DNA of 34,398 nucleotides from an uncultured Schwartzia sp. (GTDB lineage: Bacteria > Bacillota > Negativicutes > Selenomonadales > Selenomonadaceae): contig CAJPUA010000001.1 of the NCBI GenBank assembly GCA_905373705.1, forward strand, positions 1-34,398, in the 5' to 3' direction. How positions within the stretch are numbered: the first letter of the stretch is position 1; every line of letters begins with the position of its first letter. Position numbers and translations under genes: made by a program. Shown piece by piece: positions 1-34,398 of this stretch. The notes under the pieces were generated by a model. It worked only from the letters and a program-made list of their open reading frames with translations. It was not told where the DNA came from and ran no database searches.

Positions 1-70
1 AGCTGTCGTCATTATTGATGCAGCAAAACGCGAAGCGACACTGTAGTACCGAAATCTTCTGGAACCAAGA

Positions 71-96
71 GGGGCCTCAACATTCGTTGGGGCCCC
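71..96 (-). terminator. Candidate terminator hairpin after the leader operon
   Basis: An 11-bp stem (71-81 pairing with 86-96, one T-G position) with a 4-nt loop lies 7 nt beyond the stop of the 103-726 gene. The tail on the minus strand (TCTTGGTTCC) is only weakly U-rich. Confidence 0.4.
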
Positions 97-102
97 CGCT
101 TG

Positions 103-726
103 TTAGAACGTAAACAGCACAAGACAGAGAATCGACAGGAAAGACATCAAAGAGAGAGCGACCTGAAGCCTCAGTTGGCCATTGCCATCCGTGACGCCAA
201 GTCTTGCGTTGCGTTTCATCGTCGCCATAAGGTCCATGACGTTGCCCAAGAGGAACGGGCTGGAACACAAGAGGAATATCCAACCTGACGGCACATTCAG
301 AAACCAGCTGACAATGCCACTAAAGCCGCTTTGCGGAAGCGACAGCCAGAAGGGATATCGGCCGCTTCCCATAACGTATCCAGCGTTCAGACATGCTGCA
401 CATAGCAGAACCAAAACGCTCATCATCAAACCCCACGAACGCCAAAGAAATCCTCTGTTTTTGATGGCGGCGATCTCGTCGGATTTCTCCCTTACGGCTT
501 CGCTGATCTCTTTCAGGGCAAACTGTGCAGCCCCCTTAGCAACTCTTTCAACGTCTTGAAGCCGTTCGACGTGACGATTGTCATAGAACTCATTCACGAG
601 AATGATGTACCACATCGAGTCTTCCTTAGCCAGGTTCAACACGTCGCCAAAACGGGAAAAACGGGCTATTTCCTCCTCCGTAGGAGGGCGTTTGTAGAGC
701 TCTTGGAAGAATTCGTCGCGTGTCAC
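103..726 (-). CDS. Hypothetical multi-pass membrane protein, last gene of the leader operon (occupies the TraM position)
   Basis: 207-aa ORF. Its GTG start overlaps the upstream stop (GTGA at 723-726). A charged soluble N-terminal half is followed by hydrophobic segments (WGLMMSVLVLLCAACLNAGYV, IVSWFLNVPSGWIFLLCSSPFLLG, ALSLMSFLSILCLVLFTF). No family recognised. Confidence 0.6.
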   Translation of the reverse strand: MTRDEFFQELYKRPPTEEEIARFSRFGDVLNLAKEDSMWYIILVNEFYDNRHVERLQDVERVAKGAAQFALKEISEAVREKSDEIAAIKNRGFLWRSWGLMMSVLVLLCAACLNAGYVMGSGRYPFWLSLPQSGFSGIVSWFLNVPSGWIFLLCSSPFLLGNVMDLMATMKRNARLGVTDGNGQLRLQVALSLMSFLSILCLVLFTF

Positions 727-1454
727 TCTACGGCCTCCTTGTCTTCAATGTTTTTGAAAACTACGTCGAACGTTTCCTTAACAACCCTCAACCAGCGTTC
801 AAGCACGGTCCGCATCCCAAGTTTTAGGCCTTTAGGCAGCTTCTCTATTGTTACCTCGTCCGTATAGAATTTGTCTGCGATGAGGTCATTCAGGTTGGGG
901 AATGTGAGTTGACAACCCCCACGTTGAGAGATGATCTCGTGCAGGTCCTCATTCGTGTGATAGAAAGAAAACTCCTCCTCTTTGCCGAAGTAAAGGTTGA
1001 GGACAGGATAGACCACAGCGCTTTTCATCGTATCCATGAAGGAACGGAGTAAAGTAACGGAGTCCTTGTTCCTATTCATCACCCAAAACACCTTGAAGAT
1101 CACGTCCAGATTGCCGTTTCCTACGTTCTGATCGAGCAACGTTCCTTGCGTCTGGACCCCAAGGTTGGAGGCTGCCATCGAGTTGATGAGTACGTGCTGT
1201 GCCTTCGTGCTGTCTATCTCATCAACGAGGTCCATCCATCCTGTGTCATCTTCACCGAGAGGAATCCCCTGAACAATGATACCTGACGTGTTCTTGTACA
1301 GGCGACCAACATCGGGATTGCTCGTGTCCGTTTCGACAAGGAGTAGCGTGTCCTTGGGGAACGCCTTTCTAAAATAATCGACTAGTGCCATGCAGACCAT
1401 GCTCTTTCCCGTACCGCCCTTGCTGCCACCCACATAGACAAGGTTTTTTCTCAT
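723..1454 (-). CDS. traL: TraL-like P-loop (ParA/MinD-type deviant Walker A) relaxosome accessory ATPase
   Basis: 243 aa. N-terminal VYVGGSKGGTGKS Walker A. Size and layout match my memory of RP4 TraL (241 aa). ATGA overlap with the upstream gene at 1451-1454. Confidence 0.75.
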   Translation of the reverse strand: MRKNLVYVGGSKGGTGKSMVCMALVDYFRKAFPKDTLLLVETDTSNPDVGRLYKNTSGIIVQGIPLGEDDTGWMDLVDEIDSTKAQHVLINSMAASNLGVQTQGTLLDQNVGNGNLDVIFKVFWVMNRNKDSVTLLRSFMDTMKSAVVYPVLNLYFGKEEEFSFYHTNEDLHEIISQRGGCQLTFPNLNDLIADKFYTDEVTIEKLPKGLKLGMRTVLERWLRVVKETFDVVFKNIEDKEAVE

Positions 1455-1747
1455 CGCGACTCCTCCTGCTTATTTTCTTGTGTCATATCCTGTTTTTTCG
1501 AGTACTTCCGCCAGGCTCTGGCAAAGCTTTCATAGCTGCCAAGCTTCACGCCAGTCTTGATCAAGAAGTTATAGACGTGCTTTCTGGCAAGGCCGAAACA
1601 CTTCAGCCTCTCCAGGTTAAGACGGACGAATTCATCTGTAGAAACAAAGCCGTCACCGACTAAATAATCATTCTCTCGCATGTGTTCCTCAAGTGCATCC
1701 AACGCTTTCTCCGCCTGTTCCAAGTTTACAAGGATTCTTTTGCTCAA
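1451..1747 (-). CDS. TraK-like small oriT-binding protein, paralog of 1784-2227
   Basis: 98 aa. The segment FGLARKHVYNFLIKTGVKLGSYESFARAWRKY parallels YGVSRRAIYDSLRGAGLQLGSFKSFSDSWRRA in the neighbouring gene, and the VTIWEHMRETGKVKFSYETFRSHARRH region of RP4 TraK as I recall it. Confidence 0.6.
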   Translation of the reverse strand: MSKRILVNLEQAEKALDALEEHMRENDYLVGDGFVSTDEFVRLNLERLKCFGLARKHVYNFLIKTGVKLGSYESFARAWRKYSKKQDMTQENKQEESR

Positions 1748-1783
1748 ACCTTTACCTCCTAGCCCAGGGAGCAGGGAGCTGGC

Positions 1784-2227
1784 CTAAATCTTGAACCGTT
1801 TTGCCCCTGTTTCCGGGTCAAAGAACATCTCTGTCCCATACGGATTTTTTCCGAGAGGCTTAAACCTGCGATCTGCCGGTAGGCCGTCTTTCTCCTGTTC
1901 CGATTGCTCGAGCGTTGACTGTACGGAAACCCCCTGTTGTTTGCGTTCGGACTCAGGACATTGTTTTGGCTGTTCAGCCATCACTGTAGCTTGTGTGGTA
2001 TCGCAGGCTTTAGCCTCCGCTCTGCGCCAGCTGTCCGAGAACGACTTAAAGCTTCCAAGTTGTAGACCTGCCCCTCGTAAGCTGTCATAGATGGCTCTTC
2101 GTGACACACCGTATCTTTGTAGTTTAGCGATGTTCATGCTGACAAACTCAGATACGGATATGCTGAACTCATCCTGCCTCCGGTCCAGTTCGGACAGCGC
2201 CTCTTTTGCCTCTTTCATGCGAATCAT
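1784..2227 (-). CDS. traK: TraK-like oriT-binding protein with an extended C-terminal tail
   Basis: 147 aa with the same TraK-like N-terminal motif as above. A GGAGG RBS lies 7 nt upstream of the ATG. It is the first canonical gene of the traK-traL leader operon. Confidence 0.6.
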   Translation of the reverse strand: MIRMKEAKEALSELDRRQDEFSISVSEFVSMNIAKLQRYGVSRRAIYDSLRGAGLQLGSFKSFSDSWRRAEAKACDTTQATVMAEQPKQCPESERKQQGVSVQSTLEQSEQEKDGLPADRRFKPLGKNPYGTEMFFDPETGAKRFKI

Positions 2228-2254
2228 GATATGCCTCCAAGGAAACCCATGCCT

Positions 2255-3550
2255 TTAGGCATGGGAGGAATTGGAAACGTATCGGTATCCGTTTCCGTGC
2301 TGCAACCGATAGCAGTACCGCCACGACACGCCATCGTTTTCTCCGACCCGAAAACTCCCCGAAGTGCGTACTACGACGCGTCCTACATGGATGCCAGCAT
2401 GTCCGCCCTTCGGGACGTCCGCACGGACAAAGTCGCCGGTACGAAATCCATGAACGGTCCGTGCCGCCTTGGGGCCGGTCCGCGGGAAGCCGTACTTGTC
2501 CATCCGGCACATTTGCCGACACCCGCGTCCCATCGCCTTGATGGAGAGAGCTTCCACATCGGGGTCCAGCCTAACAGCACCTCCCGTTTCCCCGACACAG
2601 GCGGCATCAATCCAGTGTTTCTTGGGGTAGCCCTGCGTCGTCCGGTTGAACTTCGTCCGGCCGCCGGTCCCCAACTCGACCGGAAGTCCTGTCCCCTTCA
2701 GTCGTTCCAGCAATGCCCACCGTGTCGCATTGACCGCGGCAATATCCCTCAATGGAGCTTTCGCCTGCGAGAGCACTCTGCGCAGTATCTCCGGCTTCCG
2801 GCGCAGAAACTCCTCGATCGGGCGGTTGCCCTTCCGTTGATTGCAGGTGTGGCACGCCAACGTGAGGTTCGATACACGGTCGGAACCACCCTTCGACTTA
2901 GGGACAATATGCTCCACTTCCAGCGGGACGTCCTCTGTGCCACAGTAGACACACCTGTGGCCCCATTTCTCCAGCAGGTATTCTCGGACTTCATACCCGT
3001 ACAGCGTTCCCTGCTGGTACTCCGCCCCTGATACTTCAGGGTCCTGCATCGTCTGGGTGTCGAACTTCACCAGCTCCATGGAGAGGCCGCCGACGTGAGC
3101 CCATCGGCAGAGCCGACGTACCCACGTAACCACGTTGTTCACCCGGCTTTCGAGGCTTGGTGGCAGCCAGCCCTCCTTCCGCCCCCGATTCAAGAACCGT
3201 GCAGGGCGATAGCGTGTCTTTCGTGATCGCCGCGCACAGCGTACCACACGACGTTTGTCCAGCTTGGCTTTCACCTCCAGTCCTCGATGCTGTAGTTCCG
3301 AAGCCCAAACTACCTCGTCCATACCACGGCGCCTCATCACAAGTGCCATTCCGGTCGTCCTACTGCCGGGGTCAATCTTGACCTTGACCTCGGTTGGTTC
3401 CTCGGCGGGTGCATACTTCAGGATGATCGTGAACGGCACACGGCGGAAGACTGCCGCCTTCCCCTTTCTCAGAAGCTCTCTTGCCCGTGCCGGATGGCAT
3501 GGTGAGAGCGGTTTCCTGTTCGTATCCAGCACAAAGACTCGCATTACCAT
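2255..3550 (-). CDS. iscB: IscB-type RNA-guided endonuclease (PLMP domain, split RuvC, HNH insert, C-terminal beta-rich domain)
   Basis: 431 aa. Motifs in order, residue numbers by my own count: PLMP-like RKPLSPCHPARARELLRKGKA; RuvC-I KIDPGSRTTGMAL (D60); Arg-rich bridge helix KRRVVRCARRSRKTRYRPARFLNR; RuvC-II LSMELVKFD (E159); HNH CVYCG...LEVEHIVPKSKGGSDRVSNLTLACHTCNQRKGN (H214, N237); RuvC-III KKHWIDAACVG (H312, D315). Confidence 0.9.
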   Translation of the reverse strand: MVMRVFVLDTNRKPLSPCHPARARELLRKGKAAVFRRVPFTIILKYAPAEEPTEVKVKIDPGSRTTGMALVMRRRGMDEVVWASELQHRGLEVKAKLDKRRVVRCARRSRKTRYRPARFLNRGRKEGWLPPSLESRVNNVVTWVRRLCRWAHVGGLSMELVKFDTQTMQDPEVSGAEYQQGTLYGYEVREYLLEKWGHRCVYCGTEDVPLEVEHIVPKSKGGSDRVSNLTLACHTCNQRKGNRPIEEFLRRKPEILRRVLSQAKAPLRDIAAVNATRWALLERLKGTGLPVELGTGGRTKFNRTTQGYPKKHWIDAACVGETGGAVRLDPDVEALSIKAMGRGCRQMCRMDKYGFPRTGPKAARTVHGFRTGDFVRADVPKGGHAGIHVGRVVVRTSGSFRVGENDGVSWRYCYRLQHGNGYRYVSNSSHA

Positions 3551-3848
3551 GGGATTACTCCCCTTCCTGCCCCAAGAGGGCGTGATGTTCTCCTCGCCAA
3601 TGTATGCAGCCGGCTCCTCCCCGTATCGGAGAGCGGCCCTGGCGTTCGGCGCTTTGCCTTTCGCTTTCTTCGCCAGGGCCTTGCAGGGTCCGGGACTGGA
3701 GATGCATCCCGGAGGGCGTCTTTACGACCTGCTGCATACGTAGCCCGATATTGCTGGGCTAAGGCTGGTCAGTCCGGCTCAGGGATTCTTCCCCAAGCTC
3801 ACCGCCTTCAACGGTAGGCAACTGACTTTTGACGCCATCACTTCCGTT
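3551..3848 (-). ncRNA. Candidate omega-RNA (IscB guide/scaffold RNA); 5' boundary uncertain
   Basis: GC-rich region directly 5' of iscB on the same strand, without a credible ORF. Nested helices: 3635-3644/3671-3680 (10 bp), 3690-3695/3707-3712 (6 bp) and 3617-3623/3627-3633 (7 bp). The last contains one pair that is G-U only if the minus strand is the RNA. A long-range 9-bp pairing (3602-3610/3731-3739) closes the domain. Confidence 0.5.
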
Positions 3849-3854
3849 CCCTTC

Positions 3855-3884
3855 ATTAAATGACGCAATATGGTTATATTTCAA
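3855..3884 (-). promoter_or_regulatory. Candidate sigma70-type promoter for the omega-RNA/iscB/leader operon
   Basis: On the minus strand: TTGAAA (3884-3879), an 18-nt spacer, then TTTAAT (3860-3855). It sits in the AT-rich block just upstream of the GC-rich structured region. Confidence 0.3.
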
Positions 3885-4025
3885 CGCCATTGCTTCTCGA
3901 TTCGACATAAAATAACGCGATAACGAGCTTTTTTTGCTAAAATCAGCGCGATCATTGCCAGAAATGCAGGGCAATTTACATACCGTTATACACCTGAATC
4001 GTTGTGTCATGGGGTTTTTTAGACA

Positions 4026-4088
4026 ATATTTCTTTTATAGGAACGAAATTTCTTTTTAAAAGAAATATAGTCCTTCTGAAAGAAATAT
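4026..4088. promoter_or_regulatory. 63-bp dyad-symmetric operator with four half-sites
   Basis: ATATTTCTTTT (4026-4036), AAATTTCTTTT (4046-4056), centre T at 4057, AAAAGAAATAT (4058-4068) and GAAAGAAATAT (4078-4088). The inner pair is a perfect 9-bp-arm palindrome (4048-4066). Same-orientation copies are 20 bp apart. Confidence 0.55.
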
Positions 4089-4099
4089 GTTCCGTTTTT

Positions 4100-4330
4100 T
4101 CCCGCAGGACGAGGGGTTAGCATTATCATGCTGGAGAGTTACATCGTAGTATACGGGACAAGCAGGCGCTTGTCCGACAAACCCACTGACGTGGGTTGCC
4201 GTCCAAGCGCCTATAAGTGCAATCGGCGGCCCTTTGGGCCTTCTCTCGCACTATGCTTGCCAGGGCGCGCTGCCCTGGACCTGGCAGGAGGGCGTTCCCC
4301 CCTGCATTCCCAATCCGCCGTTTCGTTGAA
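4100..4330. other. Candidate oriT (origin of transfer) region
   Basis: It lies between the divergent traK-side and mobC/traI-side operons, as in RP4. Hairpins: 4119-4132 (5 bp), 4156-4163/4168-4175 (8 bp), 4180-4186/4191-4197 (7 bp), 4260-4266/4272-4278 (7 bp). Nic-like strings: GTCCTG|C on the minus strand (4110-4105), 8 nt from the 4119-4132 repeat, and ATAAGTGCAATCGG (4213-4226). Confidence 0.45.
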
Positions 4331-4357
4331 CGGCCCAAGAAGGAAAGACGCGCAGAG

Positions 4358-4675
4358 ATGACACAAAAGAAACAAGACCTCAGACCGAGGCGCATATACG
4401 CAAGGCTCACAGTTGATGAGTATGCTGACCTGAAAGAACAGGCCGACGCCTCCGCGCTGTCCCTCTCAGAGTATGTCCGGCGCAGAGTATTCGGGCGACG
4501 TGTCACCTCTAAGGTAGACCTGCGCGTCCTGGCAGAACTCAGGCGGCTGGGCGGACTGATGAAACACGTCCATAACGAAACAGGCGGGATATATAGTGAG
4601 GACACGAGGGACGCTATTCAGGCTCTGACGGCTTGTGCGCGTGGCATCGAGCGAAAGTTGAGTGAAGGACATTGA
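4358..4675 (+). CDS. mobC: MobC/TraJ-type ribbon-helix-helix relaxosome accessory protein
   Basis: 105 aa from ATG 4358 (the formal ORF opens at 4217). MobC-family pattern RRIYARLTVDEYADLKEQADASALSLSEYVRRRV. The stop overlaps the relaxase TTG start (TTGA, 4672-4675). Confidence 0.8.
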   Translation: MTQKKQDLRPRRIYARLTVDEYADLKEQADASALSLSEYVRRRVFGRRVTSKVDLRVLAELRRLGGLMKHVHNETGGIYSEDTRDAIQALTACARGIERKLSEGH

Positions 4676-6603
4676 TCGCCAAGATACCTCCAGGACGCCA
4701 GGACGGGAAAAGCAGCTTTCGAGATCTTGGGAACTACATCCTGGGAAGGACCGGGCACAGCGCCGGGTCAGTCCTGCATGTCGGGTTTCAGAACTTGACG
4801 ACGGATGGAACGGCTGCACTGGAGATGGAGGTCCTGGCGTCGGAGAATACGCGGAGCAGAAACCCCGTCTTTCACTTCATTCTCTCATGGCGTGAGATGG
4901 AGCGCCCGACCTCTGAGCAGGTCGATGAGGCGGTGCAGATTGCTCTCAAGGAACTGGAACTGGAGGGGTGTCAGGCGCTGTGGGCGTTGCAGGGTGACAC
5001 GGAGAACCAGCACGTACACGTGATGGTGAACCGCATTGATCCTGAAACGTATCGGGCTATCCAGCCCGCAGGAAACTGGACGAAGAAGGCGCTGGAGAGG
5101 GCGGCTCGGAAGATTGAGCTGGCACAGGGCTGGGAGGTAGAACGCTCAGGTCGTTATGATGTCAATCCAGACGGCACGATTCAGGAGAAGGGCAATGGTA
5201 ATGAACCGAAGCTGACGCAGAAGTCGCGGGACATCGAGGCCCATACGGGAGCAAAGAGTTGGGAACGCTTGATAAAAGAACAGGTCGGAGCGGTTCTGAG
5301 GGACGCCATAAGCTGGGGCGAGTTACACCAAAAGCTAGGCGAGCTTGGGCTCTCTATGGAACGTAAGGGGAGTGGAGCTGTTCTGCTATGGAATGACGGA
5401 AGTGAGCAACATGCCGTAAAGGTATCTACGGTAGATCGCGGAAGCAGCCTGAAGAAACTTGAGGCACGCCTGGGAGCGTTTCAGGAGCGTGAGCATGACG
5501 TCGGGGTCAGCTTGGCACCGCAGATGAAGCCAGTAGAGGTCGTAGCAGCAGAACCCGCTCTGGAGCGCACGTGGAAAGGCTACATACACAACAGGACAGA
5601 GTACTTTAAGGCAAAGTCTGCAGCCCGTGCGACCCTCCGAGAGCGACAGAAACAGGAGTACATAAAGCTCTTGAAATGCCAGAAGCAGGAACGGCAGAAG
5701 CTCTTCCAGAACGAAAACTGGAAGGGACGAGGGAAAGAACTAAACCAACGCCGGAGCCTTCTAGCGGCAAAACACGCCCGCGAGAAGCTAAACCAGCGGG
5801 ACGCACAGAAGCTGGAAACGGAGAACCTGAACTCACGCTTCCTGCAACACTTTCCGAGCTTCAAGACCTGGCTGAAAGAGCAGGAAGACGGAATGCTCTT
5901 CCTGAAGTACCGCTACCCTGGTCAGACGGTGCTGACGTCACCGTCACAGAAGCAAAATGTTGCAGCTAAGGTAATTGACATCCGCAACTTCATGGCATTC
6001 CGTTCTCTGAACGGCACGGCATGGGGCCGGGAGAAAGGCGTGGCGGATTTCGTCGATGCCGGACGGCGAATCGTGATGCGCAAGGGAATGGACCATGACG
6101 AAACGGCTATCCTGGCGGCGCTGCAACTGGCGAACCAGAAGTGGGGAACGGCTCAAATCAACGGCACGGATGAGGAATATCGCCGGATGTGCGTACAGGT
6201 GGCCATCCAACACAACCTTCGAATCGCCAATCCAGATTTGAGAAAGGCCGTTGAGGAGGGAAGAAAGCGAATGTACGAGGGACAGAGCAGGGGAGGGAGT
6301 ACGGAGGTTGCAAAGGACCTTTTGACGCGGTATGCCAAGGCCGTTGGTGCGGAGCGTTTCCGCATTGTTGTAACAGAATTCACGCGGGAGGGAACACAAG
6401 CCTTCGTGCTGGATCGTCGAAACGGCGGCCTTAGCGGCAAGACGCTGGAGGAACTTCAGGGTCGTGTGCGTCAGTTGGAGGGGTATGCGGCGGAGCACAA
6501 AAACATCAACATCACGCCCATGAGCAAGGATAAGCACCATATCCTCGTGGACGATCTTACAGCACGGAGCAGGAGAAGGAGGACCTTCCGGAGGGCGCCC
6601 TGA
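4672..6603 (+). CDS. traI: TraI/MobA(P)-type conjugative relaxase
   Basis: 643 aa. The N-terminus MIAKIPPGR...[10 protein letters not shown] parallels RP4 TraI MIAKHVPMR...VKYITD, with Tyr at position 22. His-rich motif [19 protein letters not shown] start coupled to mobC. Confidence 0.9.
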
Positions 6604-6968
6604 TGCGGGAAAAGGGGAACGGCCCGCTCTACATGAAAGTGCTGGATATATGGGAGCCATACAGAATACTGAGGCTCCACACCCCGGAAAGGGATTTGGG
6701 CAAGTACGGCCGGATGCGCCTGAAGTATCTGGAGGAGTGGAAGGTCCGGAAGGCGTTGGAGCTGGGCGAGGAGATTCTGGTCCATTGCCTGGAGGTTCAG
6801 GATCGGGCGAAGGAGATGAAGCGGGAGATCATGGACCAGTGGCGGGAACAGAACCCGTCGGACGGAACGATGGAGTGGGTGCAGAGGGCCGAGATGCAGG
6901 ACGCGGAAGCGGAGCGCCTCGTCCTGGACACGGTGGTCTGGCCGGAGGCCAGCACGGCCAGCAGCTGA
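6603..6968 (+). CDS. TnpV-like small protein, translationally coupled to the relaxase
   Basis: 121 aa. The ATG overlaps the traI stop (TGATG). [16 protein letters not shown]...[25 protein letters not shown] fits the TnpV-family pattern as I remember it. Third-codon positions are overwhelmingly G/C in this frame. Confidence 0.7.
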
Positions 6969-9900
6969 CACTAAACTTTGGGCTTGGAGAGCCGGATACG
7001 ACGCCCCAGGCTCCTCAAGCCCTTGAGCCGGAACCGGAGCTGGAAGCTCCAAAGGTATCGGAGGAAAAGCCTAAGGGGCCGGAGCAGCAGCGCGTCAACT
7101 ATCGCATAACGAACGATGCTCTAGGCACCGGTGGCGCAAAGACGAAGTATACCCGCAACGTGGAGGCCATCCGCACCCTGCAGCGCATCGAGGGCGAGGG
7201 CAGGCTGGCCACCTCCGAGGAACAGGAGGTCCTAGCGCAGTACGTCGGCTGGGGCGGTCTGCCCCAAGTCTTTGATGAAAAAAATGAGAGCTGGGGTAAG
7301 GAATACGCTGAACTGAAGGACCTTCTCTCCAAGGAAGAATACACGGCGGCCCGCGCCTCAACTCTCAACGCGCACTACACCTCTCCTACCGTTGTGAAGG
7401 CGATCTACGGCACCTTGGAGCGGATGGGCCTCAGCTCTGGCAATATCCTGGAGCCTGCCTGCGGCACGGGAAACTTCTTCGGCCTCGTACCGGAGAGCAT
7501 GGCGGGCGCGAAGCTCTACGGCGTCGAGCTGGATGGCATCACGGGTCGTATCGCCCGCCAACTCTATCAAGAGGCGGACATCACCGTCGATGGCTACGAG
7601 CGGACCCACTTTCCGGATAACTTCTTCGATGCGGCCGTCGGGAATGTTCCGTTCGGGGCCTACCGGGTCGCGGATCCCAAGTATGACAGGCATGGCTTTG
7701 CAATCCATGACTATTTCTTCGCCAAGACCCTCGACCAGGTGCGGCCGGGCGGTGTCGTTGCCTTTGTAACCTCCAAGGGGACCCTGGACAAAGCCAACCC
7801 CTCGGTCCGGCAGTACATTGCCCGTCGGGCCGAGCTCCTGGGGGCCGTTCGGCTTCCTAACACCGCCTTCAAAGCCAATGCCGGAACCGAAGTCACGACC
7901 GACATCCTCTTCCTCCAGAAGCGGGACCACATCATCGACGACGTTCAGCCCGAATGGCTGCATACCTTTAACAACGCCGAGGGCGTGCCCGTCAATAACT
8001 ATTTCCTCCAGCACCCGGAAATGATGCTGGGGACGATGGCCTTTGATTCCTCGATGTACGGCAACGAGAGGGAGACGACCTGCAACCCCATCGAGGGGGC
8101 CGACCTCGCCGAGCAGCTCCACGAAGCGATGGGGAACATCCAGGGGAAGATAACGGCCCGCGAGCAGGAGATACGGGAGCAGTACAAGGAGACGATCCCC
8201 GCCGACCCATCGGTTCGTAACTACAGCTACACCCTGGTGGACGGGGAGTTGTACTACCGTGAAAACTCGGTCATGTACAAGCCGGATCTTCCCCGGACCT
8301 CTATGGAGCGCGCCAAGGATATGGTCGGGTTGCGGGACCTCTGCCGCGCCGTCATCGACGCCCAGATGGATGGGGTGTCCGACGAGGACCTGCAGGTCCT
8401 TCAGAAGGACCTCAACCAAGCCTATGACCGTTTCGTCCGGCGACACAGTCGCATCAACGATGCGGCGAGCGCCCGCGCCTTCGACGAGGACAGTTCCTAT
8501 TACCTGCTGTGCGCGCTGGAGAACCTGGACGAAGACCGCCGTTTCATCGGGAAGTCGGACATGTTCACGAAGCGGACCATTCGACAGAACGTCGTCCCGA
8601 CCTCCGCCGAAACGCCGCAGGAGGCCCTGCTGCTGTCGATCTCCGAGAAGGCCCACGTGGACATGGACTACATGGCGTCGCTCACGGGTCGGACAGAGGA
8701 GGAGTTGGTGCAGGAGCTTCGGGGCGCGATATTTCGCGTTCCGGACCGTGTGGAGCCGGAAACGGGAAGGGCGGTCTATCAGACGGCGGACGAGTATCTG
8801 TCCGGCAACGTCCGCGAGAAGCTGGAGACGGCACGGCGCTATGCTGAACGGGAACCGGAACTCTTTGCCGGCAACGTGAAGGCGCTGGAGGAAGCACAGC
8901 CGAAGCCGCTGACGGCAGGGGAGATCGACGTGCGCCTCGGAGCGACGTGGGTAGACCCGAAGTACGTACAGGCGTTCATGTTCGAGCTTTTGCAAACCCC
9001 ACCGTACATGACATACACCATCAAGGTTTCCTACTCGCCGATGTCTGCCACATGGAACATATCGAACAAGGTGAAAGACGTCGGGAACGTCCGGGCGAAC
9101 ACGACCTACGGCACGAAGGACCTCAACGCCTACAAGATAATAGAGGAAACGCTGAACCTCAAAACCGTACGGATATACAAGGCTGTTGAAGGGCCGGACG
9201 GCAAGGAAACTCGCGTCCTGGACCCGGAGGCTACCGCCCTGGCGCAGCAGAAGCAGGAGGAGATCAAGGAAAAGTTCAGGGAGTGGGTCTTCCGGGACCC
9301 AAAGCGTCGGGACGTCCTCGTCGAGGAGTACAACAGGCGTTTCAACTCCACACGCGCGCGGGAATACGACGGGACGCATCTCCGGTTTGGGGGCATCAAC
9401 CCGGAGATTGTCCTGCGGGAGCACCAGAAGAACGCCATTGCGCGCATCCTCTACGGCGGAAATACGCTGCTGGCGCACGAGGTGGGGGCAGGCAAGACCT
9501 ACGAGATGGTCGCTGCAGCGATGGAGGGGAAGCGCCTGGGTTTGGCACACAAGAGCCTCTTCGTCGTCCCGAACCACCTAACGGAACAGATGGCCACGGA
9601 AACTCTGCGGCTCTATCCAGGGGCGAACGTCCTGGTGGCCACGAAGAAGGACTTTGAAACAAAGAACCGCAAGAAGTTCTGCGCCCGCATCGCCACCGGC
9701 GACTACGATGCCATCGTCATCGGCCATTCCCAGTTCGAGAAAATCCCACTCTCCCTGGAGCGGCAGGCCCGGTTCGTCGAGGAGCAGATCGAGGAGATTA
9801 CTCAGGGCATCGAGGAGCTGAAAGAGGAACGGGGTGAGCGCTGGACCATCAAGCAGATGGAGAAGTCCAAGAAGGACCTGGAGGCGAAGCTGACAAAGCT

Positions 9901-12493
9901 TCAGGCACAGGAGAAAAAGGACGACGTGGTGACCTTCGAGGAGCTGGGCGTGGACCGGATGTTCGTGGACGAAGCCCACAACTACAAAAACTTGTTCCTC
10001 TACACAAAAATGCGGAATGTCGCCGGAATATCGCAGACCGAGGCGCAGAAGTCCAGCGACATGTACATGAAGTGTCGATACATGGACGAGCTGACAAGGA
10101 ATAAGGGCGTCATCTTCGCCACGGGGACGCCTGTCAGTAACTCCATGACGGAGCTTTATACCATGCAGCGGTACCTTCAGAATGACAAGCTGCAGGAGCT
10201 GGGGCTCCAGCACTTCGACGCTTGGGCCTCCACCTTCGGGGAAACCGTGACGGCGATGGAGCTGGCCCCGGAGGGGACGGGGTTCCGCGCAAAGACGCGC
10301 TTCGCCAAATTCTTCAATCTGCCGGAGCTGATGGCCACCTTCAAAGAGGTCGCGGACATCAAGCTGGCGGACCAGCTGAACCTGCCGCGGCCGAAGGCGA
10401 ACTTCCATACCGTCGCGGTCAAGCCGAGCGAGCATCAGAAGGAGCTGGTCCAGGCGCTCTCAGAGCGGGCCAGCAAGGTCCACAGCAAGGAAGTAGAACC
10501 AACAGAGGACAATATGCTCAAGATCACTTCGGATGGGCGCAAGATCGGGCTGGACCAGCGGTTGATCAACCCGCTGTTGCCCGACGAGCTGGGCAGTAAG
10601 GTCAACTCCTGTACGGAAAACGTCTTCAAAATCTGGAATGACACAAAGGAAAAGAGGCTGACACAGCTCATCTTCTGCGATTTCTCGACGCCAGGCAAGG
10701 ATAAGGGCTTCAACGTCTATGACGATATCAGGAGGAAGCTGATCGCCCGCGGCGTGCCGGAGGAGGAGATCGCGTTCATCCACGACGCCGATACCGAGGT
10801 GAAGAAGGACCAGCTCTTCGCGAAAGTGCGCAGCGGAGCCGTCCGGGTACTGATGGGCTCCACGCAGAAAATGGGGGCTGGAACGAATGTCCAGGACCGG
10901 CTCATAGCCATGCACGACCTGGACTGTCCGTGGCGGCCGGCAGACCTGGAACAGCGAGCCGGGCGCATTGTTCGGCAAGGGAACCGGAACCCGGAGGTGG
11001 ACATCTACCGGTATGTCACGGAGAACACGTTCGATGCCTACCTGTACCAGACCATCGAGAACAAACAGAAGTTCATCAGCCAGGTGATGACGAGCCGGAC
11101 GCCTCTGCGAAGTTGCGAAGACGTGGATGAGTCGGTCCTGAGCTACGCCGAGGTGAAGGCCCTCTGCATCGGGGACCCGAGGATCAAAGAGAAGATGGAG
11201 CTCGATGTCGATGTGGCGAAGCTGAAGCTGATGGAGGCGAGCTTCAACAACCAGCGATTTACGCTGGAGGACAAGCTGTTGAAGGGTTTTCCTTGTGTCA
11301 TAGCTCAAACGGAGCAGAAAATCCAGTTGCTCGAACAAGACGCGGCTGCAGCGGAGAAGACACGGGAGCAAGACTTCTCCATAACAATCCTGGGCAAGAT
11401 CTACGGGCTGGACGCCGAGGGCAAGCCGCGGAAGCAGGAGGCAGGGGAGGCACTGCTGGCCGCAGCCCAAGCCCTTGGGAAGAACCAAGGGACAATAGGG
11501 GAGTACCGGGGCTTCAAGATGGGCTTTCACTACGATGCCGTCTTCAACAAGGTCTACCTGAACCTGGTCGGAGCGGACACGCACAACGTGGAGTTAGGCG
11601 AGAGCGCGGTGGGCAACATGACGCGCATTGAGAACGCCATCGAGGGCATACCGGCCCGCCTCCAGGAGGCACAGGAGAGGCTGGAAAACCTCCACGAACA
11701 GGTACGGGCTGCGAAGGAGGAGCTGGGGAGGGAGTTCCCCCATGCTCAGGATTTGCGGGAAAAGACCGCCCGGTTGAGTGAGCTCAACGCAGCACTGTCC
11801 ATGCAGGACGATAGGGGGGAGCACAACGTGTCGGAGCAGGTAAACTTTGGAAAGCTGAACGACAAGGAGCGCGTGGCGTTCCTCGTGAAAGAGGCGGAGC
11901 GGCAGCCTGAACATGCCTTGGAAATTCTGAACGTCGCCTTCCGACAAGGGGTGTACGTCACCTCACAACTCCAGGCATCAAATTGCGGATTCTACAACAT
12001 CTTCGAGCTGCGCGACGTCATGTCCGCCGCCGGACTGAACGACCGCGAACGTTTCGATTCACTTCTGTGCAGGCTTAGGGATGAGGAGCAGGTACAGCTC
12101 CATGCCGGAGACGTGACGGTCCACACGCCGGAGGAGAACGAGAAAGGATTCATTGATGAAAACGGATTCCGTATGGGAACCTTCACCCTGTCCAAGACTC
12201 CAGAGGCCTTCCGGGCGACCGAGGAAAGCCTGGTGCGAGTAACAGAGAACACTCAAGCCTCTTGTCGGGAAGTTTACACACCGAAGGTTGGTGATAAAAT
12301 CGAGTTTGCCCCCCATGAAGGAGGCATCCGACTGAAGGGTTCGGTTGTATCTGTTACCGAGGAAACGGTCGTTTTAAAGGCTGGAAGAAGAGAGATTCCT
12401 GTTTTCAAAAGCAAAGGAGTCTTCTCAGAGCAAAAAGTCATCGGGGCGGAAAAGAATGTAGCTTCCCAAGATATTGATCTTGCCTGTGTTTAG
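6965..12493 (+). CDS. Giant N6-adenine DNA methyltransferase / SNF2-family helicase fusion with a C-terminal extension
   Basis: The formal ATG ORF is 6650-12493 (1947 aa), but 6650-6964 looks non-coding in this frame (see findings). CTG 6965 overlaps the upstream stop (CTGA). Methyltransferase motifs [13 protein letters not shown] and AAVGNVPFG. Helicase motifs [14 protein letters not shown] (I), [10 protein letters not shown] (II), [10 protein letters not shown] (III), [12 protein letters not shown] (V), [13 protein letters not shown] (VI). Confidence 0.85.
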
Positions 12494-12520
12494 CGGAGTG
12501 GAAAGGAAGGAGTGTACAAA

Positions 12521-12760
12521 ATGAAAGAGTGGACGAGCAGCATGAGCAAGGAAGAAACAATGGCGATCATTGTGAAGGCACAAGAATTAGAAAGCTTAGG
12601 GAAGAAAGAAGATGCTGCAGCACTCAGGATTCAGATTCCTTTGCATCCTGGAGTTGCGGATGATATTAAACGTTTTAATGGTATTCAATGGTTGATTGAT
12701 GGAGGCTTTAACCTTACCGATGCGGTTGCAGCTTTTGGGGAAAAGTGGCTCCATGAATGA
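12521..12760 (+). CDS. Small conserved plasmid protein, copy A of a duplicated module
   Basis: 79 aa from ATG 12521, with an AAGGAAGGAG RBS 8-9 nt upstream. Paralogous to 16670-16918 (IPLHPGVADDIKRFNGIQWLIDGGFNLTDAVAAFGEKWLHE versus VPLSLPMANVLKQDWGIKRMLEVGCNLDDAVAIYGKEWLND). Confidence 0.65.
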   Translation: MKEWTSSMSKEETMAIIVKAQELESLGKKEDAAALRIQIPLHPGVADDIKRFNGIQWLIDGGFNLTDAVAAFGEKWLHE

Positions 12761-14015
12761 TCGTTTCGAAAAAGATCTTCTCTTAAACATTACAGAATGT
12801 GGTAGTTTAAGAGATTTGAGAGATCAGTCATTTGAAAACGTCAAATACTCGAACGGCATCAAGGAGCTCTGCAATTTGCTTCAAGATACTATTCGATCAA
12901 AGTCCCCTCAGCAGAGTCTTCTGGCCGAGAAGTATTGTATCGTGTTTCAGCGTAACTACTGCACGACTAACGAAGCTGAGAGGGACAAGCTCAACGACCA
13001 GTTGATGAAGCTGGCGGATGCTCAGACATCCGTCAGCCTCGTCATGGAGCCGGAGCGATATCGTGAATTTGCTCAAAGCAGCTTCATGGAAACACGGGAG
13101 GGGCGTTTGCCCTACCATGGTTGTGCGGTTTTCGTGAAAACACAGATTGATACCCTTAACAGGAGCGGGCAGGGGACAGGCATTGAGGCCGAAAAAGAGC
13201 TGTGGAAGCTCAGGAAAGAGAACCTTCGTGCCTGCAGGGACGCTTTTGAGGTCCTCCAGGAAGAAGCGCTCTTCAATGCGCCTGAACATGAGCCGCAGAA
13301 CGTGGAGTCCCCCAATATGGCGGAGGTTCAGGCCGCCGAGAGCAAGGCCTCTCTCATACAAGGGCTGGACAAGAGCGCGGACGGCATGAGCACGGTCGAG
13401 GGAAAAGACGTCGGGTATCTTGAGGAAGGGTACATGGCAGCCGCAAACGAGGTCAAATATGAGGCTCAGGAGGCCCGAACCGCCAATATCGAAGCTCAGT
13501 CCCTGAAGGCGGGCCAGAGGGTCACGTTTCAGGCGAAGGATAAGGGCGGCAGCGTGAAGCTGACCGGAACGGTCGAGAAGGTTGATGCAACAACGGTCAC
13601 ACTTAAGTGCGGCAGCATGAGCATCCCGGTCGCTAAGGAAAGCGGCGTCTTCAGCCAGCCTCTAATCCAGCCTAAAGAACACACGCAAGCATTTGCCAGG
13701 GAACAAGCCATGCAGTCCCTGGGGCCTGGGGGAAAGGTCCTGCTTGCCAGGCATAAGGGGACCTACTCCGGGCAGATTATCGGCAAGACGTCCACCTTCG
13801 CCATTCAGAAGATCAACGAAAACACGGCGGTCCTGCACCGTCTGAAGGATCTGGAGGGCAGGGAAAAGGACGCTCAAGGACTTCTCAAGGAGGGAAACGA
13901 ACTGACCATTTCCCGTGACGGAACGAACGTTTCCCTAAGCCAGCTTAAGCCCGGTGAACGCGATAACGATAAAGTCCGCACGCAGCAGAAGACGCGCGGC
14001 TCAATCGGGCGGTGA
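12753..14015 (+). CDS. Plasmid protein with C-terminal SH3/KfrB-like beta-rich modules, copy A of a duplicated module
   Basis: 420 aa from ATG 12753, with an 8-nt overlap (ATGAATGA) with the small gene. The N-terminal and central regions are paralogous to 16911-17729. The YSGQIIGKTSTFAIQKINENTAVLHRLKDL motif resembles the KfrB-type domain. Basic C-terminal tail. Confidence 0.7.
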   Translation: MNDRFEKDLLLNITECGSLRDLRDQSFENVKYSNGIKELCNLLQDTIRSKSPQQSLLAEKYCIVFQRNYCTTNEAERDKLNDQLMKLADAQTSVSLVMEPERYREFAQSSFMETREGRLPYHGCAVFVKTQIDTLNRSGQGTGIEAEKELWKLRKENLRACRDAFEVLQEEALFNAPEHEPQNVESPNMAEVQAAESKASLIQGLDKSADGMSTVEGKDVGYLEEGYMAAANEVKYEAQEARTANIEAQSLKAGQRVTFQAKDKGGSVKLTGTVEKVDATTVTLKCGSMSIPVAKESGVFSQPLIQPKEHTQAFAREQAMQSLGPGGKVLLARHKGTYSGQIIGKTSTFAIQKINENTAVLHRLKDLEGREKDAQGLLKEGNELTISRDGTNVSLSQLKPGERDNDKVRTQQKTRGSIGR

Positions 14016-14019
14016 AGCC

Positions 14020-16131
14020 ATGCCACCTAAAGTAAAAATTCAAGGGCAATACGGTTATCAGAACACCCGCTCGACCTCCGGCACCAAAATCCTGAAGGGT
14101 ATCGTCGGTGCAATCGTCCTTGTTGTGACCAGCGCCGCCGTGGCGACAAACTACCTGATTCGCGAGTTGGGCGAGAGCGCTTCGCCAGTCTTCAAGCTTT
14201 TCGACATCCCGATCTACCCGCCGTATCTCTGCTACCTCCAACTCTATGATGCGCTTATCCGAGGTGATACCTCAGAGCCCATCATGGCAGCTCTGCTGAT
14301 CGCCGGAACCGGCACGGCCTTTGCAGTACTCCTGCTCTTTTTAGGGTTCTCCAAAGGTCGGAGCAAAGCCAGCCTTTCAACAGTTCACGGGTCAGCACGG
14401 TGGGCCGACAAGAAAGACCTCATCGAGGCCGGCCTGCTTCCGCACCCAGGTACGGTCCCAACAGAGGTCAGCGTCTACACGGGAGGATGGTACGACCCTA
14501 AGACAAACCGCCTGATGTATCTGATACACGGCGGCCCGGAACACATCCTGGCCTTCGCCCCGACACGCTCTGGCAAAGGCGTTGGTCTGGTCATCCCTTC
14601 ACTCTTGCGCTGGGCGGATTCCGTCCTGGTCTACGACATCAAGGGAGAAAATTTCCAGCTCACGTCCGGCTGGCGAAAAGAGGAGTTAGGCAGCATCGTC
14701 ATCAAGTTGGACCCGACCGATCCGGATGCCTTCGAGAAGGGGACCTCCGGGACCTTCAATCCCCTTGAGGAGCTGACTTTGGACTATGGACACAGGGAGC
14801 CGCCCGAACCCGGAACCTGGCCACAGATGGAGCGCGTCAGTTCCGGTGAAACGGCCAGTATCCAAAACCTCGTCAGCATGATCGTAGACCCTGATGGGAA
14901 AGGACTTGAAGACCACTGGGCTAAAACAGCCCACAGCCTCATAGTAGGCTGCATCACTCATCTTCTGTACGTCGGTAAACGGGAAGGACGCACGCCATGC
15001 CTGGCAGACGTCGTGGCGGAACTCACTAAGCCTGGCATCCCCTGGCGGGCCAACATATCTCAATGGCAGCAGTTTCCTCATCTGGGCTTCACGGAGTTTG
15101 GAGCATCCGTTCACCCTGTGGTGAATAACGCAGCGCAGGAGATGCTGAACCGTGATGACCGAGAGGCCTCCAGCGTCCTGTCCACAACCGTAGCGTATCT
15201 GACGCTGTATCGCGACCCAGTGATTGCAAGGAATACCTCCAGGTCTTCATTTCACATCAAAGACCTGATGAACCATGAACGACCGATGAGCCTGTACCTC
15301 GTCGTCAAACCTGTGGATAAAGACAGGATTCGGCCTTTCGTCCGGCTGTTCATCACACAGGTCATCCGCCGTCTGGCAGACACAATGGAGTTCAAAGACG
15401 GCCAGCAGGTCAGGACATACAAGCACAGATTACTCTTGATGCTGGACGAGTTCCCTTCCCTGGGGCGGTTACAGATATTCGAGGAGGCGCTGGCCTTCAT
15501 CGCTGGATACGGGCTCAAGGCATACCTCATCATCCAGGATATCGCACAGCTCCACAAGATATACGGCAAAGACGAGGCTATCACAGGCAACTGCCATGTC
15601 AAAGTTGCCTACGCCACCTCAAACCCGGATACGGCCCGGTACCTCTCCGAGTCCTCCGGGACGACTACGGTCATCAAGGAGGCGGAGAGCCTGTCACAAG
15701 ACCGGGGCAACATCTTTGGAAGAAGAAACGTCAGCATGAGCCTTCAAGAGGTTCAACGGCCACTACTAACCGTAGACGAGTGCATGAGGTTGAAAGGCCC
15801 TGAGAAGGACGCGACGGGAAGAATCCTAACGCCCGGCGACATGCTCATCTTCATAGCGGGCTATGCGGCGGTGTACGGGCGTCAGATGCTCTATTTCCTG
15901 GACTCTGAATTCAATCGCCGCGTGAAGATTAACGCTCCACTGGTTTCAGATGCGACCATCCAAACACAGAAAGGAACCAAAGATGCCCTGAACGCTCTCC
16001 TGGAGAAATGGGAAGGAAGCGGCGACCCAGATGAACCCGCTATATGGGAGCTTGAGGAGCTGGCGGCTATTGGCGCTATCGACCTGGAAAACGTCAAAAT
16101 CATTGGAACAGACATGGCGGAAACAGTATGA
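14020..16131 (+). CDS. traG: TraG/VirD4 type IV coupling protein
   Basis: About 703 aa from ATG 14020 (the formal ORF opens at 13954 and overlaps the previous gene). N-terminal TM segments. Walker A FAPTRSGKGVGLVIPSLL. Walker B HRLLLMLDEFPSLG. Confidence 0.9.
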   Translation: MPPKVKIQGQYGYQNTRSTSGTKILKGIVGAIVLVVTSAAVATNYLIRELGESASPVFKLFDIPIYPPYLCYLQLYDALIRGDTSEPIMAALLIAGTGTAFAVLLLFLGFSKGRSKASLSTVHGSARWADKKDLIEAGLLPHPGTVPTEVSVYTGGWYDPKTNRLMYLIHGGPEHILAFAPTRSGKGVGLVIPSLLRWADSVLVYDIKGENFQLTSGWRKEELGSIVIKLDPTDPDAFEKGTSGTFNPLEELTLDYGHREPPEPGTWPQMERVSSGETASIQNLVSMIVDPDGKGLEDHWAKTAHSLIVGCITHLLYVGKREGRTPCLADVVAELTKPGIPWRANISQWQQFPHLGFTEFGASVHPVVNNAAQEMLNRDDREASSVLSTTVAYLTLYRDPVIARNTSRSSFHIKDLMNHERPMSLYLVVKPVDKDRIRPFVRLFITQVIRRLADTMEFKDGQQVRTYKHRLLLMLDEFPSLGRLQIFEEALAFIAGYGLKAYLIIQDIAQLHKIYGKDEAITGNCHVKVAYATSNPDTARYLSESSGTTTVIKEAESLSQDRGNIFGRRNVSMSLQEVQRPLLTVDECMRLKGPEKDATGRILTPGDMLIFIAGYAAVYGRQMLYFLDSEFNRRVKINAPLVSDATIQTQKGTKDALNALLEKWEGSGDPDEPAIWELEELAAIGAIDLENVKIIGTDMAETV

Positions 16132-16625
16132 CACAGAAAAAATGGATTGCTCTGCTTGTCGGCAGCATGGTTATGCTCGTCGTCGCCTATGGCCTTGGGT
16201 TCAGATGGAACTTTACACATTCTGTGCCGACCGGCCTGTGGCGCTTAGAAGATGGCGCAATTCAACGCGGGGATTATGTGCAGGTTTCACCAAACGACCT
16301 ACCATGGTATCGTTTTGGTGTGGAACGCGAATACTATCGTGACGAAGCCCCACTGTTAAAGAAAGTTGTCGCCCTTGAAGGCGATGTTGTCAGCCTCGAT
16401 GCTTCCCAACATAGCGTAACTGTCGATGGCATCCATGTATCTCTCTCCGAATGGCGTTCACGCGATATCGCTGGGCGCGTCATGCCGTCGCCATCATTCC
16501 CCATCCGGTTGAAGCCAGGCGAGGCGTGGCTGGCTTCGGAGAATGAACGCGGTTACGATTCACGATACTTTGGACCAGTCCCCACGAGGCTTTTACGCCG
16601 TGCAAGGCTGATCTTTAAATTGTGA
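16128..16625 (+). CDS. traF: TraF-type conjugative signal peptidase (S26 family, pilin maturation)
   Basis: 165 aa. ATGA overlap with traG. N-terminal TM segment, NFTHSVPTGLW and ENERGYDSRYFGPVP motifs typical of TraF/LepB-like peptidases. Confidence 0.8.
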   Translation: MTQKKWIALLVGSMVMLVVAYGLGFRWNFTHSVPTGLWRLEDGAIQRGDYVQVSPNDLPWYRFGVEREYYRDEAPLLKKVVALEGDVVSLDASQHSVTVDGIHVSLSEWRSRDIAGRVMPSPSFPIRLKPGEAWLASENERGYDSRYFGPVPTRLLRRARLIFKL

Positions 16626-16669
16626 TAAAATTAGCTGAGAGAAGCACTTTAGGAGGGGAGGAAGCAAAT

Positions 16670-16918
16670 ATGGGATTCAAACCCGCATACAAGTCCACGA
16701 TGTCCGATGAACGGAGAAAGGAACTTAGGAGTGAAGCAATTGCAGCCATGAAGGCTGGAAATATGGATTTGGCAAGGAAGATTGCGATGAAAGTCCCTTT
16801 GTCTTTGCCAATGGCGAATGTTTTGAAGCAGGATTGGGGAATCAAAAGGATGCTGGAAGTGGGGTGCAATTTGGACGATGCGGTAGCGATTTACGGCAAG
16901 GAGTGGCTGAATGACTGA
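16670..16918 (+). CDS. Small conserved plasmid protein, copy B of the duplicated module
   Basis: 82 aa from ATG 16670, with an AGGAGGGGAGGAAG RBS upstream. Paralog of 12521-12760. Confidence 0.65.
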   Translation: MGFKPAYKSTMSDERRKELRSEAIAAMKAGNMDLARKIAMKVPLSLPMANVLKQDWGIKRMLEVGCNLDDAVAIYGKEWLND

Positions 16919-17729
16919 GCGCTTTGCAGGAAAAGAAGCTCTATTTCTTGAAAACACCATATTTTTTGAGCTTGTCGCTTCAGGTGAGGGTCGAGAAGAA
17001 TTCAAAGATGCCTTAAAGACATTGACCGAACAGCTCAGGGAAAGCGGCTCAATTCAGGATGCCTTTTACTCCATCAACCTTGAGCGGCAGTGCATTGCTG
17101 TAGAGCAATTCCTGAGACCGGACAAGCTCAATGAGCTCAATCAGCAGCTCTTGAAGAGCAGCGCGGCGGAGCAGGGAGTGCGCTTTGTCATGGACGCTAG
17201 GGCGTACAAAGCGCAGATAGACAAAGTCTTCATCCATGGAATAACGGAGCTTCCCAGTGGTGAGCCCTATGAAGTTTTCGTATCAGCCCAGAAGCGTCAT
17301 CTTGAGGCCTCCAAGAAGAACTTCAGGACGTCGGAAGAGGTGGACTTTTTTAACGCCAGAGTGTCCAACCTAAACGCAGGTTTGAAAAATTTTAAGGAAC
17401 TCCAGGAAAAGGCCGTGTTCCCCGAACGAGCCGCCGCCAAGGCGGAAGCCCGAAAGCTGGTTGGAGAAGATGGTCAGGTCTTCCGTCCCAACCCAAAAGG
17501 CGACCACTGCTACAGGGGAGAGATTCTGAAAGTCACAGACACACACGCCATCCAGAGGTTCTCCGTCAATGCCGTCTACATTCATAATCTAAGAGATTTT
17601 CCAAGCAACAAGACCCCCTCCGTTGGCGACGTCCTCGCAATACGATACAGCAACGCCAGGATAGAGTTCGTTGAGCCCATCCCGGACAAGACGCAGGCGA
17701 AGGTCAGGCAGCAGGCTCTGGGAAGGTGA
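16911..17729 (+). CDS. Plasmid protein with a KfrB-like C-terminal module, copy B of the duplicated module
   Basis: 272 aa. 8-nt overlap (ATGACTGA) with the small gene, the same architecture as copy A. YRGEILKVTDTHAIQRFSVNAVYIHNLRDF parallels the copy A motif. Basic C-terminal tail AKVRQQALGR. Confidence 0.7.
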   Translation: MTERFAGKEALFLENTIFFELVASGEGREEFKDALKTLTEQLRESGSIQDAFYSINLERQCIAVEQFLRPDKLNELNQQLLKSSAAEQGVRFVMDARAYKAQIDKVFIHGITELPSGEPYEVFVSAQKRHLEASKKNFRTSEEVDFFNARVSNLNAGLKNFKELQEKAVFPERAAAKAEARKLVGEDGQVFRPNPKGDHCYRGEILKVTDTHAIQRFSVNAVYIHNLRDFPSNKTPSVGDVLAIRYSNARIEFVEPIPDKTQAKVRQQALGR

Positions 17730-17733
17730 CGCC

Positions 17734-18951
17734 TTGCTGCTGGCGTCGCAAAGGGACAAAATTTTAACCTCCGCCGCTTTCCTGATCGGCTTCCTTACCC
17801 CGCTCCTGCCTGTGCAATATGCCGCCCTTTGGGGCCTCGTGCCCCTGCTTGCCCTTGAGGCAGACAGCCGTCAAAGTTCTTTTCTTGTGTCATTCGTCTT
17901 CTATCTCGCTTTGTCGCGCGGTATCGTTCCCGGTTCCTGCGTTTTCTTTCGCGACGGAAGCCTCATTCGAGCACTTTGCCTCTGGTGCTCAAGTGCCTTC
18001 GGACTTGCTCTGCCCTACGCACTTCTATCCCCTGTTCGCTCGTCCTCCAAAACGCCCCAGGCTATGCGGCTCGTCCTTGCCATCCTGGCTTCAGCCCTCC
18101 CTCCCCTGGGCCTGATCGGCTGGGGAAGTCCGTTGGTCGCTGCCGGATTGTTCTTCCCTTCAACAGGTTGGATTGGACTGGCCCTTCTCCTTCTCCTCTA
18201 CGGTCTTGCGGCAACATGGCGATATGTTCGCCTTGTTCTGTTTGTCACTGCTCTGGCTCTGACACCCATCTTACCAATCATGGAAGCTATTCCCTCGGCT
18301 AACTGGACGGGGATTGACACGGCCTTTGGCCGACTCGCAAGTGGAAGTGCAGATTTTGAAGAGCAGTATCAGCGTGAGCGTGAGGTCTTCGCAGATCTCT
18401 TGCGGAAGAAGCGAAATGGAGAGTTGAGTGCTGATATCCTTCTGTTGCCTGAAACGCTGGTTGGACGCATGAACCCAACGACGCACAAACGTTGGAGAGA
18501 TTTCCTTCACCACCTAGACGACAAAAAAGTCTTCATCGCCGGTGCGGAGATTCCGAAGGGCTGGAAGTACGACAACGTGATGGTCGCTTTCAATGACCCT
18601 ACCGCACACAGTGGGGAGGTTATCAAGGAGCAGACGGCAATCCAGCGTTGTCCCGTGCCGTTCTCCATGTACCGCCCGCTCAATCCATGGGGCGCAAACG
18701 CCGATATCTTCTCACGAGGCGAAAGCTCCATGATGTACTTCGCAGGAGAAAAAGCAGGGTTTCTGATCTGCTACGAGCAGTTTCTGGCGTGGCCAATGCT
18801 CTCGATGATGAGCCTCAAGCCCGATCTGCTGGCGGCCCCGGCAAACTTCTGGTGGTGCCGGGATACTACATTGCCAGCAGTCCGCGAGCGAACCCTGAAG
18901 CTCTTGTGCGCCCTCTTTGGCGTACCGTTGATATCAGCAGTTAACATCTAA
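17734..18951 (+). CDS. Lnt-like (apolipoprotein N-acyltransferase / carbon-nitrogen hydrolase fold) polytopic membrane protein, Ti-plasmid TraB-like position
   Basis: The formal ORF opens at 17671. TTG 17734 sits 7 nt after GGGAAGG and just past the previous stop. About six N-terminal TM segments, then LLLPETLVG (Glu), CPVPFSMYRP (compare Lnt LVPFGEY) and GFLICYEQF (Cys), matching the E-K-C triad layout of Lnt. Confidence 0.65.
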   Translation: MLLASQRDKILTSAAFLIGFLTPLLPVQYAALWGLVPLLALEADSRQSSFLVSFVFYLALSRGIVPGSCVFFRDGSLIRALCLWCSSAFGLALPYALLSPVRSSSKTPQAMRLVLAILASALPPLGLIGWGSPLVAAGLFFPSTGWIGLALLLLLYGLAATWRYVRLVLFVTALALTPILPIMEAIPSANWTGIDTAFGRLASGSADFEEQYQREREVFADLLRKKRNGELSADILLLPETLVGRMNPTTHKRWRDFLHHLDDKKVFIAGAEIPKGWKYDNVMVAFNDPTAHSGEVIKEQTAIQRCPVPFSMYRPLNPWGANADIFSRGESSMMYFAGEKAGFLICYEQFLAWPMLSMMSLKPDLLAAPANFWWCRDTTLPAVRERTLKLLCALFGVPLISAVNI

Positions 18952-18962
18952 ACGAGATGCAA

Positions 18963-18985
18963 AAGGGGGGCGCAGAGCCCCCCTT
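18963..18985. terminator. Bidirectional intrinsic terminator between convergent genes
   Basis: AAGGGGGGC (18963-18971), loop GCAGA, GCCCCCCTT (18977-18985). The 9-bp GC-rich stem is flanked by A and T residues. Confidence 0.7.
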
Positions 18986-18993
18986 AGCGTCGG

Positions 18994-19539
18994 CTAACGA
19001 ACTTTCATGTAAACTTTACCGCCGCCATCGTAGAGATTTCCGGTCGTGTCCTTGTAAAGACCATTCCTCTCGGCCCGCTTCACAAGTTCCTTACCAACCT
19101 CAGAGGCTTGCTCTTTGAAGCCGCCCTCAAGATTATAGCCAATCCAACAATCACTGGTATTGCCTTGAAAAATCCAGTTGCCTTCAAGGTATTTTTCGAC
19201 ATTATCCACGCTCTTTTCCAGCGCTTCCCTGATGTGCTCCGGCGTATCCAACGTTTTTGCCAGATCCACTTCTTGTTCTATGTGCTCCACGCAGAATATC
19301 AAAAGCGCAGCCTTCAAACTTTTCATATCGTCCACCAGAGTTTTCGCTGCAATAAACTCTTGGGAAGCGTCCACGGGGATCCCCGTCATCATAGCCTGTA
19401 TCTTGGCTTCTTCCTCAGCCTTCTGTGCTTCAATCTTCTGCCCCTCGTCGGCCACTATGAAATCACGCCCAAAGACACCAAGCGCCAACCCCACCGCAAC
19501 ACCGAGCACACAAAACAAAACGATACGATTCTTGGACAT
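18994..19539 (-). CDS. Hypothetical N-terminally membrane-anchored protein
   Basis: 181 aa. A single N-terminal hydrophobic helix (IVLFCVLGVAVGLALGVF) is followed by an acidic, probably extracytoplasmic domain. It starts 6 nt after the topB stop. No family recognised. Confidence 0.55.
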   Translation of the reverse strand: MSKNRIVLFCVLGVAVGLALGVFGRDFIVADEGQKIEAQKAEEEAKIQAMMTGIPVDASQEFIAAKTLVDDMKSLKAALLIFCVEHIEQEVDLAKTLDTPEHIREALEKSVDNVEKYLEGNWIFQGNTSDCWIGYNLEGGFKEQASEVGKELVKRAERNGLYKDTTGNLYDGGGKVYMKVR

Positions 19540-19544
19540 TTCAG

Positions 19545-21839
19545 TTACCTCTCTTTCTTTCGGATCGCTGGCTTGCCGTCCACGTCGTCAAAGAAGTTTC
19601 GGCACGTCGAACACTTCCAGAACGGGCCGTTCTTGCCGTTGAACTTCTCCGCCTTGCCCTTGCATCCACGTACAGGACAGGGAGCCTTGGGGCGCTCTTC
19701 ACGCACGACAGGCTTCCCATCCACGTCCTTAAACGTCACGCCAGGAGAACAGAAGCACCGCCAGAACTTCCCGTAAGTGCCATTGAACTGTCGCGCCTTG
19801 CGACCGCAACCCAGGGGACAATCTGCCTCGATCACTTCGCCCGTGTAGAGCTTCTTGGGGACCGGTTGTCCATCCTTGTCCTGTGAGAAGGTGGCCTTGC
19901 AGACAGGACATGCCAGAAATGCGTTACCATCCTTCTTCGATACCCGCCGCAGGTAACCCGCACATCCCTCCGTGAGGCAGCGGGGCCGCCGCTTCGCTCC
20001 TGGCATTTCAGGAACTTCTAACGAACATTGTACCATCTGGCCGACCGCCTCAGAAACGTCGCGGACGAAATCATCGAGCTGAAGCTCTCCCTGATCGATC
20101 TGTGTCATCTTCCGTTCCCAGAGTGCCGTCAGGTCAGGCTCTACAAGGATAGAAGATCTACCGGATAGAAGAAGATCGATCAGCATCCTTCCTGGTGATG
20201 TGGAGATCAACTGTTTCTTCTTCTTCACCAGAAATTCACGCTCAAGGAGCAGCTTGATGATGCTCTCCTGTGTGGCTGGCGTCCCTATTCCATCCAGATC
20301 CTTCAGCTGTTTCTTAACCTCCGGGTCCTGCACAAAGCGATGAATGGAGTTCATTGCTTCAAGAAGCGTATCGTAACTGAACCGCTTCGGCGGCGTAGTC
20401 TTTCGTTCCTCCACCGTCGGGGTTGTCTTGCCGTCCTCGCCAACCACGACAGTGGGTACGCTTTGCAGATGCGTGTCCACGTCCTCCTCGCCTTGGCATT
20501 CAGCTTGTTCTACTTTTTTCCAGCCCTGCACAAGCGTCTCATTTCCCACTGTCTTGAACTTCTCATGCGCGGCCTCAAACTCCACAATGGTTTCGCGGAT
20601 TTCACAGTCCGGCATGAACTGAACGGCATAGCGGACACAGACCAGATCATAGATTTTGCGTTCAATGTCGTTCATAGCTCCCTCGATGGGGATTCTCCTG
20701 GTCGGGATGATCGCGTGATGTTCCGTGATCTTTGTATCGTCCCAGGCAGCGCTCTTCCTCGAACGATCGATGTCCAACTCTGAGTCCGCGATGGCAGGAC
20801 ACGCCGAACTGATAGCATCGAGTACAGCCCCCGCGTCGGAGTGATGCCCTTCTGGAATGTAGCAACAATCCGTGCGCGGGTACGTGAGATATCCCTGTTC
20901 ATAGAGCTTTTGAAGATGTTTCAGCGCATCCGTTATATCATAGCGCTTGCTGGCTTCGGCCTGAAGTTTGGGGAGATTGTACGGCAGCGGCGGGGCCTCG
21001 TGGCGGATTTTCTTGTCCGCCCTGGTAATTGTTCCTGTCGCACCCTCCAGATCGCGCTCCAGCGTTTCGCATACGTCGCGATCAACGAGGCGCCTCTCCT
21101 CATCCAGGCCGGGCGCTTCCTCTGACGGTTGCCAACGGCCCGTTACCTGGCGATCACCCGTCTTAAGTTTCAGTGTTGCTGAAAGCACGAAGAACGGCTT
21201 AGGCACGAAATTTTCGATCTCGCGATCTCGGCGGACAACGAGGCCGAGCGTCGGCGTCTGGACGCGGCCAACGCTGTAGACGCCATCATATCCTGCATCG
21301 GCGAGACAAAGGGAGCAGTACCGACTCAGGTTCATTCCCGTAAGCCAGTCGGCGTAACTTCGCGCCTGGCCAGCGTGGTATTCGCCCTTGTAGGTTGCAT
21401 TGTCTTTCATCTCCTTCAAAGCCTTGCGAATCGCATCCGGATTCATGTCGTTCAGGCGCAACCGCTTCGTTGGCCCGTTCCATCCGCAATAGTCCAGAAG
21501 CTCGTCTATCAGGAGTTGGCCTTCCCTGTCCGCATCTCCAGCATGGACGACCTCGGAAGCGTCCTTCAAGAGCTTCCTAATACCATGCAGCAGTCCCTTC
21601 GTCCGCTCGATCTCCCTGAGTTTCCATGCCTTCGGGATGATAGGCAAGTCCTCGATTTTCCAGCGCTTATAGCGCTCGTCGTAATCCTCCGGTTCACAAA
21701 GTTCCAGGAGGTGCCCTGCCGCCCAGGCCACAACATCATTGCCGCAACGGATGAAGTTCTCCGAACGTGTCTTGATGCCTGGCAACACATCTGCCAGAGC
21801 ACGGCCCACAGACGCTTTCTCGGCGATGTATAAGATCAT
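19545..21839 (-). CDS. topB: DNA topoisomerase III (TraE/TopB-like) with C-terminal zinc ribbons
   Basis: 764 aa. Toprim start MILYIAEKASVGRALADVL and GDADREGQLLIDELL. Active-site region LYEQGYLTYPRTDC. At least four Cys4-type ribbons near the C-terminus (CLTEGCAG...CPVCK, CPLGCG...CFC, CPVRGC...CSTC). Confidence 0.9.
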   Translation of the reverse strand: MILYIAEKASVGRALADVLPGIKTRSENFIRCGNDVVAWAAGHLLELCEPEDYDERYKRWKIEDLPIIPKAWKLREIERTKGLLHGIRKLLKDASEVVHAGDADREGQLLIDELLDYCGWNGPTKRLRLNDMNPDAIRKALKEMKDNATYKGEYHAGQARSYADWLTGMNLSRYCSLCLADAGYDGVYSVGRVQTPTLGLVVRRDREIENFVPKPFFVLSATLKLKTGDRQVTGRWQPSEEAPGLDEERRLVDRDVCETLERDLEGATGTITRADKKIRHEAPPLPYNLPKLQAEASKRYDITDALKHLQKLYEQGYLTYPRTDCCYIPEGHHSDAGAVLDAISSACPAIADSELDIDRSRKSAAWDDTKITEHHAIIPTRRIPIEGAMNDIERKIYDLVCVRYAVQFMPDCEIRETIVEFEAAHEKFKTVGNETLVQGWKKVEQAECQGEEDVDTHLQSVPTVVVGEDGKTTPTVEERKTTPPKRFSYDTLLEAMNSIHRFVQDPEVKKQLKDLDGIGTPATQESIIKLLLEREFLVKKKKQLISTSPGRMLIDLLLSGRSSILVEPDLTALWERKMTQIDQGELQLDDFVRDVSEAVGQMVQCSLEVPEMPGAKRRPRCLTEGCAGYLRRVSKKDGNAFLACPVCKATFSQDKDGQPVPKKLYTGEVIEADCPLGCGRKARQFNGTYGKFWRCFCSPGVTFKDVDGKPVVREERPKAPCPVRGCKGKAEKFNGKNGPFWKCSTCRNFFDDVDGKPAIRKKER

Positions 21840-21860
21840 TGAATTACCTCTCTAAATTCG

Positions 21861-21889
21861 TTAGATCTGATCTTTTAATGGTGTATAAT
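21861..21889 (+). promoter_or_regulatory. Candidate plus-strand promoter (perfect -10)
   Basis: TATAAT at 21884-21889. A weak -35 (TTAGAT, 21861-21866) sits at 17-nt spacing. It points away from topB into the 350-nt non-coding gap. Confidence 0.3.
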
Positions 21890-22032
21890 AGGGACGTAAT
21901 GAGAAGTCCGTCCGGGAGAGCACGGACGGTACGAAACTGGGCTGCCGAAGCGGGGCTCTTACCCCCACCTCGGACTTACGCCCTTCTGGTGAAGGTTATC
22001 ACGCTTTGAGACTGCGGATGAAGTCCGCGATG

Positions 22033-22078
22033 GCTGCTATAAGCTTTGCGAGGGCTTGTAGCAGCTTTGTTGTTCTCT
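22033..22078 (+). terminator. Plus-strand intrinsic terminator inside the topB-trbI gap
   Basis: 12-bp stem 22033-22044/22054-22065 with a 9-nt loop, followed by TTTGTTGTTCTCT. The single non-Watson-Crick pair is T-G on the plus strand and would be A-C on the minus strand. Confidence 0.55.
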
Positions 22079-22191
22079 CCACGTTATCACCCCCTCCCTG
22101 CAAAATCCTCAGGTTGGAGGGATACCCCTACAGCCTCACCCGATGCTCCGGGTGGCTCTCCGTCCCCTATTCTACACCATCTTCCAAATGC

Positions 22192-23478
22192 TTAGAATCC
22201 AGTTACTGTCGTCGTTGGCTCTATCCAAGGTTCAGGAAAAACAACGTCCTGCTGGACCATCACGTTGAAACGGGAACCTGGTTTGACGACTATTGTCGGC
22301 TGTATTTCCAAAGCCTTCTCAGCCAACTTTGCCCCGATGTTTGCGATCGTTGTTCCAGTCGTTTCGACCAGTACGTCTTTCGCGCTCTTCTTCTGGTTGT
22401 TATTTCCTGTGTCATCTTTGTTGTCGGAGGCAATATCGACAGCAGCGGTAAAAAACGACGTGAAAAGCCCAGCCATCAGAAGTTGTGAGTAGTGATGATC
22501 TACCTTCCCTTTGATGCCGCTGTATCCCGCCATATCCGCTCCTGGGGACCCTGCAATGTTCAAGCTGCTGCCATCTGGATAGATGATTCGATTCCAGACG
22601 ATACCTACTCTCTTCTGACCGTGTGTGATTTGGGAATCGTAGACTCCAAGCAGCCGTGCCCCCTGGGGAATCAGCAGATAGGCCCCGGTAGAGCTGTCAT
22701 AGACGTTCTCAGACACCTGCCCAATCACCATTCCCGGAAGATCGGAGTTCACCCCAGTAAGCAGGAGCCCTGGAATTACCGTTCCAGCCTTCAACTCCAT
22801 ATCCATGAGCTGCGGTGTTCTAACGTGTTCCGAATAGCCCTGTGGCGTCCGCCCCTCACCCTGTTGGGTCAGAAACTCCAGCTTCCGCTGCTGTGGTGTC
22901 TTCTGTGCTTCCAGTACAGCAAGCGCTGCCTCTCCGTCGTAAGGGGCCCTGCCGCCATACATCGGCGGCGTTCTTTGTGGGACAGTGACATTACTATCGC
23001 CCTTATCGCTCTCTTGCTGCATGTCCTTAAAGCCATCGACGGCAGATTTCGCGCTTAAGGAGTTCTTGCGGAAGTCGCGATACTCCCGACCACTCTCTTT
23101 CTGTGCGTCTGTTAGCTTTCGAGCCTGTTTTTTCGGTGGTGGCGCGGGCTGAATAACGATCACCTTCGGCGTAGGCTCCACGACCTCCTGCCCCGCTTCC
23201 GGAACGGATGCTGGAAGTGTTGGCTGCCGCCGTGCGGCATCAAGGAGCTCGTTTTTAAGCTTAGATGCGTCCGTCATCATCCCCTTTTTTCTCTGCTGTT
23301 CTGCACTCTGGAGATTCTGCTCCGAGTTTTGAGCCATAATGACAAAGAGCATGACGGCAATGATGATGATCATCACGAACATCAGAATCTTCTGTCCCGA
23401 AGTCCGCTTCGTCTTCTTAAGCTCCGCATTATCGGCAAACAGCGGCGAACGCGGTGCATTTTGTTGTTGCTCCGCCAT
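22192..23478 (-). CDS. trbI: TrbI/VirB10 T4SS channel protein
   Basis: 428 aa. N-terminal TM (ILMFVMIIIIAVMLFVIMA), a Pro-rich linker, and a C-terminal VirB10 domain (GTVIPGLLLTGVNSDLPGMVIGQVSENVYDS...VWNRIIYPDGSSLNI). Confidence 0.85.
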   Translation of the reverse strand: MAEQQQNAPRSPLFADNAELKKTKRTSGQKILMFVMIIIIAVMLFVIMAQNSEQNLQSAEQQRKKGMMTDASKLKNELLDAARRQPTLPASVPEAGQEVVEPTPKVIVIQPAPPPKKQARKLTDAQKESGREYRDFRKNSLSAKSAVDGFKDMQQESDKGDSNVTVPQRTPPMYGGRAPYDGEAALAVLEAQKTPQQRKLEFLTQQGEGRTPQGYSEHVRTPQLMDMELKAGTVIPGLLLTGVNSDLPGMVIGQVSENVYDSSTGAYLLIPQGARLLGVYDSQITHGQKRVGIVWNRIIYPDGSSLNIAGSPGADMAGYSGIKGKVDHHYSQLLMAGLFTSFFTAAVDIASDNKDDTGNNNQKKSAKDVLVETTGTTIANIGAKLAEKALEIQPTIVVKPGSRFNVMVQQDVVFPEPWIEPTTTVTGF

Positions 23479-23479
23479 T

Positions 23480-24598
23480 TCAACGCTCCCTCGTAATCAA
23501 GACCTTTGACTTGCCGGCAATCATTACGGCTTTCCTGCTCATCAGGCGATCTATGATATAGAGCTCGCCTTTAACACGATAGTTCACCAGCTTTTGCTGC
23601 TTGCCCTCGTAGAACAGCACGACCGGAGCCTCCAGCGCTCTGTACTTTTTAGGCATCTGGATATAGGTCTTTGTGCCGTCGTCAAAGACCCGGACGGGCT
23701 TCCAGTCCACCTTGCCGGACACCTTGTACCCGAAGAACAGATTCTCAGCAGACATCGCGTAACTGGCTTCAAGCATCGTTTCCTTCTTTTGCGCTGCCCG
23801 ATTGGCCGCAATGAATGCCCCCCACTCACTCGCCACATCCTGTGGGTAACTGAAGCATATCGAAGGAATGTAGTCTGAGTTCGAGGAAATGAGGTCCAGA
23901 TTATAAGTGCGCCGGTCGGTCATCACTAGGAGATTGGTGCTGATGTCCGGCATCAAAGGCTTGATCACAACATGGATTACCTCCGCGCCGTCCGCCCCAC
24001 TCTTTGCCGGGGATATCTGCCAGCGCACCGTATCTCCAGCGTGAACAGCGTTCACCTTCTCTCCGACCTGAAGGGCGATGTCCGTGACGCGATTCGGGCG
24101 GCAAACAATGCGAGGAATGACACTGCCATAGGCAAATGTTACTGCACCGTTCTGCCCGTGCATAGGCTGTATCACGTTGCTTGCTTTTGCAAACTCCTGC
24201 ACCAATTCCAAAGCGCGCTCGTCGACCTGCCGGAGTGTCAGATCTTCCTGAACATCCAGCCAGTGCTGAGCCCTTTGAATCTCACGAATCTCCTCAGGCG
24301 TCAATTCTTCCTCATCGTCCAAAAGCTGTTGCTCGACAGGTATCTGTACTTCACCGGAGGCTGTCACCCACTTCACGCTTGAGACATCCATAGATGCAGG
24401 CAGAATATCCGGATACTCCTTAACCAGTTCTTGGAAACGCTCGTCAATATTGAATTGCTTCTCTTCCTTTTCCAATGCTGCCTGGGCTGACTGCGGTCGT
24501 GGCCGTGGCCGTGGCTTGGGGATCACCGTGGAAGCAAAAACAGCATCTGAACAAAGAAGGACTGCCAACACAAAGACAGTCATAAAGAACCTTCTCAA
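23480..24598 (-). CDS. trbG: TrbG/VirB9 T4SS outer-membrane core protein
   Basis: 372 aa with a signal peptide. VirB9-like blocks RIVCRPNRVTDIALQVGEKV, VIKPLMPDISTNLLVMTDRRTYNLDL and VRVFDDGTKTYIQMP. Confidence 0.8.
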   Translation of the reverse strand: MRRFFMTVFVLAVLLCSDAVFASTVIPKPRPRPRPQSAQAALEKEEKQFNIDERFQELVKEYPDILPASMDVSSVKWVTASGEVQIPVEQQLLDDEEELTPEEIREIQRAQHWLDVQEDLTLRQVDERALELVQEFAKASNVIQPMHGQNGAVTFAYGSVIPRIVCRPNRVTDIALQVGEKVNAVHAGDTVRWQISPAKSGADGAEVIHVVIKPLMPDISTNLLVMTDRRTYNLDLISSNSDYIPSICFSYPQDVASEWGAFIAANRAAQKKETMLEASYAMSAENLFFGYKVSGKVDWKPVRVFDDGTKTYIQMPKKYRALEAPVVLFYEGKQQKLVNYRVKGELYIIDRLMSRKAVMIAGKSKVLITRER

Positions 24599-24620
24599 AG
24601 AAAAAACCTCCTCAACCCTC

Positions 24621-25325
24621 TCAATTAGCGAGCTTTTCAGTAATATGGAAGTCAGATATAAAGACTCCCAGCGGGTTGCGCATGATATCTTTGATCTCTG
24701 TCGGTGGATTCATTTCAATAACGAACATGCCCTTGAAGAAACGCTCTCCGACGTACTTCTCATGCTCATACACCTTCTCCGACCATTCCGCTTGCCACGT
24801 CATGTTGCTCTCCGGCGTGGCGCGCAGCACAGACTGAAGTGTCACGTCCACAACGAAGTCCTTCTTCGTCAACGGATTGTTGTCGAGATAGTACTCATCG
24901 AGCTTCATTTGTGCTTGGGAGTTCTGCGCAATGCTGTCGTAGGTTTTCGTTAGCATCGCAAGTAGAGCTGTCTGGTCCGCGTAGATACTCCGCATGTTCG
25001 TGATGAAATCTGCGATTCGCGCCATGATGATGCGATCATCCGTCACTGCAGCAGGCTCGACTGGCGCAACAGCCATCTGGTATCCGTGTTGATCTACCTG
25101 AACGATGAACGGGACAACCTTCACTGTCTGTGCCATCCACAGCACTGTAGCGATCGACACAGCCAACAGGAGCAACATCAGGAATGCCACACGCCGCCAG
25201 GAAGCCGCGTTTTTTGCCAATCGCTCATAACGGTCGTTGTATTCCTTCTTTCCAATGGCGTAGGGATTTGCCGAGTCATACGCCTCGTGCAGATCAATCG
25301 CCTTTTCAACCTTTTCATTAGGCAT
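24621..25325 (-). CDS. trbF: TrbF/VirB8 T4SS inner-membrane protein
   Basis: 234 aa. Short cytoplasmic N-terminus, one TM (VAFLMLLLLAVSIATVLWMA) and a periplasmic domain. The position between trbL and trbG matches the P-type order. Confidence 0.75.
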   Translation of the reverse strand: MPNEKVEKAIDLHEAYDSANPYAIGKKEYNDRYERLAKNAASWRRVAFLMLLLLAVSIATVLWMAQTVKVVPFIVQVDQHGYQMAVAPVEPAAVTDDRIIMARIADFITNMRSIYADQTALLAMLTKTYDSIAQNSQAQMKLDEYYLDNNPLTKKDFVVDVTLQSVLRATPESNMTWQAEWSEKVYEHEKYVGERFFKGMFVIEMNPPTEIKDIMRNPLGVFISDFHITEKLAN

Positions 25326-25328
25326 GAT

Positions 25329-26837
25329 TTAGACATCATCTCCAACGCCAAGTCGTTTACTCAATTCCTCTGCTGTAGGGGCCTTCAAAGCCTCTCCAGA
25401 GAGATTAGAAACATGCGTTTCATCATTCTTGCCCTTACTGCCCCTGCCTCCACCTTGCTGTGCCTGGGTTGCTGCACTGGCGTTCTCCATCTTTGACGCA
25501 TTTTGAGCATTTTCAGACACTACGCTTGTTGCATCCGGTGCAGACATGGAACTCTGCTGCCTTACTTCGTCAATAGTTTTTAACTCTCTATGCTTGCTCC
25601 ATACACCGGAAACTTGTCCCTTTACCGCTCCTGACATGTCCGCCTGTGGGCCACGAGTTCGTAGAATCCCGTGATCTGCCAAGTTATTTCTTACACCACG
25701 AAAGACGTTTTGGACTGTAGTGCCAACACCCAAAACAGATTGCCCCAAGAACCCCCCTGCTCCAGACATTGCTGAACGACTGATGCCTCTTCCGCTTTGC
25801 CTTGACATGTGATAGGCATTAGCCGCTGCGCCCGTAGCTGCGGCAGTTCCGGCTACCGTACCGCCAACAACCCGACCTGCACCCATAGCAAACCCACCGC
25901 CAAGAGCAGCTGCGCCACCCCAGCCAGAACGAATCATTGCACTACCATGCCCAATCGCCATGGAGACTCCGGCAATGAGCGTGTCTGCAATCTGGGGGAT
26001 AATTTTTACAATCGCAAGAAAAAATAGGGATTGTCCTATCAAAAGGAAACACATCCGATTAATTGATTCAGACGTAATTTCGGCATCACCTACATGAATG
26101 GTTATGTTCATTGAAATGACGCCAACTTGGACAATGATTGTACATAAGAAAAGTTTGAATCCAATATGAACTAAAGTTTTTATGTAGGAAAGAGCATAGT
26201 TCCTCGTGTACTCAGATCCCCCAAATCCTAAGAGAATCACGCCCAGCGAGGCTACTACATAGTTTTCCAACATAACAATAGCCCAATATCCCGTTGCTGT
26301 CGTAATTGCAAAAATCATGATAACACAAGCAACCAGTGCTGTTATAAATAAGGCAAAACCTGATAATGCACTTGTAGATTGCGCGACATACCCCATCAAC
26401 CTTCTTGCGGCTTCCTCCATCATATAAAGAAGTTCAGAAATCTTTAACCCAGATGAAGCTAGCTGTTCAAAGGATTGAACAATACTCGCTAAAATTGTCC
26501 TATCCGCCAGGAACCAATAGAAGAATCCCCCCATCATGACCTGGCGTACTATCGTCGCAACAACTGCCGCGAAACTCAACGACTCTTGGAGGCAAAGCTG
26601 TATTACAGCCCAAACAAACTGGCACAGGAAGAGTCCAGCGAACAAACCTTTCGCCGCAGTATAAATTTTATCTTCAAAGCTCTTAAACTTCTCGTGAAAA
26701 TCCTTAATCAAAGTATCTGCTGCGGCACCTGTATCTGTAGGGGCAGCACAAGCTGGAATAGTGGAAAAAATAGCCCCAAAGATAAGGCATAATAGCAAAA
26801 AAGCTAAAAGCCGTCGTTGTTTTTTCACGACACACAC
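25329..26837 (-). CDS. trbL: TrbL/VirB6 polytopic T4SS protein
   Basis: 502 aa. Signal-like N-terminus, at least six hydrophobic segments and a Gly/Ala-rich C-terminal tail. Position after trbJ. Confidence 0.75.
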   Translation of the reverse strand: MCVVKKQRRLLAFLLLCLIFGAIFSTIPACAAPTDTGAAADTLIKDFHEKFKSFEDKIYTAAKGLFAGLFLCQFVWAVIQLCLQESLSFAAVVATIVRQVMMGGFFYWFLADRTILASIVQSFEQLASSGLKISELLYMMEEAARRLMGYVAQSTSALSGFALFITALVACVIMIFAITTATGYWAIVMLENYVVASLGVILLGFGGSEYTRNYALSYIKTLVHIGFKLFLCTIIVQVGVISMNITIHVGDAEITSESINRMCFLLIGQSLFFLAIVKIIPQIADTLIAGVSMAIGHGSAMIRSGWGGAAALGGGFAMGAGRVVGGTVAGTAAATGAAANAYHMSRQSGRGISRSAMSGAGGFLGQSVLGVGTTVQNVFRGVRNNLADHGILRTRGPQADMSGAVKGQVSGVWSKHRELKTIDEVRQQSSMSAPDATSVVSENAQNASKMENASAATQAQQGGGRGSKGKNDETHVSNLSGEALKAPTAEELSKRLGVGDDV

Positions 26838-26843
26838 CTCTCA

Positions 26844-27605
26844 CTAGAACGAAAAAGAAAAATCCTCAGCCTGAGATGCTTCCGGCCCAGGCGTCCACTT
26901 TTCCAAGTCCTGACGCATTCTCTCCTGTGCCGCATCTTCAATCGTTCTCTTCCGCTCTGCGTAATCAAGATAGGTCTTCGTCTGTTCAGCCAACAAAGTG
27001 CGGACCTTAATCAGTTCTCCTCCCATGAACCCCAGCAGCTCGTTGCTAGCCTGCATGATTGCATTCCGCCCGGACGCTGAACTGGCGTTATTCGCAAGGT
27101 CCTCCAGGAGTTTTGAACTGTCGTTGATGTCCTCAGCCGAAATCTTCAGGCTTTCAAGGGTTTTCTTCGCTTGTTTCTCCATACCCTTGGAAAGCTCATA
27201 GTATTCCTCCGAGTAATTCTTCAACCATTCCGAATCGGCTCCAGCCAAGCCTTCTTGTAATGAAGAGTAGAAAAGATTGTAAAACTCCTCATCAAGATTG
27301 GATAACCTTCCAAGTACTCCCTGTATCTGGTTGTATGCGCCCATGACTTTATTAACCGTGCCCATGACTGAACCTATCAACCGCTTAGGCAGAGCAAGCG
27401 TGTTTGTAATCATGTCCTGAATCATCTGTATCTGATTGTTGATCTGTTCCGCTAACTGCGACACTTGGGTGATAAGTTCTGCATGGTTCATCAGCTGTGT
27501 ACTCTCCAGTGCTCCACCTGACATACCGCCACCAGCAATGACGCCTCCCACTAAGAGGCCCGTGATGACAGAAAACGCCAAGACAAAAAGAATACCTCGC
27601 TTCAT
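26844..27605 (-). CDS. trbJ: TrbJ/VirB5-like minor pilus/periplasmic protein
   Basis: 253 aa. Signal peptide, then a Gln-rich coiled coil (QLAEQINNQIQMIQDMITNT). Position between trbE and trbL. Confidence 0.7.
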   Translation of the reverse strand: MKRGILFVLAFSVITGLLVGGVIAGGGMSGGALESTQLMNHAELITQVSQLAEQINNQIQMIQDMITNTLALPKRLIGSVMGTVNKVMGAYNQIQGVLGRLSNLDEEFYNLFYSSLQEGLAGADSEWLKNYSEEYYELSKGMEKQAKKTLESLKISAEDINDSSKLLEDLANNASSASGRNAIMQASNELLGFMGGELIKVRTLLAEQTKTYLDYAERKRTIEDAAQERMRQDLEKWTPGPEASQAEDFSFSF

Positions 27606-27624
27606 GATCCTCCCTCCTCCTTCG

Positions 27625-30159
27625 TTACTTTAGAACTTTATCGTGAATTTGCCTCCAAGTTTGCGACCAGTCATCATGCCCACGTTCTCGGAGCCACATC
27701 TCCGGCCACAGTTCTCCCGCCTCATCTTTGAGTTGTCGGATCCGTACCAGGTCCTCTTTCCCGCTTGCGCCCGTGAAGGACAGAGCTACAGGACCTAGCG
27801 CCAAGGAGAATAGACGATGCGCGTTCATTGTCTCGCACGCGTAGTAGTATTCACGCTTCTTTTCTGCGTGGGCGATAATGTCAACCTGTTGCTCGTTCAG
27901 CGCAAGATGTTGGATGTAGAGTTCCTTCATGCTGTCGCTAAGGGCGTTCGGGTTAGGCAAAAGGATGCGTGTTTCGCAACTGTCCAAGACAGCATCCATG
28001 ATCGTTGAGTTCACTATATCGTTAAGGCTTTGCGTAGCCAAAATAACAGCACAGTTGTTCTTGCGGAGCACCTTGAGCCATTCTTTGATCTTTCCTGCAA
28101 AGATAGGGTTACTCAGAGCCAGCCACGCCTCGTCGATGACAATCAGCGATGGCCTACCACTTTGAGCACTCTCATAAGCGCTCAGTATGCGCTTCTCGAT
28201 CTGCTTAAAGATATAGACGAAGACAGGAACGACGATCTTCGCATCCATGTTGAAGAGATGTTCCAACTCAAAGACCGTGGTTTTGGCATAGCGGATGTCG
28301 TTGCTTTTGCCGTCCAACATCTCTCCCGTGTTCCCAAGGCCATAGTAGCTGAAAATCTGCCGCAACTCTTCATCCTGAAGCGTGGCCAAAAAGTCTGTGA
28401 TCGTCCGGCGCTCTGCCGGGTTATCCGCAGAGGCCGTTGAGGCAGCCAGAACCTTGATCGCATCGCTGATAGCTATCCGACGCGCGGGAGTTACCTCCCC
28501 ACCTTGAAGGGCCAGCATGGACTCCAACCACTCGGCGGCGACACCCTGGTCGTTTACCGTGTCAATCTCTGCGAGCGGACACAGGGACAGAGTACTACCT
28601 TCTGCGCCAAGATCGTAATGAACGCTGTCGTGGAGCGCTGCACAGAGAGGGTACATCGAATATCCCTTGTCAAAGCAAAAGATTTGCGCGTTCTTATAGC
28701 GCTCAAACTGTGACACGATGAGTGCCAGAAGTGTCGATTTCCCTGAGCCAGACGGCCCCAGGACGAGGGTGTGTCCCAAGTCAGAAACGTGAATGTTCAA
28801 CCGGAACGGGGTACTCCCGACACTCGTAGCCTGAATAAGGGCAGGTGGGGCTTCATGGAGCCCCTCATGCAGATAGTGTTTTGCTATCTCCGGCGATGGG
28901 TTGAACTGCTCCCCTGCCCATTCTGTGGTCAGCGGAACGATGTCCGTCAGGTTCATCGTGTTGATGTAGGGCTTCCGGACGTTTTCGTACCCGTGTCCTG
29001 GGAGGCTTCCCAGAAACGCCTCCATTGCGTTGATGACCTCGATGCGGGCAGAGAACCCATTACGCTCAAATACCTTCACGACATCGTGTGCAATATGTTC
29101 AGCTTCTTCCTTTGTCCCAGCTCGCGCAACAACGACACTGGTATGCTGGCCATAAGCTACCCAGCCAGCTGTTAGTTCCTCAGTCGCGTTGTCAATGTCG
29201 CCCACCATATGCACTGCATCCTGATTGATTGGGGCACGATCATTCTGCATGATCTGCGCAACAAAACTGCGCACCTTCTGGACCCACTTCTTGCGCTGAG
29301 AGTCCAACATCGCTTGCGCACGGCGGAAGTTGCTGAAGATGCAACGATTGCTCCAACGAATTTCATGTGGCAGGAGTGCGAGCTGCTGCAACATGCCCGG
29401 ATACGTTTCCAATGGATAGCCAAGGATTGAAACAAGGCAGATGTACTGATTCTCCATCTGGAGCGGTGTACTCAAGAGCATATTGCGTCCTAAGAGGATA
29501 TCCAAGAAGTTCGTATTAGAGGGCGTGAGATAGATGGGATGCCAGTGCCCATTCACGATGTAGTTCAGGAGCATCAGGAGTTCATCGTTGCCGCAGAGAG
29601 TATAGTGACCATCCAAAACTTCAGGAACCATCGTTAAACGCTGCATGTGTGTTTCCTGACCGAGAACATCGATTACGTCCGTCACGATGTTTTCCATGTG
29701 CTCAACAACTTGGTCGTCACTCGACAGCGCGTGCCCTGTTTCGCCGTCCGAAACAAAATCTACCACTTTTCTGTAAACGCCACTCTTTTCGATAGCAGGC
29801 GGTAGATAGGTAAAGAACACAAAGTTCATCGTTTCGAAATGGGCGCCCTCCATCTTGTGCTGGGCCTCTCGTTCCAAGTCAATGAGCATATTCGTCGGCT
29901 CTGTGAAGTGGTTTGTGGGGTAGGCGTCAGCCGGCTTTCGGATCATCTCAAAATGCACCATCCAGCCGTTTCCAAGCCTTCGGAGTGCGTTATTCGTCAT
30001 AGCAGCCAAGTGCTCAATCTCCACCTTAGTGGCACTTTCGAAGTCAGGCCCCTTGTACCTGTAACCCATAAGGAATGACCCATTTTTCAGTGCCACCACG
30101 CCGGGTGCCGCCATGTGAGAATATACCAGATAGTCAGAAAACCCCCGTTCCCCCTTCAT
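27625..30159 (-). CDS. trbE: TrbE/VirB4 T4SS ATPase
   Basis: 844 aa. Walker A LGPSGSGKSTLLALIV. Walker B PSLIVIDEAW. Confidence 0.9.
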   Translation of the reverse strand: MKGERGFSDYLVYSHMAAPGVVALKNGSFLMGYRYKGPDFESATKVEIEHLAAMTNNALRRLGNGWMVHFEMIRKPADAYPTNHFTEPTNMLIDLEREAQHKMEGAHFETMNFVFFTYLPPAIEKSGVYRKVVDFVSDGETGHALSSDDQVVEHMENIVTDVIDVLGQETHMQRLTMVPEVLDGHYTLCGNDELLMLLNYIVNGHWHPIYLTPSNTNFLDILLGRNMLLSTPLQMENQYICLVSILGYPLETYPGMLQQLALLPHEIRWSNRCIFSNFRRAQAMLDSQRKKWVQKVRSFVAQIMQNDRAPINQDAVHMVGDIDNATEELTAGWVAYGQHTSVVVARAGTKEEAEHIAHDVVKVFERNGFSARIEVINAMEAFLGSLPGHGYENVRKPYINTMNLTDIVPLTTEWAGEQFNPSPEIAKHYLHEGLHEAPPALIQATSVGSTPFRLNIHVSDLGHTLVLGPSGSGKSTLLALIVSQFERYKNAQIFCFDKGYSMYPLCAALHDSVHYDLGAEGSTLSLCPLAEIDTVNDQGVAAEWLESMLALQGGEVTPARRIAISDAIKVLAASTASADNPAERRTITDFLATLQDEELRQIFSYYGLGNTGEMLDGKSNDIRYAKTTVFELEHLFNMDAKIVVPVFVYIFKQIEKRILSAYESAQSGRPSLIVIDEAWLALSNPIFAGKIKEWLKVLRKNNCAVILATQSLNDIVNSTIMDAVLDSCETRILLPNPNALSDSMKELYIQHLALNEQQVDIIAHAEKKREYYYACETMNAHRLFSLALGPVALSFTGASGKEDLVRIRQLKDEAGELWPEMWLRERGHDDWSQTWRQIHDKVLK

Positions 30160-30177
30160 CCCAACCCCTCCACTAAT

Positions 30178-30504
30178 CTAATCCCATCGCTTGTGCTGAA
30201 CAGCCCTCAAACTTCCCAGTTTCCCAGAAGCGGGAAGAAAAACCTGCAGATATCGAATCGTTCTCAAGACAATCCATTTGAAATGAGCATCGTAGATCGC
30301 AAGTTTAGCTAGTATTGGGATTCCCACCAACCAGAGAACAATCGCCAAGATCACATTACGCCAATACATGTTCATGATGCCAGACATAGCCAAAAGCCCA
30401 CAGAATAGCCCCAACACAAAAAACAACTCCCTGTCACACCCCGCCAAAAGTTGGTGCCGCGTCAGGCTACGATGAACAGGGACTTTGCGAAGGTCCTGAA
30501 TCAT
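30178..30504 (-). CDS. trbD: TrbD/VirB3 small T4SS membrane protein
   Basis: 108 aa from ATG 30504, which shares one nucleotide with the trbC stop (TGATG). The formal ORF extends to 30594, inside trbC. Two hydrophobic helices. Position before trbE. Confidence 0.7.
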   Translation of the reverse strand: MIQDLRKVPVHRSLTRHQLLAGCDRELFFVLGLFCGLLAMSGIMNMYWRNVILAIVLWLVGIPILAKLAIYDAHFKWIVLRTIRYLQVFLPASGKLGSLRAVQHKRWD

Positions 30505-30872
30505 CAGATCAAAGCTCCAGTGACACCAAGCATATTGATCAGATTTGCAGCACCTCCAAGAGTTCCGGCTGCCAGACACGCAAAAGCAACCCACCGCGCC
30601 CAGCCAGCCAGATCGCCTCCGAACATCAGGACGCCCACACCAACAACCACCATGATCAGGGAAAGAGCTTTGGCCACAGGCCCAGTGAGGGAGGCTGCAA
30701 GACCAGTCAACGCTTTCTCCCAGGGAAGAGCACCAAGCGACGCTCCTGTTCCTGTTGCCTCAACGATATTCACGCAATAGAACAAAACTGTCGTAACAAA
30801 CAGAAAGCCCAATACAAAAAACAGAACCCGCCGTTTTTCCTGTGTCATAACCATCTTCAATGACCTCCTCAT
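30504..30872 (-). CDS. trbC: TrbC/VirB2 pilin precursor
   Basis: 122 aa (ATGA overlap with trbB), or 116 aa from ATG 30854, which has AGGAGG 9 nt upstream. Long leader, two hydrophobic helices (LTGPVAKALSLIMVVVGVGVLMF, WVAFACLAAGTLGGAANLI) and a short C-terminal tail, as in cyclised P-type pilins. Confidence 0.75.
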   Translation of the reverse strand: MRRSLKMVMTQEKRRVLFFVLGFLFVTTVLFYCVNIVEATGTGASLGALPWEKALTGLAASLTGPVAKALSLIMVVVGVGVLMFGGDLAGWARWVAFACLAAGTLGGAANLINMLGVTGALI

Positions 30873-31852
30873 GTTTGAACGTTCCTACACACATAGTCGC
30901 CATCCGAAACGCCATCAACTTCCATGATCTCTGCCACGATTGGGCCAATCTGTGCCATACGTTTCAAGAAGACAACCACATCTAGCGCCTCTCCGATGAG
31001 CTCTTTCATCGGGGTCTTAGACACCTCGGAGATCAACTGCTCCATACGAATCAACGAACTTCTAGCGCTGTTTGCATGGATAGTGCATATCCCTCCGGGA
31101 TGTCCTGTGTTCCAGCTCTTCAACAGATCAAGTGCCTCTCCGCCTCTAACCTCCCCTACTATGATTCTGTCCGGCCTCAACCTCAATGAGGCTCGAACAA
31201 GCTTCTGCATTGTGGTGTTGCTCTTTGTGTCCGTTCGCATTTGAAATACATTAGGCATATTGCATTGAAGTTCAACTGTATCTTCGAGAATTAGCACCCT
31301 ATCATCTTCTCGATACCTCACGAGGGCATCCAGAATAGCGTTTACAAAAGTAGTCTTCCCGGAGCCTGTACCTCCGGAAATCAAGATGTTTTTTCGTGTT
31401 TCAATGGCGTCCTGTAAGAAGCTCCAACCTTTTTGCGATATACGCCCTTCCTCGATGTAACGCTCGATGGGAAACACTGCAGAAGAGTGTTTCCGGATAG
31501 ACATCGAGGCAGACCGTACGATCGGTGGGATGACCCCCTCCACCCGCGAGCCATCTAAAGGCAACTCCCCCTCCAAAATAGGAGAAGCCTTGTTTAGCTC
31601 TGTCCTGAGCATTGCCGCAACAGTACCTAATGCTGCCAAAAGACGCTCAGGCAATATCTTCTGCCCTGTATTCTCCATTCCGATGCTGAGGCGATCGAGC
31701 CAGATACACCCGTCCGGGTTTACCATGATCTCTATAACCTCTTTATCATCCAGTGCATTGCAAATAACGCTACCAAGCTCATGGCGGAGTTTATCCATGT
31801 TGCGTCGGAGCGTTTCCTCTGCAGCAAACTGTTGCGCGTCATGTGGCAGCAA
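30869..31852 (-). CDS. trbB: TrbB/VirB11 T4SS hexameric ATPase
   Basis: 327 aa with a TTG start 8 nt after AAGGGGA. Walker A ISGGTGSGKTT. Asp/Glu boxes. His box NTGHPGGICTIHANS. Confidence 0.9.
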   Translation of the reverse strand: MLPHDAQQFAAEETLRRNMDKLRHELGSVICNALDDKEVIEIMVNPDGCIWLDRLSIGMENTGQKILPERLLAALGTVAAMLRTELNKASPILEGELPLDGSRVEGVIPPIVRSASMSIRKHSSAVFPIERYIEEGRISQKGWSFLQDAIETRKNILISGGTGSGKTTFVNAILDALVRYREDDRVLILEDTVELQCNMPNVFQMRTDTKSNTTMQKLVRASLRLRPDRIIVGEVRGGEALDLLKSWNTGHPGGICTIHANSARSSLIRMEQLISEVSKTPMKELIGEALDVVVFLKRMAQIGPIVAEIMEVDGVSDGDYVCRNVQT

Positions 31853-31919
31853 ACGATCATCCCCTTGCCAAGCTCACAGAAAATATTCTATTACACTTTT
31901 TATTCAATTTTGAATTTTT

Positions 31920-31928
31920 TGGTATAAT
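31920..31928 (+). promoter_or_regulatory. Extended -10 promoter element on the plus strand (TGGTATAAT)
   Basis: TG at 31920-31921 followed by TATAAT at 31923-31928. It is divergent from the trbB operon start region. Confidence 0.4.
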
Positions 31929-31967
31929 TTTCTTTTTTTACGAAGAGATTTCTTTCCTAAAGAAAAA
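31926..31967. promoter_or_regulatory. Operator-like sites related to the 4026-4088 dyad
   Basis: AATTTTCTTTT (31926-31936) and AGATTTCTTTC about 21 bp further on. Palindrome TTTCTTT-CCT-AAAGAAA at 31949-31965. Same half-site family as upstream of mobC. Confidence 0.45.
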
Positions 31968-32049
31968 CGTTCCTAAAAACGAGTTCCTGTGATAGAATGA
32001 AAGTAAAGAAGCTTCGTATTCAAAAAGTAATCTTTTTAGAACGGTAAGC

Positions 32050-32086
32050 GCTCCTACTAAATCAGTCTAGGAGCCTGTTTCTTTTG
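32050..32086 (+). terminator. Plus-strand intrinsic terminator
   Basis: GCTCCTA (32050-32056), an 11-nt loop, TAGGAGC (32068-32074), followed by CTGTTTCTTTTG. Confidence 0.5.
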
Positions 32087-32129
32087 TATCATGCCGTGTC
32101 ACGAGGATTCAAAGCCAAGCCTTAACTCT

Positions 32130-32197
32130 CGTTACGACAGGGCGACGGGAAAGCCCACGACTTTAGTCATGGGCTTTCCCGTCGCCCTGTCGTAACG
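32130..32197. repeat. Perfect 28-bp inverted repeat (68-nt hairpin/cruciform)
   Basis: The left arm CGTTACGACAGGGCGACGGGAAAGCCCA (32130-32157) is the exact reverse complement of 32170-32197. The 12-nt spacer can add 3-4 further pairs (GACT/AGTC). Confidence 0.9.
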
Positions 32198-32249
32198 CCC
32201 TTGCGGACATCATCAGAGGTAGAATTAGATATCTTAGGTCACCTCTTTT

Positions 32250-32274
32250 AGAGAGTATCTATTATATACTATCT
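32250..32274. repeat. Pair of AGATA[C/G]TATCT-type boxes downstream of the par operon
   Basis: AGAGAGTATCT (32250-32260) and ATATACTATCT (32264-32274), each matching 10 of 11 positions. A centre-less AGATATCT lies at 32227-32234. Confidence 0.6.
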
Positions 32275-32283
32275 TTAAGATAC

Positions 32284-32703
32284 TTATTTTAAGATGCTTA
32301 CCGAAACACAGTGTTCTTTAGGTTTAGATACATATCTTATGTACCCATACTTTTCCAAGTAAGGGATTATACGCAATACAGCGGACCTGTTCATACCAAT
32401 ACTGTCTAATACACGCTGGAGAATGATATCTCCTTCCGATTCTTCTCCCAGTGCAACCTTTAAGCCATTAAAAACTCTTCGATGCTCTGCTGGCATAATC
32501 CCTTCCGCATAGGCTCGATCACTTCGTGAGCCACGTGGTGCGCCTTTAGGTTTAGGTTTGAAGTCTGAAACGGATACTTGTGAACCTGTTTCAGCATCAT
32601 AGTTATTTAATACTATCTTCGAGATAGTATCTTTATTGTCTCTATGCTCCTGAAGTCTACGTTCCATCAAAGCCTCGGCGTTATTTTTCCCAAAACCTGG
32701 CAT
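32284..32703 (-). CDS. Small DNA-binding protein downstream of parA (candidate centromere-binding/ParB-analogue with a C-terminal winged-helix-like region)
   Basis: 139 aa. It starts 12 nt after the parA stop. Basic middle region. The C-terminal LQRVLDSIGMNRSAVLRIIPYLEKYGYIRYV looks like a winged HTH. Function is inferred from position only. Confidence 0.5.
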   Translation of the reverse strand: MPGFGKNNAEALMERRLQEHRDNKDTISKIVLNNYDAETGSQVSVSDFKPKPKGAPRGSRSDRAYAEGIMPAEHRRVFNGLKVALGEESEGDIILQRVLDSIGMNRSAVLRIIPYLEKYGYIRYVSKPKEHCVSVSILK

Positions 32704-32715
32704 GTTAATCCCTCC

Positions 32716-33390
32716 CTATGCCATCTTCCAAGTTGTTTCCAAATCATCTGCCAAAAGGCGTTTCCATGCAGTCCAAACCTTCGAATAAAATGTTAAAAAA
32801 GGTTGCCGCTGTCTTGCGTCCATACCGCTCCACCACGGACGCCCTTCAATAATGTTGTTGATGATATGCTCATTGCGCGGCCATCGTCCTGCTATAGGAT
32901 ACTGTTTATTAGATAGTATCTGTTCAATATCCTTTACAGTACGAGTTGTTCCAAAACTGTTCTTGATTACTGCTACTTGTGCCGGGTATTTCCCCTGGGC
33001 CACGGCAAAATCGTAAACAACCGGTAAATTGGAAATACTAAAGAGGTCGCCTAACGTCGGTACAAGTACAATATCAGCAAACGAAATCGCTTCCTCTGTA
33101 ACCTGATCTAGTGCAACAGGGCAGTCTATAACAAAAAGATCAAAGTCCAAGTCCGCATCTCCCTTATCTAAGCGGTCTTTGATCTCAGGTTTTATTTTGA
33201 AGTTATATTTGTCCCTTACCAAATCCATTGCATCAAAGAAGTTTTTTTGATCGTCCACATCAACACACAACACGCGCATCCCACGTTCTGCAGCAGTTTG
33301 AGCCATGATGATCGAAGCTGTAGTCTTGCCAACTCCGCCCTTCCTGTTGATGCAGCATACCGCTAGTTTTTCCATGTTTTTCACCGCCAT
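32716..33390 (-). CDS. parA: ParA-family partition ATPase
   Basis: 224 aa (alternative start ATG 33375, MEKLAV...). Deviant Walker A CINRKGGVGKTT. VLCVDVDDQ and LFVIDCP motifs. Confidence 0.85.
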   Translation of the reverse strand: MAVKNMEKLAVCCINRKGGVGKTTASIIMAQTAAERGMRVLCVDVDDQKNFFDAMDLVRDKYNFKIKPEIKDRLDKGDADLDFDLFVIDCPVALDQVTEEAISFADIVLVPTLGDLFSISNLPVVYDFAVAQGKYPAQVAVIKNSFGTTRTVKDIEQILSNKQYPIAGRWPRNEHIINNIIEGRPWWSGMDARQRQPFLTFYSKVWTAWKRLLADDLETTWKMA

Positions 33391-33423
33391 TTCAAAAGAT
33401 AATGTTTAATATGTAATGTTTAC

Positions 33424-33465
33424 TAGATACTATCTATAAACATCATAATTAAAAGATAGTATCTG
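33424..33465. promoter_or_regulatory. Two perfect palindromic boxes in the parA promoter/leader (candidate operator or centromere site)
   Basis: AGATACTATCT (33425-33435) and AGATAGTATCT (33454-33464). They lie downstream of a minus-strand TATAAT (plus-strand ATTATA at about 33478-33483) and upstream of the parA start. Confidence 0.6.
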
Positions 33466-33493
33466 TTTAATACTGATTATTATAACCTGCTTG

Positions 33494-33745
33494 TTAAACA
33501 TTGTCAACGTGGCTTAAGTCATCGGGAGATATGCCGGCCTCCCGCAGAATATCTTTTATCCCCAACTGTTTAGGACGCCCTGGTTGACCGGGTGTATAGC
33601 TCTGGATGGAGCTTTCTGGGATTGTCCAGGTTTTTCCGATTTTTTGGGCACCTGGGAAGCGCCCGCCTGTACAAAGTACTGCGACACGGCGGCTAGAAAT
33701 CCCCAGTACCTTCGCTGCTTCCGTGGTCGAATACAGTTTTTCCAT
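33494..33745 (-). CDS. Excisionase/MerR-type helix-turn-helix DNA-binding protein
   Basis: 83 aa. YSTTEAAKVLGISSRRVAVLCTGGRFPGAQKIGKTWTIPESSI fits the excisionase-family HTH pattern. AAGGAGAGAGG RBS. Confidence 0.7.
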   Translation of the reverse strand: MEKLYSTTEAAKVLGISSRRVAVLCTGGRFPGAQKIGKTWTIPESSIQSYTPGQPGRPKQLGIKDILREAGISPDDLSHVDNV

Positions 33746-33767
33746 ATCCTTGCGCCTCTCTCCTTTA

Positions 33768-33780
33768 TAGATACTATCTA
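33768..33780. promoter_or_regulatory. Palindromic box overlapping the HTH gene promoter/RBS region
   Basis: TAGATACTATCTA (13-bp palindrome) lies 23 nt upstream of the start codon. Two 9-of-11 copies are at 33836-33846 and 33850-33860. Confidence 0.55.
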
Positions 33781-34118
33781 TTAAACGCTGTTTATAAGAC
33801 CTTATTAAGAACAGACGTAATAAAGGATATTTATTGTGTAGTATCTATATAATACTATCTATTAAATGCCTATAGCAGATTATCTACTCACAGATTTAAA
33901 TTTAAGTACTGGAAGTTAAGAGCAACGCTTTTGAAGATAAATGCGTAGAGGGGTCTAGGAGCTCCATAGAAAGCATTAGCTATATTGAGGTATGGCTAGT
34001 GTATTTTCAGGTTGTTCTGAGGCGTCTGTAGTCCCTTAGAGATGAAGTAATGAGATAGGCTGAGCTTTGATATTGTGATCAAGTGATCTCTGAGCGATCA
34101 AAAGCCTGTTGTTTCTGA

Positions 34119-34186
34119 CCGCGTGCCGCCGTAGGCGGTCGCGGACGGGCGCACCCCCTGGGGGGTGCTGGCCCGCGCCGAAGGCG
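34119..34186. other. GC-rich block of three consecutive hairpins in an AT-rich context
   Basis: Hairpin 1: 34119-34130/34134-34144 (5+5 bp with a bulge). Hairpin 2: 34147-34174 (core GCACCCCC/GGGGGTGC). Hairpin 3: CGCC-GAA-GGCG (34176-34186). Confidence 0.5.
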
Positions 34187-34221
34187 GGGGGGAGTTTGAG
34201 GAACTTTTAGGTTTGGAAAAG

Positions 34222-34230
34222 TTGTCCACA
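34222..34230 (+). promoter_or_regulatory. DnaA-box-like sequence TTGTCCACA
   Basis: Matches 8 of 9 positions of TTATCCACA. Confidence 0.4.
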
Positions 34231-34332
34231 GGTGACTTGTCCTTTTTATACCTCTTTTAAAGATCCTTTTAAATACCTTTTAGGCGTTTTTGACTAATGT
34301 TATCAATGCTTGGAAATAGATAATTTATGGCA

Positions 34333-34341
34333 TGTGGATAA
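34333..34341 (-). promoter_or_regulatory. Consensus DnaA box (TGTGGATAA, the complement of TTATCCACA)
   Basis: Perfect 9-mer lying 2 nt (34342-34343) before the iterons. Confidence 0.55.
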
Positions 34342-34343
34342 CT

Positions 34344-34398
34344 GAATAAAAGGATGCTTTGGGGCGAATAAAAGGATGCTTTGGGGCGAATAAAAGGA
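34344..34398 (+). repeat. Tandem 22-bp direct repeats (iterons), truncated by the window edge
   Basis: GAATAAAAGGATGCTTTGGGGC at 34344-34365 and 34366-34387 (identical). A third copy starts at 34388 and runs off the window. Confidence 0.8.

Follow-up and report, generated by a model that had tools for sequence, protein, structure and literature searches.

Among the described systems closest to the locus analysed here are IscB elements of the IS605 family such as ISGst5 of Geobacillus stearothermophilus (Meers et al. 2023, PMC10055086), in which the omegaRNA is bounded by the right end (RE) of the element, the guide lies outside the element, iscB shows a co-orientation bias and the TAM is TTCAT. 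Only ~1.5% of iscB genes were found near tnpA, and ~98% of iscB loci are non-autonomous (PMC10055086). For another RNA-guided nuclease of IS200/IS605 elements, TnpB, gene-drive activity in multicopy plasmids has been described (Mears et al. 2025, preprint, PMC11870625). On the plasmid side, RP4 has divergent promoters within oriT (PMC8483437). Our locus resembles ISGst5 in that the omegaRNA is upstream of iscB and RE-bounded with the guide outside, and the 3' side of iscB forms the left end (LE), which abuts the TAM (TTCAT there, TCAT here). In both cases the IscB is of the kind that is usually without tnpA, transcribed from outside and co-oriented with host genes, and its expected role is the cutting of the element-free site.

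The locus lies in a window of 34,398 nucleotides (the whole stretch of DNA that was analysed), in a plasmid backbone that shares synteny with the IncP Tra1 core and with the mob region of IncQ-2. The backbone features around it are the following (a slash marks the nick position in nic motifs).

103..726, minus strand: membrane protein in the TraM/MobE position (weak match to the N-terminus of pTC-F14 MobE, E 3e-5, over 36 aa)
723..1454, minus strand: P-loop protein, TraL/MobD-like (BLASTP against pTC-F14 MobD, E 2e-26)
1451..1747, minus strand: paralogue of the traK-position gene, 98 aa (E 1e-15)
1784..2227, minus strand: traK-position gene, 147 aa, lacking the 5 codons (AERKK) found directly after the ATG in every element-free relative
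3843..4357, no strand: native oriT/promoter region with large inverted repeats and several nic-like motifs (~520 bp in element-free relatives)
4176..4148, minus strand: promoter-like site for the traK-side transcript, in the oriT region
4292..4282, minus strand: nic candidate CCCTCCTG/CCA (sequence reading only, as are the next two)
~4252-4262, plus strand: nic candidate CTATGCTTG/CC
4164-4212, plus strand: inverted repeat, followed by nic candidate ATAAGTGC (4213-4220)
4358..4675, plus strand: nikA/mobB-like RHH gene (Pfam NikA-like, 1e-19)
4672..6603, plus strand: MOBP relaxase (Pfam Relaxase, TraI_middle, LPD7), C-terminally truncated here

The relaxase is 36% identical to MobA of pTC-F14 (IncQ2) over 98% of the query, with TraI/MobA(P) proteins as its best plasmid matches; the relaxases of relatives have 890-894 aa and a RepB primase domain. 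The first gene of the minus-strand operon had been called traK-like in the first-pass annotation, which is correct for its position, but not for homology, as it had no detectable similarity to pTC-F14 MobC. Three competing nic-like motifs are present on both strands at 4213-4292, and none of them is an exact ATCCTG (nic YATCCTG/Y); pTC-F14 has ATCCTG on both strands. As pointers to transfer polarity, the motifs and pTC-F14 are ambiguous. Taken as nic markers, the rearrangement junctions in loci L004 and L008 are a suggestive coincidence only.

Of the 2.1-kb (2130-bp) gap between the traK-position gene and nikA, ~1.6 kb is taken up by iscB and its omega/HEARO RNA.

2224..2227, minus strand: TAM/target motif ATGA (TCAT on the plus strand), next to LE; the traK-position gene has its start codon in this motif (ATG)
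2228..3826, minus strand: complete IscB insertion sequence as delimited below, 1599 bp, with RE at the omegaRNA scaffold start (3826) and the LE end at 2228
2234..2277, minus strand: two-tier left-end hairpin (RNAalifold, single-sequence fold)
2255..3550, minus strand: iscB, intact, 431 aa (Pfam RRXRR, E 5e-69; HNH, 1e-13)
3582..3826, minus strand: omegaRNA scaffold (HEARO; Rfam RF02033, 104.2 bits at a gathering score of 83, E 1.2e-20, model 1-211, not truncated)
3827..3842, minus strand: predicted guide segment AGTGATGGCGTCAAAA, placed by its position relative to the scaffold start

The unit at 2228-3826 is a discrete, non-autonomous IscB element of the IS200/IS605 type, composed of omegaRNA and iscB without tnpA. 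In a blastn comparison with six element-free relatives, homology ended at 2225 and restarted at 3827, both ends recurred in 10 related copies, and the GC content was 59.9% in the element and ~50% in the flanks. The flanks at the insertion read GTCAAAA/ and /ATGATTC (the slash being the insertion point), without target duplication or terminal inverted repeats. All clade copies begin at RE with GTCA(G/A)(T/C)TACC, preceded by unrelated 5' flanks, and the first omegaRNA stem begins 8-9 nt inside RE. The Y1_Tnp domain was absent from the 34 tested ORFs of the window, and the gene calls around ~15 clade loci included no Y1 tnpA, so the element represents the non-autonomous form. The first-pass annotation had described an IscB unit in this gap, and all its coordinates hold; it was equally right in finding no Y1 (HUH) TnpA in the window, and its reading of the locus as an IS200/IS605-type unit without tnpA is supported. 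Its placement of the unit between oriT and traK is correct as far as the gap is concerned, but too loose, as the insertion point coincides with the start codon of the traK-position gene.

The omegaRNA probably extends up to the iscB start. As RE is the first scaffold base, the 16 nt of plasmid DNA upstream of it, which are the former 5'UTR of the gene, serve as the predicted guide; its length of 16 nt and its processing were assumed from published IscB systems. The segment AGTGATGGCGTCAAAA occurs once in the window, is the plasmid DNA directly outside RE, and corresponds in element-free relatives to the 5'UTR and the first annotated codons of the traK-position gene. It has a perfect match in 6 of the 7 relatives that are empty at the site, where ATGGCA comes next. 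By its position, the predicted guide is simply the flanking traK-position 5'UTR. The IscB protein consists of a PLMP N-terminus, a split RuvC, an HNH insert and a C-terminal TAM-interaction region, and matches TbaIscB, HfmIscB and OgeuIscB in PDB (OgeuIscB: E ~2e-26). Residues D60, E159, H214, N228, H312 and D315 are invariant across 20 homologues, their catalytic roles being assigned from motifs, not from structure. The dN/dS of iscB against relatives is 0.10-0.24, and IscB is intact and under purifying selection.

At the other end of the element, ATGA directly follows LE in all of the 11 clade copies, usually as the start of a co-oriented gene. Start codons account for at least 7 of the 10 independent sites, as against only 2.9% of the ATGA sites in the window (P ~2e-9), or 9/31 of the non-genic ones. 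The ATGA/TCAT of the window agrees with the TTCAT TAM of the ISGst5 IscB (PMC10055086). In the left-end hairpin, the inner stem (2246-2253 with 2258-2265) holds the TAA stop of iscB (2257..2255) in its loop, and in the outer stem UUUCCAA (2277..2271) pairs with UUGGAGG (2240..2234). Thus the SD GGAGG (2238..2234, minus strand), 6 nt before the ATG, is inside the outer stem. RNAalifold with 10 copies gave 15 pairs, and in 4 of these both sides have changed in a compensatory manner; the outer stem does not vary among the copies and therefore has no covariation support. The single-sequence fold had z = -2.98, and GGAG(G) was found 6-8 nt upstream of ATGA in 10/10 copies aligned for the left-end fold. 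By these alignments, GGAGG and the hairpin are the left end of the element, not plasmid sequence. Judged by position only, GGAGG would function as an SD with translational coupling to iscB, and the traK-position gene, whose native SD has been displaced 1.6 kb upstream, would now be translated from it.

It had been noted before that the iscB stop is 27 nt from the next ATG, that GGAGG lies in this spacer, and that a hairpin at 2246-2265 overlapping the stop is the only structure there. The distance and the GGAGG were confirmed, and the hairpin is the only terminator-like match between iscB and the next gene, with a weak T-tract. What did not hold is the reading of the tight spacing and RBS as a sign of integration into plasmid biology, as they are intrinsic to the left end of the element. 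No promoter-like site was detected inside the element, and the host promoter region is upstream of the guide. Co-transcription of iscB with the traK-side operon is very probable, in agreement with the earlier description of iscB as co-oriented and probably co-transcribed with the traK side. A point against it is that the hairpin scores as a weak terminator; read-through into the operon is presumed.

The insertion is polymorphic. Six plasmids or contigs with 100%-identical NikA are without iscB and have a traK-nikA gap of ~520 bp, so that traK, oriT and mobC are contiguous in relatives without the insert, a comparison that had been suggested together with the definition of the insertion borders (2228/3826) and of the target motif (ATGA). 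At least 6 samples contain the window-type allele, with 98.4-100% identity. In addition, relative L008 has a 94%-identical copy in the opposite orientation at the ATGA start codon of nikA, and the more distant relative L047 has a third copy between virB8 and virB9 in the T4SS operon, the same place being empty in the window; these are three independent insertions in one plasmid family. The nearest IscB relatives (77-89%) occur in phage-like and other mobile elements, never beside Y1 tnpA. A sister element of 1676 bp is 100% identical in the unrelated contexts L037 and L038, and the identity stops after ATGA. Two related phage-like contigs (L035 and L040) provide reciprocal clean filled/empty pairs, with the insertion exactly 5' of ATGA, and further clade copies are located beside a coupling-protein (T4CP) gene and in phage-like contigs. 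When neighbouring genes were compared with PHROGs, phage-type matches were obtained only for L040 (UvsX-like recombinase, tail-fibre N-terminus). At one and the same site, L037 and L049 carry mosaic variants with 91% identity over the first 178 nt and 78% thereafter.

All element-free relatives read GTCAAAA/ATGGCAGAACGAAAAAAGATTCGC at the site, and the window continues after the element with ATGATTCGC. As compared to these relatives, 15 nt are missing at the window junction, and their ATGG is ATGA in the window; against a clean insertion, the junction thus differs from empty sites by an extra 15 nt. A search for an element-free allele with ATGATTCGC or with the 15-nt deletion returned only window-type alleles. 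In L008, 96 nt are missing beside the element. We also considered that the tail GGAGGCAT(A/C)TCATGA is a donor flank acquired through off-target homing or illegitimate recombination, in which case the TAM would have been in the 17 bp that were replaced (ATGGCA), and dropped this idea because all copies end in ATGA and clean filled/empty pairs exist. Megablast of window positions 1-6700 against PLSDB plasmids gave no match, species-representative genomes contained only IscB relatives of up to 68% (Chloroflexota, Acidobacteriota and others), uninformative on the site, and an exact-pattern scan for the left end gave 0 matches in IMG/VR and 2 in JGI metagenomes. A single-protein scan of IMG/VR retrieved one fragment, and an alignment-based scan 79 distant loci. 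In a crude test of IMG/VR loci, a co-oriented ORF began just after iscB in 34/61, as against 35% at random positions, a difference too weak to serve as evidence.

Taken together, these results make it highly probable that the element entered a MOBP conjugative plasmid precisely 5' of the ATGA with which the first gene of the traK/traL/traM-position operon begins, and that it is a selfish passenger rather than a plasmid function. The ordinary insertion of an IS, one of the readings offered at first, is thus favoured by relatives without the unit, by related copies located elsewhere, including in other mobile elements, and by identical sister copies in two unrelated contexts. A Y1 TnpA supplied in trans would have brought the element in, recognizing on single-stranded DNA both TCAT and the hairpins of the ends; as no TnpA is present in the window or beside clade members, we infer this transposition step from the exact ends. 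Since the TAM contains ATG, the surviving insertions would be those at start codons, and iscB would automatically be co-oriented. The omegaRNA, iscB and the downstream operon would then be transcribed from the traK-side promoter of the plasmid in oriT, and the SD of the element would substitute for the displaced native one, so that the operon would still be expressed and the insertion would be nearly neutral. As the outer hairpin stem sequesters it, this SD may be translationally coupled to iscB. Where the same site is empty, matches the guide and carries ATGA (GTGATGGCGTCAAAA+ATGA targets), IscB-omegaRNA would cut it, and recombination would then bring the element back or pass it on, a gene drive operating between the copies of one plasmid or between relatives that share a cell. 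However, the common element-free allele has ATGG and, if the TAM is strictly ATGA, it would escape cutting, which weakens the gene-drive step for the window copy.

Three other explanations were weighed against that of a selfish passenger. The co-orientation, tight spacing and RBS, the intact IscB under purifying selection and the persistence of the insertion allele in at least 6 samples could be taken to mean that the plasmid recruited IscB as the first cistron of its putative leading operon, as a domesticated RNA-guided nuclease acting early in recipients in competition, anti-defence or homing; as the guide matches sister plasmids without the element, some inter-plasmid antagonism is conceivable. 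We regard such a recruitment as very improbable. The element is missing in six plasmids with identical NikA, both transposon ends and the TAM are kept, the ends being conserved and not decayed, and the guide is the flank, which holds for all mobile IscB elements (PMC10055086). The spacing, RBS and hairpin travel with the element to phage-like contigs, a T4SS operon and a site beside a T4CP gene, so co-orientation and short spacing, being built into it, are no evidence of domestication, and purifying selection is equally expected of a selfish nuclease.

The location beside oriT, where conjugative processing makes the region single-stranded and thus a substrate for IS200/IS605 transposition, was the other explanation put forward for the site. 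The TnpA of IS200/IS605 works on single-stranded DNA (PMC10055086), and two of the three independent insertions in the family are at the start codons flanking the 520-bp oriT region. However, these two copies differ in strand, and no more than one of them can therefore be in the transferred strand, the third is ~14 kb off in the T4SS operon, and clade relatives are at start codons of phage-like and other elements without oriT. The whole plasmid, not oriT alone, is single-stranded in transfer, and three events are too few for a hotspot claim. It is the ATGA start codon that the sites share, and targeting by oriT is therefore unlikely. We also doubt that the element spreads without any TnpA, only via IscB breaks and recombination between co-resident phages or plasmids, reaching new sites by illegitimate recombination. 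The lack of Y1 tnpA near any of the ~15 clade loci would fit this, as would the occurrence of all copies in mobile elements that meet relatives by co-infection, the junction irregularities right beside the element (15 nt in the window, 96 nt in L008) and the mosaic identity of L037 and L049, which resembles co-conversion; non-restorative homing was proposed for OMEGA systems (PMC13565253). Such a route does not agree with identical 1676-bp copies with base-exact ends at unrelated sites (L037, L038), with clean insertions 5' of ATGA that took no donor flank along, or with a conserved, covarying end hairpin typical of TnpA substrates. The exact ends, clean insertions and end hairpin point to a site-specific transposase for new sites, and homing may explain the spread between homologous sites.

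The locus of the window is thus read as a selfish insertion, and what looked like a plasmid-owned early nuclease (co-orientation, 27-nt spacing, RBS, hairpin) are the intrinsic traits of a mobile IscB element, which guards against over-reading similar loci. It is a case from nature of an IscB insertion sequence that circulates in human-associated microbiomes among phage-like elements and conjugative plasmids, with three independent insertions in one plasmid family and the operon structure preserved each time. More tentatively, and with the balance somewhat against it, the IscB clade could be specialised for life inside operons of phages and conjugative plasmids: the TAM falls on start codons, the displaced 5'UTR/SD becomes the guide, a replacement SD is donated, the translation of the host gene would be coupled to iscB, and the insertion would be phenotypically silent, with a nuclease drive into co-resident element-free copies, possibly without TnpA. 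An SD-donating, start-codon-targeting design, if true, would explain the survival of the element in essential operons of compact mobile genomes, and provide a natural model for an IscB gene drive between plasmids. The guide/TAM logic (former 5'UTR plus ATGA) gives direct predictions for cleavage and superinfection. If the specialisation for operons is true, it would be the design of an operon-compatible cassette, analogous to the splicing of IStrons. The kind of element is ordinary; its operon-compatible design is possibly undescribed.

Several differences from the known systems accompany these likenesses. As compared to ISGst5, GGAGG is 6-8 nt from the left end here, in a hairpin that holds the iscB stop, and the insertions cluster at the start codons of genes in operons, both on plasmids and in phage-like elements; we found no mention of start codons in PMC10055086. 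ISGst5 is present in several copies on the chromosome of a genome that also encodes TnpA, whereas no TnpA is present in the window or beside the clade copies. The OgeuIscB/omegaRNA system (PDB 7UTN, 7XHT) is similar in protein architecture and in its HEARO-type omegaRNA, but OgeuIscB has 496 aa, as opposed to 431 aa here, and the sequence similarity is only distant. The TAM of OgeuIscB is NWRRNA, to which ATGAAA-like sequences fit; this system was reportedly introduced by Altae-Tran and co-workers in 2021. With the IS605/TnpB drive, our locus shares an IS200/605 RNA-guided nuclease on a plasmid, with a guide that records the insertion site and would cut IS-free copies. That drive was studied in laboratory plasmids, whereas here the nuclease is IscB, the conjugative plasmid is natural and the common empty allele has ATGG, not ATGA. 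Free-standing homing endonucleases of phages (intronless homing) are alike in being nucleases wedged between conserved genes of mobile elements, co-transcribed and of low harm, and IStrons limit harm by splicing, the place of which would be taken here by SD donation; in contrast to both, the nuclease here is RNA-guided, with a flank-derived target, IS200/605 ends and no intron. Finally, the plasmid has the same layout as the IncP Tra1 core (traJ-traI/oriT/traK-traL-traM) and the IncQ-2 mob regions of pTF-FC2 and pTC-F14, namely an RHH gene and a MOBP relaxase(-primase) that diverge from an operon of three to four genes, but its first operon gene is without detectable relation to MobC/TraK and is duplicated.

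The first-pass annotation had described an iscB gene with an upstream RNA, a 27-nt spacing to the next gene, a GGAGG motif and a hairpin over the iscB stop codon, and had found no Y1 TnpA in the window. Pfam, Rfam and the coordinates confirmed each of these features, and a Y1 transposase domain was found in none of the window ORFs scanned (0/34). The features are as follows.

3582 to 3826, minus strand: omegaRNA (full-length HEARO; Rfam score 104 bits, gathering score 83, E 1e-20)
2255 to 3550, minus strand: iscB, a 431-aa ORF (Pfam RRXRR, E 5e-69, and HNH families)
2246 to 2265, minus strand: GC-rich hairpin, the loop of which holds the iscB TAA stop
2238 to 2234, minus strand: GGAGG between the iscB stop and the next ATG
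start at 2227, minus strand: next same-strand ORF (the traK-position gene), 27 nt past the iscB stop
start at 4358, plus strand: NikA-like RHH gene, followed by a MOBP relaxase gene

Elsewhere, the window has genes for a complete P-type T4SS, a coupling protein, TopA and ParA, which makes it a conjugative plasmid-like element. The iscB gene is intact, with D60, E159, H214, N228, H312 and D315 invariant among the 20 homologues compared, and its dN/dS against relatives is 0.10–0.24.

Lookup with the window NikA protein returned human gut and oral metagenome contigs with identical NikA. In six of them (L002, L003, L005, L006, L007 and L009), the traK-position gene lies ~520 bp from nikA, without iscB. 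Window positions 1401–2225 and 3827–5000 are collinear with these element-free contigs at 93–98% identity (blastn), and the interval between is extra. The insert (2228..3826, 1599 bp) has a GC content of 59.9%, compared with ~50% in the flanks, and on the upstream side it starts exactly where the omegaRNA scaffold does. At least six samples share this insertion allele (98.4–100% identity), one of them with an intact 893-aa relaxase. Public runs with the plasmid include SRR25639806 and SRR18363574. These comparisons indicate that the IscB unit is a discrete insert, polymorphic among related plasmids. Of the two earlier readings, that of a domesticated nuclease is for this reason not supported; the unit is a non-autonomous insertion sequence of the IscB type that landed on the start codon of the first gene on the traK side.

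Every aligned copy starts with GTCA(G/A)(T/C)TACC, preceded by unrelated flanks, and has the 3' architecture ...UCCAAUUCCUCC-stem-U(A/G)A-stem-GGU(U/C)UCCUUGGAG(G), followed by 6 to 8 nt and then ATGA, which directly follows the element in 11/11 copies. The boundaries are clearest in two related phage-like contigs, L035 (element at 5728-7331) and L040 (5724-7333), which form reciprocal clean filled/empty pairs: their 81%-identical elements occupy adjacent but different start codons, with one and the same two-gene block between them, so that each contig is the other's empty site. These sites read ...GAAGAA/ATGATCATC and ...TTTGTG/ATGAGAGAT (slash, junction), and their ATG starts the next gene. 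Likewise, a sister element of 1676 bp occurs in two unrelated contexts with 100% identity, which breaks off right after ATGA. Since all copies share these ends, the hairpin, the GGAGG and the spacing of 27 nt belong to the left end of the element (the iscB 3' side), and the plasmid contributes only the ATG. For ten copies, RNAalifold predicted a two-tier hairpin of 15 pairs, with compensatory changes in four inner-stem pairs and an invariant outer stem in which (U/C)CUCCAA pairs with UUGGAG(G). As this pairing takes up UUGGAG(G), the Shine–Dalgarno (SD) sequence is predicted to be sequestered.

At the insertion site, element-free relatives read GTCAAAA/ATG GCA GAA CGA AAA AAG ATT CGC, and the window reads GTCAAAA/element/ATG ATT CGC; thus, five codons are gone right after the start codon of the traK-position gene, which turns ATGG into the canonical ATGA. 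Because the near-repeats AAAAATG and AAAAAAG flank the missing segment, slippage may have removed it before the element inserted, or it may have been lost only afterwards. No element-free allele carrying the five-codon deletion was found in a search for it; a precise empty site or donor joint would read GGCGTCAAAAATGATTCGC. The guide of the window element, with an assumed length of 16 nt, is AGTGATGGCGTCAAAA (3842..3827). It occurs only once in the window and has a perfect match in 6 of 7 relatives empty at the site, where it is followed by ATGGCA and not ATGA.

A promoter-like site was found upstream of the guide (4176..4148, minus strand) and none inside the element. In RP4, PtraK is located within oriT (PMC8483437). 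An oriT-embedded promoter in the window would give one transcript containing the guide, the omegaRNA, iscB and the operon. That transcription passes the left-end hairpin is argued, by inference, by a copy in L047, a plasmid with 70–82% identity to the window in the T4SS genes. There, an IscB element (4723-6347, 80% aa identity) separates virB8 from virB9; in the window, the gap between these two genes is 22 bp. This copy is co-oriented, with 27 nt from the iscB stop to the virB9 ATG; the window virB9 homologue (site at 24598-24621) begins with TTGA, not ATGA.

Another related contig, L008, has an intact 156-aa traK-position gene and an oppositely oriented IscB element that is 94% identical (4795-6347, corresponding to window 4261/4358), the 3' end of which is joined to the nikA start codon. 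Beside its omegaRNA end, the oriT region lacks ~96 bp (window 4262-4357). A 32-nt stretch between two GTTTCC repeats, including the left-end hairpin and the iscB stop codon, is also lost, as a result of which the L008 iscB (447 aa) runs into nikA. Its guide, TCGCACTATGCTTGCC, probably has no target, as the sequence is followed by AGGGCG in normal plasmids. The L008 and L047 copies are independent insertions in the same plasmid family. A further copy, in L044, belongs to another conjugative element and is flanked there by the coupling-protein gene on one side and a parA-like gene on the other.

The best plasmid matches of the window relaxase were TraI/MobA(P) proteins of IncQ-2 plasmids, e.g., pTC-F14 (36% identity, 98% query coverage). 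The layout is also that of the IncP Tra1 core and the pTF-FC2/pTC-F14 mob region, with an RHH gene and relaxase diverging from a short operon. In the window, a 243-aa P-loop protein is a MobD/TraL homologue (E 2e-26) and a 207-aa protein shows weak similarity to MobE. The first gene of the operon (1784..2227, minus strand) had been called traK-like, which fits its position on the traK side but not its similarity: it gave zero alignment with MobC and is directly followed by a 98-aa paralogue (E 1e-15). Thus, by these comparisons, "traK" is a label by position only. Elsewhere in the backbone, 1.69 kb are missing at 6563/6564 relative to L002 (12210-13898). This loss removes the C-terminal part of the relaxase primase region and a TnpV-domain gene, and explains the relaxase length of 643 aa vs. 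890–894 aa; L053, with the same IscB insertion, encodes a full-length relaxase. At 34344-34398, a 22-bp unit, GAATAAAAGGATGCTTTGGGGC, is perfectly repeated in tandem (2.5 copies) and interrupted by the window end; the repeat lies ~1 kb from parA (32716..33390, minus strand) and resembles iterons or a partition site.

Synteny with IncP and IncQ-2 systems suggests that the traK side leads in transfer. The nic candidates are as follows.

4292 to 4282, minus strand: CCCTCCTG/CCA, similar to RP4 and T-DNA borders
about 4252-4262, plus strand: CTATGCTTG/CC
4164-4212, plus strand: 20-bp inverted repeat, then ATAAGTGC, resembling RSF1010

In pTC-F14, ATCCTG is present on both strands. The third candidate (4164-4224 with ATAAGTGC, 20-nt arms) recalls an RSF1010-type nic context, yet the relaxase is MOBP. 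Another inverted repeat, at 4022-4090, has 31-nt arms with AGAAATAT/ATATTTCT units. In contig L004 (~9750-9760), AT-rich (33% GC) chromosome-like DNA that ends in a truncated gcpE/ispG is fused to the plasmid at window ~4255/4256. The deletion endpoint of L008 (4261/4262) is 6 bp away, and both positions are at the foot of the palindrome 4260-4278. The joint could mark nic, a recombination hotspot or a chimeric assembly.

The explanation of the insertion site by single-stranded DNA at oriT is weak, and early entry into the recipient is not needed to explain the locus. Start codons of co-oriented genes make up at least 7 of the 10 independent clade sites, compared with 9 of 313 ATGA sites in the window (2.9%; binomial P ~2e-9 for the clade sites). 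If the comparison is limited to the 31 window ATGA sites at which an insertion would leave genes uninterrupted, 29% are expected (P ~0.01, hand calculation). Either the element targets start-codon sites, or such insertions alone survive in compact mobile genomes. With insertion at start codons, the geometry of the element makes co-orientation automatic.

The closest IscB proteins were 77–89% identical in a search of 5.8 billion proteins, and the best matches in species-representative genomes reached at most 68%. L035 (150 kb) and L040 (122 kb) are phage-like (UvsX-like recombinase, tail-fibre N-terminus, NrdD, HU), and L037 (methylases, RNase H), L048 (integrase, UvrD) and L034 (IscB copy near a Csf3 gene) are mobile-element-like; no Y1 tnpA was found near clade IscB loci. 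On about ten loci, the clade appears confined to phages and conjugative elements, possibly a new aspect. The L034 copy (1502-4717), the closest relative (89%), lies on a short contig and is directly followed by a 500-aa gene, a PAPS-reductase-like gene and Csf3 (type IV CRISPR-associated). L037 (5652-7412) and L049 (4633-6488), with related backbones, carry two IscB variants at one shared site. The upstream flank and first 178 nt of the element form one 91% block and the remainder with the downstream flank is 78% identical, a mosaic that suggests recombination or co-conversion between elements; the L049 iscB stops early. Distant relatives (50–68% identity; L012-L033, L060-L138) also end right before ATGA, ATGG or GTGA, some adjoining apparently true housekeeping-gene N-termini (L017, MAELYDVIIIGSGPA; L019, MEPFTTLTGLVAPL). 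An SD in the last 16 nt is absent in most of them and present in a few (L067, L076, L087, L113, L130).

The transposon right end of IscB elements is on the omegaRNA side, with the guide outside it, and the left end, on the iscB 3' side, adjoins the target motif (TAM); the TAM of ISGst5 is TTCAT (PMC10055086), i.e., ATGAA in the iscB sense. The ends of the window clade and its ATGA fit this geometry. According to Meers et al. (PMC10055086), IscB elements are strongly biased towards the orientation of the genes upstream, and omegaRNA synthesis has to begin outside the element; start codons are not mentioned there. The operon-compatible design of the clade, in which a start-codon TAM is combined with a donated, hairpin-sequestered SD, is possibly new, on the basis of about ten loci. 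Taken together, the window IscB unit is an element of a known kind in a new location.
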